This document shows, one piece after another, positions 1 through 64,000 of a stretch of DNA of 64,000 nucleotides. A model generated the notes under the pieces. It did no database searches. It worked only from the letters and a program-made list of their open reading frames with translations, and was not told where the DNA came from. Each line of letters begins with the position of its first letter. Positions within the stretch are counted from its first letter, which is position 1. The position numbers and the translations under genes were made by a program. Source of the DNA: an uncultured Acidobacteriota bacterium (GTDB lineage Bacteria; Acidobacteriota; UBA6911); contig CAVRJA010000010.1 in the NCBI GenBank assembly GCA_963721405.1, forward strand, positions 78,393 through 142,392, in the 5' to 3' direction.

Positions 1-880
1 CGTGGAGCCGCCCCGTGTTGCACAGGGCGCCGTACCCGAGGTTTTTGGTGGCCATAGAAACGCCGTTGCCAGTGTTCTTGTACGCGGGCAGGTTGATGAT
101 CTTCGTGAGCCGCTGGGTGAGCAGTTTCCCGAAATAGGAGTACTCGCCGTTGAAGACATGCTGGTTGAGGTAAAACTCATCGTCCTTGTAGCCGCGCACT
201 CCCTTGCCCACGACTCCCTTGGCAAAGTAATAGACCTTCTGGTCGAAATTATTGATGCTCAGGTGGTTTCCCTTGGCATCGCGCCATTTGTTGCCCGTTT
301 CATCCATGGTTTGCAGCCCCTCGATCCGGACGCCGGGAAATCGCTTGGTGGTGTAGCCGCCATCCGAGAGCATGTAGTCGAAGCGGTCCCAGATCACTAT
401 GTTCTCGCGCGGCAGGCCGCCCTGAACGAGCCATTCGATCACCGCGTCCACGATTTCATGGCGCGTGTTGATCAGGGGCGGCCCGACGGGGTTGACCTTC
501 AACCCGACCATATCCTGCCTGGTAAAAAACAGGTCGAAGCTCTGCTTCATGTCCTTGCCGGTCAGGTTGGTTATGCCCTTGGTGACCATTTCCGAGATGA
601 CCTTGGGGTCGAAGGTGTCGCCCTGCAGCGAACGCTTGTCGGTAATCTTCTGGACCGTTCCGGGAAAGGGACCCGGCAACGAGTGCCTGGTTTTCGGCGC
701 CGCCATGAATTCTCCGATGTTCGTCTCCACTTTGGGAGGCGGCTGTTTCTCCTGGCCGAATGCGGGAACGCCGAGGACGATGCTCCCTGCTGCAACCGAG
801 CAGGCGCCTGCCGCTTTCACAAAATCGCGCCGATCGATGCGGGAAGCGTCGGGGTAACTCACGTATCTGGAATGACTCAT
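1..880 (-). CDS. Tat-exported DUF362-like domain protein (runs off window edge)
   Basis: Manual translation from ATG at 880: MSHSRYVSYPDASRIDRRDFVKAAG... (twin-Arg), VGLKVNPVGPP, IVIWDR, KIINLPAYKNTGNGVSMATKNLGYG; open to position 2. Absent from the ORF track because it has no stop in the window. Confidence 0.75.
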   Translation of the reverse strand, partial: MSHSRYVSYPDASRIDRRDFVKAAGACSVAAGSIVLGVPAFGQEKQPPPKVETNIGEFMAAPKTRHSLPGPFPGTVQKITDKRSLQGDTFDPKVISEMVTKGITNLTGKDMKQSFDLFFTRQDMVGLKVNPVGPPLINTRHEIVDAVIEWLVQGGLPRENIVIWDRFDYMLSDGGYTTKRFPGVRIEGLQTMDETGNKWRDAKGNHLSINNFDQKVYYFAKGVVGKGVRGYKDDEFYLNQHVFNGEYSYFGKLLTQRLTKIINLPAYKNTGNGVSMATKNLGYGALCNTGRLH

Positions 881-1136
881 GGCAAAGCCTCGTTCTCTTG
901 TGCCGGGTGAAATCCGTTGCTTGTACCCGCCCAAGGGCGCGTTCGCGAAATGCGGGCGTCCTCCGGATGTGTGGAGCGTGCTCCGGCGGCCTGCACTCCA
1001 GCGGCATCCCGCCACTATTCGAATAGAAAAGCCCGTTCCTGTCAACCATTCTGTTCCGATTGCCGGAAATCCTGAAATCGTTTTCCCTAGTTCGGGGATC
1101 TTTTGTTATAGTGCTCCCTCTTGATCAGGAGAAACC

Positions 1137-3443
1137 GTGTTAACGCTACTACTCTGCCTTCTGCAAATTGCACAAAGCGCCCCGCCGGCCGGGACGGCCG
1201 GGGCCGGCGCGCCGACGTTCACCATTCCGCGCATGGAAGCCGCAGCCGAGGTTACGATCGACGGCCGCCTCGATGAGCCCGCCTGGGCTCAGGCAGCCCG
1301 CCTCACCGGTTTTTCACAATACCAGCCGGTCGATGGCCGCTCTTCTGAGGAAGAGACTGAAGTGCTCGTCTGGTACTCGCCCGAGGCGCTGCACTTCGGC
1401 ATAATCGCTCACGATTCCGTTCCAGGATCGATCCGCGCCACGATTGCCGACCGCGACAATCTGGGAAGCGACGATACCGTGACGATTTTCCTCGACACCT
1501 TCAACGACCGCCGCAGGGCGTTCTTTTTCGGCGTCAATCCTTATGGCGCGCAGGAAGACGGGGTGCAGACCGAAGGCGGTTTCAACGCGGGAAACGCGCG
1601 GGGCGGCGGCAATTTTCAAGGCGGAACCCTGGACAAGAGCCCCGATTACAACTGGGAGTCCAAGGGATTGATCACCGAGCAGGGCTATACCGTCGAGATC
1701 AGCATTCCCTTCAAGAGCCTGCGTTATCCGGGCAACGCGGCACAGCGCTGGGGCATCAACATTCAGCGAAAGGTACAGCGCACCGGCTATGTCGACACAT
1801 GGACCGACGTCCGTCGCGCCAGCAACAGTTTTCTGGGACAGGCGGGCTCGATGGAAGGGCTGCACGATATGAAGCGCGGCATGGTGACGGAGGTTCAACC
1901 CTTCGTTACTGCGACCGAGGACGGCTCCAGGACGGTCGATGGGAATTTCAGGAGGGAAAGGATCAAGCTGAATCCCGGCGCCAACCTGAGGCTCGGCTTC
2001 ACGAACCTGTCCCTGGATGCTACGGTGAATCCCGATTTCAGCCAGGTCGAGTCCGATGCCGGGCAGGTGACCGTCAACGAGCGGTTTGCCCTTTTCTTCC
2101 CGGAAAAGCGCCCGTTTTTTCTCGAAGGGATCGAGCTGTTCTCGACCCCGAATCAACTGGTTTACACCCGGCAGATCCGGGACCCGATCGCCGGCGGAAA
2201 AGTAACCGGCAAGTTCGGTCGTTACGGCATCGCCTATCTCAACGCCGTGGATGACACTCCCGACGGCGGCCACGCGCTCTTCAACATCACACGGCTGCGC
2301 GCCGATCTCGGCGCCAATTCGCTCGCCGGAGTCACGTACACCGACAGGATGGCGACGGACGACTCCAACCGCGTGCTGGCCGCGGACGCCCGCATTACAT
2401 TCAAGAAGCTCTACTATGTCCAGGGACAACTAGGCCGCTCCTGGAGCGACTTTTCGGGCGACCGCACCAGCTCTCCGCTGTGGAGCGCGGAACTGGATCG
2501 CACCGGGCGGGCGTTTGGATTCAACTACAGGCTCAACGGGATCGGCGAGTCTTTTGAGGCGCGGTCCGGGTATGTCCCGCGTAACAACATTGTCAACGGG
2601 CGCGCGTTCAACCGTTTCACGCTGTATGGGGCGCGCGGAGCGGCGCTGGAGAGTTTCACGACTCACTTCGGCCTGTCGCGAATCTGGCGTTACGGAGAAT
2701 TTTTCAGCGAGTCCTCGATCGAGGGGGATGAATCGATCAGTTTCTCTGCGCAGATGCGCGGCGGCTGGGAGCTGAACAGCGAGGTCCAGCGGCAGTTCGT
2801 CCGCTTTGATCCGGAGATGTATGCCGGCTACCAGGTGCGGCAGCCGGGAGGATCCGCCACGACGTTTGCCGTGCCCGATATCCTCAGCGGCGCCTATGGT
2901 GTGAACTTTTCCGTCAGCACTCCGACGTATCGCGCGTTTGGCATGAACGTGGAAATCGGCAAGGGGACCAGTCCCATCTTCCCGGAAGCCGCCAAGGGGC
3001 GCGAGACTTCATTCTCGCTGACGGCCAACGTGCGGCCGGCTAATACCGTCCGCGTGGAAGCGACCGGCGTGATCTCCCACCTGATCCGCGCCCGCAATGG
3101 GAGCGAGTTCGCGCGCACCGTGATTCCCAGGATCAAGGTCGAATACCAGCCCACCCGGGCCCTCTTTTTCCGAGTGGTCAGCGAGTATCGCTCGGAGCGT
3201 CAGGCGGCCCTGGAAGATCCTCGCACGGGCGCCCTGCTTGTGATCGACGGCATTGCCAGCACGGCGCAGAAATTCAACGGCCTGCGTGTCGACCTGCTCG
3301 TGTCGTACGAACCCACGCCGGGAACGGTCGCATTCTTCGGGTACGGAAGCTCACTCGAGAGCGACCGGACGTTCGGCATTGCGGACCTGCAACGGAGCAC
3401 CGACGGCTTCTTCCTGAAGCTGGCCTACCAATTTCGGCAGTGA
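1137..3443 (+). CDS. CBM9-like/DUF5916 domain outer-membrane protein
   Basis: Signal peptide, IDGRLDEPAW sugar-binding-like N-domain, NPDFSQVESD...FFPEKRPFFLEG motif, C-terminal FFLKLAYQF beta-signal. Confidence 0.8.
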   Translation: MLTLLLCLLQIAQSAPPAGTAGAGAPTFTIPRMEAAAEVTIDGRLDEPAWAQAARLTGFSQYQPVDGRSSEEETEVLVWYSPEALHFGIIAHDSVPGSIRATIADRDNLGSDDTVTIFLDTFNDRRRAFFFGVNPYGAQEDGVQTEGGFNAGNARGGGNFQGGTLDKSPDYNWESKGLITEQGYTVEISIPFKSLRYPGNAAQRWGINIQRKVQRTGYVDTWTDVRRASNSFLGQAGSMEGLHDMKRGMVTEVQPFVTATEDGSRTVDGNFRRERIKLNPGANLRLGFTNLSLDATVNPDFSQVESDAGQVTVNERFALFFPEKRPFFLEGIELFSTPNQLVYTRQIRDPIAGGKVTGKFGRYGIAYLNAVDDTPDGGHALFNITRLRADLGANSLAGVTYTDRMATDDSNRVLAADARITFKKLYYVQGQLGRSWSDFSGDRTSSPLWSAELDRTGRAFGFNYRLNGIGESFEARSGYVPRNNIVNGRAFNRFTLYGARGAALESFTTHFGLSRIWRYGEFFSESSIEGDESISFSAQMRGGWELNSEVQRQFVRFDPEMYAGYQVRQPGGSATTFAVPDILSGAYGVNFSVSTPTYRAFGMNVEIGKGTSPIFPEAAKGRETSFSLTANVRPANTVRVEATGVISHLIRARNGSEFARTVIPRIKVEYQPTRALFFRVVSEYRSERQAALEDPRTGALLVIDGIASTAQKFNGLRVDLLVSYEPTPGTVAFFGYGSSLESDRTFGIADLQRSTDGFFLKLAYQFRQ

Positions 3444-3470
3444 GACCTAGCCAAGGGACGCAGCCCTTTG

Positions 3471-3570
3471 AAATCCCCGCGTGCCCGATTGCTATTTCAA
3501 ATTCGAGATTCGAGATTCGAAATTAATCTCGAAATTCGAATCTCGAATCAGAGGGGCAGCTGGAGATTTG
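3471..3570. repeat. Intergenic imperfect palindrome with ATTCGAR heptamer array (REP/MITE-like)
   Basis: attcgagattcgagattcgaaatt followed by the inverted aatctcgaaattcgaatctcgaatc (3501-3549), with loosely complementary flanks; lies between convergent genes. Confidence 0.55.
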
Positions 3571-3619
3571 CGACAGAGACAAATGCGAACAAAATTCTCG
3601 TTGTCGGCTCAATAACGGT

Positions 3620-4063
3620 CTAATGCTGCTTCTTCATGAAGGCTTGCGCGCGTTTTTTCATCTCTTCGGCGGGCACATCCTCTATGTGAGTGCCGATCCA
3701 CCAGAGATTGCCTGACGAATCACGGACTCCCGCATTGCGATCGCCGTAAAACTGATCAGCCGGCTCCATCAATGAAGTCGCGCCCGCGTCGAGCGCGCGC
3801 CTGTACACGGCGTCCGTGTCCTTCACATACAGGTAGAGTCCGGCGGGCATGGGCGGGTACTTATCTGACGCTTCCCCCATCATGATCATCGAGTCGCCGA
3901 TTTTGACCTCCGCGTGCATCACGGTGCCATCGGGCGCTTCCATCCGCTCGAGCACCTCGGCCTGGAACGCCTTGGTCATAAAATCGATCAGTCCGGGCAC
4001 CCCGCGGATAATCAGGTAAGGCGTCACCACGTGATACCCGTCCGGTATTGGTTTTGCTGCCAT
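3620..4063 (-). CDS. VOC/glyoxalase (PhnB-like) family protein
   Basis: PIPDGYHVVTPYL, HAEVKIGDS, DQFYGDRNAGVRDSSGNLWWI. Confidence 0.9.
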   Translation of the reverse strand: MAAKPIPDGYHVVTPYLIIRGVPGLIDFMTKAFQAEVLERMEAPDGTVMHAEVKIGDSMIMMGEASDKYPPMPAGLYLYVKDTDAVYRRALDAGATSLMEPADQFYGDRNAGVRDSSGNLWWIGTHIEDVPAEEMKKRAQAFMKKQH

Positions 4064-4414
4064 TTCGATTTCCTCCTCTGCAGACTGCGGCTGCAGGATG
4101 CGTTGCGTTCAGTCTTGAGTTTCAGGCCGCCGGGCGACCCGTACCGCTGTCATCTCTAAACGCTCCAAGTGTTCGTTCGACGCGCCATCAAAAGAACTAG
4201 GCCAATCCCCAGTCCGGCAGGGAAAAATCCTTATTCGAACAGATCTGTGAAACTGAGAGGACGAAGAGGAAGAATGCCGACGGGGGAATTATTCCGTGTT
4301 TTTGGCAGAACTGTGCGCCATTGAGTCAGCTCCGTCGATCGGAGCTGCTCCCAGTCGCGCGGGGACTCCTTTATGCGTCAACACTTGGCAGACGGTGCGG
4401 GCGGCAGCTGCGGA

Positions 4415-4430
4415 TGGTACGAGCATTGCT
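4415..4430 (+). promoter_or_regulatory. Putative sigma-54 (-24/-12) promoter
   Basis: TGGTACG-AGCA-TTGCT versus consensus TGGCACG-N4-TTGCW, with correct GG-N10-GC spacing. Confidence 0.4.
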
Positions 4431-4590
4431 TAAGTTGTTGTTATGCCAAACGGAATGAAATCAGTAAGGGGGTATCGCAGAGCACTGTCAACAATATCAC
4501 GAACCCCGCGGGGGGGGATGGTGACACTTGCTCCGCTGGATCTGAACGGAGACGACGGCTTCTAGGTTTCAGAAGGCTTCGTGTACTGTT

Positions 4591-4629
4591 CACAGGGGCA
4601 GGCGCGCATCGTACGCGCCTGCCCCTGTG
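4591..4629. terminator. Strong GC hairpin, probable terminator
   Basis: cacaggggcaggcgcg-catcgta-cgcgcctgcccctgtg, a perfect 16-bp stem just after the stop of the small minus-strand gene. Confidence 0.65.
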
Positions 4630-4634
4630 TCAGG

Positions 4635-4805
4635 CTACTTGAGGGCCTTTTTGGCTTTTTCTGCGGAGGCCTTGGAATAGTAGGCACAGACGCCTTTCTT
4701 GGCATCGGGCTGGATATCCGCCGCTTTTACGGCCTCCTTTAGCTTTTTCTCCGGCACACCCATTTCCTTCGCCCAGTTGGCGATCGTCTTCATTTCATCG
4801 GCCAT
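4635..4805 (-). CDS. Small Lys/Ala-rich protein (56 aa)
   Basis: AGGAGG RBS; MADEMKTIANWAKEMGVPEKKLKEAVKAADIQPDAKKGVCAYYSKASAEKAKKALK; followed by a hairpin; below the ORF-track size cutoff. Confidence 0.75.
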   Translation of the reverse strand: MADEMKTIANWAKEMGVPEKKLKEAVKAADIQPDAKKGVCAYYSKASAEKAKKALK

Positions 4806-4886
4806 GATGCTGTCCTCCTGAGAATGACGATGTTGGATAAACGCCGGATATCATAGCATGCATTTCCGGGCCGGCACGCCTCGTGT

Positions 4887-5702
4887 TCATAGCATTTTCG
4901 CGGCAATTTCCTTGAGGAGTTTTGCGCAAACGACGCCGGTTACGGTCGAGGGGTCGAAGCGTGGATTGTATTCGACGATATCCGCGCCGACGACCTCTGC
5001 CTCCAGCGCCTGGATCGCTCCCAATGCCTGGCGAACGGACAGGCCTCCGGGTTCCCGGTGAGCCACTCCCGGAGCGAATGCAGGATCGAGAGCGTCCATG
5101 TCGAAAGAGATGTAAACGGGGGAGCGCATTTCGGGCAGGGCGTCCCGCCAGTCCTTCATCTCGATGACTTCGACTCCGAATCTCTCGGCCTGGCGGCGCT
5201 GGCGCCCGTTCATAGTGCGGATGCCGGCCTGCACGACCCTGTGAGCGAGCCCCTCTTCCATGATTCTCGCGAAGGGGCACGCGTGCGAACGACGGCTGCC
5301 CTGGAACTCGTCATACAGATCGGGATGCGCGTCGAAGTCGAGGATGGTCAAATCGCGATGCCTGCCGGCGAATGCCTGGATAATGGGATAAACAATCGAA
5401 TGGTCTCCGCCGAGGGCGATCGGTTTGAGGTTCCGGTCGAGCAACACCCTGATGGACTCTTTGATGCCAGCGAAGCTGTCCGTGCCCGCGGCGGAAACCA
5501 AGTCGCCGGCATCGACGAGGGTGGAACCTGCGCCCAGGTCGGTTCCATTTTCGCTCCAGAGGTTGGAGGCGTCGGAAAAGAGCGCTGCACGAATCAAGGC
5601 GGGGCCTTCCGCGGCCCCCCTTGCGAATGAGGAATTTTCATCGCAGGGAAAGCCCACGATCGCGATTTTCCCGCCCTGCTTCATGGTATCCGGATCGATC
5701 AC
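4887..5702 (-). CDS. speB: Agmatinase/arginase family ureohydrolase
   Basis: LGGDHS, DAHPD, SHACPF, SFDMDALDPAFAPG, EPGG and VEYNP motifs. Confidence 0.85.
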   Translation of the reverse strand: MIDPDTMKQGGKIAIVGFPCDENSSFARGAAEGPALIRAALFSDASNLWSENGTDLGAGSTLVDAGDLVSAAGTDSFAGIKESIRVLLDRNLKPIALGGDHSIVYPIIQAFAGRHRDLTILDFDAHPDLYDEFQGSRRSHACPFARIMEEGLAHRVVQAGIRTMNGRQRRQAERFGVEVIEMKDWRDALPEMRSPVYISFDMDALDPAFAPGVAHREPGGLSVRQALGAIQALEAEVVGADIVEYNPRFDPSTVTGVVCAKLLKEIAAKML

Positions 5703-5720
5703 AGAGTCTTCCCGTGCCGC

Positions 5721-7418
5721 TTACTTGAGGTCCGGAACAATCTTTCCGAGAGTCTTGGCGACCTCGAAATCGTTGTCCTCGAGCAGGGTGTACATATTCT
5801 GCTGAATGGTGATAACCGCTTTCTTGTAGGCGATCAGGGCCTGCAACTCCGCCCCCTGAGCCGCCGCCAGATCCGCCTGGCGCTGCAGCACATAAAAGTT
5901 TTGGCTCATTCCGGCTTGATAACGCTTGGTCTCGCCGTCGAGTTGTTCCTCCGCCAGCTGTCGGGAAATCCTGGCGGTTTCCACTCTCTGACGGCTGGTT
6001 TCGAGCGACTCGACCGAATTGCGAATCTGGACGATGATGTTCTGCTCCGTCTTGGTGCGGTTCATGACCAGTTGCCGCTGTGAAATCTTCGTCTGAGCCA
6101 GTTGGGAATCGACTGTGCGGTTTCTGAGCGGGATCTGGACGTTGAACGCCACGCTCCAGGTAGTGAGGCCCTCGGTAAAAATCGTCTTGTAAGCGTTGAA
6201 GATACCGCCGACGAATTGATCCGGGATCTTCGGATCGCCGCTGGAGGTGTAGGACTGTGGGCCCGCGGTACCGTTGGCGCCGAAGGCGCCGATCAGGTCA
6301 AACTGCCACTTCCTTGCGTTTTTCTGGATCTCAGCGGTGATGTCGTTCTGCTGCATCTGAATGTCGTACTGTTCGAGCTCCGGGCGCTTAACCAGGGCCG
6401 TTTCGATCGATTTGTTCAAATCGACCTGGTATTCCCTGAAGTCGGGCGATTCGGTGGGGACGATCGTCTGGTGCCAGATATCCCCATTGCGGTCGCTGGA
6501 GATCATGTTTCTCAGGCTGTTTTCGGTGGTCTGGATTGTCTCCTTGGCGCGGATGAGATCGATCTCGCGGCTGGCCTGGGTCGCCATGGCTTCGGTGATG
6601 TTGATCGGCGCCGCGGTGCCCACGGACAGCTTGAATTTGTTCTGTTCCACGGTGATCCCGGCCAATTCGACCGATTGCCGCTTGATCTCGTAGTCGCGAA
6701 TGGCGCCGACCAGGTCCCAGTACAGGCCCTGAATGGATGCGATCGTATTCGTGACGCCCTGTTTGAACTTGCTGTCGTTCGTCTTGAGGTCGAGGTTGAC
6801 GAGCTTGATGTTGCCGCGCGTCTGGTCGAGTTTGCGGTTCCGCCAGAGAGGCTGTGTGAACTGCAGTTGGGTGCTGGACTGGAACTGAGGCGTGAACAGG
6901 GAAGCCAACTGGTTAGTGTCGCTTCTGCTGGAGTTGAAGTTCGCGGTAAAGCCGCCGCCCGTCGGAACATTTTGCGTGATCGAGAAGTTCCATACGGCAC
7001 TGTCGCGCTGGTTGAAGTTCGTTGTGGACTGGTTGGTGATGTTTGTGTTCGCCGACTTGCTCCTGCCGGTGGACAGGGTCAAGTTGACCGTCGGATCGTA
7101 GAAGCCGTAAGTCTGGGTCACCTTTTGCTGGTAGAGCGCCTCATTCGTATCGGAGATGGCGATATCCAGGTTGTTCTGAAGCGCGAGCTTCGTCAGCTCT
7201 TTGAGGGATATGCGCAATGCCGTCCCGTCTTTTTCGGCCTGCTCGATCGGGCTCATGGGAAGGCTGGGAATCTGCGTCGTCTGCACCGGCTGCTGCTCCT
7301 GCGCGGACGCGTCCCGGGGAGGAGCCCAGGCAGAGGCCAGGGATAAGACAATTGCCGCCAAAATGCCGAAATGTCTCAGATTTCTCTCCTGTCGAGGAGA
7401 GGGCTCAACGATCTTCAT
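5721..7418 (-). CDS. TolC family outer-membrane efflux protein
   Basis: ALQNNLDI, FTQPLWR, RPEL, VQIPLRNR repeats; signal peptide; start chosen at MKIVEP after a GGAG RBS. Confidence 0.85.
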   Translation of the reverse strand: MKIVEPSPRQERNLRHFGILAAIVLSLASAWAPPRDASAQEQQPVQTTQIPSLPMSPIEQAEKDGTALRISLKELTKLALQNNLDIAISDTNEALYQQKVTQTYGFYDPTVNLTLSTGRSKSANTNITNQSTTNFNQRDSAVWNFSITQNVPTGGGFTANFNSSRSDTNQLASLFTPQFQSSTQLQFTQPLWRNRKLDQTRGNIKLVNLDLKTNDSKFKQGVTNTIASIQGLYWDLVGAIRDYEIKRQSVELAGITVEQNKFKLSVGTAAPINITEAMATQASREIDLIRAKETIQTTENSLRNMISSDRNGDIWHQTIVPTESPDFREYQVDLNKSIETALVKRPELEQYDIQMQQNDITAEIQKNARKWQFDLIGAFGANGTAGPQSYTSSGDPKIPDQFVGGIFNAYKTIFTEGLTTWSVAFNVQIPLRNRTVDSQLAQTKISQRQLVMNRTKTEQNIIVQIRNSVESLETSRQRVETARISRQLAEEQLDGETKRYQAGMSQNFYVLQRQADLAAAQGAELQALIAYKKAVITIQQNMYTLLEDNDFEVAKTLGKIVPDLK

Positions 7419-7724
7419 ACACGACTCCTTGTCAAGACTGCTGTTCAAGCGGTCTGAAACTACCGGAACTTGATGTGCCGGGGCAAGTAAAATGCTACCG
7501 CATCCGGAACAGATCATGAAGTGACGCCTGGAACCGGTTCCCGTGGTATGCTACATCCCGAGCATTGCTGCAGCAGCATCCAATCACTACGACTGAGATA
7601 GTGACTCCGGCGGTTTTGAGGGCGTGGCATCAGGCGCCCGGTCCCGGAGCAGCCGCATCGCTGTAACCTGCAATTCTCAGACAGGCAACCCGGAATCCAG
7701 GAGTATTAACGAAGGAGCATTGTT

Positions 7725-9035
7725 GTGACCGATACGAAAATCACCCTGCCGGAATCTGAGATTCCAACGCATTTCTACAACATCATGGCCGACCTGCCGG
7801 GCAGGCTTGAACCGCCGCTTCACCCCGGCACGAAACAGCCGATCGGGCCGGAAGCCCTGGCGCCCATTTTCCCGATGGGTCTGATCCAACAGGAAGTCAC
7901 GACGGAACGCTTTGTCGAGATTCCTGACGAAGTGCGCGATATCTACAGGCTCTACCGTCCCAGCCCGATGTTTCGGGCCCGGGCGTTCGAAGAGTTTTTG
8001 GACACTCCGGCCAGGATTTACTACAAATCGGAGCACGTCAGCCCCGTCGGAAGTCATAAACTGAACACGGCCGTCATGCAGGCGTACATGAATAAGAAGG
8101 AGGGGGTCAAGAGACTGGCCACCGAGACCGGGGCCGGCCAGTGGGGAAGCGCACTGGCTTGCGCCTGCAAACTGATGGGCCTGGAGTGCATGGTGTACAT
8201 GGTCCGCGTCAGCTACGATCAGAAGCCTTACCGCCGGATCATGATCAAGGCTTACGGCGCCGATGTGGTTCCGAGCCCGTCGGAGCTGACCGAGGCAGGG
8301 AGGAGCGTCCTCGCGCAGGATCCCGAGTCTCCGGGGAGTCTCGGGATCGCCATCTCCGAGGCAGTCGAAGACGCAGCCAAACGGGAAGACACCAAGTATG
8401 CACTCGGCAGCGTGCTGAACCACGTCCTGCTGCATCAGACGATCATCGGCCAGGAGAGCATGAAACAGATGGAACTTGCCGGCGACTATCCGGACACGAT
8501 TATCGCCTGCCACGGCGGCGGGAGCAATTTCGCCGGGCTCACGTTCCCCTTTCTAAGAGACAAGATCGCAGGAAAGAGGAAGGGGCTGCGGGCGATCGCG
8601 GCCGAACCCCTCTCCTGTCCCACGCTGACGGCAGGCAGGCGGGAGTATGACTTCGGCGACGTCGCCGGCAGCACGCCGCTGATGATGATGCACACCCTCG
8701 GACACAAGTTTGTTCCTCCGCCGGTGCACGCCGGAGGGCTGAGGTACCACGGGTCGGCGCCGCTTGTGAGCCATCTGCTCGCCCACGGAATCATCGAGGC
8801 CGAGGCCTATTCTCAAGGGGAGGTATTCGAGAGCGCCCTCAAGTTCGCCCGGTGCGAGGGGACGATTCCGGCGCCGGAGTCGGCTCACGCGATACACAGC
8901 ACTGTCGTTCACGCGCTGAAGGCCCGCGAGTCGGGCGAACGCAAGGTGATCCTCTTCAATCTCTCCGGTCACGGGCACTTCGACATGACGGCCTACGAGA
9001 TGTTCCTGAGCGGAAAAATGAATGGGGCCGTGTGA
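7725..9035 (+). CDS. trpB2: TrpB2 (tryptophan synthase beta-like PLP enzyme)
   Basis: SPVGSHKLN (PLP lysine), [32 protein letters not shown]. Confidence 0.92.
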
Positions 9036-9206
9036 TCTCAGGGAGGGAGGGTGGAGGGACAGAGATCGGTTTTTGGAGGATGTGGACTGACGCAGGCGAA
9101 TCAGCGCGTCGACTCTGAGCGTCGGCGGTTGCCAGATTCAGTGAATGACACGGACAAGAGCGTAGCCGTAAAATTTTTGAAATTCCGACTTGACCGTCGG
9201 CAGCCT

Positions 9207-9410
9207 CTACGGATAGGGGCCGGCGACGGTCCAGCCTTCATCAGCCAGTTCGGCGAGCGCAGTCTCGCGGGCGGTCCACCTGCGCTTGGGGACGTCGTCT
9301 TTCAGATCCATCAGCAGGACCCACTCTCTGCCGTCATACTCGAGCCGTGCCAATTGACGCATTTGTTTCTCGACTTCGACCTTCCAACGTATAGCACACC
9401 CCATGCGCAA
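9207..9410 (-). CDS. Small hypothetical protein
   Basis: Protein-like composition; ends ALAELADEGWTVAGPYP; directly downstream of the ferritin-like gene. Confidence 0.45.
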   Translation of the reverse strand: MRMGCAIRWKVEVEKQMRQLARLEYDGREWVLLMDLKDDVPKRRWTARETALAELADEGWTVAGPYP

Positions 9411-9495
9411 ATTGTACTGCGGCCCCAGGATATTGGATGTTGAACGCGTCGCGGTTCGTTTGTAGCTGTCTGCGACGAAGGTGTGTTCCTGCGCC

Positions 9496-9999
9496 TCAGT
9501 GGCTGCCTCGAGAGACCATCAGGTCCAGATCTTCCTTGAGGCTCTGAAGATCCTCCTCGTGCTCGACCTCCTGTCCGAGAATGGTCAAGGCGAGGTTGTA
9601 CGTCACCATATCCTTGTCTTTCGTTACGTCCATGAGTTTCTTGTAGGCCGAGATTGCGCACTGCTCCCCCGCAATGTTCTCGTCGAGCAGGACTGCCACG
9701 TAAGGATCATCGGGAGCGTCGTAGGCGCAGGGGCTGAGGTCGAACCATCGCTTGGGATCGGTGACCGGTGTGCCGCCGAGTTGAATGATCCGCCCGGATA
9801 GCAGCGTCGCGTGGTTCATTTCCTCCGTGGCATGCAGGGTGAGTTCCGCCGCCACGGCATCTTTCATCGGGCCCTTGATGAGCTTGGCGCCAAGCCAATA
9901 CTGGTAGTAGGCAAGCCACTCGCTGGCATAGGCGCGGTTCAGGTGGTCGAGCAGCTCGTTTACGTCCATGCCTATAATTTCGCGTCCCCTGGTTCCCAT
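9496..9999 (-). CDS. Ferritin-like DPS-like (DPSL)/bacterioferritin-related protein
   Basis: MGTRGREII, EWLAYYQYW, EEMNH, RIIQLGG, EQCAI, EVEHEEDL di-iron ligands; GGAGGG RBS. Confidence 0.88.
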   Translation of the reverse strand: MGTRGREIIGMDVNELLDHLNRAYASEWLAYYQYWLGAKLIKGPMKDAVAAELTLHATEEMNHATLLSGRIIQLGGTPVTDPKRWFDLSPCAYDAPDDPYVAVLLDENIAGEQCAISAYKKLMDVTKDKDMVTYNLALTILGQEVEHEEDLQSLKEDLDLMVSRGSH

Positions 10000-10116
10000 G
10001 AGTCCCTCCACTATGGCCGCATCCGTCGGGCGGCCCGAATCGATCCTGCTGCGCTGCTGGTGCCAGCGTGACAAAGTATTCTAATGACGACGACTTTGGG
10101 GGAGCAAGCTCATTCA

Positions 10117-10500
10117 TCACGGGGCTGGACGCGATCTCAGCCAGGCGCCCAATGCTGCTCCCATGCCGGCGCCTGCCGTATCGATGCCCACGTCGACCGG
10201 CGACGGCGTGCGTCCGGGTGTGAACGACTGGTGAAACTCATCCGTGATGGCATACAGCCCGGCCAGCAGGATCGCCAACAGCAGCGAGCGCCGATCCCTG
10301 AAGATCCCGCGGGTAAGGCCATGCAGGTACGCCACACCCAGCAGACCGTACCCGATGATGTGGCCGCCCTTCTTGAGGGCAAAATCCCAAATCCCGAATT
10401 TCGGCAATTCACTCCCCTGTGTGCCGGAGGCGACAAAAATCAGCGCCATCATCACCAGGGCGGGTCCCCAACGCCACAGCCATCTTTTTGCCGACTGCAT
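10117..10500 (-). CDS. VanZ family membrane protein
   Basis: KGGHIIGYGLL, YAITDEFHQSFTPGR, DVGIDTAG. Confidence 0.88.
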   Translation of the reverse strand: MQSAKRWLWRWGPALVMMALIFVASGTQGSELPKFGIWDFALKKGGHIIGYGLLGVAYLHGLTRGIFRDRRSLLLAILLAGLYAITDEFHQSFTPGRTPSPVDVGIDTAGAGMGAALGAWLRSRPAP

Positions 10501-10602
10501 GTCTCGATCTTCCCCCTCACGTTTGCAGACCGGCGTGTCCACGTCGGGTCCGCGGCTTGCGCCAATCCATCCTATTCTACAATGGGACGGACCAGGGCTT
10601 GA

Positions 10603-13398
10603 TTATTCCTGCCGGAGGGCGAGGACGGGATTGATCGTGGTCGCCCGGTGTGCCGGCAGATACGTCGCCGCTGCGGCTACCACGGTCATGAAAAGGGCCG
10701 CCGCAGCATAGGTGACCGGGTCGGTCGCCTCCACTCCGAAAAGGAGTGAAGATAAGTAGCGGGTTCCGGCCCAGGCGGCGCCCAGCCCCAGGACAATACC
10801 GGACATCGAGAGCAGAGCGCCTTGTCGCATCACCAGCCCCAGTACATTGGAGGGCTGCGCCCCGAGTGCCATTCTGATGCCGATCTCCCGCGTGCACTGC
10901 GCCACCTGGTACGAAAAAACGCCGTAGATGCCCACGGCAGCCAGCACGAGCGCCAGGCCGGCGAAGATCCCGAGCAGCACCGCATAGAAACGCGGCTGCG
11001 CGACTGAATTGGAAATGCGCTGCTTCAGGCTGGAGATGTTGTACATCGGGAGTTGCGGATCCAGGGAGGCCAGTTGAGCGCGGATGGCCGGGACCAACGC
11101 CATCGGATCGCCGTTGGTCCGTGCGACCAGGGTCATGGACGACATCGGTCCTTCCATCGTGAACATGCGGGAAAACTGCCTGACCGGAAGGTACATTTCC
11201 GGCATCGGCTTGGAATCGAGCCCCTGGGGCCTCACATCTGCGACGACGCCGATAATCTCGCGCTCATCCCCGAGGCTGAACTGCCGGCCTACAGGATTTT
11301 CGCCATTGAGGAAGCGCTGTACCAGCGACTCATTGACGATGGCCACCGGACTTGCGCCTTCGCGGTCCTGATCCGTGAAATCGCGTCCGTTCAAGAGCCG
11401 GATCGACATTGCCTTGATAAAGCCGGGGCTGACCAGGCGGATGCCCGCGATGGTCTGAGCAGCCGGATCCGTGCTCCGGGGCCCTCCCCGCATGGCAAAA
11501 CTCATCGCCATCATCGCGGAGGACATCGGCATGGAATTCGTCGCGCCCGCCGCCTGCACGCCCGGCAAACGTCGCACGCTGTCCAGGAGCTGGTCATAAA
11601 ATCCCAGCTGCGCCTCTGCCTGAGCATAACGGGTTCGTGGCAGACTGAGCTGCAGCGATAGAACACCTTCCGGATCGTACCCCGGTTTCTGCCGGATCAG
11701 GCGGACAAAACTGTTTGCCAGCAGTCCTGCGCCCACCAGCAGAACCAACGCCAGGGCAAACTCCACAACCACCAGGAGGCTGCGCACCTTGTTCCGCCGG
11801 AAGGGATGCAGACCCGCGGATGCCTGGGCCTCGCCCTCCTTCAGCAGGTTCATCAAATCCGTACGCGAGCTCTTGAGGGCGGGGGCAAGGCCGAACAAAA
11901 CGCCCGTGACCAGCGAGAGTGCCACTGAGAACGCGAATGCACGCAAATCGATGCTGATGTCCTCCAGGTGGGGAATATTGCCGGGAGTGAGCCGGCGGAG
12001 AAGCGTGATGCCCCAATACCCGAGAAGGAACCCTGCCATCCCTCCCAATAATCCGAGGAGCACGCTTTCCGTCAGCATCTGCCGGATGATCCTCATGCGT
12101 CCGGCGCCCATCGACACACGGATAGCGATCTCCTTCTGACGGTCGACGGCGCGGGACAGGAGCAGGTTGGCGACATTGGCGCACGCGACCAGCAACACCA
12201 GACCGACTGCGACAACCAGGACCAGGAGTGCGGGCCGGACCTGCCTCATCGACTGTTCGCGAAGCGTCGTCAACTGAACCGAACCGCTGGTAACCATAAA
12301 ACCGGAGCCGGCCCCCGGCCCCGCCCCCCGCGTCCCTTCGGAGGGCGTTTGCCCCGGGCCTGCCATCCTCATGACTTGCCGTTGCTCGGGTCCCTCGCCC
12401 CGCCCGGGCAATCCCGGTTGCGGCCCCGGTGATTCCTGAGTTTCCGGCCCGGCACGGAACACTCGCTGCATTCCCCTTTGCCTGGGCTGACCCGGCGAAG
12501 TCAGCTCCTTGCCCGGCGTCTTTCGCGCGGGCAGGTCCATCTCCGTATCAGGCGGACGCATCATTTTCTTTATTTCCGCCGCGGCCCCGGGACGAGGCGG
12601 TTCCCCTTCCCGAGCCGGACCGCCGGCGCCCCGAGCGGATGGTTGCATGAAGCCGTCGGATCGGCGCTGCAGCAACGTCGAGCCCTCCGCCTGCGCCTGG
12701 GCGATGGTCGCACCCGGCCTGAGCCTTGCGACGGCAGGGGCCATCATGATGCGGTGGACAGTGGCCGACTGCAGTGGCGGTTCGAGTACGAGCGGCGCCC
12801 AGTATTCGGCCTGGTTGTTGGGGAATTCGAATTCCGGCCGCATGATTCCCACCACGGCGTAATCGTTGCCGTCGAGCTTGATGTAGCTGTTGAGAACGCC
12901 TGGAGCCTTGCCGAATCGGTTCGCCCACGTGTTGTAACTCAGCATCACGACCCGGTTACTCCCCGCTTTTTCCTCCTCTTCACGCAGGAACCGGCCCATC
13001 AACGGTTGCACGCGCAACAGGGGAAACAAAGCAGGCGAGACCCGCGCCCCATTCAGGCGCACCGGTTCGGACACTCCGGTGAGGGTCGTCGTATCGTTGA
13101 CGTACATGGCCATCTGCTCGAACATCCTGGTAGCAGAGCGCCAGGTCTGAAAATCATCGGACGAAATCGCGGCGGTCCGCTTGGGGAGGCCCGCCACCTC
13201 GCGAGTCTGATCGATGGTGACGATGCTATTGGGATCCTGGTAAGGCGGCGGCGTCAGCAGGAGCGTGTTCACCACACTGAAGATCGCGACATTCGGCCCG
13301 ATCCCGAGCGCCAGGGCCAGGACGGCAATGATCGCAAATCCCGGATTTCGTGCCAGCATTCTCACCGCCTGGCGCACGTCCTGAAAGAAGGTCTCCAT
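10603..13398 (-). CDS. MacB/FtsX-type ABC transporter permease (ADOP-like, duplicated)
   Basis: ALALGIGPNVAIFSVV, LLVACANVANLLL, RQKEIAIR, REIGIRMALGA, INPVLALRQE. Confidence 0.92.
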   Translation of the reverse strand: METFFQDVRQAVRMLARNPGFAIIAVLALALGIGPNVAIFSVVNTLLLTPPPYQDPNSIVTIDQTREVAGLPKRTAAISSDDFQTWRSATRMFEQMAMYVNDTTTLTGVSEPVRLNGARVSPALFPLLRVQPLMGRFLREEEEKAGSNRVVMLSYNTWANRFGKAPGVLNSYIKLDGNDYAVVGIMRPEFEFPNNQAEYWAPLVLEPPLQSATVHRIMMAPAVARLRPGATIAQAQAEGSTLLQRRSDGFMQPSARGAGGPAREGEPPRPGAAAEIKKMMRPPDTEMDLPARKTPGKELTSPGQPRQRGMQRVFRAGPETQESPGPQPGLPGRGEGPEQRQVMRMAGPGQTPSEGTRGAGPGAGSGFMVTSGSVQLTTLREQSMRQVRPALLVLVVAVGLVLLVACANVANLLLSRAVDRQKEIAIRVSMGAGRMRIIRQMLTESVLLGLLGGMAGFLLGYWGITLLRRLTPGNIPHLEDISIDLRAFAFSVALSLVTGVLFGLAPALKSSRTDLMNLLKEGEAQASAGLHPFRRNKVRSLLVVVEFALALVLLVGAGLLANSFVRLIRQKPGYDPEGVLSLQLSLPRTRYAQAEAQLGFYDQLLDSVRRLPGVQAAGATNSMPMSSAMMAMSFAMRGGPRSTDPAAQTIAGIRLVSPGFIKAMSIRLLNGRDFTDQDREGASPVAIVNESLVQRFLNGENPVGRQFSLGDEREIIGVVADVRPQGLDSKPMPEMYLPVRQFSRMFTMEGPMSSMTLVARTNGDPMALVPAIRAQLASLDPQLPMYNISSLKQRISNSVAQPRFYAVLLGIFAGLALVLAAVGIYGVFSYQVAQCTREIGIRMALGAQPSNVLGLVMRQGALLSMSGIVLGLGAAWAGTRYLSSLLFGVEATDPVTYAAAALFMTVVAAAATYLPAHRATTINPVLALRQE

Positions 13399-13506
13399 GA
13401 TTACTCCTCCGGTCCCGGATTGGATATGGGTCCCGCGCCACGATTAAGATACTTCTATTACGGCATATCACTCGAGTAGTTGCCAGAAATATCCCACGCC
13501 GCGTCC

Positions 13507-14079
13507 CTACTTGCGATAGTCAAGAGGGGGCTTGCGGTCGCCGATCACGGGCTTATAGGTGAAGTCGCTTCGGCGCTGGTCGAATTCCGTGCGCGCCTTC
13601 TCGATGTGAGCCGGATCCTGGAAAAGTTCCACGCCGGTGAGAGCCATTGTCTTCGCGGCGACTATCATGCCTTTGATTCCGATCGACATGCCGTCGCATG
13701 CGGTCGCCTGCCAGGTGTGCGCGGATGTGCCGGGCACCCAGGTGGCCGTCGTGAACTCGGTGGTAGGCACATTCCAGCTCACATCCCCCAGGTCCGTAGA
13801 TGCGGGGGTGAGGTCCGTCTCCGGCGGCAGTATCTGCGCCTCCGATCCCAGGGGTTGAGCCGGGCTGAGCATGGTCTTGCGCAGCGCCTCGGCAAAAGCG
13901 CGCTCCTCGTCCGTGTACTTGACACCGCCGACGCGCTGGAGGTTCCTGGTCTGCATTTCGGCAAGGTAGCCATTGGGGAGCAGGTAGCATCTTTGAGCCA
14001 TGGGCCCCATCCGTGGGTATTTCAAGACCCCCGCTTTGAAGGTGGCGCTTGACGCTTCCGAGCCGGCCCAGAATAGCAC
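13507..14079 (-). pseudogene. C-terminal remnant of an AbgB-like M20 amidohydrolase
   Basis: STDLGDVSWNVPT, PGTSAHTWQ, KGMIVAAK, RKPPLDYRK; N-terminal catalytic half missing. Confidence 0.75.
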
Positions 14080-14274
14080 CGGTTACCGCACGGGGCAACC
14101 AAGACCAGGGACGGCCTGGATCGCAAGATGAGTCGTTCCGTATTGTATAGACGGGAGTCGTGGTGTCTAATTCCCATAGTGTAACGTACCGCCTCCAGGA
14201 GGTGCGACACGACGAATCAGACCGGAACAATTGGCAGGCTTTCCCCCGATTAACAAACTCAAGGAGGCAGACTC

Positions 14275-14814
14275 ATGATCAGGAAAGTGTTAGGGCTGGC
14301 GATGCTGCTGGCAATTGCTGCGGCTGCCTTGGCCCAGCAACCGGTCGCGCCCCAGACGCAATTGAAAGTCGGCGACATTGCTCCTGACTTCACGCTGACG
14401 GACAACAACCGGAACCAGGTCAAGCTGAGCGATTTCAGGGGCAAGAAGAACGTGATTCTTGCTTTTTACGTGCTTGCGTTCACAGGCGGCTGAGAGCGTG
14501 AGTTGAAGCAATATCAGGCTGATATTGCAAAGTTCGAGGCTTCCGACACACAAGTGCTCGGCATCAGCGTTGACAGCGGTCCGGCCAATGCGCACTGGGC
14601 CAAGGAGCTCGGCGTGACTTTCCCGGTGCTCAGCGATTTCAAACGCACCGTAGTCAAGGAGTATGGCATTTACAACGAGTCTCAAGGGTACGCCAATCGC
14701 GCTACTTTCGTGGTAGACAAGCAGGGAATCATCCGCAAAATCGAACAAGGCAACACTGCGATTGATCCCAGCGGCGCTTATGAGGCGTGCAGCGTGCTCG
14801 ACAGGAAGAAGTAG
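14275..14814 (+). CDS. Selenocysteine-containing AhpC/TSA (peroxiredoxin-like) protein with signal peptide
   Basis: Two track ORFs are in frame across TGA 14491-14493 ([17 protein letters not shown]). The TGA is at the peroxidatic Cys position; GISVDS, FPVLSD and [10 protein letters not shown] follow. Confidence 0.85.
14494..14540 (+). promoter_or_regulatory. Bacterial SECIS-like hairpin
   Basis: gcaatatca-ggc-tgatattgc stem-loop (14508-14528) with a G-containing apical loop, starting about 15 nt after the UGA. Confidence 0.65.
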
Positions 14815-15178
14815 CACTCATTCCAACGGGGGATTCTTCACTTTCCGGGGATCACGGACAGGAAGGAAAGGCTGTCGCTGCCGCAGATCTCGGCGGCCAA
14901 GAGCGGGCCACTGGATCGAATCTCGTCCCGTCCTCCCGCCAGGCCCGCCGTTGCAGGGATCCATTGATACAGCAGAGCCACACGCTGTTCACCGGGTGCG
15001 AGGTCTGCCGTATAGACTCCCAGAGAATCTCTCTCCAACGTCTGAATCGCAGTTCTCTCTCCATGGAGATGGTTGTGACTGGCATTTCTGCTATATTCTG
15101 CATGCGCACATGCCAAGCACGATGGTGACCTCCAGCGTTAGAACCAACTCGAATGGCTGATTTCTCTGAGGACGGCAT

Positions 15179-15508
15179 ATGGAAATTTGTGATGTGCCTT
15201 TTTGTACTACCGACTGGTCCACTATTCTGCCGACGGAACATCCCGGTGAGCGAGGGATTGCCTACTGGCGCACCCTGGAAGCCGGCAATATTCGCGTGCG
15301 AATGGTGGAATACAGCGCAGGTTACGTTGCGAATCATTGGTGCGAGCGTGGACATGTCCTCCTCGTGCTCGAAGGCGAACTGACGACCGACCTGAAGAAC
15401 GGCGAATCCTTCGTCCTCAAGCCGGGGAGCAGCTACCAGGTTGCCGACAAAGCAGCGCCCCACCGTTCGCGAACGGAAAAGGGCGCAAAGCTCTTCATCG
15501 TGGATTAA
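15179..15508 (+). CDS. DHCW-motif cupin fold protein
   Basis: TEHPGERGIAYWRT, ANHWCERGH, PHRSRTEKGAKLFIVD. Confidence 0.88.
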   Translation: MEICDVPFCTTDWSTILPTEHPGERGIAYWRTLEAGNIRVRMVEYSAGYVANHWCERGHVLLVLEGELTTDLKNGESFVLKPGSSYQVADKAAPHRSRTEKGAKLFIVD

Positions 15509-15581
15509 TGTGGTTCGCAGGGCATCGCTGCGAACCTCAGGCTTCTGCTGGAAACGCAGCAGCTGCCGCGGGGCATATGCT

Positions 15582-18500
15582 TCAGCGCGACACCAGGGGC
15601 AGAGGCGTTCCCGTCGAGGAAAAAAACTTCAATCCGCTCAGTGATGATCCTGCGCCGGGATTGAGTATTATGAACTCTGACAGATACCCGCCGCCATCGG
15701 CCAGATGCGGGAAGAAGAGGCTGCTCGCCGCCCCAAGCCGCGTAAGGTCGAGCACTGGCAATGTGGACAGAAGGAATCTGTCCGCCGCATTCGTGGAACG
15801 CATTGCCATTGTGGCCACCGGAACATTGGATTCGAGGAGCAGGGTGCCGCGGAAGCCCTGCGGCAAATCCGGTACCAGCTCCGATGCAAAGAGCGAGGTT
15901 TGATGCGCCGGATCCAGCGAAAAGGTTCGGACGGTGCCGCGCGCCTCCCCCTGCAGGTTCGCTGCTGTCACCGTCAGAGCTGCGGGCTGGGTCCCGGGAT
16001 TTACGAGCGCCACCCCGGCATCGTGATTGTTGCGCCGGTCGACATAAACCCGAATTCGTGGCGACGGCTCGGCGGGAGGAACGCCGGTGGTGGCCACGAT
16101 TCTCCCGCCCTGCGAAAAAGCGAAGATCGCGCCGGCGGTTGGCGCCCGCAGAGGGCTGTCGGGACGGACTATGACAAAGCCGGTGCGGGGAGTCGCGGAA
16201 ATGCTGTTGGTGGTGACCACGAGGCTTCCGTCCGGCTCCAGGCGATAGGGAACGTTCCCCCCCGAAGCTCCGCTGATACCCAGATCAAGTTCCCGCCCGT
16301 CGGGATCGCGGAACTCGAGTCTCCCCGAGAGCGCAGTGGAGCCGGGATTAACCAGAAGAACATCGGTGGTGTACCCGCCGCCGGCGGCGACCTGCGGGAG
16401 ATACAGGGAGTTCGCCTGTGGCGGCGAGTCAAGGTTCGCTACCGGTTCGGTGGTGATCAGGAATTCTCCGGCCTCATTCAAAAGCGTGCGCAGCGCCACA
16501 ACCGCAATCGGCGTGTTCGACCGCACCGTGATGCTGCCTTTGAATTGCGGCGGCAGAATCGCTCCGGGGAAGAGGTCCCGGACAAAACGCGCCATCTGAT
16601 TGTGGGCAGCCAGGCTTTGAGGCCCGCTCGCCACCAACTTCCCGGCGGCGTCGCGCAGCTCGACCGTAATAACGGCAGCCGCAGCCGGCGCGGCAATCCC
16701 GACGCCGGTATTGACGGCAGGCGAGATTTCGGCGAAGCAGCGGGCGCGCAGGACGGGTTCGGTGGCAGGGACGGCAGCCTCGCTGACCACCTTGCCGTTG
16801 GCGCGCACGGTCATGATGAGCGTGCCGGAAACGGATGGCGTCGACGATTCCAGCGCGGCGAAGCCCGTAGAAACGGGCGTTCCTTCAGATCCGCCGCTCG
16901 CGTAAGCGCGGCCGCCGTTTCCAGTGAGCGTCTCCGCAACGGACGAGAGACCGAAACGCAAGGCGGTGGACACCGAACCGCGATTTTCGGTCGCGCTCTT
17001 GTACAGAGATTCCCACCCTTGACGTATGGCGGCGATCCGGTCAATGTCCGACCGGTTGACATCCTTCTGCGCCGGCACAACCAGCACGAACGCGTGTCGA
17101 AGCGAGGTCGGCGCCGCACCGTAGGCCGGGGATCGTTCTCCGTCGCTCTCGATGATCTGCTCGATCGCTATCTCACGGGGCGTGCCGGCAACCGTGATAT
17201 TGTCGCCGGTGTATTTCCCCGTATTGAAATCAAAGTATCTGGAGCAGGGGGCCGAATCCCGGGTCTTGAGGATCGCGTAGCTCATCTGCGGCTTCGCATC
17301 CCACCAGTACTTCAGGTCTTCGACTGTGCTGATGACATACGGATCGGGTCCGGTCTCGATATGACCGCTGTGCTCAATGTAGCTGGCGCTGTAACTCATC
17401 AGGTCGGAAGTCGAGCCCGATCCCAATCTCACCCAGAAGCTCCGGAAGCGATCCTGGCTGCCGGGAGTCTGCCGCGGATCCCTGATCGCATTGTCCGACA
17501 GGCCAAATGTGGAGGCGAGGGCTTCGATCGTCCCGGTGGCGATCGGCTGGGCCTGCGTGATCAGCGTAATGGGTCCGACCTCACCCGCGGGCCGCAGTCC
17601 CATCAGGTATTGATCCAGGCGGCTGTAACGGCGGCTCTCGTCAAGCGCGGTGAAGCGGAGATTTCCTTCATCCCGCCACTCGTTCCCCTCCATAAACGAA
17701 GCTTCGGAGTTTAAAAAGTAGCTCCAGTGATCGTAATCCCGGCCGAGGAGCGACCCGGAGAAACCCTTGTTGAAACGGTAATAAACATAAGCAAGGAAGC
17801 GGTGTCCCCACTCTTCCCCGATCAGGCTCAAAACGCTGTGATTCAGGTCGCCGATCCGTTCCGTCATGTCCTGCGGGTATTTGGAGAGGGCGTTGAGGTT
17901 CACTATGCTCTGCAGCCTGCTGGCACTCCCGGTTTCGACGCCGTAATCCCGGATTGACTGGCCTGTCCCCCTGACGTCGTTGCGCACTCCAAGCGAATAG
18001 GCGAACGCATCCCCGGCGATGTCTGCCGCGACATCGCTCGCGCCGAAGATCACCAGGCCGTCGTAGTCGTCCTCGTGGGAGCGGTAGAACCTGCGCGCCA
18101 CCGCAAGAGGGTTCAACTCCATCGCCGAGTACATCTGGTAAATGGGAGCCTCCGTGAGAGCTTCCCATACGGGCGCCGAACTGAAAGGAATGTTCAGGCC
18201 CCAAGTCTGTTCTCCGTTGGAGATTCCCGTGATCCCCTCTTTGGTCTCCAGGCCGAAGTAGTGGAACTGAATGATGCCATCAGGGGACAACACCAACTGG
18301 AAGGTGTTGTATTCGGAGGTTGAAATAGCAGGCACCCACTGCCACGTGACCACGACCCGCGCGGTCGTCGCGTTGACATAAACGCCGTCGCCGGCCTCCG
18401 GATCGAGATCGGCCCACAGCGGCGCAATCCTCGGCCTTCCCAAGGTGAATGCAGACTCGGACCAGTATCCCGAGGATTCGCCGGCGCCAAAAGAAACGCT

Positions 18501-19634
18501 GCCGTTGGAGTTGACGAAAAAGGTGGTGTATTGCTGTCCGTAAAATTTAAACGCGAACGGCAGTGTGCGATAGACACAGTCATCGTCGCCGAGCTCGACC
18601 CGCTCTCCCAGGTCGGACTTGGAGCCCACGGCGCCGACGAGTACATCGTAGCTTCCCGTCACGGTCGGCCGGAATTCCAGGGATTTCTGAACGAGATCGA
18701 AGCTGCCCAGGATCAGGGACCCGTCGTCGTGAAGGACTGCGACCCCCTGGCTGTCGAAATCCGGCGGCGCCGCGATGGGAGCCTCGGGCGGGATCGATGG
18801 GAGGGAGAGCAAGTCCGTCGCACGCAAAGCCGGCAGCCTGGCGGGAAGTGTGTCGGTATAGGTGCGCTTCTGCACAAGGCCTTCCAGCTCCAGCGTGTGG
18901 AGCCTTGTGGCTTTCATGGTCTCAAACCGCGCGCTCCGGCCTAGGTCTTTGATCGGGGCCCAACTCTGCGCGCGATCCGCGGAGCGAAACAGGAGGCTGC
19001 GCTTCAAATGCGAGTGGACAGGCACCGTCAGAAGCGCATAGACCCGGTCGGGGTCCGCGGAATCGGCCGCCAGCAGGGGAGGCTCGGTCCGATTTGCCAG
19101 CGGCAGCGGCAAGCCGCCGAAGGCCGGGCGCCAACTCAATCCGGAATCGTCGGAACGATAAATTCCTTCGGCCTCGGCAGCGCAGTATAGCGATTTCCCG
19201 TCGGCGGCGCCGGTCATGGCAACCACCTGGGCAACGACCGCTGCCCCGATGGAGTGAGGGAGGCCGTGGTTGACTTCGGCCCAAAGGCTCCCGCGATCGG
19301 CGCTGCGGAAGAGCCCGTGCCGGAGTGTGGAAACAAAGACGGGGCCGCCGGGAGTCGGCGCCCACACCCTCTGTGGCTCGGCATCCCGGACGGCAAGAAC
19401 ATGCCGATGCCAGCTCGTGCCGGCGTCTTCGGAATGATACAGGCCGCGATTCGTGACGCTCCAGATGCTGCCGCTGCGGACCGGGTCCGGAGCCGAGCTG
19501 AGGACCGCGCCTGTCCCTACCGGAAGCCGCGCCATGCGTCCTTTCAACACGATAGTGCCGGTGAGGGTCAGCAGTATGGCCAGGATGATGCCAAGGAAAC
19601 GTGGGAGCTGGAAGCAGAGCCGCGAGAATCTCAT
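15582..19634 (-). CDS. Large secreted multidomain protein (BNR/Asp-box repeats, nidogen-like domain, zincin-like motif, beta-rich C-terminal repeats)
   Basis: SxDxGxxW repeats; LPFAFKFYG...NSNG...IAPLWADL; GEEWGHRF...HWS; FFPHLADGGGY repeats; start taken at MRFSRL. Confidence 0.7.
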   Translation of the reverse strand: MRFSRLCFQLPRFLGIILAILLTLTGTIVLKGRMARLPVGTGAVLSSAPDPVRSGSIWSVTNRGLYHSEDAGTSWHRHVLAVRDAEPQRVWAPTPGGPVFVSTLRHGLFRSADRGSLWAEVNHGLPHSIGAAVVAQVVAMTGAADGKSLYCAAEAEGIYRSDDSGLSWRPAFGGLPLPLANRTEPPLLAADSADPDRVYALLTVPVHSHLKRSLLFRSADRAQSWAPIKDLGRSARFETMKATRLHTLELEGLVQKRTYTDTLPARLPALRATDLLSLPSIPPEAPIAAPPDFDSQGVAVLHDDGSLILGSFDLVQKSLEFRPTVTGSYDVLVGAVGSKSDLGERVELGDDDCVYRTLPFAFKFYGQQYTTFFVNSNGSVSFGAGESSGYWSESAFTLGRPRIAPLWADLDPEAGDGVYVNATTARVVVTWQWVPAISTSEYNTFQLVLSPDGIIQFHYFGLETKEGITGISNGEQTWGLNIPFSSAPVWEALTEAPIYQMYSAMELNPLAVARRFYRSHEDDYDGLVIFGASDVAADIAGDAFAYSLGVRNDVRGTGQSIRDYGVETGSASRLQSIVNLNALSKYPQDMTERIGDLNHSVLSLIGEEWGHRFLAYVYYRFNKGFSGSLLGRDYDHWSYFLNSEASFMEGNEWRDEGNLRFTALDESRRYSRLDQYLMGLRPAGEVGPITLITQAQPIATGTIEALASTFGLSDNAIRDPRQTPGSQDRFRSFWVRLGSGSTSDLMSYSASYIEHSGHIETGPDPYVISTVEDLKYWWDAKPQMSYAILKTRDSAPCSRYFDFNTGKYTGDNITVAGTPREIAIEQIIESDGERSPAYGAAPTSLRHAFVLVVPAQKDVNRSDIDRIAAIRQGWESLYKSATENRGSVSTALRFGLSSVAETLTGNGGRAYASGGSEGTPVSTGFAALESSTPSVSGTLIMTVRANGKVVSEAAVPATEPVLRARCFAEISPAVNTGVGIAAPAAAAVITVELRDAAGKLVASGPQSLAAHNQMARFVRDLFPGAILPPQFKGSITVRSNTPIAVVALRTLLNEAGEFLITTEPVANLDSPPQANSLYLPQVAAGGGYTTDVLLVNPGSTALSGRLEFRDPDGRELDLGISGASGGNVPYRLEPDGSLVVTTNSISATPRTGFVIVRPDSPLRAPTAGAIFAFSQGGRIVATTGVPPAEPSPRIRVYVDRRNNHDAGVALVNPGTQPAALTVTAANLQGEARGTVRTFSLDPAHQTSLFASELVPDLPQGFRGTLLLESNVPVATMAMRSTNAADRFLLSTLPVLDLTRLGAASSLFFPHLADGGGYLSEFIILNPGAGSSLSGLKFFSSTGTPLPLVSR

Positions 19635-20203
19635 TTTCACCTCGATCAGGCTGGATAAAGGCCGAAATTCAACAGATGACGGATCCGTCCGTATGCTCAA
19701 GAACGGGAAGCTGAGCTTCGGAGGTTCAGTTTTCAACGATCGGATATGTGAATGATTCCGTCGCCAGGCTCTCCGGGGGAATCGCAGAGGGGTGCGAGGA
19801 CGCTTCAATATCTGACAATTTGCAGGGATTTGGCAAGGGAAAACCGCCTTGCACGGGCAAGCCGGACTGTGCTGAAGCATCCGGCCGTCGTCTGGTCGAC
19901 GGAGGTGAGCGCAGCCCGGCTTCAATCTTGATGGGTTCCGCCAGTTTTACCCGGAACCGTCATCCTTTTGGGATTCCCTTAAAAATGCGGCTCTTGGAGG
20001 CCTATGTCAGAAGATCTGAATTTACAGCATCGGGAGGGAAATCAGTCACGAGCCGTCTCTTCATCTCAACCTTCTCCTGTCACTCCTTTTGATAATGTCA
20101 TTCTTCATCCTTGTCGGACTGCGCTTTGCTTTTACAGTTCCGGCCGATCTCAAAACAAATTGGATCTTTAAAATGGCAGATAAGCTGAAACTGGAGAGAT
20201 TAT

Positions 20204-20854
20204 ATGGAGAGGGCCACTGGACGTCAAGATAGGGCTATTCGCCATTTTGAGGATGCGGTGGCCGCAAATTCCAGTGATGTGGATTCAATGTTATGGTTAG
20301 TCATGAGTTACTCCCTCTATGTCGGCAAGCCCGCCGCCGCTGATGCAATTGCGGAAAGACTCATCAGCCTGGATCCGGTTCCTGTCGGAAACCTCTTCGC
20401 ACGCGTTTGTGCCCGCTGGGCGAAGGACAATTTCTCGGGTGCGCTCGCCGTGCTCGAGGAAATGCGTGTGGGCGAACCATCACTGCGTTTTGTCAATTTT
20501 TGGCGCATCTGTGTGCTGGCTCGAATGGGCCGGAATGAAGAAGCATTAAAGGCCGTGGAAGCAACACTCGAGGAAAACACCGTGGACGGCTTTGCCCAGC
20601 TGGCTACGGTGTTCCGACACGCACTCTTAGGCGAGCGGGAAGCTCTTATCGCCTCACTGGCTGGCGCGAGCCAATCGTATTTCTGGAACGATTCTGATGT
20701 TCCCGAGTGGGCGGCTGGTTGGCTGGCGTTGGTCGGCGAGAAAGAGAAAGCGCTCGATTGGCTCGAGCACTGGGTCGACCGCGGTTCGATCAACTACCCG
20801 ATGCTCGCCCACGGAGATCCGCTGCTACAGCCCTTGCGAGGCGAGCCTCGCTAG
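20204..20854 (+). pseudogene. TPR C-terminal remnant of a TolB/TPR-type kinase or regulator
   Basis: ALDWLEHWVDRGSINYPML..DPLLQPLRGEPR resembles the kinase-TPR C-terminus; no N-terminal domain. Confidence 0.6.
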
Positions 20855-21065
20855 AGAAAGGACGAGCGCGTGGAGTCGTCGCTGTGGATTCGGCAAGTTG
20901 CTCCCGCATCTCCAGGCGGGCGTCGGCGATGTCGTGCAGGCGTTCCTTCAGGTCTTTCTCCAGGCAACGGCGCAATAGTCGCCGGATCGACTGTGGCGTA
21001 TCCACAGGCAAGGCTGACCAATCCGGCTCTCCCTTACGGTAGTGCGATAGGGTTGTGCCGATCAT
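20790..21065 (-). pseudogene. Internally deleted Ser/Thr kinase remnant
   Basis: MIGTTLSHYR start fused directly to C-lobe EPDWSALP...RRCLEKD..ERLHDIADAR. Confidence 0.7.
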
Positions 21066-21078
21066 GAGATGGCCTCGG

Positions 21079-23478
21079 TTACTTGGGGAAGTTCATCTTG
21101 TCCAGTAGCGCCTGGAAGCGCGGGTCGGCGCGGATGGGATCGAAATTCGGTTGCACTTTAAGCCAGCGCATCAAGTAGGAACGCTCCATATAACCAAGTT
21201 CCAATGCGGCAAGGGCCTCCTCTTTCCTTCCCATGCTGGCAAGAAGGTATGCCCTCAAGACTGGATCGACATACTTGCGCTTCGACAACTCCTGCAAATC
21301 GACTAGTATCTGTAATGCCTCACTCCGCTTGCCCGCTGTCGCATAAGCACTCCCGAGCATCGCGATATAACGTGGACTGTCTTTCTCAAGGGCCGCTGCC
21401 TTTTGATATTCTGCGACTGCATCGCCGAGAGTTGCTTTAACGCGATAAACCGACCCCAGATGGGCGTGCGCATAGGCAAAGCTCGGATTCAATTCCAACG
21501 TTGTGATTAGCTGTTTAGCTCCCTCCTCAAACTGGCGCGCCAAGAAATAATGGAATCCCAGTTGAGTATTTATGACGAGGGACATAGGCTCGAGTTCCAG
21601 CGCTCGCTTATATTCAAGCAGGCTTTCATCAAACCGTCCCATCGCATCCAGGTATATACCATACCAGTGGTGAGCCATCGCATAGTTTGGGTTGAGTTCA
21701 ATGGCGTGTTTGTGCCCTTTCTCCGCTTCATGCCAGTTCCAATCGTAAATGTCGGTTACAACCGCCAGCGAATTGTAAGCTTCAGCGAGATTCTCCTCCA
21801 GTTCGAGAGCCTTGAGTGCCGCCGCTTTAGCCTTGGGCAAGGAATCCCTGGATGAGAGATAGCTGCTGTTGGCGAGGCTGCTGTAACAATCGGCCAGCCC
21901 GACGTATGCCAACGCATAGCCTGGGTCCCTATCGATGGCCTGATTGAAAAACTGAATGCCTTTCTTGAACGATTCTTCCGTCCTTCTGTTCCACGAATAG
22001 AGACCCTTCAGGTAAAGCTGATACGCCTCGGCATTTTCGGTGGGGCGTTTGGTCAGGAGCTTTTGCTCTTGGCCCGTCAGCCGCAATCGCAGCTTATCCG
22101 AAATTTCCGTGGTGATTTCCTCCTGCACGGTCTGAATGTCTTCGAGCTTGCGATTGTACTGAGCTCCCCAGAGCGTAGATTCTTTTTCTGTATCTACCAG
22201 TTCGATCTGGACGTTCAGACTGTCGCCCCGCTGTTCGATTCTCCCCATGAGTATCGAACGGACCTTGAGATCCTTTCCTGCCTTTTGGGCATCTACATCC
22301 TTCTTTCCTTTGTAGCGAAATGCCGTGCTGCTCGGCACTACTCTCAGATTGGGCAATTGTGCAAGGCTGTTGATCAGGCGCTCGGAAATACCGTCGCTGA
22401 GGTACTCGTTGCCGGGATCGCCGCTCATATTCACAAATGGCAAGACAGCGATTGAATCGATTCTCTCATCCCTACTGGCGAGATACCAGTAGAGGGCTGC
22501 TCCCATAACGACGAAAATGACGAGCGCAAGTGACGCGTAGAGTGCCTGGCGGCGAGATAGCAAGGGGTGTCTTGCTGCCGTAGCCTCCGCCGCCGTGATA
22601 GTGAACTTGCCCGATTCTGAATCGCGTTTCAGACGCATGAGATCGGCACGCATATCGGATGCGTTTTGGTAGCGGAGCTTTCGGTCTTTCTCCAGCGCCT
22701 TATGGATTATCCGCTCCAGCTCGCCGGGGAGATCGGGATTCAACCGAATCGGAGCTAACGGAGCTTTGCTGAGAATGGCGTTGAACACGATACCAGCTGT
22801 GGTTCCCTCGAAAGGCCGTTTCTGCGTCGCCATTTCATACAGGACCACTCCCAGCGAGAATAGGTCGGTCCTTATATCCAGCGTCTCGCCTCGGACTTGC
22901 TCGGGTGACATGTAAGCGACCGTCCCGACTGCCGTCCCTGGACTGGTCAGCCTCGCTTCTATCGTCTGCGTTGGTGCCGCCGAATCGGAGTTCTCCTTTC
23001 CATCACTGAGCTTGGCCAACCCGAAATCAAGAATCTTGGCATGACCTCGCTTCGTTTCGAAGATATTAGCAGGCTTAATGTCGCGGTGAACGATCCCTTC
23101 CGCGTGTGCGGCATCGAGGCCCTCTGCAATCTGAATTGCCAGATCCAGGATCTCGTCCGTACCAAGCGGCTTGCCCTGGATTCGATCCTTCAGGGTCTGG
23201 CCGTCAAGGTACTCCATCGCAATAAAGTGATGGCCTTGATGCTGGTTGATCTCATGGATGGTGCAGATGTTGGGGTGATTGAGTGCGGATGCTGACTTTG
23301 CTTCCCGTTGAAATCGCTCCAGTGCCTGACGATCCTGGGATACAGCTTCAGGGAGGAACTTTAGGGCGACAAAACGGCCCAGGGAGGTATCCTCCGCCTT
23401 GTAAACGACACCCATCCCTCCGCCGCCAAGTTTCTCAATGATCCGGTAATGCGAAACCGTTTGGCCGATCTCGGGCAT
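21079..23478 (-). CDS. Ser/Thr protein kinase with TM, TolB-like and TPR domains
   Basis: [36 protein letters not shown], TPRs. Confidence 0.93.
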
Positions 23479-23964
23479 GGGGGCCTTCCGTACGGCAAAA
23501 CTGGTGCGCTGCTGGAAAGTGCGGCCATTATAACGGGAAACGGCTTTTCCCAGAAAGGAAAAGGGTTGCCGCCCTGTCATAAAGGCAGCGGAAGGAACGG
23601 ATCAGACTGGGCAATCATGGACGCGCATTGGCCCGTGTCTTCCGCTGAGGCTGAAATCGGGCATCAATGCAATAGTCGCCCGTTTTCCACTGCTGTCAGT
23701 GACTCCCCCAGCAACGGCCTGTTCATCAGGAGAAGCAGCGCTATGAAACCGAGTGCGAACCGCGCGAAGGCCAACGTTGGACTCTTGCACCTCGTGCGCG
23801 GTCGATATGCAAAAACTGATAGTGGTCTGTATCGTGCGACCTCCATCAATCGCGGCGGCGATGGCAGTGCAACCGGCAAATTGATGCGACAGGAATCGTG
23901 AGCAGGCATACTGCAAGAGTAAAATGGAGATGTGCAGCATTCTTTTTGACGGTTGGTCGCGTCA

Positions 23965-24675
23965 ATGACCTGGAAAAAGTCAGTGCTCGAGCCCGAGATG
24001 GTCGAGATACCAGCGGGGAACTTCCTCATGGGTTGTGATGTCGGGGCGGAAAACGAGCGCCCGCTGCACCGCGTCTGGGTGGGCAGCTTTGCCATCGCTC
24101 GCACCGCGACCACAAATCGCCTCTATCGAGATTTTCTCGACCAGACACGCCGCCAGATGCCACCCGGCTGGGACGACGAGCTGTTCAATCATCCGGATCA
24201 GCCGGTGACGGGCGTGAGTTGGTTCGACGCCGCTGAATATTGCAGCTGGCTCCGGGCCTGCACGGGCAGGTCTTATCGGCTGCCGACTGAAGCCGAATGG
24301 GAACGAGCCGCACGCGGCGGGATGGAAGGCAAATTGTATCCCTGGGGCGACGAGCCTCCTGAGAGGCAGCCTCATTACTCGGAGTTGTGGCGCAGCGGTC
24401 CCGAGCGAGTCGGCCGGCGCCCGCCAAACGGTTTTAGTCTTTGCGACATCTCAGAAAACATTCATGAGTGGTGCGCAGACTGGTTCGACGCGAAATACTA
24501 TGAAGTCTCGCCGGAGCATGATCCCCTCGGTCCGGTTTCCGGCACCCGTCGCTCCTCGCGCGGCGGGGCGTGGCGCCATCAGGTGAAGGTCGCTCGGGTT
24601 GCGGCGCGCAGCAGTCTGCCACCACAGTTCCAGTACAATGATTTCGGATTTCGTTGCGCCTTTAGCACGGCATAA
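23965..24675 (+). CDS. Formylglycine-generating enzyme (SUMF1) family protein
   Basis: PVTGVSWFDA, RLPTEAEWERAARGG, YPWG, GFRC. Confidence 0.88.
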   Translation: MTWKKSVLEPEMVEIPAGNFLMGCDVGAENERPLHRVWVGSFAIARTATTNRLYRDFLDQTRRQMPPGWDDELFNHPDQPVTGVSWFDAAEYCSWLRACTGRSYRLPTEAEWERAARGGMEGKLYPWGDEPPERQPHYSELWRSGPERVGRRPPNGFSLCDISENIHEWCADWFDAKYYEVSPEHDPLGPVSGTRRSSRGGAWRHQVKVARVAARSSLPPQFQYNDFGFRCAFSTA

Positions 24676-24806
24676 GCGATCTCCTGCTTGTCTGGTTGTT
24701 TCAGCACGCTACTATTTGTAGTGCGGGTGCGTCTGCTGTGCCCCGTCGGATCCGAAGAATTGCACCGGTTTCAGCGTCAATTTGCGACCGGCTCGGAGAT
24801 TGTGTC

Positions 24807-25361
24807 ATGAAAGCACAACGAAAGATCATCGTTTACATCGCGACAAGCGCCGACGGCTACATCGCCAGGCCAGACGGCGATGTCGAATGGCTAAATCGCC
24901 GGCCGCGCACCGTCGATTATGGCATGAAGGCGTTCTACCCGACGATTGACACCATCCTGTGGGGACGCAAGACCTACGACTGGGCTCTGGCCTATTACAA
25001 GAAGAAGGGTACGAAACGCGGGGTGTTCGACACAGATCTTGCCAACTACGTGTTCTCGTGGAAGCCTCCGAAACGGGCGGTGCCAGGAGTGGAATTCGTG
25101 TCGGATCCGGTGAAGGCATTTGCGCAGCGTCTGCGCACCACGCCGGGCAAACACATCTGGCTGATGGGCGGCGGCGAGCTGATCGCCTCGTTCCTTGATG
25201 CCAACGAGATAGACGAGTTCGACATCCACGTCATTCCCAACTTCATCGGTGAGGGCATTCCATTGATGGCCCCGCGCCATCGGGACGTGCCGCTGCGCCT
25301 GCGTTCGGCCAGGAAGTACCCCGACGGCGTCGTCCGACTGCACTACGACGTCGCAAGGTAG
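24807..25361 (+). CDS. Dihydrofolate reductase-like (RibD C-terminal) protein
   Basis: IATSADGYIA, GRKTYD, IWLMGGG, GEGIPL. Confidence 0.88.
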   Translation: MKAQRKIIVYIATSADGYIARPDGDVEWLNRRPRTVDYGMKAFYPTIDTILWGRKTYDWALAYYKKKGTKRGVFDTDLANYVFSWKPPKRAVPGVEFVSDPVKAFAQRLRTTPGKHIWLMGGGELIASFLDANEIDEFDIHVIPNFIGEGIPLMAPRHRDVPLRLRSARKYPDGVVRLHYDVAR

Positions 25362-25625
25362 CTCCTGAAAACGCTAATCGCAACGTGTCGCGGTCTGCTG
25401 AAACAACCGGATAAGCAGAAGCGATCTAACTCGGCAACAGGTGCCGTGTTGTCTTCCATCTTCTTTTTGATCTCCACACCGATATTCCCATCCGGCTTTC
25501 CCATCTATCGCCAGGCTCGCCGAGTACGAACCTGAGGACCCGGGAGGAGGCCTGGCGGGCGGAGGCCTCGGCGCGGAACTCGACCGGAAACGCGGCTCGT
25601 CCCCCCTAATCGTAAGGATTGACAG

Positions 25626-26549
25626 ATGTCCGGTAAAGAGGCAAAAATGAAATTGTGGATGGCATCGACAATAATTGCCATGATTGCGGTCGGCATTGCG
25701 GCCGCCGTGCCAGTCGAGAGGCGAGGGAAAGAGATCATGACGGTGCAAATCGAACGAAAGACATGCTTGGCGCCCGACGGGGTGGAGATCGTTTATTCGG
25801 CCGCCGGGGCCGGTGAAACCACCCTGCTCTTTATCCATGGCGGCCTGGCCGACCGGACGTTTTATGACGGACAAGTCAGAACTTTCGCCGACAGGTACCG
25901 GGTAATAGCCCTGGACCTTGCTGGGCACGGGGAGTCGGGCAGTAACCGGACAAGATGGGGAATTCCGGAATTCGGCGCAGATGTCAAAGCCGTCGCTGCC
26001 GCCGAAAAACTGAGAAGTATCGTTCTACTCGGCAACTCGGTCGGCGGTCCTGTTGCCGTCGAGGCGGCCCTCCTGCTTTCTGGCCAGGTCATCGGTGTCG
26101 TGGGCATAGACACTTTCCAAAATCTGGATTTCAGTTACTCATCGGTGGATGCGCGCAAGAGGGCTGACGGATTTCGCATCGATTATTCCGGCTGTGTGAA
26201 GGCGATGGTGAAAGCCCTTTTCCATCCGGATGCCGACCCGGTTCTAATGGCTGAAGCCGAGAGACGTATGCAGAAGACCACGCCGGATACGGCCTTCGCC
26301 TTGTTCCTGTCCTTTGCCGGATACGACCAGGCGGCCGCAGCGCGGAGGCTGACAGTCCCATTACGGGCGATCAACGGGGATCTATTTCCGACCGATGTCC
26401 CATCGGTCAGGAGGATTCAAGCTGACTTCGACGCAATCATTATGAAACACATGGGACATTATCCCATGCTGGAGCGCCCGGATGAGTTTGACCGCAATGT
26501 AGAGGACGTCGTGTTGGACCTCGCTCGCAAACCTCAAGAAAGGCCATGA
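25626..26549 (+). CDS. Alpha/beta hydrolase
   Basis: FIHGG, DLAGHGES, GNSVGG nucleophile, GHYPMLE. Confidence 0.88.
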   Translation: MSGKEAKMKLWMASTIIAMIAVGIAAAVPVERRGKEIMTVQIERKTCLAPDGVEIVYSAAGAGETTLLFIHGGLADRTFYDGQVRTFADRYRVIALDLAGHGESGSNRTRWGIPEFGADVKAVAAAEKLRSIVLLGNSVGGPVAVEAALLLSGQVIGVVGIDTFQNLDFSYSSVDARKRADGFRIDYSGCVKAMVKALFHPDADPVLMAEAERRMQKTTPDTAFALFLSFAGYDQAAAARRLTVPLRAINGDLFPTDVPSVRRIQADFDAIIMKHMGHYPMLERPDEFDRNVEDVVLDLARKPQERP

Positions 26550-26890
26550 CTAGGACAACGGGACATCTATTTCGCCGTCCCTTTCCCGGGGTAAAATCCT
26601 GCCAGAGCAGACCATAGCTGTGATTTAGAGAGGCCGGGAGCTTAACATGATCCTTCGAGCACGAACCTGGGGACCCGTGAGGAGGGCACAGGATCGGACG
26701 CAAATCGTCCTCTCTATTTGCCGAGCGGACTGCTGACATGTCGCAGAAAATGAACTGCCGGGCGGGAGATCTGCCAGTGCTCCATCGAAAGAGGTGACAT
26801 CTGCTCCCGCCGATAGTCGGACTCGCCCTGCCGTCAGACGGTGATAAGCCGAAAACGCTCCCTACCACGAACCGATTTCCCGCATACCTT

Positions 26891-27100
26891 GTGCTGATTC
26901 TCGTCGTCATTTTCGGCGGAGGATCCCTGTTGCTTTTTAGCGCTTTCCTCGTTCTCGGGTCCTTCGGAGTCATTCGCTGGAACGTCCCGGAGTATCAAAT
27001 TCTGGTGTGGGACGGGTGCCTCTGCCTGCTGTTCTTTCTCCAGCACAGCGGGATGATCCGGCGTTCCTTTCACGCCTGGATTGGCAGGCTGGTCCCTTCA
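26891..27100 (+). pseudogene. N-terminal remnant of a membrane methyltransferase (NnrU/MddA-like)
   Basis: TM segments then LLFFLQHSGMIRRSF; similarity is lost where the opposite-strand lower-GC gene region begins. Confidence 0.5.
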
Positions 27101-27291
27101 TGGCACCCACTGTCGTTGAATTCACTGAAGTCTGGTATAACATCTGGCCTTTGCTGCCTCATGAAATTCCAGTTATTCACACCTTCCCGCAGCATTTCCA
27201 CGTGTCTTGGATCTGCCATATTGCCCCTGAAAGTAGCGTCCACCTGCTTATTTTGTAGTGTAACCGTTCGCTTGTATCACAAACACCCCCG

Positions 27292-27960
27292 TTACCAGCC
27301 TTTTGGAAGCGTGATCTCATACCGATTCCGTTTGTCGAACAAAACAAATCCGTTTAAATTTCCAGCTTTTTCATTCAACCACTTGGCGATTTGTTCCCTG
27401 TGTGATTGTCTTTCTTCCTTCGTTGCGTCTTCCTTGATGCGGTTGGGGAATGAGTAATCCCAAGTCATCGTAACCGCGAGTCTTTGCTTGGCAGCCAGAA
27501 ACAAGGGCAAATACTCCAGCCTTGAAGCACTAGCGGTACTTGGTAATAGACTGCTAGGGTCTGTCAATCTAACCATCAATTCACAATCGGTCGCACTGGT
27601 AAGTTCGTAATCGGTGTCGGTGCGATTCTCAAGGATGTAGCAAAAGCGGACAGTGTTTTCTTCGCCCTCTGTGTCGAGTTGATCAAAGGTGGCGATGATG
27701 GCTGATTTGTTCCACGGTTTTGGTCGAGATTGATACCAGAGAATTCCACCTATGATGAGGGAAATGCCGATCACCGCACCAAACCCTATTGAGAATCCCC
27801 AAAGAAAAACTCTCTCCGACCGCAGCGGCTTGTTCTCACTCTGAAGATTATCCATGAGCACCTCGTGCTGTTTGTCCATGTCATGGAGTGACGACGAATT
27901 TTCCGGGTTCACTGTTTCTTCGATTCCATGTAGATCTGACAAGGGAATCAAATTCATCAC
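27292..27960 (-). CDS. Hypothetical single-pass membrane protein
   Basis: Lower-GC ORF with one TM helix followed by WYQSRPKPWN. Confidence 0.6.
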   Translation of the reverse strand: MMNLIPLSDLHGIEETVNPENSSSLHDMDKQHEVLMDNLQSENKPLRSERVFLWGFSIGFGAVIGISLIIGGILWYQSRPKPWNKSAIIATFDQLDTEGEENTVRFCYILENRTDTDYELTSATDCELMVRLTDPSSLLPSTASASRLEYLPLFLAAKQRLAVTMTWDYSFPNRIKEDATKEERQSHREQIAKWLNEKAGNLNGFVLFDKRNRYEITLPKGW

Positions 27961-28205
27961 TCGATGTGCAAATCTATTTCTCTCCCGATGGCAATAGACC
28001 AGCCCACCCTAAATGAGTTCATGGTGCGACCTCGAATCCTGTGCTAGGGATTGCCCAACGCCACGAGGTTACGCTCGCATGGAAGAGGCAATCATGAAAA
28101 GACTTGGCCTTGAGAAGCCCCAGGACGAACAATCTCGACCGGGGCCATACCATACCCCGTTTTAGCCGTCGGCGGCGATAATGTACGTTTTTGTAAACAT
28201 CCCCC

Positions 28206-28409
28206 TCAGTCCGTGGACCCGCCGGTCCAATCGTGCGTCGGGTCTGGGTAAAAAAACAGAGTGGGCTGATCCGCTTTCAGCAATATAAACCAACCTCCCG
28301 GTACTTGGGCGCGGAAAACCCCCTCATTCAAGGGGCTTGGGCTAGCGTCCGTTCCACGGCGCTCAAAGGTGCTTAGTTGTTCAAAGACAAGGCGCTTTCT
28401 TGATGGCAT
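28206..28409 (-). CDS. Small hypothetical protein
   Basis: GAGG RBS; RAQVPGGW...FYPDPTHDW. Confidence 0.6.
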   Translation of the reverse strand: MPSRKRLVFEQLSTFERRGTDASPSPLNEGVFRAQVPGGWFILLKADQPTLFFYPDPTHDWTGGSTD

Positions 28410-28800
28410 CTTATGAACCTCATTCCATTGAGTTCATTCCCCGTTTTCCATGTCTGCAATGCTCCATGGTCGGAATGGACCGATCATAACTCTGCCATCT
28501 TGGAAATTCTTTGAAAAAAACCGCCCCTCGCGAAATAGTTCCTCTGCAGGGAGGCTGAGATAGTTGCGCGCTTGTTGCGGATCTGGCCAAACCGGCGAGC
28601 GCGGTGCGTGCTGCAAATGATTAGGTTGGGCGCATCTCGAGTACGGGACAAGTATTTCGCTATCTGATTTCGTACCACCTAATTATAATAGGCGCCATTC
28701 CCGTTGAGCTTTCTGATCCAGTTGGTGGGTTGCCATACTGCAGGCCGAACGCACGAAAACGGCAGATCACGCTTTTAAACAGCCACCGCTGCTGGCAAAC

Positions 28801-28992
28801 ATGAAAAGCGGCGCGGCCAAAACTGCATCCGCCGCGGCAGGAGAGATGAGAGTACTCATCCTGAGCGATACGGCTATCGTGCATGGCTTGTGGATGGAGA
28901 AAAGCTCTTACAACGGCAAGGTCACGAGCGGCACCTACCGCTATGCCGACACCTTCATGAAACGCGGTGGGCGCCGGCAGGCTGTGTACTAG
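28801..28992 (+). pseudogene. NTF2-like (DUF4440-type) fragment
   Basis: VLILSDTAIVHG...SGTYRYADTFMKRGG; truncated. Confidence 0.5.
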
Positions 28993-29196
28993 TCAACAAG
29001 GGGTTGTGAGCTCAGCTCAGTACCGATTCTATGTGTACCGGGGACGATATGCCATTTTGCGAGTTGCATAACACGAGCAGATTCGATCGGCTGAGGCAAA
29101 GCAGTTGAGAGCCCCGGTTTCCCGGTGGAAGGTTCTAAACAGGCGTTACCGTGTCACGACCGGCCCGGCGTCGCGCCTTCGTCAAGAGGAGACATA

Positions 29197-30768
29197 ATGG
29201 CGGAACAACAGGCACAGAACGAAATGTCGCGCCGCGGTTTCATCGGCAGGAGCGCCGCCGCGATGACGGGACTCTCGCTTTCACCCTTGCTCATGGAGAT
29301 GCTGCTGACGGCCACGGGATGCCGCTCGGCAGGACAAAAGGCGGTCTCCGACCTGATCCTCCCTGAGGATGTCCTCAATCAAGCCGTCCGGCGCTTGATG
29401 GGCAAGGGCGCCGATTTTGCCGACGTCTACGTAGAGCGGGCGGCGTTCGGAACGATCCAGGACGATGACAAGAAGATCAACACGACCACGCTCATTGAAA
29501 AGGGGGTGGGCTTGAGGGCGGTGAAGGGCGGCAGGACCTACTATGCCTACACCGCCAGCTTCGAGCCCGGCGAGGTCTACAAGACGGCGGACTACGTCGC
29601 CGCCGCCGCCGCGCAGGGAGGACCGGCCGCCGCGGGCGCGGCCATCACGCTGACGCAGGCGACCTCCCAGTTGACCTTCCCCATCACTCCCCTTCCCGCC
29701 GACGTAGCCGTCACGAAGCGCATCGAACAGGTCAAGACGCTGTCTGACCGCGCCTGGTCGGCGGACCCGCGCATTGTCCAGGTGATGGAGATGCTGCGGG
29801 AGATCGTCCGGCAGGTGAACATCGCCTCGTCGGACGGGCCCATCGTCAACCACATGCTGGGCCTGACGGAGTTCCTGGCGATAAGCTACGGGAAAGACAG
29901 TAAGGGCCGGATGCAGAGCGCGTGGGACGGCCGTGCGGCGTACGCCGGATCAGACTTCTTCACGGGTGCCAACTCGTTCGAATCAGTGATCGATTCGCTC
30001 GCCCGGAAACTGAAGAACCTCTTCGAGGCTGTCGATTCGCCGCGCGGACGGTTCCCGGTGGTCCTGGCTGCGGGTGTGCCGGGCGTCATCTTCCACGAAT
30101 CGTGCGGTCACGGGATGGAAGCCGACCTCGTCTTCAAAGGCTCGAATTTCAAGGGCCAGCTCGGCAAACAGACCGCAGCCAAGGGCGTCACGCTTGTCGA
30201 CGACGGGACGTTGCCGTCAATGCCGGGATCGTTTGCGTTCGACGATGAGGGCACGCCCTCCGAGCGGACCGTCCTTATCGAGGACGGCATCCAGAAGAAC
30301 TACCTCTGCGACAAGGTCTGGGGTAAGAAGCTCGGCTTGAAGTCGACGGGCAGCGGCCGGCGTCAGTCGTTCCGCTATCCGCCCATTCCGCGCATGAGGA
30401 ACACCTTCATCGAGAAGGGTAGGGTGCCGCCGCAGGACATCGTTGCGGCCACTAAGCGCGGCATCTACGTGGCCGATGCGGGTGGCGGCGGCCAGGTGGA
30501 TGTCATCACCGGCAACTTCATGATGGGCGTCGGTGAGGGCTACCTGATTGAAAACGGGAAGATCACGCGGCCGATCAAGGGAGCGTCGCTCTCCGGGCTC
30601 GGCATCGAAGCGCTCAAGTCCATCGACATGGTAGGCAATGACCTGAAGATCGACCCGAGCCCAGGGCGGTGCGGCAAGGGGCAGACGGCTCCGGTCGGAG
30701 CAGGGATGCCGACCGTGCGCGTGCGCGGGATCCTGGTAGGCGGCTCGGGCGAGAGCTGGGAAGGTTAA
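29197..30768 (+). CDS. tldD: TldD metalloprotease with N-terminal twin-arginine signal
   Basis: FHESCGHGMEAD, FDDEGTP, PRMRNT, CGKGQ; SRRGFIG at the N-terminus. Confidence 0.9.
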   Translation: MAEQQAQNEMSRRGFIGRSAAAMTGLSLSPLLMEMLLTATGCRSAGQKAVSDLILPEDVLNQAVRRLMGKGADFADVYVERAAFGTIQDDDKKINTTTLIEKGVGLRAVKGGRTYYAYTASFEPGEVYKTADYVAAAAAQGGPAAAGAAITLTQATSQLTFPITPLPADVAVTKRIEQVKTLSDRAWSADPRIVQVMEMLREIVRQVNIASSDGPIVNHMLGLTEFLAISYGKDSKGRMQSAWDGRAAYAGSDFFTGANSFESVIDSLARKLKNLFEAVDSPRGRFPVVLAAGVPGVIFHESCGHGMEADLVFKGSNFKGQLGKQTAAKGVTLVDDGTLPSMPGSFAFDDEGTPSERTVLIEDGIQKNYLCDKVWGKKLGLKSTGSGRRQSFRYPPIPRMRNTFIEKGRVPPQDIVAATKRGIYVADAGGGGQVDVITGNFMMGVGEGYLIENGKITRPIKGASLSGLGIEALKSIDMVGNDLKIDPSPGRCGKGQTAPVGAGMPTVRVRGILVGGSGESWEG

Positions 30769-30780
30769 GGGGAGGATGCC

Positions 30781-32166
30781 ATGAATGAGAAGAAGGAATA
30801 TCTGGACCTTGCACGCTCGGCCGTCGAGCTGGCAAAGCAGGCGGGAGCAGGCAGCGCAGAAGCCCTGATCGTCGACAGCGAGTCTGTCCAGATCAGTGTC
30901 AGCAGCAAACAGGTCGAGCAGTTCAACGCAGTCCGGGATGCCGGGATCGGCTTGCGGATTCTGAAGGATCAGAAGATGGCCTTCGGATCTTCCAACGATC
31001 TGTCGCTGGATTCGGTGAAAAAGCTGGTCACGGACCTCGTGGCCAAGGTGGCGTTTCACACGCCCGACGAATTCAATGTGCTGGCTGAAACCGGCGCCGG
31101 AGGCGGGCCGGCACCGTGGAACACGCAGGCCGATGTCATCACCTATGATCCCCGAATGGCCGACGCCCCAGTCCAGGACAAGATTCGCAAAGCGATCCGT
31201 CTCGAGACGTCGGGCCTCGAGTTCAGTCCGAAGGTGAAAGGCGCCATGTTGGCGGACTACCAGGACAACACCACGTTCGTCTACCTCGCCAACTCCAACG
31301 AAGTATCAGGGTGGTACCCATCGTCGAGCTGCGCGGGAGGGGTGGAGTTCTCGGCCGCGGAGGGCGCCGATCAGCAGTCCGGCCAGCACTACAAGGTGGT
31401 GACGCGTTACGACGATCTCAACCCGGACGAAATTGGCCGGACGGCGGCCGGGAACGCTGTGGAGATGCTCGGCGCCAAACCGATCGCCTCGACTCAAGTT
31501 CCGCTGATCATCACGCCGGAGGTGGGAACCCAGTTGCTGTCATTCGTGGTGGGCCTCCTTTCGGCCGACGATGTACAGAAAGGCCGTTCGAAGTTTGCCG
31601 GGAAGATCGGCAGCCAGGTGGCCGCGTCGCGCATGACGCTGATTGATGACGGCCGGTACAGGGGCGGCGTCTCGACGGCGCCCGTCGATGGCGAGGGTGC
31701 CCCGACGCAGACCACTCCTCTGATTGTCGACGGCGTGTTGAAGAGCTTCCTGTATGACAGTTACACCGCCAAGAAGGGCAAAACGAAATCCACGGGAAAC
31801 CGCGTGCGCGGCGGCTATCAGTCTGCCGGAAGCGTCGGCCCAACCAATCTCTACCTGAAGTCAGGCGACGCAAAGCCGGAGGCAATGCTCACAGGAATTA
31901 CACGGGGGTTTCTGTTGAAAGTCGCCTTCGGCATGTTTGCCGCGATCGATGCCGCGTCGGGGGATTTCTCCTTCCCTGCCGCCGGCTTCATGATCGAAAA
32001 GGGCCGTACCACATATCCTGTCCGGGGGATCAGCATTGCCGGCAATCTCTTCGAGTTGCTCAAGGCGGTGGACCAGGTTGGCAACGACCTGACCTGGTTT
32101 AACAACGTGGGATGCCCGACACTGTTGATCAAAAGCATCAAAATCGGAGGGAGCGGAAAGCGCTAG
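30781..32166 (+). CDS. pmbA: PmbA/TldE protein
   Basis: DGEG, SGDFS, IAGNL; no HExxxH; 12 bp after tldD. Confidence 0.88.
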   Translation: MNEKKEYLDLARSAVELAKQAGAGSAEALIVDSESVQISVSSKQVEQFNAVRDAGIGLRILKDQKMAFGSSNDLSLDSVKKLVTDLVAKVAFHTPDEFNVLAETGAGGGPAPWNTQADVITYDPRMADAPVQDKIRKAIRLETSGLEFSPKVKGAMLADYQDNTTFVYLANSNEVSGWYPSSSCAGGVEFSAAEGADQQSGQHYKVVTRYDDLNPDEIGRTAAGNAVEMLGAKPIASTQVPLIITPEVGTQLLSFVVGLLSADDVQKGRSKFAGKIGSQVAASRMTLIDDGRYRGGVSTAPVDGEGAPTQTTPLIVDGVLKSFLYDSYTAKKGKTKSTGNRVRGGYQSAGSVGPTNLYLKSGDAKPEAMLTGITRGFLLKVAFGMFAAIDAASGDFSFPAAGFMIEKGRTTYPVRGISIAGNLFELLKAVDQVGNDLTWFNNVGCPTLLIKSIKIGGSGKR

Positions 32167-33020
32167 TGAAGTATTGGCGCCTGCTTGATGCTGTGCCTCG
32201 CTCAAGTTATTCGGACATCGGGGCTTGGCGGATCTGGAGATGCTGAGGACAGTATAATCAGGAAGTGTGGGAAAAGTGCTGAAGGGCGGCTTGTCGTTCG
32301 CCAAAACTTCTGCCGATGGGTTTGACGGTGTCTGATTTTTTCCCGCCATTTGCGCGGCTTTTGCTTACCTCCGTAATTCATCATAAACTGAGGGCGCGAA
32401 GCGGTCTCGTCCGAAATCTGGGGAGGATGTGACTGGAAGATGGAGGAAGCAACTGCATGGGACCGGCGAATGTGGAAATCGTGAAATGCCGTTCTTGGGC
32501 GACAGGCGCTAATCCGCACGCCTTTCATATCTATAAGGAAATCAAATGCAATGGCCGGATCTCGTTCGTCCGCTCGATGGGGATGTACCAACTCTCTGAC
32601 CGCCCGCCAAGGTCTCTGATCCAATTTCGCAACACGAACACGTGTCAGCCCCGCGGCGAGCAGCTCGACAAACTCGGAACTCCATAGGATCCGCCGCACC
32701 TTCACAGGCCTGACCTCGGATATGCCGTACAGCTTTGCGACGTGTTGCTTAGTTAGGCTGCGCCCAGAGCTGCTCGGCCAGGCCGGAGCGTCAGGCGCTC
32801 CTGTTTCGCCTTGCGCACGCAAATGAGCGCCGATTTGCAGGAGTAGTTCGTAGACGGCTTTTCAGGACGATATCGAGCGGGGATTCTGTTGCAGGTCGAG
32901 CCGGTAGCCGACACGCAGCAGGACCAGCATGAGCGAATGCTGGCCCGTTTTGACCGCGATCTGCAGCGCAGTCGGCGGCTGGCGACCCTTGGTGGACTCC
33001 TATGCTATAAATCCAAACTC

Positions 33021-33330
33021 ATGATTCCATTTTGCATCAGCTTCCTCGCCTGCCTCAGCACATTCTTCCGTTCCCGCTACAACCTCAGCCTCGAGATCCT
33101 CGCCCTCCGTCAGCAGCTGGGCGTGCTCCAGAGGAAACAGCCTCGCTCTCGGCTGCGAATCCAGGATCGAATGTTTTGGATTCTGCTTATCAGGCGGACC
33201 GAATTCATGACTCTCTTGAAAATGATTCACCGGCGATGCGTCCTGATTCGTCCAAGCCGGATCAATCCTCGTGTTTGGCTTCTTTCCCTCGCATCGGTAG
33301 CCTGCATCACCGATACGATTGACAGCAGGC
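33021..33330 (+). pseudogene. Internally deleted rve-type IS transposase remnant
   Basis: N-terminal LEILALRQQLGVLQRK..DRMFW joined within about 100 bp to the C-terminal PRIGSLHHRYD. Confidence 0.65.
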
Positions 33331-33399
33331 CGTCTGAAGAAATCCCTTCATTGAATCAGAACCTCTCGGAGCTTGCCCGGATCACTTTGGCTGATGTTG

Positions 33400-34055
<656 letters not shown>

Positions 34056-34206
34056 TATAAATCAATAAGTTACAAAAAGATCCCCAAAGAGTAAAACTCA
34101 GAATCTGCATTTGGGTACCACAGGGGTACCACCGTGAGGCATTTGGCTCCCCATCCCAAAATCCGGCCTCGTGCGGGTTGCCTCCGGTCATCCGGGAGCG
34201 GAATTA

Positions 34207-34253
34207 GACTCATAATCAGCGGGTCGCAGGTTCGAGTCCTGCTGGGCCCACCA
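34207..34253 (+). repeat. 3' half of a CAT-anticodon tRNA (Ile2/Met), att-like site
   Basis: GACTCATAATCAGCGGGTCGCAGGTTCGAGTCCTGCTGGGCCCACCA; no 5' half upstream. Confidence 0.85.
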
Positions 34254-34380
34254 CATAATAAAAGACTTACGGTAACACGTTACTCATCAAAATCCTCCTT
34301 GGGTAGCACATGGGTAGCAAGTCGAAGCACCTTTCTGCACTCGCTTGTCACCTCTGTAAAACGCAATTCGACGGTAGGTG

Positions 34381-34428
34381 TGATTCGTAATCAGTAGGTC
34401 CCCGGTTCAAGTCCGGGCGCTGGCTCCA
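34381..34428 (+). repeat. 3' half of tRNA-Thr(CGT), att-like site
   Basis: TGATTCGTAATCAGTAGGTCCCCGGTTCAAGTCCGGGCGCTGGCTCCA; no 5' half. Confidence 0.85.
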
Positions 34429-34607
34429 TAAAATCAATTATTTACAGTAATACAGAAATTGCAAAAATCATAAAATGCCGGTTTGGGTTCCACATGGGTT
34501 CCAAGCGGCGTCCTATTACCAATGATGTTAGCGCGGTTTCTCGGGCCATTAGCACCTGCAAGCGACAGCAACAATCTGGAACCTCCCTGGGGCAGCGTTG
34601 ACCGACG

Positions 34608-34658
34608 ACTCTTAATCAGTAGGTTGAAGGTTCGATTCCTTCACGGCTCACCAATAAA
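34608..34658 (+). repeat. 3' half of tRNA-Lys(CTT); left copy of a 51-bp direct repeat
   Basis: ACTCTTAATCAGTAGGTTGAAGGTTCGATTCCTTCACGGCTCACCAATAAA, identical to 60815-60865. Confidence 0.92.
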
Positions 34659-34795
34659 CAAAGCAGAATCAAGCGGATACTAGAAAGGCGGGAAGGCTCC
34701 GTTTTGGCCGCCACGCGGCTAGCAACCATATAGCAATCAGCCGCGCGATGAATGTGCTTGCGGGGAAGCCCAAATCGTCTATCGCCCCGAGGTTA

Positions 34796-35296
34796 TTAAC
34801 TGGTCTTCTTTTCCTGTGCGAGTGCCTCTGTTGCTGCATTCAAATAGGATCGGAATTCCCAGACCGCTTCCGTCGCCTTGGAACCCGTATTGATGTGATA
34901 GTCACGGGCCTTTTGATAGATGGCGTCCAAGAGTTTCCACAAGCAGGGAACCGCACAGGCTTGGATTTCAATCGAAGCGCTCGTCAGGGCGATTACCTTT
35001 TTGGCTATTAGACGGTTGCCGTCCTGCTCGTCTCGCTCAATCATTTGGATTGCGAAAGTCCATTTGCCATTAACTTCTGCATAACCAAAAAAGACCTCAG
35101 CGCCGATCTTGCCCGGCATCTTCAAGCCATGTACCGGTTTTTCCATGAGCCAAGTTTCTATCTGGCCTCCGGTAACAGGCAGAAGTGCTTGAGCCTTAGA
35201 GATGAAATCTTCTATTTCTTTGGACTCCCTCTCATTTTTCGTGCTTGTGTCTCGCATAGCCGCAAAGACTTTGTGAGGGTATTCTGAAAAAAACAT
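34796..35296 (-). CDS. Hypothetical protein
   Basis: AAGGAG RBS, 166-aa ORF. Confidence 0.6.
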   Translation of the reverse strand: MFFSEYPHKVFAAMRDTSTKNERESKEIEDFISKAQALLPVTGGQIETWLMEKPVHGLKMPGKIGAEVFFGYAEVNGKWTFAIQMIERDEQDGNRLIAKKVIALTSASIEIQACAVPCLWKLLDAIYQKARDYHINTGSKATEAVWEFRSYLNAATEALAQEKKTS

Positions 35297-35372
35297 AGGC
35301 CTGCTCCTTTGAGAGGATTGATTTTTGCCTACCTTTTACCAGTTCAGCTAAGCCTTTCCAGTAATCCAAAAC

Positions 35373-35395
35373 AAAAAGGGCTCCCCAAAGAGCCC
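35373..35395 (-). terminator. Intrinsic terminator
   Basis: gggctc-tttggg-gagccc followed by a T-tract on the minus strand, after the 35415 stop. Confidence 0.55.
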
Positions 35396-35414
35396 CGGTG
35401 CCCGTCCTGATAGC

Positions 35415-35798
35415 TCACTTGCGTTTCTCAAGATCGGCCTTTAGAGCCAGCACGATATCTTTGATTACTTTATCGAAATTCTTCCCGCCGCTCTGAGATT
35501 TGACGATGATTTCATCGTCCTTTGCCTTGTCCGTGCGGATGAGGGTCCAGATAGTATTGTTGTCATTGTCACCGGCAAACCGGAAAATGTAATCGGCGCG
35601 GTCGCGGCGGAACGTGAAGCTGTCTTTGAATTCGGGATATGCCTTGATGATCTTTTGCTGGATTTCATCGGGTGTGCCAACCACGCCGACCCTGTAACTA
35701 TTACTATCGGGCGGCGGGTTGGGATTGTTGATCGCCTCAACGTGGATGCGGGGCAATGTAACTTGGAACAGCATTACGAGCAGCAAGAGCGGTTGCAT
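35415..35798 (-). CDS. Hypothetical secreted protein
   Basis: AAGGGGG RBS before MQPLLLLVMLFQ hydrophobic N-terminus. Confidence 0.6.
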   Translation of the reverse strand: MQPLLLLVMLFQVTLPRIHVEAINNPNPPPDSNSYRVGVVGTPDEIQQKIIKAYPEFKDSFTFRRDRADYIFRFAGDNDNNTIWTLIRTDKAKDDEIIVKSQSGGKNFDKVIKDIVLALKADLEKRK

Positions 35799-36113
35799 AA
35801 TTCCCCCTTTTACTTGTAGTACCCATTCCGGCAACGTATCTGATATGGCCGAATATTATCACTGTTGCCCTGACTGTCTTCTGAAATTCAAAATGACCCA
35901 CCTACGATGACATTTGGGCGTATCACAATGGGCAATAATCGCAACGGCCGGTTCAAGTCGGCAGCAACGCGCTTCAAGATCATATTTTTTTAAAATAAGA
36001 CCACCCCTCGTGACACTACATGGTTGCAGTACCGCCCCTCGAACTCGCCGGGAAAAATGGCAATCCCGCTGCCGTCCTCCCCGGTTGATACTGCCGGCCC
36101 TCAAAAACATCGA

Positions 36114-36671
36114 GCCAGGATGCCCCAGGATCGACGATCGGATCTTAAGCCTTACCGCATGTATGTTCAATTTTCGATGTCTGCTCTCACTGGATCGTCT
36201 CTTCGTAGTTTGGCCTCGAAAGCCGTTCTTTCAGTATCTTTTCCGCTTCCGGCCATGGCGTGTTACCAGGTAGATCCTTAATCAAGTCCAGTTGCTTCTT
36301 AAAGCTTAGGTAATACCCCTGTTGCTTCTCGAGATATTTAATGCGCTTTTCAACTCTGTCCAGCTTACTCATTCTCATGGTGATTCCTCCTTTGAGTTTT
36401 GTTCCTCTGTGGATCCCATTTCGTCTCCCTATCTAAATCCGGCTCTTTCGGCGCGCTCCAGCAGCTCGAGCAATAACGCCAGCTCTGCAGCCGGAATCCG
36501 CGGCCGGTCGGCCGATCCTCGAGGTGAAACGGTCCCGCCCGGCTGTCACAAAGGCCGCAGCGATCGCGCTGGGGTGTGCGACTCTCGAAAATTGCAATCT
36601 CGGCCGATTCCCGATTTTTCGCCATGCGGCCTCAAGGGGAAACGCGCCAGGATGCCCCAGGATCGACGATC
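36114..36671 (+). repeat. 26-bp exact direct repeat (36114-36139 and 36646-36671)
   Basis: GCCAGGATGCCCCAGGATCGACGATC twice, 532 bp apart. Confidence 0.8.
36187..36378 (-). CDS. Small basic hypothetical protein
   Basis: AAGGAGG RBS; 63 aa. Confidence 0.6.
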   Translation of the reverse strand: MRMSKLDRVEKRIKYLEKQQGYYLSFKKQLDLIKDLPGNTPWPEAEKILKERLSRPNYEETIQ

Positions 36672-37345
36672 ATTAGCCGGGCTTATACCTACCTATCCCT
36701 TGAAGCCGCTGCTTTGCGGGCAGGGCAGGCGCACGGGGTCTCGCGGCCTTCCCGCAGGCGGCCCGCAATCTCTTTCAGCGTCTCACGGTCGTGAAACTCA
36801 ACGATTCGCAAGCTACCCACGATGCCTCCGGCGAAATGGAGTGTGACCTGGCCTGTGAAGCCGCCGGGCAAGAGTCTAAGGACTTCAGAAACGCCGCAAT
36901 GTTCCTCACGGCAGGACGTCGGCTTTACTGTCTGCATTGAAACCTCAAGATGGAAAAGTTAGGCAGGCCGCCTCCCCCCGGAGAGCGGCCCGCTGTCCCG
37001 GCCGCCGGCGGTCGCACAGCTCCCGGGCTATATCGTTACCATGGTAACGCCCATAAGCGGCAGGCCGCCGCCCCCATTGGCGACGGCCTCCAGCTGGACC
37101 GTGAAACCATGCGGCCCAACTTTCGGAAATTTCCCAGCGGGAGCCGACCAGCCGGCCCCCGCCGTTTTTTTTGGAGGTGCCGGTTATCCCTCGCGGGCCC
37201 GCCGGCGCGGGTGAAAAATCAGAACGTCGGCGGAAATCCCGTCTTCGCCATGTGATCGTTGAACCGGCGCTCCCATTCGGCGCGAACAGTGGATCTTTCA
37301 CCAGAAAACGGCCATCTTCGCCTTTAAATCTGGATGCTTCGCAAG

Positions 37346-38023
37346 TCATTTTTCCCCCCGCTCGCCAAAGCCGGCGCGGTAATGTGTGATTTCCGACTGG
37401 TGCGGCTGATACGCGAGCGAATTCATTTCCGTTAATTTGTCCTCGCCCACCACGGCCCGTTGGAAATCCAATTCGATGTTTTCGAGTTCTTCCTGTGACA
37501 CGCGGATCATCCGGTTGATTTCAGCCAACGGCCGCAGATGTGCCGCCTTCACCTTTTTCAGGGTCGCCAAAATTCGGTTCTGCGCTTCGCGGATAGCTGC
37601 GAAATTATGCCGGATTTCACGATGAGCATAGCCGTGCCCGTCAACGAGGTCGCGGTCGATTTTGATTTCCGCTCGGCTCTGCAGCTCTGCAACCTGTCTC
37701 ATGGCCGATTCATGAAACCTCATAATGTACGGCGCGTTTGTGCGCTCGAGGTCCGCCTCCAACCAAGAATGGCGCTGATGCCAAAACCTTTTTACTTCGT
37801 CTCGCTCGCGCCGCGCGATGATCAGCTCGGCGAGCGCGTCATTGGCCCGCAGTGACACGGCCATCTGCAGCACCCGCGCTTTCTCTGCCAGCCCAATTGC
37901 GCGCAAGTCGAGATCGTCGTATTCGATTATCATCGCGCCGCGGGTGTCGTCGTGCGCTTCCAATAAAGCAAATTTCGCCGCGCTCGCGGCCTCGTCCTCA
38001 GCTACCAACTCTCGATAATTCAT
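37346..38023 (-). CDS. Hypothetical helical/coiled-coil protein
   Basis: AGGAG RBS before MNYREL; helical composition. Confidence 0.6.
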   Translation of the reverse strand: MNYRELVAEDEAASAAKFALLEAHDDTRGAMIIEYDDLDLRAIGLAEKARVLQMAVSLRANDALAELIIARRERDEVKRFWHQRHSWLEADLERTNAPYIMRFHESAMRQVAELQSRAEIKIDRDLVDGHGYAHREIRHNFAAIREAQNRILATLKKVKAAHLRPLAEINRMIRVSQEELENIELDFQRAVVGEDKLTEMNSLAYQPHQSEITHYRAGFGERGEK

Positions 38024-38092
38024 GGTTGTTCTCCTGCCCTCGGGCTTCCAGCCTCCAGGCAAATATGCCGGCATCCGGCCGGCGCGGTGCTG

Positions 38093-38461
38093 CTAGTGAA
38101 TGCGGCCCCTTGGCTCCATGCCCAGGAAATCCGCCTTGCGCAAAAATTCATCGTTTTCCGCGTGCGCTACAGCGTCCCGATGCGCCAATGCCTCCTCGTG
38201 ACTCAACCCATCATCGAATCTGAGCTTCGAGTAAACACCCCAGCTCGCGCGGAGAGGGTCCGCAGCCGCGTACGCCTCGATCTGATCGCGGTTTGTCTCC
38301 CAATCTTCCTTCATCCGATCTTCATCGACGTCGATACCGCTTCCTGGCTGGCCGCCATAGCCACCGCCGAAATAGTCACGCCCGCAAGTGTGGTGAACGA
38401 GTTGCGCGTGATTAAGCTCGCGCGTGAAATTTCGTGTCCGGTGTAAGCGTTTGGTCCCCAT
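38093..38461 (-). CDS. Hypothetical protein
   Basis: GAGG RBS; 122-aa ORF in the same orientation as its neighbours. Confidence 0.5.
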   Translation of the reverse strand: MGTKRLHRTRNFTRELNHAQLVHHTCGRDYFGGGYGGQPGSGIDVDEDRMKEDWETNRDQIEAYAAADPLRASWGVYSKLRFDDGLSHEEALAHRDAVAHAENDEFLRKADFLGMEPRGRIH

Positions 38462-39145
38462 ATTTGTTCCTCACCTTCCCGCCGGCCGGCCCGGCCGGTC
38501 GCGCAATGGTTCCAGGTCCAAGTTCAATGCTTTCAAACACGAAAGCAGTGAGGTTCAAGATGCCGATTCCGCCAGATGCCGGCACCGAGCGGAACAGCAG
38601 GCAGAATCCCACCGCAGCATGAAGCCGGCTGTGTCGATCGCCGGGCGTCCAGGCGAGATCAACTGTGCGCCGCGTTTAATCGTTGTGCTTCCCCAGCATG
38701 GCGAGGTCCGAGGTCGGACGCATACGAGCGACTTCAGACATTCAGATCATGAAAAGGAGGGGAGCAAGGACGGACGCCCGGCGCACGCCACGATCAAGAC
38801 TGGGAGACCGTTCATCGGCTGTGCGGAAAGCATCACCTTTATGCAGGCCTCGCGCGGTCGATTTGAGACCACAATTGGCGCGGCTTTCCGCGCCTCCTTT
38901 CGACCACCCTTTTCGCACACCCCCTGTTACCTGCCAACCGCTTTGCTCTGGATTTCACCCATCCTGGTGAAATCACACGCGTTATCCGGCATGGCGCCTG
39001 CGGGAAGTTTGTTGCCGAAAAAATAATGAATTATTTTCTTGCTCCATATGTACATATGGTGGTATGGTAATTCCATTGAGCAGAGGCAATGATGAGACCC
39101 AACCAAAAACCCACCGGAAAACACAGGGTCACTGGAGGCCGCTGA

Positions 39146-39339
39146 TGTCTCGATACCGTTACATCGTTTGCCGTCCTCGCCATACGGGTACTGAGGTCAA
39201 CACCCTGCGAGAGGCCAAGGGTACAGCCCGTAACCTCTCCATCGAATTGCCCTACCTTTATGAGGTTTGGCGCGTCACTGGCGACGGTGCGCACTACCTG
39301 CTCTACACAGCTTGTGACGGCAGGCTTAGGACTGTCTGA
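39146..39339 (+). CDS. Small hypothetical protein
   Basis: GGAGG RBS before MSRYRYIVC; first gene of the radC/resolvase run; start approximate. Confidence 0.45.
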
Positions 39340-39357
39340 CAGAAAGACGGGCTGACC

Positions 39358-39579
39358 ATGGATCTTACTCGTCAAGAGCGCATTGACCACCTTTGTTCCC
39401 TGTACGAGTCTCAGGTGCAGTTGGCCCGTGCTCATGCCGCCACCTGCCATGCGTGCCATTACCCGATCGTCGACGACGAAGGCAATCCGGGATACCAGTC
39501 CGAAGCCTGTTTGACGGGGTCTCCCATCCTGCGGCGTCTCTTTGAACTGGATAATGCCCTCTTGGGCATTGGCGAATAA
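39358..39579 (+). CDS. Small Cys/His-rich hypothetical protein
   Basis: HAATCHACH...C possible metal site; in the run upstream of radC. Confidence 0.55.
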   Translation: MDLTRQERIDHLCSLYESQVQLARAHAATCHACHYPIVDDEGNPGYQSEACLTGSPILRRLFELDNALLGIGE

Positions 39580-39603
39580 CGGCTTCTATTCCCGGAGGAA
39601 TCC

Positions 39604-40203
39604 ATGAATACCGATGCAATCGCCGCCGTTCTGGGAGGGACACCGCGCGCCGTCGCTGCTGCGACTCGACTGGCGCAAAACCTCGACGACTATGAGTTGC
39701 CGCGAGCCTCTCAGGAGCAACTGCGCCATATCGCCCGCATCAGCCCGCGCCAAGCGGCGACTCTCCACAACGCGATTGCACTCGCAGCACTGCTGGCAAC
39801 GCCCATGAAGCGAGGCCAAAGGTTCAGCAACTCCCGGGACATCTTCAATCGCTATGCTCCTCGCTATTATTCCGTCGACCGGGAGCATTTTGTGGCGCTC
39901 CTGCTCGACAGCAAGAACGCCCTGATCCGCGAATGCCTCATAGCCGTCGGTTCGCTCAGCACCTCCGTCGTGCATCCACGCGAGGTTTTTCGCCCGGCCG
40001 TGCAGGATAGCGCCGCGGCAGTCCTTTTCTTTCACAATCATCCGTCGGGCGACCCCAGCCCGAGCCGCGAAGACCGCGAATGCAACCAGAGGCTCTTCCG
40101 TGCCGGCGAACTCTTGGGGATTCGCGTCCTGGACCACATCGTAATCGGGCATGAGGAATACTTCAGCTTTGCCGATGCCGGATTACTGGAGAGTGCGGAT
40201 TGA
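39604..40203 (+). CDS. radC: RadC-like JAB domain protein
   Basis: REHF, VHPREVF, HNHPSGDPSPSRED, VLDHIVIG. Confidence 0.93.
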   Translation: MNTDAIAAVLGGTPRAVAAATRLAQNLDDYELPRASQEQLRHIARISPRQAATLHNAIALAALLATPMKRGQRFSNSRDIFNRYAPRYYSVDREHFVALLLDSKNALIRECLIAVGSLSTSVVHPREVFRPAVQDSAAAVLFFHNHPSGDPSPSREDRECNQRLFRAGELLGIRVLDHIVIGHEEYFSFADAGLLESAD

Positions 40204-40374
40204 GCCGGGGACTATTGGTGCGTAAGCGTCGAGCGATGGGAACGTGTGTGACCCGCGCATGGTTGACTGGAGGTTTCAACAGGCGTACATATGGACGCGT
40301 GGAGGGCGAGTCTGGCCCGAAGAGACATTTGCGGGATGGCGAGATCCGCCAGCGGCGGGGAAAGGCAGTTTTCG

Positions 40375-40533
40375 ATGAGCGAGAAAAAAGCGGACATCCA
40401 TATTACGGTGGACGAGAAGACCCTGAAGGCTGCGAAGATAAAGTGCATAGAAGACAATCTGGTGCTTTCGGAGGTCATTACCGAGCTGTTACTCCAATGG
40501 GTGGATGGTCGGATAAAAGTGAAGAAGGGGTGA
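40375..40533 (+). CDS. Small ribbon-helix-helix protein
   Basis: IHITVDEKTLKAAKIKCIEDNLVLSEVITELLLQWV is a beta-alpha-alpha pattern. Confidence 0.6.
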   Translation: MSEKKADIHITVDEKTLKAAKIKCIEDNLVLSEVITELLLQWVDGRIKVKKG

Positions 40534-40605
40534 GATGCGTGAGGGTCTGGAACGCCGCAGTCTGGCATAAGGCGGATGCAGGTGTTTTCTGCCGGGGAAT
40601 AAGCC

Positions 40606-41259
40606 ATGCACAAGACTAAGCGTGTCGCGATATATGCCCGGGTGAGCACGGACGGTCAGGACGAGTCGATGCAGCTGACTGCCCTGCGTCAGATGGTCAC
40701 TCAGCGAGCGTGGGAACTGAAGGCCGAGTACGTGGACCACGGCGTGTCGAGCCGGGACGTCCGGCCGCAGCTTGAGAAGCTGATGCGCGATGCACACCAG
40801 CGGAAATTCGACGTGGTGGCGGTCTGGAAGTTTGACCGATTCGCAAGGAGTACGCGGGAACTTGTCTTTGCATTGGAGCAGTTTCAGGCCTTGGGAATCG
40901 ATTTCGTATCGGTGACCCAGGCAGTTGACACCTCGGGGCCGATGGGGAAGCTGGTGTTTTCGGTGCTGGCGGCGATCGCCGAGTTCGAGCGGGAGTTGAT
41001 CAGGGAACGAGTTGTCGCCGGAATGAAGGAGGCACAGCGACGCGGGAAGCACTGTGGCCGACCCGCGATGGAATTCGACGTTGAGAAGGCTGCGGAGTTG
41101 CGACAATCGGGCCTCTCGTGGAGCAAGCTGGCAGCGCAGACGGGGGTGCCGATTCATTTGCTGAGGACTCGGCTGACAAACATCAGATCAAACGGCAACA
41201 GCGACGGCCACGGTCAAATCGACGTTACGGTAGCAGGGACGATGGAGGTGCAAGCATGA
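40606..41259 (+). CDS. Serine recombinase (resolvase/invertase)
   Basis: YARVST, RPQL, DRFARS, AEFERELIRER, GRP, C-terminal HTH. Confidence 0.93.
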   Translation: MHKTKRVAIYARVSTDGQDESMQLTALRQMVTQRAWELKAEYVDHGVSSRDVRPQLEKLMRDAHQRKFDVVAVWKFDRFARSTRELVFALEQFQALGIDFVSVTQAVDTSGPMGKLVFSVLAAIAEFERELIRERVVAGMKEAQRRGKHCGRPAMEFDVEKAAELRQSGLSWSKLAAQTGVPIHLLRTRLTNIRSNGNSDGHGQIDVTVAGTMEVQA

Positions 41260-41807
41260 ATGATTATGACCGTTTCACGAGGCAAATGAATGACACGCTG
41301 GACATCCTGAAAAAAGCCATTGAAACGCTTGATGCCCCCATAGCGCAGAAAGACAAGCTCTCGGGACTGGCTTGGAATCTCCGAGAATTCGCCTATCAGG
41401 CTGGCAGAACAGAGAGTGCGGCCAGCATTCCGGACAAAAACCGGATCGTTGAACCACCAGCAAGGAGCCAGCGGTTCAAATACAAGACTGAGTTCGGCGA
41501 TTGGTTTGGCATCGATCATGAAATCGAGGCCCTCGTGCTGAATGGATTGATGTCCGATGAGAGCTGGCACAACGACACTATTCCGCATTTCGAACGTGTC
41601 CTCAGCGACAGGAAAATCCTCATGCTTTGGATCGAGGAGGAGAATCCGGACGATAGGGAAAACGCTCAGGAACCGTACATGATCCTGCTGGCGAGGCCCG
41701 ATGGCACGACCGATGGAGCGGAAACCTTGCTTGCAACCGAGGACACCTCCGAGGCTGTCTCTTATGTTCGCAGTCGAATCATGTCTGATCTGACATTCGT
41801 TCACTAA
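41256..41807 (+). CDS. Hypothetical protein
   Basis: ATGA overlap with the resolvase stop; DESWHND motif. Confidence 0.6.
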   Translation: MNDYDRFTRQMNDTLDILKKAIETLDAPIAQKDKLSGLAWNLREFAYQAGRTESAASIPDKNRIVEPPARSQRFKYKTEFGDWFGIDHEIEALVLNGLMSDESWHNDTIPHFERVLSDRKILMLWIEEENPDDRENAQEPYMILLARPDGTTDGAETLLATEDTSEAVSYVRSRIMSDLTFVH

Positions 41808-42045
41808 GGTGTAGGATTTCGGGTACATGGCGTGACCGACTCATCGATACATTTACCGGAGCATTTTTTGACTGCGCGACAGCGGATGTCCATTGGAACA
41901 GAAATTGGGGGGCTGGCATTGCCATGAGATAGGCCCAGCCTAATTCTGAGGTTGAACGATAATCTACTACGGTGTTTGAATATACGGATTCGAAAGGGTA
42001 GAGTAAACCAGTTATCCTCTTCGTAAAGGAAGACTTTTGGTGGGA

Positions 42046-43425
42046 TCAACTACCCCCGAAATCGGAACTCACTTGCTTTATCAGGTTAGCTAGTCTTTCG
42101 CCTTCTCGCATATCAATTTCGGCTGCTTTCAGATCTCCCTTTTCGCTGAACGCCAGAGCGCGAGTACCATATACCCATGGGAACCAAGGATATTTACTTA
42201 TGACCTCAGTTGCACTCTCGATCGCAGCGTCCCAATTCCCCTGGATCAGCTCAAGTTCTGCACGCCGCGATATTGAGTCGAGATGGCGCGGATTAATTTT
42301 GAGCGCTTCGTTTATGTCCAGTAACGCCCGCTCGTATTTCCTTTGACTAATATAGATGTTGGCACGCACCGCGTACCCGTCGGCAAAAAGAGGGGCGATG
42401 CGAACGGCTTCACTTACATCGGCTAGCGCCCGAGCGGCATCTTGCCGTTCCCAGGCCTGTGCGCGAAGAAAGTAGGCAATGGCGCAGCGAGGGGCCAATC
42501 GTATTGCGTCCGTACCGTCTGCCAACGCCACTGCTTTCTTGCCGACCACTAAGTTGAGGAATGCAGTGAGCAAATGCACTAACGCACACTGGTTGTAGGC
42601 AGGTATCAACTCGCCAGTTTGAGCGAACATACGTTTTAGAGATTCGCTCACAACTACAGGACTTTTTTGTGGATTGGCAGGCAACGGCCCTTTGTACTCC
42701 CCAGCCATGCCAGCAATCCCACCATCATACATACCTCGCATAAAGCAAACGAGATGTTGTACGAAAATGAAATCCTCGCATTCTTGCGGATTGAGCTGAA
42801 TGGCATCTTTTGAATCAGCTTCGGCGTGATCCAATTCGCCTATCATAAGGTTGCCTATTGCCCTGTAAGAATAAGAAATACCGTCTCGGGCATCCAATTT
42901 AATGGCCGCAGTCGCCTCGGCGATAGCATCGTCCCACTGGCTCAGGTTCAGGTGCTTCTTTGCCCGACTTCGACCGTCACTCGGCGTCATTTGATCGGCC
43001 GTAATGATGGAGGAATCTTGCAGTCTCTTTGGTGACTGCTCTTTTTCATTAAGCGATGAGCCAGGATCACTCATACCAAAGTGCTTTCCGACAAGAAGAT
43101 CAGAAATTTGCGATGATATAATTGGATTGTAGATGTTGGTTATAGCTAAGCTATTAGTAGTCTGTGTTCCCACCTCGATCCGGCTTCTAACTGCCACCAG
43201 ATCGCTATTGTTCCATTCGGCTTTAGATTTGTCTGCTTGAGCGCTTGTTCCGGTACCATGAGGAGCCCCGCATTCGTTACAGAACTTGGCCGAGAGTGAC
43301 TGTTCCATGCCGCAGATCTGGCATTTCTTTATGAGCTTAGCCCCACAGCGCTCGCAGAACATGCCATTTGTTTGGTCACCACATTGGGGACAAATGATTG
43401 TGCTGGGGTTGATTATGTTCGCCAC
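42046..43425 (-). CDS. Double zinc-ribbon + TPR protein
   Basis: Four CxxC motifs (CPQC, CERC, CQIC, CNEC) and TPR-like repeats. Confidence 0.8.
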   Translation of the reverse strand: MANIINPSTIICPQCGDQTNGMFCERCGAKLIKKCQICGMEQSLSAKFCNECGAPHGTGTSAQADKSKAEWNNSDLVAVRSRIEVGTQTTNSLAITNIYNPIISSQISDLLVGKHFGMSDPGSSLNEKEQSPKRLQDSSIITADQMTPSDGRSRAKKHLNLSQWDDAIAEATAAIKLDARDGISYSYRAIGNLMIGELDHAEADSKDAIQLNPQECEDFIFVQHLVCFMRGMYDGGIAGMAGEYKGPLPANPQKSPVVVSESLKRMFAQTGELIPAYNQCALVHLLTAFLNLVVGKKAVALADGTDAIRLAPRCAIAYFLRAQAWERQDAARALADVSEAVRIAPLFADGYAVRANIYISQRKYERALLDINEALKINPRHLDSISRRAELELIQGNWDAAIESATEVISKYPWFPWVYGTRALAFSEKGDLKAAEIDMREGERLANLIKQVSSDFGGS

Positions 43426-44202
43426 TGTCAGACTCCATCATTTGCTTTCATGATCAAATCCGGAGATCGCTTGAACGAATTGTGTGAAGAAGACACTCTG
43501 GTGAAATCGTCAGTCGTTTTCAATCCCAGCTCCACTGGGATTCGACCGTTGCCACATTCAATAATGGGACAATATTTCAGCCGTAGGTCAGCTTTCGGAT
43601 TTTTCCGGGTTACAGGATTTGATTATAAACCGAAGAGGGATTGCAGGATATCAGATTCTCATGTGCTCTCGGAAAAACTCAACGCACGGGTGTCAACGCT
43701 TAAAAATAAAGGCTCGGTCATATCCCGTGCTGCAAAGATAGCCGTAGGCGCACTGTGGGAGAGTGAAAGCTATTTCGAACCGCGCACCTAGTAGCCGCAT
43801 GCTGCCGCCACCCAAATGGCACGCTTTGCCTTATGTTGCCACTTTTCACGATGCAATCTGGATGTAAATCCTTATCTTTGCAGGATTTGATCTGCTTGTG
43901 ACAATGCCAGCCGTCCTCCAGGGGCTGGCGCAGCACGTCGAGGAAAGGACGCCGTTGTGTGCCAGGGTTATCTCGCCGGGCAGGGGAATGCCGACCGATC
44001 CTGATGGGCCCGGTACCGGAGATCGGGTGGCGCCGGCAGGCCTGAGATCCCCTCGGTTCGGCGGTCAGTCTAGCCGGAGGACCCAATTGTGTTAGGAAAT
44101 ACCGCACAAAATCATCCATACTTCCGGGATTGAAGTGAAAGCTGGAAGCACCATGAATCTTCGCCACCCCTTCAGAAATCAGGTTCGGCGAACGCAAGAA
44201 CT

Positions 44203-44781
44203 ATGGAGGCTGAAATGGTTGACGGTCTTCGCTATTACGACCTTGACGCGTACCTTTTCGAAGACGTCCACAGTCGGTTCCAGAAGGAGGGAAAGCTATG
44301 TGCGTTCGACTTTTTCTCAATTGTCATTTGGAAGGCCAACCGGGCCAAGAGTAAGGTTGCAAAGCGGCTACTCGCCAGATGTCCGCAGGAGGGTGACGAT
44401 CTCGATGCGATCGTGCGCAACCTGACGAAGTCTTTGTTTGACGCTCACACTCACCGTGAGCGACTCCGCATCCTGTTCGAAGACTGGGGCTTCTACCTGC
44501 CCATGGCATCAGCAGTGCTCGCAGTCTTGTGGCCGGACTTCTTCACCGTTTACGACTACAGGGTTTGCGAACAACTCGGTCGATATCACGAATTGGCCAA
44601 CTGGTCGAAGTTCGATGAGGTCTGGTCCGGTTACCAGCAGTACCGCGATGCCGTCCTGGCCGCCGCTCCCAATGGGCTGTGGCTGCGCGACAAGGACAGG
44701 TATCTTTGGGGCATGTCGAGCGCCCTGCAATTGGAGAATGACATCAAAACGCGCTTCACCAAACCGAGCGAACTCGGCTAA
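44203..44781 (+). CDS. Hypothetical HhH/DNA-glycosylase-like protein
   Basis: IVIWK, GFYLPMASAVL..LWP..FTVYDYRV, RDKDRYLW pattern resembles the HhH-GPD superfamily. Confidence 0.55.
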   Translation: MEAEMVDGLRYYDLDAYLFEDVHSRFQKEGKLCAFDFFSIVIWKANRAKSKVAKRLLARCPQEGDDLDAIVRNLTKSLFDAHTHRERLRILFEDWGFYLPMASAVLAVLWPDFFTVYDYRVCEQLGRYHELANWSKFDEVWSGYQQYRDAVLAAAPNGLWLRDKDRYLWGMSSALQLENDIKTRFTKPSELG

Positions 44782-45019
44782 AGTACAAGTTTCTTTTTGG
44801 AGCCTCTTGCCGAAGAGTTGATCCATCAAGCCCCGGTCGCCTTTCGGTTCAACTCGCGTAAGCGGATTGCCTGGAGGAGAGGTGATATCCTTGCCCGTAA
44901 GGCTCCTGCCAATCATCGGATTTACTGGCAATACAGGAGGGGCATCAATCAAATTTTATGCTCCTGTTTCAAGTGCGTTACCATTGACGGAAGCTGCTGC
45001 CGACTTGTGGTAGGAGACT

Positions 45020-45796
45020 ATGGACAGCCCACATGAGATTCCGAACGAGCGTTTGAGGCGAGAGCAATTGCCCGGGCCAGACGACGACCAGTTGGCCTGG
45101 GTCCAGTTTGCGCTCACCTTCGACGGCTACGCTGAGAAGGGAACCCATGAAGCGTGCGCCGCGTTCGCAAACGCTGCCCGCGAGCGCTGGGAACAGGCTG
45201 GCACGCTGCCTGTCGGGCTAAACGATCTGCGGACGGCGCTCTTCTTCGAACAGCGACGCTGGCGCTGGTCAAACGAGGGTCCGTTTACCGACAACGAGTG
45301 GCGCTACTGGAGAAGCCTCGTCGAGGCCATTAGGCACGAGTTGGCCCAGGAGGACAGGCTCCCGCCCGAGGCGCACGGGATCCAGGATCCGATCGTCGGC
45401 CCTGGCGAGGCGGCGGGGGTGAGGACCACCGCCGAAGAGGCGACAGTCGAGCCGAGCGCGGGGAAACAGGTGCTAAATCTCTACTCAGAAACGGACGCTT
45501 ACGGAGGCCCACGATACGTCTGGTTGCGTCTCACCAATGAGGGCAACCTCATCCTCGAAGGCCAGGATCTCGGCGGGGGCGCCGAAAAATTTTGGGGAAC
45601 CGGGGAATACGAATGGGCTTGGTCACTGCATCCTGAGCGACTGGCCTCTTTCCTCGAATCGCTAGGTGTGAAGCCCTCCGAACCGGCTCATCTTCTGGAG
45701 TCGATTGGCGCCGCCCTGAACGAGCTTGATCGAATCGAAATCCAGAAGATGTTCGAAGCAGCAGGAGCGACTTTTTGGAGCCGCGCTGGGGACTAA
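45020..45796 (+). CDS. Two-domain hypothetical protein
   Basis: AGGAG RBS; FALTFDGY...LRTALFFEQRRW domain, linker, LEGQDLG...EYEW domain. Confidence 0.65.
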   Translation: MDSPHEIPNERLRREQLPGPDDDQLAWVQFALTFDGYAEKGTHEACAAFANAARERWEQAGTLPVGLNDLRTALFFEQRRWRWSNEGPFTDNEWRYWRSLVEAIRHELAQEDRLPPEAHGIQDPIVGPGEAAGVRTTAEEATVEPSAGKQVLNLYSETDAYGGPRYVWLRLTNEGNLILEGQDLGGGAEKFWGTGEYEWAWSLHPERLASFLESLGVKPSEPAHLLESIGAALNELDRIEIQKMFEAAGATFWSRAGD

Positions 45797-45904
45797 ACGG
45801 CGTGGTGAGGAAATCCTTGTTTTCTAAGTGCTTATTTCGGTTGTGACAATGCCGACCATCCTCCCACGAATGGTGGCAACCGTCATCCTCCAAGTCACGC
45901 AGCC

Positions 45905-46094
45905 CGCATGACCCAGTTGCAAAAGGCGTCAACTATGGGACGCCAATTTCCAACATGCAGTTGCCCCTTCGGCGATGGGCCGCAGGTTTCTCGGCTTGTC
46001 CGGAATCCGGCTTTTGGTGCCAGTTTCACCAGAATCCACGAAGACCCACCGGAAGGAGAATTGCGTTGGAGCCTCACTTTATGCGGGGTCTGAG
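45905..46094 (+). repeat. Diverged copy of the segment at 60578-60780
   Basis: Colinear shared blocks CCAGTTGC, ACTATGGG, ATCCGGCTT, CAGTTTCA, AGAATCCA, CACCGGAAGG, GAATTGCGT, TTTATGCGGG. Confidence 0.7.
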
Positions 46095-46161
46095 GCTTGG
46101 CGCTCCACCGGGGTTCCAACCGGCGGAGCTTGGATTGCGGTGTGACCTGGAAGTCTGGCTG

Positions 46162-46596
46162 TTACGCCTTGCCTTGCCTCTTGGCCTTGACCGCGCGCAT
46201 CACCTCGTCGACCTGAGCGCGCCGGTACTCGTCGGACAGCCGCGAATGATCAAAATCGGATTTAAATTTGTGGGTTCGTTCAACGGCAGGATTGGCGAGG
46301 CCAGAGCAGTCCTTGCGCAAGGCCTTGAGGAAAGCGCTCGAGTACCCGCTATCCTTGGAGCAAGCGCGTTGATAGCCGGGATCGAACGCCCGGTAACGCC
46401 GGAAGTCCGGCCCGTCCCAGAGGGCCATCAGTCCGAACACGTGCGCCCGAATGCGCATCTTGCCCGTCGGCCGGTCACGTTCCAGGAGATGCAGTTTCTT
46501 GAGTCGGGTGAAAACCCAGGTTGAGAGATCGATATCGACGCCGAACGGATTAAGAACCTTACCCTCAAACTCGTAAGACAGAGCTTCGCCTAACAA
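46162..46596 (-). CDS. Hypothetical protein, possibly truncated
   Basis: 144-aa ORF with protein-like composition, TTG start. Confidence 0.45.
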   Translation of the reverse strand: MLGEALSYEFEGKVLNPFGVDIDLSTWVFTRLKKLHLLERDRPTGKMRIRAHVFGLMALWDGPDFRRYRAFDPGYQRACSKDSGYSSAFLKALRKDCSGLANPAVERTHKFKSDFDHSRLSDEYRRAQVDEVMRAVKAKRQGKA

Positions 46597-47134
46597 AAGA
46601 TGGTTGTTTTTGGAGCTCCAGCCCGCTCACGTCAGGTTGGCGTAGGGATCACCAGCGGATCCTTGGGCTCTCTCGCAGAGACCTTTCAGCGACCCGCCCG
46701 CCCTTCAGATTGAATCCTGCACGCAAATTCAAGGTATTTGCTCTCTATAAAAAATGTCAAGCCGTTTTTATCTTGGGCCGTCTGCAGCATTAGATCGTTA
46801 AACTCGCGGCAGTACGATGTGCAGTCACTGCACCATTCGATGCCGAAGTGCAGGTCGCAGAGAGAATGATGCCACTCAATCCGCGGGTTTTTTCACAGCA
46901 TATCAATACAGCAGAAGGAATCCTTGTCCGCAGTTCGGCGCCCATCATTCAAGGCTCGGAGACCGCCGCAATTAGTAAAAGTGAAAGCGGTTGTAATCCT
47001 ATCTAATCGTACGGATAATAGCCGCACGGCAAACATCCCACGTCTGTTTGGAGCCTTTTGGCGGGATTGAAATGCCGACCAGGATAGCTGACACTAGGCG
47101 GCTAATCGCACCACAGACAAATCCATGAGGCAAG

Positions 47135-47797
47135 ATGCGCTACAGGGTACTTGGCACCGAAATCCGCTCTAAGAACACGGCAAAGACAATGGCTGAAGCC
47201 TCCCAGGCACTCACGCATTGGCTCCTCGCAAGGCCCCGCGTGAGCAGAGCCCTAGACTTTGGCTGCGGAAAGCTCCGATACACACCGTATATCGCCCGCA
47301 CGAGCGTCGCTCTGGGCATTGTTGACTCTCAGATACAGCTGGAACGATCTCAGATGATCGCCGGCCGCCTCACAAGCGTCAGCAGATACGCGCGGAGGCG
47401 CTGGCCGCGGTGCAGGATCCATTCAGTTGAGCAATTCTGGGCAGGCGTACAAGAACGCTATGATTTCGTACTCTGTGCGAACGTACTGTCGGCTATCCCG
47501 TCTCGCAAGGCTCGGACACGATCACTTCGGGCAATCCAGGCTTGCCTTCGACCAGAAGGGGAGTGTCTTATCGTCAACCAACACAGCAACTCCTATTTCC
47601 GCGAAGCTCGAGGCCGACCGGAGGCGATTGCACATTTGGATGGTCGGATACTGCCGTCAATCTGGGGAGGCTGCTACTACGGTATTCTGGATCGTGACAA
47701 GTGCACTCATATCTTGAGGTCGCTTGGCTTCATGGTGTTGGAAACATGGGTCGAGCATCAATCCACATTCGTTTTAGTTGCAAGAGGGCCAAGATGA
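47135..47797 (+). CDS. Class I SAM-dependent methyltransferase
   Basis: ALDFGCGKLRY (motif I), YDFVLCANVLSAIP, LRPEG. Confidence 0.8.
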   Translation: MRYRVLGTEIRSKNTAKTMAEASQALTHWLLARPRVSRALDFGCGKLRYTPYIARTSVALGIVDSQIQLERSQMIAGRLTSVSRYARRRWPRCRIHSVEQFWAGVQERYDFVLCANVLSAIPSRKARTRSLRAIQACLRPEGECLIVNQHSNSYFREARGRPEAIAHLDGRILPSIWGGCYYGILDRDKCTHILRSLGFMVLETWVEHQSTFVLVARGPR

Positions 47798-48486
47798 AAA
47801 TCATAGGACAACCCGAAAGCTATTCCGACATGCTCGAAAGAATTTTCTCAACGACCCTCGTTAGCGGTCTCCTCTGCACGGTGATTTTGGCCCAGGCATC
47901 CCCAGCCTTTCATGCCCTCATCCGGAGCGTTTCCACACAAGCCGATATTGGACCAATAAAAAACATAAAAGCCTTCTATATTCTAATTCCTCTTGGAGTC
48001 GCGTTTTTCACACGGGTTATTCTCCTGCACGACAAACTTTCCGACATACTTCGATTGCGTCACAGGTTTGACACACGCTACATCCTTGCCCCGATGGCGG
48101 GAAATGCGGGCCTCAAACTAACGGCGAAGTTCAAAAAACGATTGGAGGCTGAACGCCACCCTGCGATGTACGCAGTCTTTTATAAATATGCGGGTTTCAA
48201 AAATCCGGCGATCGATGCGCAACTTGTGCGGACCGCGTTGGATAGCTGGGGTTGGTTTTGGGCAGCACTCGAAGCGGCCTTCCTTCTTTTCGTTACTCTT
48301 TTGGTGCTGGCATTAATCAGGCAGTGGTATCCACTCTTACTGGTTAGCGTCGGAATTTTACTTCTTGTCTTTTTCATGAGATATCAATGGTCGGTGTGTC
48401 GCGACGGCGCGCGACAGCAAGTGAATGCAATACTCCAAGATCCTGCTCGCACAGATGAAGTGCGTACCTATTTTGCCAAATTGTGA
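47794..48486 (+). CDS. Four-TM membrane protein translationally coupled to the methyltransferase
   Basis: ATGA overlap; two pairs of hydrophobic helices separated by a soluble segment. Confidence 0.75.
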   Translation: MKIIGQPESYSDMLERIFSTTLVSGLLCTVILAQASPAFHALIRSVSTQADIGPIKNIKAFYILIPLGVAFFTRVILLHDKLSDILRLRHRFDTRYILAPMAGNAGLKLTAKFKKRLEAERHPAMYAVFYKYAGFKNPAIDAQLVRTALDSWGWFWAALEAAFLLFVTLLVLALIRQWYPLLLVSVGILLLVFFMRYQWSVCRDGARQQVNAILQDPARTDEVRTYFAKL

Positions 48487-49227
48487 GAGTCGGCGCATGA
48501 CGAGCCAATGAACGTCGCAGTTGGTTTGGCCGCCCGCTTGTTGTCGGCTGATCAGCAAATTGGCAGGAGCACAATCGAGTCAATGACTGAAGCGAAAAAG
48601 CAAACTGAACAGCACATCATAGACGAAAATGGCGAGCAGTTACTCCGCAGCAGGTTACCCAGCCACTGGAAACTGCGCCCATATCGACCGGACTACGGCT
48701 TGGATTTTGCATTAGAAGTCTTCGCTCCCCCTAAGGATCCAACCGCAAAGTTCCGCGAATACGAAACGCTAGGTGAGCACATTTTCATTCAACTCAAAAG
48801 TGCGCAAACCACCAAAGCATATCCGCTGAAACTCTATCGTCGCGACAATGTGGAGAAGGCTCGTGAGGTGTTTGACAAGAAGGAACTCGCTGGCACTCTA
48901 AACACCATCAGATATTCGCTTGAGACATCAGAGTTGGTGACGATTGAACGTATGGGAGTGGGTGTACCCGTTTTGCTCGTTATTGCGGATCTCTCCACTC
49001 GTCGATGCCATTTCGTTTGCCTGAACGACTATATCGACAAGATTTTGATCCCTCGCTACAGTGACTACTCTGCAAAAAGCAGCTGTACCCTTTACGTCCC
49101 CGTCGCGAACGAGATCGGTGGCCCCGTCTCTGGTCTCGATGGCCTGCGTTGGTACGCAAAGCGGCCCAAATTCAGAGCTCCTGACACGCCCGCAAAAATC
49201 CCAGGGATTTGCCCGTTTTTTCGGACA

Positions 49228-49667
49228 TGGGTGCGGACCAAAAACTGTCCGCTTTTTTCTTCCGGCGATGATCTGAAAAGGTGGGACGGGGCAGGATTAT
49301 TAGAGCCAAACTCCCTCGAAACCTCCGACTGAACCTGTTTAACGTGCCGTTTTGTTTTGGGCTGGACTGCGGACGAAAAACTGTCCGCTTTTTGCATAAG
49401 CAGGTATCTGCGGGTTGCCGGAAACTCGTGCCGGACGTGGTTGTTGCTGCAATCTGGGGTGTTGCAAAAGGATGTAATTTCGCTCTGAAAAAGTTGATCT
49501 GGGTGCGGACCAAAAACTGTCCGCTTTTTGCCTTAGCAGGGACTCTGAGATTGCCCGAAACCCGCGCCAGACGTGGTTTACGACGCAATCTGAGGTGTTA
49601 CAAGAAAATGTAATTTTGCTCTGAAAAAGTCCGAATCTGGGTGCGGACCAAAAACTGTCCGCTTTTT
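49228..49667 (+). repeat. Four regularly spaced palindromic repeats in the IS left end
   Basis: TGCGGAC(C/G)AAAAACTGTCCGCTTTTT at 49232, 49368, 49504, 49642 (period 136, 136, 138). Confidence 0.9.
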
Positions 49668-49708
49668 CATTTTCGTCGCGGGCGCGTGGTCGGTCATGCT
49701 GATCGACC

Positions 49709-51982
49709 ATGACAGCTCAACAGCGTAGACTTCTTGAGCTCCCGGGCTCGCCGCCAGGAACTGTTGTCCTCAACGATCGTGTCAGCATCCGCACCGAGGG
49801 TTCCCGGCGGGCAGTATTCCTGCAAGGGCTTGTTCTCATGCACTATGACGTGAATGACCATGCCGCTGAAGAGTGCGCAATGGTGACGTTGTTCGAAGCG
49901 GGCTACGCGGATCAGAACGACATCGCCCACGCCTTCGGGTGTACGCCGCGAACCCTGAGACGATACCAAGAACGGATCGAGTCCGGCGGTCTCTTGGCTC
50001 TTGGGCGACCTCGTGGCCGTCCCTCGCAGAAAGGTTCTCCACCAATTGAGGGGCGGGATCGGACGATACTCCACCTGAAAGAACGAGGTCTCAGCAATCG
50101 TGCGATTGCCGTAAAGCTCGGTTTTTCGGAGAAAGCAGTCCGGAAGCGGTTGCGCCGACTTGGGTGGAAGCCTCAACCGGCGATCTGCCTGCCGTTTGAG
50201 ACAATGACGGACGATGCCACCCAGCCGATGACAGCGCCGTCAGACACAACTGGCGTGTCCGCCATGGCCGCCGCCCCAATCGCCGATGACAAAACAACGG
50301 ATGAGCCCCTCCCGGTCAGCTTGGACCGCAATCCGCTCGATCGTTCATTGGATCGCTTGTTGGCGGCTATGGGCAAGCTTGAGGATGCCGCTCCCCTATT
50401 TGCCCGGACCGAGAACCTTCCGGGAGCGGGTGTCCTGCTGGCAGTACCGGCTCTGGTGCATAGCGGCGTGCTCACAGCGGCGCGCAAGATCTATAGCTCC
50501 CTTGGCCCGGCATTCTATGGATTGAGGACAACAATCGTCACCTCGATTCTGCTTGCGCTGCTCCGTATCCCACGACCGGAAGCACTCAAGGAACATTCTC
50601 CCGGAGATCTCGGCCGCATTGTCGGGTTGGATCGAATGCTCGAGGTGAAAACCCTGCGACGCAAGTTCTCACGACTGGCTTCTATGAAGAGAAGCCGGGA
50701 ATTTGGGATTGAACTGGCTCGTCACCGCGTTGCCGAGCAGGGCCGAATGATGGGGTTTCTCTATGTCGATGGGCATGTTCGCGCCTACCACGGAAAGCGC
50801 ATAATTCCGAAAGCCTACGTGACCCGGAGACGCATCGCCGCTCCTGGCACCACTGACTACTGGATCAACGACCAGAAGGGAGACCCACTCTTCGTGGTCA
50901 CTGCGGAAGCCAATGCGGCCATGACCCGAATGCTTGTGCCCATCCTCAAACAGGTCCGCAATCTGATCGGTCCGCGCCGGCGACTGACAGTCGTGTTCGA
51001 TCGAGGCGGCTGGTCCCCGCGGCTCTTCCTGACCATCCTCGAGATGCGGTTTGACATCCTGACCTACCGCAAGGGTCGTTTCCGCAAAATCTCTGAGAAA
51101 AGATTCATCCTCCGGAAGGCAAAATTCCATGGCCGACGCCTGGAGTACTTGCTGCACGATCAAGCGGTCCGGTTCCTGAAAGGAAAGCTCCGGCTCCGGC
51201 AAGTGACCCGTCTAACGGAAACCGGCCATCAAACCGCGGTTCTGACGAGTCGCTGGAAACTGCGTGATATTGTCGTGGCCTATCGCATGTTCGATCGTTG
51301 GCGGCAGGAGAATTTCTTTAAGTACATGCGACAGGAGTTCCTGATCGACGCCCTCACCGACTACGAAGCTGAGCCCGACGATCCAAATCGATCCGTTCCC
51401 AATCCGATGCGAAAGGTTGTCGACAAAGAACTCCGCAAGGCCCGCAGCCACTTGGCGAAACTACAGGAGCAATACGGTTCGGCCGCACAGGACTATTTGA
51501 AAGGGCGAACCGCTACAATGCGTGCCTTTACGGCCGCCGAAAGAGAAATCCAGCGCGAGCTCGATGAAGCGTCCGCCGAAATCGCACGCCTCATCAAACG
51601 GCAGAAATCCCTGCCGACTCGGATTCCATTATCTGAGTCGCCAGAGGGGGAGAAGGCGATGCAGCTGTCGGTCGAAAGGAAACACCTGAGCAACATTCTC
51701 AAGATGGTGGCCTATCAAATCGAAGGGAGTCTTGTAGAGCTATTGCGGCCCGTCTATCCGAGGACCGAGGCCGAGGGCCGCACGTTGATCCAAACTGCGC
51801 TGCGAAGCGCTGCCACGATCGAACCGACTAACGAAGAACTTCGGGTAATCCTATCGCCGCTGAGCTCGCCGCATCGGTCGAGGGCAATCGCCGCAGTCTG
51901 CAAAGAGCTCAATAAGGCATCGGACAGGTTTCCAGGCACAAAGCTCCGGCTCCGCTTCGCGGTGGCCGAGTCAACAATTTGA
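49709..51982 (+). CDS. Large DDE transposase with N-terminal HTH domains
   Basis: YVDGH, VFDRGGWS, RWRQENFFKY catalytic-type motifs; lies within the IRs. Confidence 0.88.
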   Translation: MTAQQRRLLELPGSPPGTVVLNDRVSIRTEGSRRAVFLQGLVLMHYDVNDHAAEECAMVTLFEAGYADQNDIAHAFGCTPRTLRRYQERIESGGLLALGRPRGRPSQKGSPPIEGRDRTILHLKERGLSNRAIAVKLGFSEKAVRKRLRRLGWKPQPAICLPFETMTDDATQPMTAPSDTTGVSAMAAAPIADDKTTDEPLPVSLDRNPLDRSLDRLLAAMGKLEDAAPLFARTENLPGAGVLLAVPALVHSGVLTAARKIYSSLGPAFYGLRTTIVTSILLALLRIPRPEALKEHSPGDLGRIVGLDRMLEVKTLRRKFSRLASMKRSREFGIELARHRVAEQGRMMGFLYVDGHVRAYHGKRIIPKAYVTRRRIAAPGTTDYWINDQKGDPLFVVTAEANAAMTRMLVPILKQVRNLIGPRRRLTVVFDRGGWSPRLFLTILEMRFDILTYRKGRFRKISEKRFILRKAKFHGRRLEYLLHDQAVRFLKGKLRLRQVTRLTETGHQTAVLTSRWKLRDIVVAYRMFDRWRQENFFKYMRQEFLIDALTDYEAEPDDPNRSVPNPMRKVVDKELRKARSHLAKLQEQYGSAAQDYLKGRTATMRAFTAAEREIQRELDEASAEIARLIKRQKSLPTRIPLSESPEGEKAMQLSVERKHLSNILKMVAYQIEGSLVELLRPVYPRTEAEGRTLIQTALRSAATIEPTNEELRVILSPLSSPHRSRAIAAVCKELNKASDRFPGTKLRLRFAVAESTI

Positions 51983-52633
51983 CCAAAAAGCGGACACTTT
52001 TTCGCCGGGGTACGTCAGGAGCTCTGAAATTGTTTGCCGCATTCCAGCGATTTGTGTATCAGGCTGCTGAGCTTGAATATGCGTGGGAGACCGCCTCGTT
52101 TTTGCCAATGGCTCGCTATTTCGCGACGAAGATCGTTTCTTATGACTTCTGGAAGGATACGGAGATGTGGCGCTTGGTTGAGCGTTACGCGGCTGCGCTA
52201 CAGAATTTTCTGTCGACGGGGTGTCCACAACTTAGAAAGTCTGATACGGGCGTGATTCTCTGCGGAGTCAAAGTGGCCCAGCGTGATCAAGATGAAAACG
52301 GGGCGCACCGGTATGATGAGGAAATTCTCGAGCTGTGGCGCTATCTTGCGGCACTTCCGAGGTCTTACGAGGATGTATGTCGCGAATGGTACCTGCCGAC
52401 AGGGCTGGGCTACGACACCTCGTATTCTAAAGAGACAGTATGACTGATGTTTGCAGATTACGAGGACACGGGCGGCGCAAAATCATGTTGAGCCAGACCA
52501 ATCGACGGAACGGGATGGAAGCAGACCCTTGCTTCCTCGCGGGAAACCTCCCGAGATTTCCGCACAAGAGCAAGCGTAAACTAATTCTCAAGTACATCCC
52601 GGGGACGCTTCGACTTATCGCTCGACTGTCGGC

Positions 52634-53740
52634 TCATTCCTCAATTCTCAGAGTTCCAACACGATTTAGGCAACAACGGAGCTTCTCGAGAGCGCCAAGA
52701 TCTATCTTCCAGACATCCCTGCAACCCTCTGAGTATTGGGCAGAATTATATTCCTTGGGAGTCGAGAGAATGACTCGCACATCTGGATGCATGTAACAGA
52801 ACAATGAGCCTCCCAGTGCCTGCATCTTTGATCCCAACGGAGATAACGTAATCCTGTACCTGTCCGACATCTCTGTATATAGGGCCTCAAGGATTCTGAT
52901 GGTTTCCTTGTAGTCAAAGGTGCTGACCTCGTATTGGCGCCATTCATCGCCGATCTCGTTGATCTTCTTCATCGCGTCGAGACGCCAACGGTTTTCTGCA
53001 AGATGAGGTTCGCCGAGTAACCACACAATTTTCTTTGAAGCGGTTGTCAAGAGTGATGGGTCGACAAAACTTATCACTGCCTTGCTGCGCTCGCCCTTGA
53101 AGCAAGCGAAGAGGATTAAGGAGTCGGGCAGGGGATCTAAGGCGTGCCCTGGATAATCCATGCTCGGCGTTACATCGCCCACACCGCGCTCGAGACCGAG
53201 CAAATCTTCGTTCGCCCACTGTTCAGGATTGCGATCGTACTCTTCCTTGGTCGGGTGATAGGTTGAGGCCTCGGAATAAATGATGCGGACGCAGATATCA
53301 TATTCTAGAAGAACTTTCATACAGCGGAGTATTAGGCGATTCGCGGCTACGCTGAGATCCAGTGTTATACACGGCGGCTTTGCAGGAGCACCACAAATAA
53401 CTAGATCTAGTAGTGCCCGAAGGCGAGAAGGAAAATCTGGAACATCTACCTCAATAGGGTCGACGTGTGGCGAGATCTCACGCAGGTGACCTTCTAGTTG
53501 CTGCAAGTTGATGGCATTATCATCGAGATTTGTTCCGTATTTGAAGTAGGCTGCGCGACGCGTTCTGAATCCTGCTGCTGCCAAGCGACCTGGCAGCTCA
53601 AGGCAGCGCGGCTCGAATCCAAGGGCACAGAGAAATATGTCATCTGGAGATGACGTCACCAGACTCTGGACTTCAAGAGCCTCGATGGCTTCAAGGTCAG
53701 CAACAACATCAGCCAGTTCATAAAAACTAAGCTTTGCCAT
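52634..53740 (-). CDS. Conserved partner of ORC-CDC6-like ATPases (duplicated Rossmann-like fold predicted)
   Basis: ALGFEPR, LDLS, IIYSE..Y, SPLGSKMQALG, P.EY....YSEG; last gene of the four-gene run. Confidence 0.65.
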   Translation of the reverse strand: MAKLSFYELADVVADLEAIEALEVQSLVTSSPDDIFLCALGFEPRCLELPGRLAAAGFRTRRAAYFKYGTNLDDNAINLQQLEGHLREISPHVDPIEVDVPDFPSRLRALLDLVICGAPAKPPCITLDLSVAANRLILRCMKVLLEYDICVRIIYSEASTYHPTKEEYDRNPEQWANEDLLGLERGVGDVTPSMDYPGHALDPLPDSLILFACFKGERSKAVISFVDPSLLTTASKKIVWLLGEPHLAENRWRLDAMKKINEIGDEWRQYEVSTFDYKETIRILEALYTEMSDRYRITLSPLGSKMQALGGSLFCYMHPDVRVILSTPKEYNSAQYSEGCRDVWKIDLGALEKLRCCLNRVGTLRIEE

Positions 53741-53810
53741 GAATTGTCACCCTAGTTGCACTTTTTGGCGCGCTCCGCAGTCTAATCAATTTGTGAAGCG
53801 ACAGTTGAAC

Positions 53811-56333
53811 TCAATGCATTTTAGAAAAAAGCGGCGGCTCTTCCTGTCGATCGGGACGTTTAGGATAACTCTTCCACACCATGTCGCAGGCGCCGCGCGG
53901 ATTGGTGAGTAAGAACTTCAACCAGTCAACAGGCCTTTTGACGGCATCGTTCTTTGCAAGTGCTGCGCCGAATGCTGGCAGAAACACCCGCCGTAGATGC
54001 CAGCGCAATGTAGTAACATTACCGTGACGAGAAAGACCTGGTTCCATTTCTATAAAGATGGCTCTGCGAACCAGCTCTCGGGCGAGCTGCTGTTGTTCTG
54101 TGGTAAGAGTTTCAACGACGCTTCCTGCTCCCTGATCGAGTTCAATTCTAGGGCACTGCGGCGGAGTAGTAGTCGCCCCCTTCTTATGCCATCGCCCATG
54201 TTGGAGGATATTGCGGACGAGAGTTCCAAACGCAGTTACAACCGCATACATCTCCGGACCACATGGAAAATGTCGCTTGATAGCCTCAAAGAGCTCTCTG
54301 GATGCGCTCACGATTGCCTCGTGCTGTATGGTTTTCGCGACGCGATCCGTCGAGTCCCTAGTCACACCACCGCGTTCAAAGATCCTCCGATATACAAGGA
54401 GCAGTGTCGATACGTCTCCGGAACAGACATTGGCAATGCATTCTAAGCCGTGGTATTGATCGAGAATTCTCCCATCGTGTTTTTCGGCTAATGCGCGGCC
54501 GAGAGAGCCTTCGGGCCATTCGGATGGACCGATCAGTGTTTCAGCTCTCCCCTGATAGCCTGCCGCCTTAAGGCGGTTGTCCAGAAGTTCGATTGCAAAT
54601 GCTCTCGCGCGATCCACCTGATCGAAATCGTCAAGGGCGACAAACTCCCGTCCGCAATCTATTTCGATCATCTCGCGGCTAACATCTACCGTTGCGCCAA
54701 GTGCGTCTGTAAGTACAGCACCATATTTCTCGGATGATAGTTTGAAAACGTGGGAGGATCTTCTCTCCCATATCACCTGATTCAGGACCATTTGCACGTC
54801 ATCAGGCAATCGATGCGAAGAAAAATCATCAACGAGAAAAGCAATGCGTGTTTTGCCGAAATACGATATTCGTCGCGCCAAAAGGCTACTAAGGTCTCCC
54901 AGGAAGGAATCGCCCGTACATTTGATCAGGTTGAGCCCACTAAGCATTTGCGAATGGGTCGAAAACATTTCTCCTTCGATTGCTTCTGCGACTTGCACAA
55001 GACGCGACACACCCTGCATCCGAGGACGAGATGAAGGACCGAGAGATTCGAGGATAAATTCACAGATCTCTTTCTCTTGGGAGTCGCCGAGTCCCCAGAA
55101 AGTTGTCCGGTCCTCCCGCGCAGCGATAAGGAAGAGCGTATGGACTATCTCTCGTGCCAAGAGAAGATTGAAATAGTGGACAATCTCCCGTCGAAAGCGC
55201 TGCGCCAGAGCTGCGCTCCGAATCCAGCCGAGCTTGTTTTGGAGATCACTACTGCAGGAAACATAGAATCCGGCGACGCGTAACCGCTCTATATCTGCTG
55301 CGGGTTTGTCGAGGTGTGCCTTGAGGCTTAACCATCTAAAGATAGTGGATTTACCGCATCCTCGTGGACCAGTTACCAGACATGGGTCTGGACCATCGAT
55401 CTTTTCTAATAGTGGGCACGAGAGAGCAAACATGCTCACGAGGAGTCGATCATCGGCAATGTGCTCAGCGGAAATGAACTCGAATGGAGATGTTGGAACG
55501 CCACCCTTCTCCGACTGCCAAGAACTTGCGCGCGTATACGCAAGCTCGAACTGCTGTACGATTTGAAGCGGATCACGAAGGGCTATACTTGGATCATCGT
55601 CGAGCATTGAGCGTAACAGTCGCGCTGCATCAGCGAGAAATCGGCGATCCCTAACTGTCAGCAGCCGTCGCGCGTGCACAGTATTCCAAATGAGAACGAG
55701 ATGATCGACGAAATGGCGATGATCGTCCTTTGGCTTACAAGTCGGTGCGTCCGATGGCTTCATGCTTCCCGTATCGATAATCTTGATTGACCACTGCGGA
55801 AAGAGATCAGCCGGCGCAGGGCGAGCGAGCATCACGTTATCAGCGTGCAGATCATCGTGTCTAAGGCCAACCGCCTGAAGTACTCCCAAGCCAGAGCATA
55901 CGCCCTTCACGTACGCGAGCAAGAACGATGGAGTGACAAGATCTTTCTGATCCTCGATGAAGCGCGTAAGCGTTAGCCCATCGATCCACTCTTCCACAAA
56001 GCAAACAAATTTCTGTTCAGCAAGGGATCCAAAGGTCAGTTCTACGAGCCCGGCGTCGACGAAGTGTGCAAACTCTCGGTACGGCTCAAGAACGGAAGCT
56101 CTCGAAAGCTCCTGCAAATAGGAATGGTGTTGGTAGTCATCGTAGGTACAAAGCTTCATGGCCCTCTTGCGGCCAAATTCATCGCGAATCCGCCAGACCG
56201 CGCCCTTAAAGCCCGCTGCGATTGGTGCTTCAGTGGTATAGGTCTTATTGTTCACAGTGGCGGAAGGTGGCAGGAATTCCGGTCCGAGAAGATGTCGGCG
56301 CTGCTCTTCAGTAAGTTCAATACGTTTTGGCAT
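53811..56333 (-). CDS. Protein kinase fused to an ORC-CDC6-like P-loop ATPase
   Basis: Kinase: AGFKGAVW, AMK, HDDLHADN, DTG. ATPase: Walker A GPRGCGKS, Walker B FLVDD. Confidence 0.8.
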   Translation of the reverse strand: MPKRIELTEEQRRHLLGPEFLPPSATVNNKTYTTEAPIAAGFKGAVWRIRDEFGRKRAMKLCTYDDYQHHSYLQELSRASVLEPYREFAHFVDAGLVELTFGSLAEQKFVCFVEEWIDGLTLTRFIEDQKDLVTPSFLLAYVKGVCSGLGVLQAVGLRHDDLHADNVMLARPAPADLFPQWSIKIIDTGSMKPSDAPTCKPKDDHRHFVDHLVLIWNTVHARRLLTVRDRRFLADAARLLRSMLDDDPSIALRDPLQIVQQFELAYTRASSWQSEKGGVPTSPFEFISAEHIADDRLLVSMFALSCPLLEKIDGPDPCLVTGPRGCGKSTIFRWLSLKAHLDKPAADIERLRVAGFYVSCSSDLQNKLGWIRSAALAQRFRREIVHYFNLLLAREIVHTLFLIAAREDRTTFWGLGDSQEKEICEFILESLGPSSRPRMQGVSRLVQVAEAIEGEMFSTHSQMLSGLNLIKCTGDSFLGDLSSLLARRISYFGKTRIAFLVDDFSSHRLPDDVQMVLNQVIWERRSSHVFKLSSEKYGAVLTDALGATVDVSREMIEIDCGREFVALDDFDQVDRARAFAIELLDNRLKAAGYQGRAETLIGPSEWPEGSLGRALAEKHDGRILDQYHGLECIANVCSGDVSTLLLVYRRIFERGGVTRDSTDRVAKTIQHEAIVSASRELFEAIKRHFPCGPEMYAVVTAFGTLVRNILQHGRWHKKGATTTPPQCPRIELDQGAGSVVETLTTEQQQLARELVRRAIFIEMEPGLSRHGNVTTLRWHLRRVFLPAFGAALAKNDAVKRPVDWLKFLLTNPRGACDMVWKSYPKRPDRQEEPPLFSKMH

Positions 56334-56353
56334 TCGCAGATCCCCCGGTAACT

Positions 56354-57175
56354 TTATTGCTGGTCCATTTCATTAAGGATGTCCGCCGCCTCAGGTGAGT
56401 TTGGAGCAAGTGACCTAAGGAATCGGTCCAATCGATCCCTGAGCGTTCTTGAAAGGCGCGTGGCAAATAGGACATGCTCCTCAAAAGCCTCGAATGCGAC
56501 AGGCGCCACTGCCCGAACGATCTGAGCCATCACTTCTGCGTATTGGCGAATCTCATACTGAGCTTGTCTATCGAGTCTGAGCCGGAGGAAGTGGAATAGA
56601 TTGTGCAGATCGATTTGCCAATACCACTGAGTGTAGCTGCTCAGAGGGAGGTTTATCCTCGCCAGCTCGCGCGCAACGTCGTCGTGCAATAGCTCATCAT
56701 AACTGGCGTAAGCAGACGCCTGATCATGCCTAAAAATATCAAGCACCCTCTCTTGAATTTCCCGGCGTAGTTCCTCGGCGCCGCGTCCTTGCTTATTACG
56801 CTTACTCTGCTTCTTGATTTGATCGATCGCCGGCAAATAAAACTCACTTGGAATCACGCTGTAGCGACCAGAGACCTCGTTTAGCCTCGCCGTTCGATGC
56901 CGAACCCATTGACGGGCGACGAAGATGGGCATTTTGGCATGAAATGTAATGATCACCTGCTCGAACGGCGACGTATGAAGATTGCGCATCAAATAATGGA
57001 TTAGCGCTGCATCCTCTCTCACACCTTTCGTTCCAGCACCATATGAGACACGGGCGGCTGCAACGATCCTCGCATCCCCGCCGAGATAATCTACGAGGCG
57101 CACGAAACCATGATCGAGGACAGGGAACTCTTTGTCGATAATGGCGTCCGCTTCAGGAACGCTTATCCGTGGCAT
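56354..57175 (-). CDS. thyX: FAD-dependent thymidylate synthase
   Basis: AARVSY, HTSPFEQ, RQWVRHRTARLNEVSGRY (RHRx7S), RELARINLP, AQYEIR. Confidence 0.93.
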   Translation of the reverse strand: MPRISVPEADAIIDKEFPVLDHGFVRLVDYLGGDARIVAAARVSYGAGTKGVREDAALIHYLMRNLHTSPFEQVIITFHAKMPIFVARQWVRHRTARLNEVSGRYSVIPSEFYLPAIDQIKKQSKRNKQGRGAEELRREIQERVLDIFRHDQASAYASYDELLHDDVARELARINLPLSSYTQWYWQIDLHNLFHFLRLRLDRQAQYEIRQYAEVMAQIVRAVAPVAFEAFEEHVLFATRLSRTLRDRLDRFLRSLAPNSPEAADILNEMDQQ

Positions 57176-57250
57176 TGAACGCTCCGATCTCCTGGAAATT
57201 CAGGCGCGAGGAGGACTCCGACCAGGCTAATTTTGGGGCACGAAGAGTTT

Positions 57251-58405
57251 TCATACATGCCCGTCCTCCTGCTTTAACCAAATCGACCAGTCATATTTTG
57301 ACCACGATTTGTACTTATCATCCCAGGACAACCTTGATAGCAGCCAGCGTTCGCGGAAGTACTCGAAAATGGCCTGTTCAGATTGGTGATACCACAGCAA
57401 GCGCGAGTGTGCGCCACGAAGGAATGCCTGCGTGTTTCGAGCGAGTGGGATAACAAAGACTTCTCGATGTATCCCATGATAAACCAAATCGCTCGACAGA
57501 CCGAGGGCGGGGAGACACTTCTTGATGATCTCTCGTCGGTTGCGGAATCCTGTTCCCCATCGTGCCTGCTTTGCAGTGGGTGCGCAATGTTTCTCAGCGA
57601 AGATTGAAATCGAACTATAGAGACCGTTTGAAAAGTGGAACTCCCCAGAACCTTTGGTGAAGCCAACGCTGCGATAAAGGAGCCGTTGGTCTAACTTGAG
57701 TCTATTGTAGATTGAAGAACGTCCCAAAGCAGAGGTAGTCGTGATCATTGCAAGGCGTCCGTCATGTACCCTTCGTCTGATGAGAGATCGCGCGCCTCCA
57801 TATTTTTTCTTAAAGGCATCACGCACTGTATCGCTCGTGGCCAGCATTGCCACCAGCTTTCCGCACAACAGATAGGAGTAGGGCGGCACGGCTCCCAAGA
57901 CAAAAGCATCCATTACGTTTCGTAACCGCTTCTTTCGATCAGAGTGTGTCCAACCGACCCATTCATCGCGCGGCCGCAAGCTATAGACCGGGTCTCCTAA
58001 ACCGACCAGACCTATGAGCTTTCCATTGAATTCATCGATTACCAAAAATCGCAATCGTCTTCCGTAACCGGAAGAAATGGGAATACTCCAATGAAGACTT
58101 GCATACCGAAAGAGGAGTTCCTCCTCCGATTCAGGATGAACTTCTACGAGGCGAGGATGGATCTTCGATGGTACGATTTCACTTCCCGATGCAACATATT
58201 GAAGTAGCTGCCCCTCCTTCCGATAAAGGCCGTCCTTCGCTCGCTCGATTCGATGTCTGACAGACGTTTCATGAAGCTGGCGCATTCTCTCTTTCGAGAA
58301 ATCCTCTGGGGCAACAATCACTCCGTTTCGGACGCAGAAGCCCTGAGCAATAAGAGATCGAATAACTTGATCTCGCAGGTCTTTCCGCCCGACTCCACGG
58401 CTCAC
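57251..58405 (-). CDS. druA: DruA-like (DUF4338) protein
   Basis: WSIPISSGYGRRLRFLV.D..NGKLIG...LGDPV..L..RD.WVGW, GAVPPY..LL.GKLVA, TTTSALGRSSIYNRL; GTG start inferred (track start 58618). Confidence 0.82.
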   Translation of the reverse strand: MSRGVGRKDLRDQVIRSLIAQGFCVRNGVIVAPEDFSKERMRQLHETSVRHRIERAKDGLYRKEGQLLQYVASGSEIVPSKIHPRLVEVHPESEEELLFRYASLHWSIPISSGYGRRLRFLVIDEFNGKLIGLVGLGDPVYSLRPRDEWVGWTHSDRKKRLRNVMDAFVLGAVPPYSYLLCGKLVAMLATSDTVRDAFKKKYGGARSLIRRRVHDGRLAMITTTSALGRSSIYNRLKLDQRLLYRSVGFTKGSGEFHFSNGLYSSISIFAEKHCAPTAKQARWGTGFRNRREIIKKCLPALGLSSDLVYHGIHREVFVIPLARNTQAFLRGAHSRLLWYHQSEQAIFEYFRERWLLSRLSWDDKYKSWSKYDWSIWLKQEDGHV

Positions 58406-58824
58406 TGATTTATCTCCACGGTCTGCAAAAGATCCTCGATTTCCTCCTGGCAATCCAACGCAGATTTGACCAGGGACGCTGCTAAACATTGACTCTCGGC
58501 CGAGATCGTCTGGGGCGGTTGGCGGACGAAATGCACGGCTAGGCTGCGGCCTTCCGCTGCGACGCTCGCAAACCACGGGAGCATTCCATAATTGGTGAAG
58601 CCAGGCAAATCTCAGCAACCGCGGGAGATCCGCTTTCCTTCCGCGGCTTTACCCTGCTTCGGAACCTAATGCTGCTTGAAAACCCACATTTTACCACTAA
58701 TTCCATAAGACGTGCGAGCTCAGTACGTCACACGCAGTTTGGTGTCGACCTGACCAAATTTGCACATTGGATGTCTTAACGGCGCCATAACATGAAGTAA
58801 TGCCAATTCCTGCGAACCGAAGAT

Positions 58825-59055
58825 CTATTGATCTATCTTTTCATCGCAGAGCAAGTTGTCGGGATTGACGTTTACGAGCCGCTGTCGCCCGCACAGCCGA
58901 ACCCTAATCCTGATGCGATACCTGCACACACGTACGATCTCGCCTGGAATGCGTTGCACTCTCCATCCCGTCAGGATCGAGCGCCCCGGGGAGCGAAGCC
59001 AGATTACGCGGTCACCCGGCTTCATCAATGACATCGCAATCTCCATGGTTGTCAA
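58825..59055 (-). CDS. Small basic hypothetical protein (SH3/KOW-like)
   Basis: MKPGDRVIW...IPGEIVRV..RIRIRV; ATGA overlap with the upstream ATPase. Confidence 0.5.
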   Translation of the reverse strand: MTTMEIAMSLMKPGDRVIWLRSPGRSILTGWRVQRIPGEIVRVCRYRIRIRVRLCGRQRLVNVNPDNLLCDEKIDQ

Positions 59056-59773
59056 AGCTCAACAGCCTTACACATGTCGTCCAAGCGACGGACAATGGCT
59101 GGGTGCATGCGTTCGCGTTCGACCAGGTCGCGCATCGAGTAGTTACCGGTCACGGTCAGGCCGTGCTTCTGGCGGTAGAGGCTGTCGACCAGGTCAAAGA
59201 GGACCTCGGTTTTGAAATCGGTCAGCTTTAGCTTGTCGATATCGTCCCAGAAGAGGTGGTACGGGTGGCGCCTGGATGCTGCAGCGATCACTGGCGACAC
59301 GAAATCCTCGTCGAATTCGGCGCTCCTCAGCTCTTCGACCAATTCGCGGGTCGTGCGCACATGGCATCGAACCTGGCCGACGGTCACCAGTTCCCGGTAC
59401 TGCGCGTAGAGCAAGTGAGTCTTCCCGTTGCCATACGCGCCGGTCAGATACCAGCTGCTATCGGGATCCTTGCGCATTAGGGACAGAGCCGCTGCTGCTT
59501 CGGATCGCGTGGCTTGAAGGATTCGAACGAACTGTCCCGGAACCGTTCTGGGATCAGCGCCAGACCCCGCATCCGTGCTTTTTCCGCCACGCACTCGCAC
59601 TGCCGCATGCCGGCACTGCCTGGCAGGTCCACTCGGCGCCAGCCGCTATCCATGCAATGCCGGCATTCAGACTCGGGCTCATTGCCGCGGGAGACAGATG
59701 GGATCGCCGCGGCTGGTTCTCCGGGTTGAAGTTCCACCGGGTTTGCAGTCAAGATCCGGGCTACTGATTGCAT
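59052..59773 (-). pseudogene. DnaC/IstB-like helicase loader, frameshifted
   Basis: CxxC..CxC, IPERF...F in one frame; GAYGNGKT and FWDDIDK in another; frame switch near 59490. Confidence 0.8.
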
Positions 59774-60041
59774 GGTTTCCTCCGTTTCCGTTGATCGGCG
59801 CCGCCGCGGGTCCGTCGTATTTCCCCTCGAGGACGGCGTAGATGTTCACTTGATTTGCAACGAACCAGTCGAAGCTCGCCCGCCAACCGCGTGCGCCTTC
59901 CCCACGAAGGAAGGGTGTTGACTGAGCTTTTTTGACTGCTGCGCTGAAGTCTGCGAGGTATTGTTCAAGGCATCCGTCGCGGACGGCCTGGTCAATCCTT
60001 GACCGGCACCTTTTCAGCCTTTCGGCTGTCATCTCCTCCAC
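59679..60041 (-). pseudogene. C-terminal remnant of a phage-type replication initiator
   Basis: PFLRGEGARGWRASFDW...VLEGKY, upstream of the DnaC-like gene. Confidence 0.65.
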
Positions 60042-60384
60042 CTCGGGCAGTGACTAGTTTGCTGCCGGTAGATTTCGAGAAGAATGTTCGGGGACTCGCG
60101 CGCGCCGGCGTCGAAGGGCTGCGGAAGAACCCTCTCAGGAATGCGCCGAACTCACAGTCTAACGTTAGACTGAAGACCGCTGCGACGGAAACACCCTTGC
60201 GCTTACGATTCTGGATGGCACATTTCGTATCTGACTCGGGTTTTTGTGCAAGGACGGCGAGAGATCACACCAAGACCAAGCGAGCACCATGGCACCATAA
60301 GGGGGCAGAAAACGACTGATGCCGCATTATCTGCTCCCAGGGAGGAGAGTCATCTAGGACCCCCGCCCGGGGGGCAACCAGTGG

Positions 60385-60556
60385 ACTGTGCCCAAACTGT
60401 GCCCATCAGGATGAAAAAGAGGGCAAAATGAAGCAATTCCAGGCAACAATCTTGATATTGCTGAATGCGGGGCATGTGACTGGAAATGCATCATTTATAA
60501 CCTGTTGCGCCGGCTGCGACGATTATTGGTTTTCGGTCTTCAAATCCAGTGGGGCT
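60385..60556 (+). other. att-site remnant with a tRNA-Sec anticodon fragment
   Basis: ACTGTGCCCA x2 arm-type repeat (60385-60405), then CTTCAAATCCAGTGGGG (60538-60554) resembling the selC anticodon arm. Confidence 0.55.
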
Positions 60557-60814
60557 CGGTGCAAGGGAAACTATGCCGCCGGGATCATCCAGTTGCGGTA
60601 ATCGTCCACTATGGGGCGCCAGTTTCCAAGATTCATCTGCTCCGACGACGTTGAGCCCCTGGTTTCTCATCTTGTCAGGCATCCGGCTTGGTGGCAGTTC
60701 TGGTGGCAGTTTCATCAGAATCCAGGAAGGTTCACCGGAAGGCGAATTGCGTCGAAACCGCATTTTATGCGGGTTTTGAGTGTTCCTGGGTGTGGGTGGA
60801 TAGGGTCGTTATCC

Positions 60815-60865
60815 ACTCTTAATCAGTAGGTTGAAGGTTCGATTCCTTCACGGCTCACCAATAAA
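60815..60865 (+). repeat. 3' half of tRNA-Lys(CTT); right copy of the 51-bp direct repeat
   Basis: Identical to 34608-34658; followed by IHF-like AATCAATATCTTA and GTTTTGCTACC x2. Confidence 0.92.
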
Positions 60866-60962
60866 ATCAATATCTTACAGATCATCCTCCCGCTCCACGA
60901 CTGGTTTTGCTACCGTTTTGCTACCACTCGCTTTTTCTGAGTCGTCACTCGCCGCCTGAATT

Positions 60963-61372
60963 TCAGAGGCGACATTGTCTAGCCGGGTCCACGGCGGCCT
61001 TGTTTCCCATCGGCAGCCACTTGCCGTACGTGTCTACGGTCAACTGGATCGACGCATGCCCGAGTTGGCGCTGAACGTACGCCGGGGACTCGCCGTTCTG
61101 GAGCAGCTGGGAGGCAAACGTGTGCCTCAGGCAGTGCGGAGTGAAATGGGGCGGCAGCCCCGCGGCTTTGAGGGCGCGGAAGAAGACCTTTCGGAGGTTG
61201 CTCCCGTCGAGCATGGTCCCGTCACCGGAGATGAACACCAGCTTGGGAATGTCACCCTTGCCGGCCCGGAACCATTCCTTTTTCCGCTCTCTCCGCATCT
61301 CTTCAAGCGCCAGGGCGAGCTGCCCGCTCATGTCCACGTCCCTGCCGTGGCCCGACTTTGGCGTTTCGATCT
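60963..61372 (-). pseudogene. Tyrosine integrase C-terminal remnant
   Basis: TPKSG, HCLRHTFAS, QLGHASI..T...Y; N-terminus deleted. Confidence 0.85.
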
Positions 61373-61579
61373 AATCCGGGCGGCTTTCTCAACGGTGAGG
61401 AGCCTCTCGCCTTCCTTGCCGGAATGGTTCTCCCCGTCGCTCTCCAATTCAGAAAGCCTCGTTCGCAATCGTGCATCCAAGGATGCAACCTCACCGATTA
61501 GAACGCAGAGTTCCTTCTTGGTGAGCTTTCCCAAGCTCTGCTCGTCTGCTCTGATCTGGTCCAGACTCATGCACATCAC
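61373..61579 (-). pseudogene. Truncated excisionase-like HTH protein
   Basis: ERLLTVEKAARI (HTH_17-like start), broken at the junction with the integrase remnant. Confidence 0.55.
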
Positions 61580-61625
61580 GGTAATTGCGTGGGAGTTTTC
61601 TGTTTTTGCCCAAAAGCCTCGCTAC

Positions 61626-63368
61626 TCAATGTTCTCTATTTTCCTCCGACGGCTCGGCTCGCTCTCGTTCGCAGTTTACAAATGCCCAGCTATCAGGATC
61701 GAAGGCATATTGTACGGCCCGGAGGGCAGCGCGATGCCCGAAGAGGTATTCCAGGTTCAGGAACGGAAATTTGCGGGCGTATTTCAGATTCGCCCATAAG
61801 AACTGTGGCGGATACAGATGCACGTTGATGACCCCCTTCTGCTGCAGCTGACCACAGGTAGCCCACGACTGGAAAAGGCAAGCCTGGTTGTATTCCCGCA
61901 ACTCAGGGCCTCCAACATTCATCGGATCAGGAAGTTTCAGCATGGCGGCGGCCTCTCGAACCAACTTGAGCCACCTCTCCTCAAAGACATACAAGTCATC
62001 AGAGCTTTCCGGCAGCTCCCGCTTCCAGCGCCGAAAACTCCCAATGATCAGAGCGACTCCGTGGACACTGGAGAGGAATTCCGCGGTGCCGAGCCACTTT
62101 ACGGAAGGGGCCTTTCCGCTGTGGTGCAGCCGGTAGCGCCCCAAGACGGCAGCGAAAACACCCAGCGGTTCCAAGCCCGGATACTCTGATATGAATCTGT
62201 CCGCCGCCATCATCGCGTCACGGACATAGGCGGGGCAACCCGCGAGCTGAATGAAGCCGCGGGTCCATCCATAGGCCGTCTCGAAGGCGTGTCCCCACGC
62301 GTTTAGCAGCCGGCTCAATTCTGACTCGTCAGAATCCGGACCGCCCCATTGGATTTTTTTTGCCAAGGGTGGCCTGTCGAGTGCTCCCTGTCGCACGTCC
62401 GATGTTTTCCGCAAACGCTTTGTGGGCATCGACTTCAAACTAGAAATGTCCGGCTTCGGAGATTCCGCTTGCGAGTCTAACCTTCTGGGAATAAATGACT
62501 TGGCTGGGGGAGTGTCCCCTTTGCCGCCGTTCTTATCTACAAATATATTTTTATTATTACTATTAAGAAAAAGAGATAGTCTGTAGATAAGATCGAGGGT
62601 ATCGTGGACACTATCCCCTACAAGTCCTTGAATCGCGACAGCTTCTCGCAATCCTGAATTGAAGCGTGAGCGGACATCTTTGGGTGCAACATCCCTCCAA
62701 TCAAGGCACTGCCGCTCCGCGATCTGTCGGGTGAACTCTGCAACCTCTTGCTCCAGCTGGCCAAGTTTCCCCCTTTCCCCGTCCGGCAGATCCATCAGCC
62801 GTTGCACGAGCTCAAGGATGTGCTCGCCGGTCAGAGGTGCCAGAAGATCGAGATATTCCCCCTGCCGGTGAAACGCTGCCAGAAGGGCGTCGTCCATGAG
62901 CTTAATCAAGATACGAGCCTCGTTCAGCATCCTTGCCGTCTGTGCCAAGAGCGTCCCCCCAGTGATCGTTGAGACACCCGAAAACAGCTCCTGCACCCGG
63001 ACGAACGGCACGAACGCATCTGTGCGGCCTTTGCCTGAGAATCCGACCAGGTAGAGTTCCCCAACGCGCAGCCTCTGGATGCGGGCAATCACGCCGACGT
63101 TTGACAGGGCGGCAAGCAAGGCACGGACAGTTCTCTCCGCGACGCTGCAGGCGTGCGCAAGTTGCTTCACGGGCAAGATGACCGCAATCTCCCCGGGCCA
63201 CAACCGGGCTTCTGCTGGCGGCCGATTTTCTCCGCTCACCGCTTCGGCAATCGCCAAATTCAGAGCGTTGAGGATCTTGCGCACAGCGACCGAAGTAGTT
63301 CGGCGCGATACGCCACGCTCATGCGACGGGGGGTTTGGAAATCGTGATATACTCCTCATTGTCTTCAC
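61626..63368 (-). CDS. Hypothetical protein, possible replication initiator of the second element
   Basis: N-terminal wHTH-like VKQLAHACSVAERTVRALL..L; internal AT-rich tract. Confidence 0.55.
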   Translation of the reverse strand: MKTMRSISRFPNPPSHERGVSRRTTSVAVRKILNALNLAIAEAVSGENRPPAEARLWPGEIAVILPVKQLAHACSVAERTVRALLAALSNVGVIARIQRLRVGELYLVGFSGKGRTDAFVPFVRVQELFSGVSTITGGTLLAQTARMLNEARILIKLMDDALLAAFHRQGEYLDLLAPLTGEHILELVQRLMDLPDGERGKLGQLEQEVAEFTRQIAERQCLDWRDVAPKDVRSRFNSGLREAVAIQGLVGDSVHDTLDLIYRLSLFLNSNNKNIFVDKNGGKGDTPPAKSFIPRRLDSQAESPKPDISSLKSMPTKRLRKTSDVRQGALDRPPLAKKIQWGGPDSDESELSRLLNAWGHAFETAYGWTRGFIQLAGCPAYVRDAMMAADRFISEYPGLEPLGVFAAVLGRYRLHHSGKAPSVKWLGTAEFLSSVHGVALIIGSFRRWKRELPESSDDLYVFEERWLKLVREAAAMLKLPDPMNVGGPELREYNQACLFQSWATCGQLQQKGVINVHLYPPQFLWANLKYARKFPFLNLEYLFGHRAALRAVQYAFDPDSWAFVNCERERAEPSEENREH

Positions 63369-63410
63369 CTTGGTTTCTGGCCCGCCATTCCTCGCCGGAG
63401 GCGGGCCTGT

Positions 63411-63656
63411 TTATTTTTCCACTCTATGTCTGGCTTCGCGTTCTGCCGCCAGCCTCTCAACATCAGCCCGGCGGAATATCCGCACGCCCGATGCGGAGCG
63501 CAAAGCCGCCAACTTGCCGGAGCGCTCCCACGCGATCACGGTCGCCCCCGCCACCCCCGTCGCTCGGGCGACCTCCCCCGTCAATAAGAACTCGCTCTCA
63601 CTGCCTTTCTCCTTCGATTTCATTTCCACCCTCCACTTTTCTGCTTCCAGCATAGT
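63411..63656 (-). CDS. MerR-type HTH/excisionase-like protein
   Basis: LLTGEVARATGVAGATVIAWERSGKL...SGVRIFRRADV; start approximate. Confidence 0.75.
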   Translation of the reverse strand, partial: TMLEAEKWRVEMKSKEKGSESEFLLTGEVARATGVAGATVIAWERSGKLAALRSASGVRIFRRADVERLAAEREARHRVEK

Positions 63657-63717
63657 TGACTCTGGATGATTGTCAATGTAAGCTGGTGTAGGCAAATATG
63701 GAACGGATATACATAAT

Positions 63718-64000
63718 ATGCGTGTTAACAGATTAAACGGATTTCAGACATGGGCGCTAGACTTCATAAATGGCGAGGAACCTGCCGAAGCAGCAGCGAG
63801 TGCAATCTGGCGCAACCTCAATCGCTGCGTCGATCTGATATGTCAATACAGGAAGGACTTCGATAGCGTCAAAGATCACTCAGACGTTGCCCAAGCCAAA
63901 CGGGCGCTAAGTGCCTTGGGTGCAAAGTTGGATCAGGAAGTCACCGACCTGATCAACGATTGCATTGGTGGAAGCCATCTGCACCTGGAACCAATGACAT
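63718..64000 (+). CDS. Hypothetical protein (partial, runs off window)
   Basis: Open frame MRVNRLNGFQTWALDFING... to the window end, divergent from the HTH gene. Confidence 0.45.
   Translation, partial: MRVNRLNGFQTWALDFINGEEPAEAAASAIWRNLNRCVDLICQYRKDFDSVKDHSDVAQAKRALSALGAKLDQEVTDLINDCIGGSHLHLEPMT

Follow-up and report, generated by a model that had tools for sequence, protein, structure and literature searches.

Druantia type I has DruA as its signature protein, accompanied by DruB-DruE; in Druantia type II a methylase, DruM, reportedly stands where type I has DruA. BREX type 2/Pgl and MADS are modification-based immune systems in which a Ser/Thr kinase and P-loop ATPases are found beside a DNA methyltransferase, the full sets comprising PglW/X/Y/Z and mad1-mad8, respectively. 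According to a preprint (10.1101/2025.10.09.681413), PglW combines a kinase, a wHTH and a STAND/ORC-Cdc6-like ATPase that is inactive, and PMC13662399 describes MAD3/4 and MAD7/8 nuclease modules in MADS. Can1 and the SAVED proteins of type III CRISPR and CBASS have a pair of CARF-like Rossmann domains on a single chain. The PADLOC-DB collection additionally holds CARF6 entries (CARF_STK_AAA and CARF_CARF_CARF), which are protein-family profiles and not a defined system, and whose names suggest an origin in the 2020 CARF census of Makarova et al.

The window analysed here is a 64,000-nucleotide stretch of DNA from an uncultured Acidobacteriota bacterium. At 52634-58405 it contains four intact ORFs on the minus strand, all co-oriented and without internal stops (ORF list and translations), which encode DruA, the flavin-dependent thymidylate synthase ThyX, a kinase-ATPase of 840 residues and a partner of 368 residues. 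The intergenic gaps are 75 bp (druA-thyX), 20 bp (thyX-kinase-ATPase) and 70 bp (kinase-ATPase-CARF partner), as the first-pass annotation of this DNA had described, and the lower GC content that it reported is also found (0.51-0.53, ∼52%, across 52-59 kb, compared with 0.55-0.65 in much of the window). Its placement of the genes in a tRNA-targeted island is not supported: the tRNA-Arg gene (33979-34055) lies 18.6 kb from the locus, a search across the window for an att-like copy of the tRNA-Arg region (33979-34075) gave no second copy reaching 14 nt, and no integrase was identified. Near the locus there are genes for a resolvase (40606-41259) and for a transposase (49709-51982). None of the ORFs flanking the four genes matches a Pfam family, nor are these ORFs conserved from one locus to another, and a promoter and terminator scan gave sites no more numerous than in shuffled sequence.

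The gene for the 840-residue protein (53811-56333, minus strand; ORF list and translation) encodes two recognizable regions. The N-terminal protein-kinase-like domain (approximately residues 30-270; 55524-56246) matches PK_Tyr_Ser-Thr (5.3e-07; 29.7 bits, cut-off 23.1) and falls below the cut-off for Pkinase (25.8 against 31.7 bits). Residues Lys60, Glu75, His159, Asp161, Asn166 and Asp187 of this domain are invariant in 24 homologues. In PADLOC the protein matches PD-T4-6 (1e-09) and, weakly, mad6 (2e-08), mad8 (3.8e-4) and PglW (1.2e-3), and its kinase resembles those of the methylation-linked systems of mad6, PglW and PD-T4-6. The remainder (residues 283-840; 53814-55487) is an ORC/Cdc6-like AAA+ ATPase region, with a match to PF24389 over residues 283-598 (2.3e-36; 126 bits, cut-off 27) and a second stretch that matches profile positions 406-567 of the same family. 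A Walker A motif, GPRGCGKS (Gly322-Lys328), and the two aspartates of Walker B (Asp502 and Asp503) are invariant in the 24 homologues. The intact kinase and Walker motifs claimed in the initial reading are thus borne out, as is that of ThyX, the translation of which contains the ThyX motif RHR-x7-S. In several other loci the kinase-ATPase is split between reading frames.

The 368-residue partner (52634-53740, minus strand) matches PADLOC CARF6 models (1.3e-14 and 1.7e-13), and it aligns with positions 873-1012 of PDLC01925, a fused profile of 1187 positions that spans both the kinase-ATPase and the CARF proteins. The Pfam family HFX_2341_N matches 19 of 42 members of the CARF family (best 8.7e-06), whereas the protein from the window itself reaches just 12.9 bits (cut-off 30), and a sequence profile of the family gave no matches to PDB sequences. 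The AF2 model (pLDDT 92.4) was compared with known structures using VIA-align, in which unrelated Rossmann folds score Z ∼7 with this model. The best match was Can1 (6sce_A; Z 14.0, rmsd 3.6, 237 residues aligned), followed by Can2, Csm6, Csa3 and Card1 (Z 10-10.7) and by SAVED domains (Z 7.6-8.6, ∼200 residues aligned). A Foldseek search of the PDB with the same model gave nothing beyond tandem-USP domains and the C-terminal domains of KCC (TM 0.2-0.3) and was superseded by the VIA-align comparison. The protein that the first-pass annotation called a conserved partner is indeed conserved, and it is now modelled as a stand-alone tandem CARF (2×CARF) sensor lacking an effector domain. In Can1 and SAVED proteins the fold is the same; the chain encoded here differs in having no nuclease or effector, the output domain being located on a separate or fused kinase-ATPase.

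Fusions of the two proteins support their being partners. In P0219 (1219 residues) the kinase-ATPase profile covers residues 24-820 and the CARF profile residues 868-1210 (hhalign probability 99.95%, E 5e-38), and P0259 matches both profiles in the same manner. These fusions were found in the representative library; a search with the sister-clade CARF alignment returned no longer, fused relatives, which is weak evidence. A predicted complex of the CARF protein with kinase-ATPase residues 283-840 had a score of 0.02, which decides neither way. Neither Cas10 nor SMODS (CD-NTase) was found in the genome and the module contains no nucleotide cyclase; the CARF domain might serve a purely structural role. 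PADLOC-DB already has profiles for the split kinase-ATPase/CARF architecture (CARF6--CARF_STK_AAA), the 840- and 368-residue proteins matching the CARF_STK_AAA and CARF_CARF_CARF profiles. The literature searched links this pair to neither DruA, methyltransferases nor ThyX, in keeping with the earlier view that no described system has this combination; the 2020 CARF census and supplements lie outside the scope of that search and may mention such a link.

The kinase-ATPase and CARF genes occur with DruA in all 22 loci for which the full context is available (10/10 genome loci, 11/11 metagenome loci and the window). Five loci that were first found through the kinase-ATPase all carry the trio and are counted once, among the ten genome loci. 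When five loci and the window were compared, these three genes were the only ones common to all. The hosts belong to at least seven phyla and include archaea (Planctomycetota, Chloroflexota, Acidobacteriota, Gemmatimonadota, Latescibacterota, Myxococcota and Bathyarchaeota). DruA is found in four placements relative to its partners (co-directional and either upstream or downstream, downstream on the opposite strand, or upstream in divergent orientation) and yet stays with them, indicating that the linkage survives rearrangement. The exact four-gene order including ThyX recurs in two further contigs, L037 and L062. The CARF gene was found in none of 60 relatives and gave only weak matches, in four genomes, in a sample of 400 genomes of the phylum. 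At one locus, L057, there is a CARF homologue with no kinase-ATPase in the 1.4 kb upstream. The module is thus rare, recurrent, horizontally transferred and accessory or mobile. The four-gene unit originally proposed does recur and move horizontally, while the conserved unit consists of three genes, with ThyX optional.

In a tree of the kinase-ATPase (49 rows), the DruA-linked (24) and methylase-linked (22) proteins separate into two clades, both supported at 100%. In 23 of the 25 loci of the sister clade the gene directly upstream of the kinase-ATPase encodes a type-II-like DNA methyltransferase, the other two loci being truncated; Citreicoccus inhibens and Lacipirellula limnantheis are among the hosts of methylase-type operons. 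A C5 methylase adjoins the kinase-ATPase/CARF pair in L075, and in the archaeal outgroup L195 a D12 methylase is found two genes upstream. One locus, L167, contains a long DruA-like gene together with a methyltransferase, so that neither modifier strictly precludes the other. The sister-clade kinase matches mad6 more closely than that of the window does (1.7e-14 in PADLOC). No nuclease domain was recognized in any partner using Pfam and PADLOC, nor was any other classical restriction effector recognizable, although an endonuclease of an unrecognized kind, such as would complete a classical type II restriction-modification pair with the type-II-like methyltransferase of the sister clade, may be present. 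The exchange of modifiers, which is the same as the DruA/DruM exchange noted above for Druantia types I and II, together with the conserved trio suggests an undescribed restriction-modification-like immune system.

DruA itself (57251-58405, minus strand) is a full-length member of PF14236 (3.8e-121; 404 bits, cut-off 27). The preferred start is the GTG at 58405, with a Shine-Dalgarno sequence (GGAGA) 7 nt upstream, giving a protein of 384 residues that fits the length of its homologues (373-395 residues); alternative in-frame starts are an ATG at 58489 and a TTG at 58618. The AF2 model (pLDDT 86) predicts a GNAT fold, and DUF4338 is also termed GNAT in PMC10853773. All 50 matches listed for the model are GNAT-fold proteins (Z 9.4-7.7), among them YhbS (Z 9.4, 149 residues aligned) and the Mom protein of phage Mu (8bv8_B; Z 9.3, 167 residues aligned, sequence identity ∼11%), the alignment with Mom being the longest of those for the five matches with Z ≥ 8.8. 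The target of Mom is adenine in DNA, which it modifies. The scores are tied over the whole range across ordinary protein and small-molecule acetyltransferases and DNA is therefore a presumed substrate of DruA. The earlier suggestion that DruA is a nucleic-acid modifier gains indirect support from its exchange with a methyltransferase between sister clades and from the GNAT/Mom-like fold. No function for DruA beyond this fold call was found in the literature searched. DruA-domain ORFs are also present within an IS66-type element in the genome, so the fold has non-defence uses.

The ThyX of the module (56354-57175, minus strand; 273 residues) is canonical, matching PF02511 (Thy1; 1e-55, 189 bits against a cut-off of 24.8), TIGR02170 (206 bits, cut-off 88) and the ThyX structure 6j61 (E 6e-81). 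The host genome encodes no other ThyX and has a ThyA on contig C14, and a sole, module-borne ThyX alongside a host ThyA was found in four of the six genomes checked. Comparison with the host's own synthases thus agrees with an accessory role, and ThyX is a facultative member of the module: 17 of the 22 full-context DruA-type loci and 20 of the 23 methylase-type loci do without it. Since most loci lack ThyX, the system can neither be built around it nor depend on it to make a ligand for the 368-residue partner, as had been suggested. The notion of a nucleotide-centred module likewise gives way to a logic that looks modification-based.

It could be argued that ThyX is mere neighbouring cargo on mobile DNA and that the four-gene operon is a local accident inherited by a few close relatives, since the gene is missing from 41 of the 49 rows of the kinase-ATPase tree. 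The ThyX of the window is 60-72% identical to genomic ThyX genes that have no module nearby (0/80), and in a quick tree the ThyX genes of modules do not form one clade and have at least two origins. The eight rows that do carry ThyX, however, belong to both clades and occupy at least four separate places in the tree, requiring at least five gains or losses. ThyX adjoins DruA in all five DruA-type loci that have it and lies in the same operon in three methylase-type loci, so that wherever present it is beside the modifier gene. In L170, L179 and L167 its start and stop codons touch or overlap those of the adjacent genes, the window, L037 and L062 have gaps of 20-75 bp, and it is an additional enzyme alongside ThyA in four of six hosts. 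Cargo is on this evidence a somewhat doubtful explanation for ThyX. At one locus, L011, the host has other, tandem-domain ThyX genes. The possibility that the L011 ThyX is a Dehalococcoidia housekeeping copy found no support: the ThyX of two related genomes gave no match at E 1e-5 and no synteny. The literature searched on ThyX and defence systems describes no recruitment of the enzyme into operons like these.

Taken together, genomic context and domain types suggest a defence role for the module, as a member of a modification-based family (similar to restriction-modification, BREX or MADS) that combines a DNA-modifying enzyme with a kinase/ORC-Cdc6-like AAA+ ATPase and a tandem-CARF sensor, a reading to which a probability of about one half is assigned. 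DruA would place a non-methyl group on host DNA, as the methyltransferase would do in the sister clade, and the ORC/Cdc6-like ATPase would detect DNA without the mark. The tandem CARF protein would form one unit with the ATPase, to which it is fused in some organisms, and would gate the response through a small nucleotide or RNA-derived ligand. The N-terminal kinase would be the output, phosphorylating host or phage proteins such that infection is stopped. ThyX would be an optional booster, supplying a second thymidylate synthase that is structurally unrelated to ThyA; the preferred guess is that it sustains dTTP when thymine-replacing phages suppress host dTMP synthesis. A more specific version, in which DruA is a Mom-like writer that replaces the methyltransferase in a conserved reader machine, giving nuclease-free immunity of the restriction-modification type with ThyX countering hmU- or dU-DNA phages, is tentative and rather unlikely to hold in full.

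The module shares with BREX and MADS the kinase and ATPase beside a modifier, but comprises only three or four genes with no further conserved neighbours, has no PglX/Y/Z and lacks the MAD3/4 and MAD7/8 nuclease modules described for MADS. The Walker motifs of its ATPase are intact, in contrast to the inactive ATPase of PglW as described in the preprint cited above. It also adds a CARF partner, and in the clade of the window DruA replaces the methylase.

GNAT toxins of toxin-antitoxin pairs acetylate aminoacyl-tRNA or proteins, and DruA could accordingly be a toxic acetyltransferase of this kind in an abortive-infection signalling system, with the kinase-ATPase and CARF proteins as its sensor or regulator and no marking of DNA. 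Ordinary acetyltransferases are tied as best matches to the DruA model, a structure termed 'bacterial toxin' (7byy) scores Z 8.1, and CARF proteins usually activate effectors. According to PMC10853773, moreover, DUF4338 shares an N-terminal slot on DndF with HEPN, REase or kinase domains. Against this, the corresponding slot of the sister clade holds a DNA methyltransferase (23/25 loci) and not an abortive effector, and DruA is often transcribed separately or oppositely, like the M gene of a restriction-modification pair, making a toxin role unlikely. A non-immune function, in which the module serves an integrative mobile element in epigenetic or replication control and the nucleotide sensor couples replication of the element to the state of the cell, would account for the initiator-type, ORC/Cdc6-like ATPase and for the location of the loci in mobile regions with transposase and resolvase genes, L003 and L004 having a larger element in common. 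It is quite improbable given that the five loci compared with the window have only the three genes in common with it and show no element backbone, that the kinase is nearest to defence-system kinases in PADLOC and that the module occurs in many phyla with differing flanks. A degenerate or partial Druantia type I is highly improbable despite the strong match of DruA to Druantia profiles (2.7e-116 with PADLOC DruA1), because the other three proteins match no PADLOC model for DruB, DruC, DruD or DruE, the two matches in the genome to the DruE marker DUF1998/MZB are on other contigs (C14 and C4, none on C10), as expected from the earlier remark that no DruE-like helicase is in the window, and in the related loci DruA has beside it no DruE-type helicase but the kinase-ATPase and CARF genes (22/22).

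On the modification-based reading, the module is a compact three-gene candidate immune system with a CARF sensor that lacks a known cyclase and with a kinase, rather than a nuclease, as its apparent output. The repeated recruitment of a thymidylate synthase into such operons suggests that immunity and the supply of dTTP are connected. The occurrence of DruA and methyltransferases as alternative partners of one kinase-ATPase/CARF pair leads to the testable hypothesis that DruA marks DNA, and Mom-like marking, if true, would give the DruA of Druantia its function.

The four genes occupy positions 52634–58405 as co-oriented minus-strand open reading frames without internal stops, separated in transcription order by gaps of 75, 20 and 70 bp, and the locus has a GC fraction of 0.51–0.53 versus 0.55–0.65 across much of the window. 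These observations agree with the first-pass annotation, whose interpretation is partly supported and is sharpened here. DruA (57251–58405, minus strand; PF14236, 3.8e-121) is transcribed first, from a GTG at 58405 with GGAGA 7 nt before it, giving 384 residues compared with 373–395 in homologues. ThyX (56354–57175, minus strand; TIGR02170, 206 bits, cut-off 88) is second and canonical (6j61, E 6e-81). The third gene (53811–56333, minus strand) encodes an 840-residue kinase-ATPase combining a kinase-like N-terminus (PK_Tyr_Ser-Thr, 29.7 bits versus a cut-off of 23.1; PADLOC matches PD-T4-6, 1e-09, and mad6, 2e-08) with an ORC-CDC6-like AAA+ region (PF24389, 2.3e-36). Catalytic residues are preserved in the module, consistent with the motifs having been called intact. 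The fourth gene (52634–53740, minus strand) encodes a 368-residue protein that matched no Pfam family and is recognized by PADLOC 'CARF6' profiles (1.3e-14); on the fused profile CARF6--CARF_STK_AAA, the 840-residue protein covers positions 42–692 and the 368-residue protein 873–1012. Elsewhere in the window, the stretch at 47135–49332, upstream of a transposase, contains a SAM-dependent methyltransferase of the small-molecule type (1.4e-08), a 261-residue ORF without known family and a DUF4365 protein (7.9e-08).

Related loci were sought in genomes with the kinase-ATPase and the CARF family and in metagenomes with the CARF family, and their gene content was assessed by tblastn with the four window proteins. 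A locus counted as full-context when its CARF identity was 38% or more and its sequence extended for 3.9 kb or more upstream of that gene and 1.3 kb or more past it downstream; this gave the window, ten genome loci (five first found by the kinase-ATPase search) and 11 metagenome loci, among which L044, L045 and L081 have equal identity values and may be copies. In all 22 loci the kinase-ATPase immediately precedes the CARF gene and DruA is beside the pair, and 13 shorter loci have DruA on the visible side; other short loci end before any DruA could show. In some loci DruA is on the same strand as the pair, either before or after it; in others it lies downstream on the opposite strand, or upstream and divergent. 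The only genes common to all loci compared are those of the trio. The recurring linkage to druA and thyX that the first-pass annotation proposed to look for is seen for DruA in all 22 loci and for ThyX in five. The one exception observed is L057 (1408–2520), where the 1.4 kb that precede a CARF homologue of 44% identity hold no kinase-ATPase. At L005/L009, L006/L014, L035, L067, L173, L178, L182 and L185 the kinase-ATPase gene is broken across two or more frames, which may reflect gene decay or assembly error.

The module is accessory and mobile. Its hosts include Planctomycetota, Chloroflexota, Acidobacteriota, Gemmatimonadota and Latescibacterota and, among archaea, Bathyarchaeota and Methanomicrobia; a search of 60 relatives from the host's own lineage did not find the CARF gene, and a 400-genome sample of the phylum gave only weak CARF matches, in four genomes. 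At E ≤ 1e-30, 365 of 1.84 billion representatives fall in the kinase-ATPase family. Downstream of the trio, a Latescibacterota MAG (L003, 11100–16500) and a Gemmatimonadota MAG (L004, 11100–15900) encode proteins that are 80–90% identical, which suggests a larger mobile element common to the two phyla.

An AlphaFold model of the 368-residue protein (42 family members, pLDDT 92.4) contains two Rossmann-like domains. Comparison with all 48,161 PDB representatives gave the double-CARF nuclease Can1 as the top match (6sce_A; Z 14.0, rmsd 3.6, 237 residues aligned), followed by single CARF domains of Can2, Csm6, Csa3, Card1 and Cam1 (Z 9–10.7); SAVED domains scored Z 7.6–8.6 over about 200 residues and unrelated Rossmann folds about Z 7. 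The model thus identifies the protein as a tandem CARF with no effector domain in the chain, all of which would serve as a sensor. In a natural fusion of 1219 residues (P0219), the kinase-ATPase profile matches residues 24–820 and the CARF family residues 868–1210 (hhalign 99.95%, E 5e-38); a second fusion (P0259, 1244 residues) has the same arrangement. These fusions show the functional unity of the two proteins. Since neither Cas10 nor a SMODS cyclase was found in the host genome, the CARF ligand must have another source. Breakdown products of nucleic acids might serve, a proposal made for RtcR-type CARFs (PMC11090510).

Remote CARF relatives (25–28% identity) likewise follow a kinase and ORC-CDC6-like gene, with a DNA methyltransferase as the third gene. 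Using these sequences as queries brought 25 sister-clade loci, 23 of which have a type-II-like methyltransferase directly upstream of the kinase-ATPase, the other two being cut; L075 has a C5 methylase, and the archaeal outgroup L195 a D12 methylase two genes upstream. A FastTree phylogeny of 49 kinase-ATPases, leaving out truncated or frame-split sequences (L009, L014, L173, L178, L181, L182, L183 and L185) and apparent duplicates (L045, L055 and L081), resolves two clades with 100% support each, one DruA-linked (24 rows) and one methylase-linked (22 rows). The modifier gene has been swapped between sister clades. In Druantia type II, the methylase DruM occupies the place of the type I DruA.

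The first-pass annotation had inferred a nucleotide-centred module; the distribution of ThyX shows that this enzyme is not the core of the system. The five DruA-type loci with ThyX comprise the window, L037 and L062, with the order DruA-ThyX-kinase-CARF (79% and 75% identity to the window ThyX in L037 and L062, respectively), and L011 and L017, with other arrangements and about 50% identity. Three of 23 methylase-type loci (L167, L170 and L179) also carry ThyX, its end abutting or overlapping the methylase gene. In every case ThyX adjoins the modifier gene. Its presence requires at least five changes on the kinase-ATPase tree. None of the best 80 genomic ThyX genes (60–72% identity) lies near a module, and in a quick tree the sequences from the window, L037 and L062 nest within a clade holding six module-free genomic ThyX genes. 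In four of six genomes checked (the window's, Lacipirellula limnantheis, Citreicoccus inhibens and a Myxococcales MAG) ThyA is present and the module's ThyX is the sole one, so ThyX is not the host's only thymidylate synthase; the other two, both MAGs, have no detectable ThyA and carry other, tandem-domain ThyX genes. The patchy presence and the host ThyA indicate an optional, repeatedly recruited extra. The favoured guess is that it would supply dTTP against thymine-replacing phages, which are described as eliminating dTTP and making hm-dUMP (PMC8989533). A decayed four-gene form at L065 (1159–2368) retains part of DruA, a fragment of ThyX and the C-terminal third of CARF, with no kinase-ATPase.

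The DruA model (pLDDT 86) has a GNAT fold, and all 50 matches listed are GNAT proteins, headed in a tie by YhbS (Z 9.4) and the Mom protein of phage Mu (8bv8_B, Z 9.3 over 167 residues), which modifies DNA. DUF4338 has been called a GNAT domain (PMC10853773). The host genome also holds at least seven identical copies of a 2.4-kb insertion sequence (unit L211:4353-6774; contigs C2, C3 with three copies, C4, C13 and C14) with perfect 15-bp terminal inverted repeats, an IS66-family DDE transposase (485 residues) and an overlapping 383-residue ORF with a partial DruA/DUF4338 domain (2e-48); DruA-fold proteins are thus also carried by transposons. Upstream of the ThyX-methylase-kinase-CARF operon of L167, a co-directional array (L213, 1304–13138) encodes a 670-residue long-form DruA, a 1565-residue HerA/FtsK-like P-loop protein and three proteins of no known family, and may be a second DruA-containing system. 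At L079 (9141–14586) a distant kinase-ATPase and CARF pair is flanked by a 684-residue long-form DruA (PADLOC 5e-180) and two GHKL (HATPase_c_3) ATPases.

The module differs from Druantia type I in having no DruB–E, the DUF1998 marker occurring in the host genome on other contigs only, in line with the earlier remark that the window has no DruE-like helicase. Its likeness to BREX type 2 and MADS is confined to kinase and P-loop similarity, and with three or four genes it belongs to neither. PglW of BREX type 2, for which a kinase joined to an inactive ORC/Cdc6-like ATPase is reported (preprint 10.1101/2025.10.09.681413), is the closest architectural parallel. PADLOC-DB already contains profiles for the kinase-ATPase and CARF proteins. 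For the whole system, with DruA or a methylase and with or without ThyX, no description was found in the literature searched, the 2020 CARF census and supplements lying outside it, in line with the first-pass annotation, which knew of no described system with these genes.

By analogy with restriction–modification, BREX and MADS immunity, DruA would place a mark on self DNA, the ORC/Cdc6-like ATPase would read DNA, the CARF protein would gate the response and the kinase would be its output. The module is put forward as a new candidate for modification-based defence, which would give DruA a testable role.
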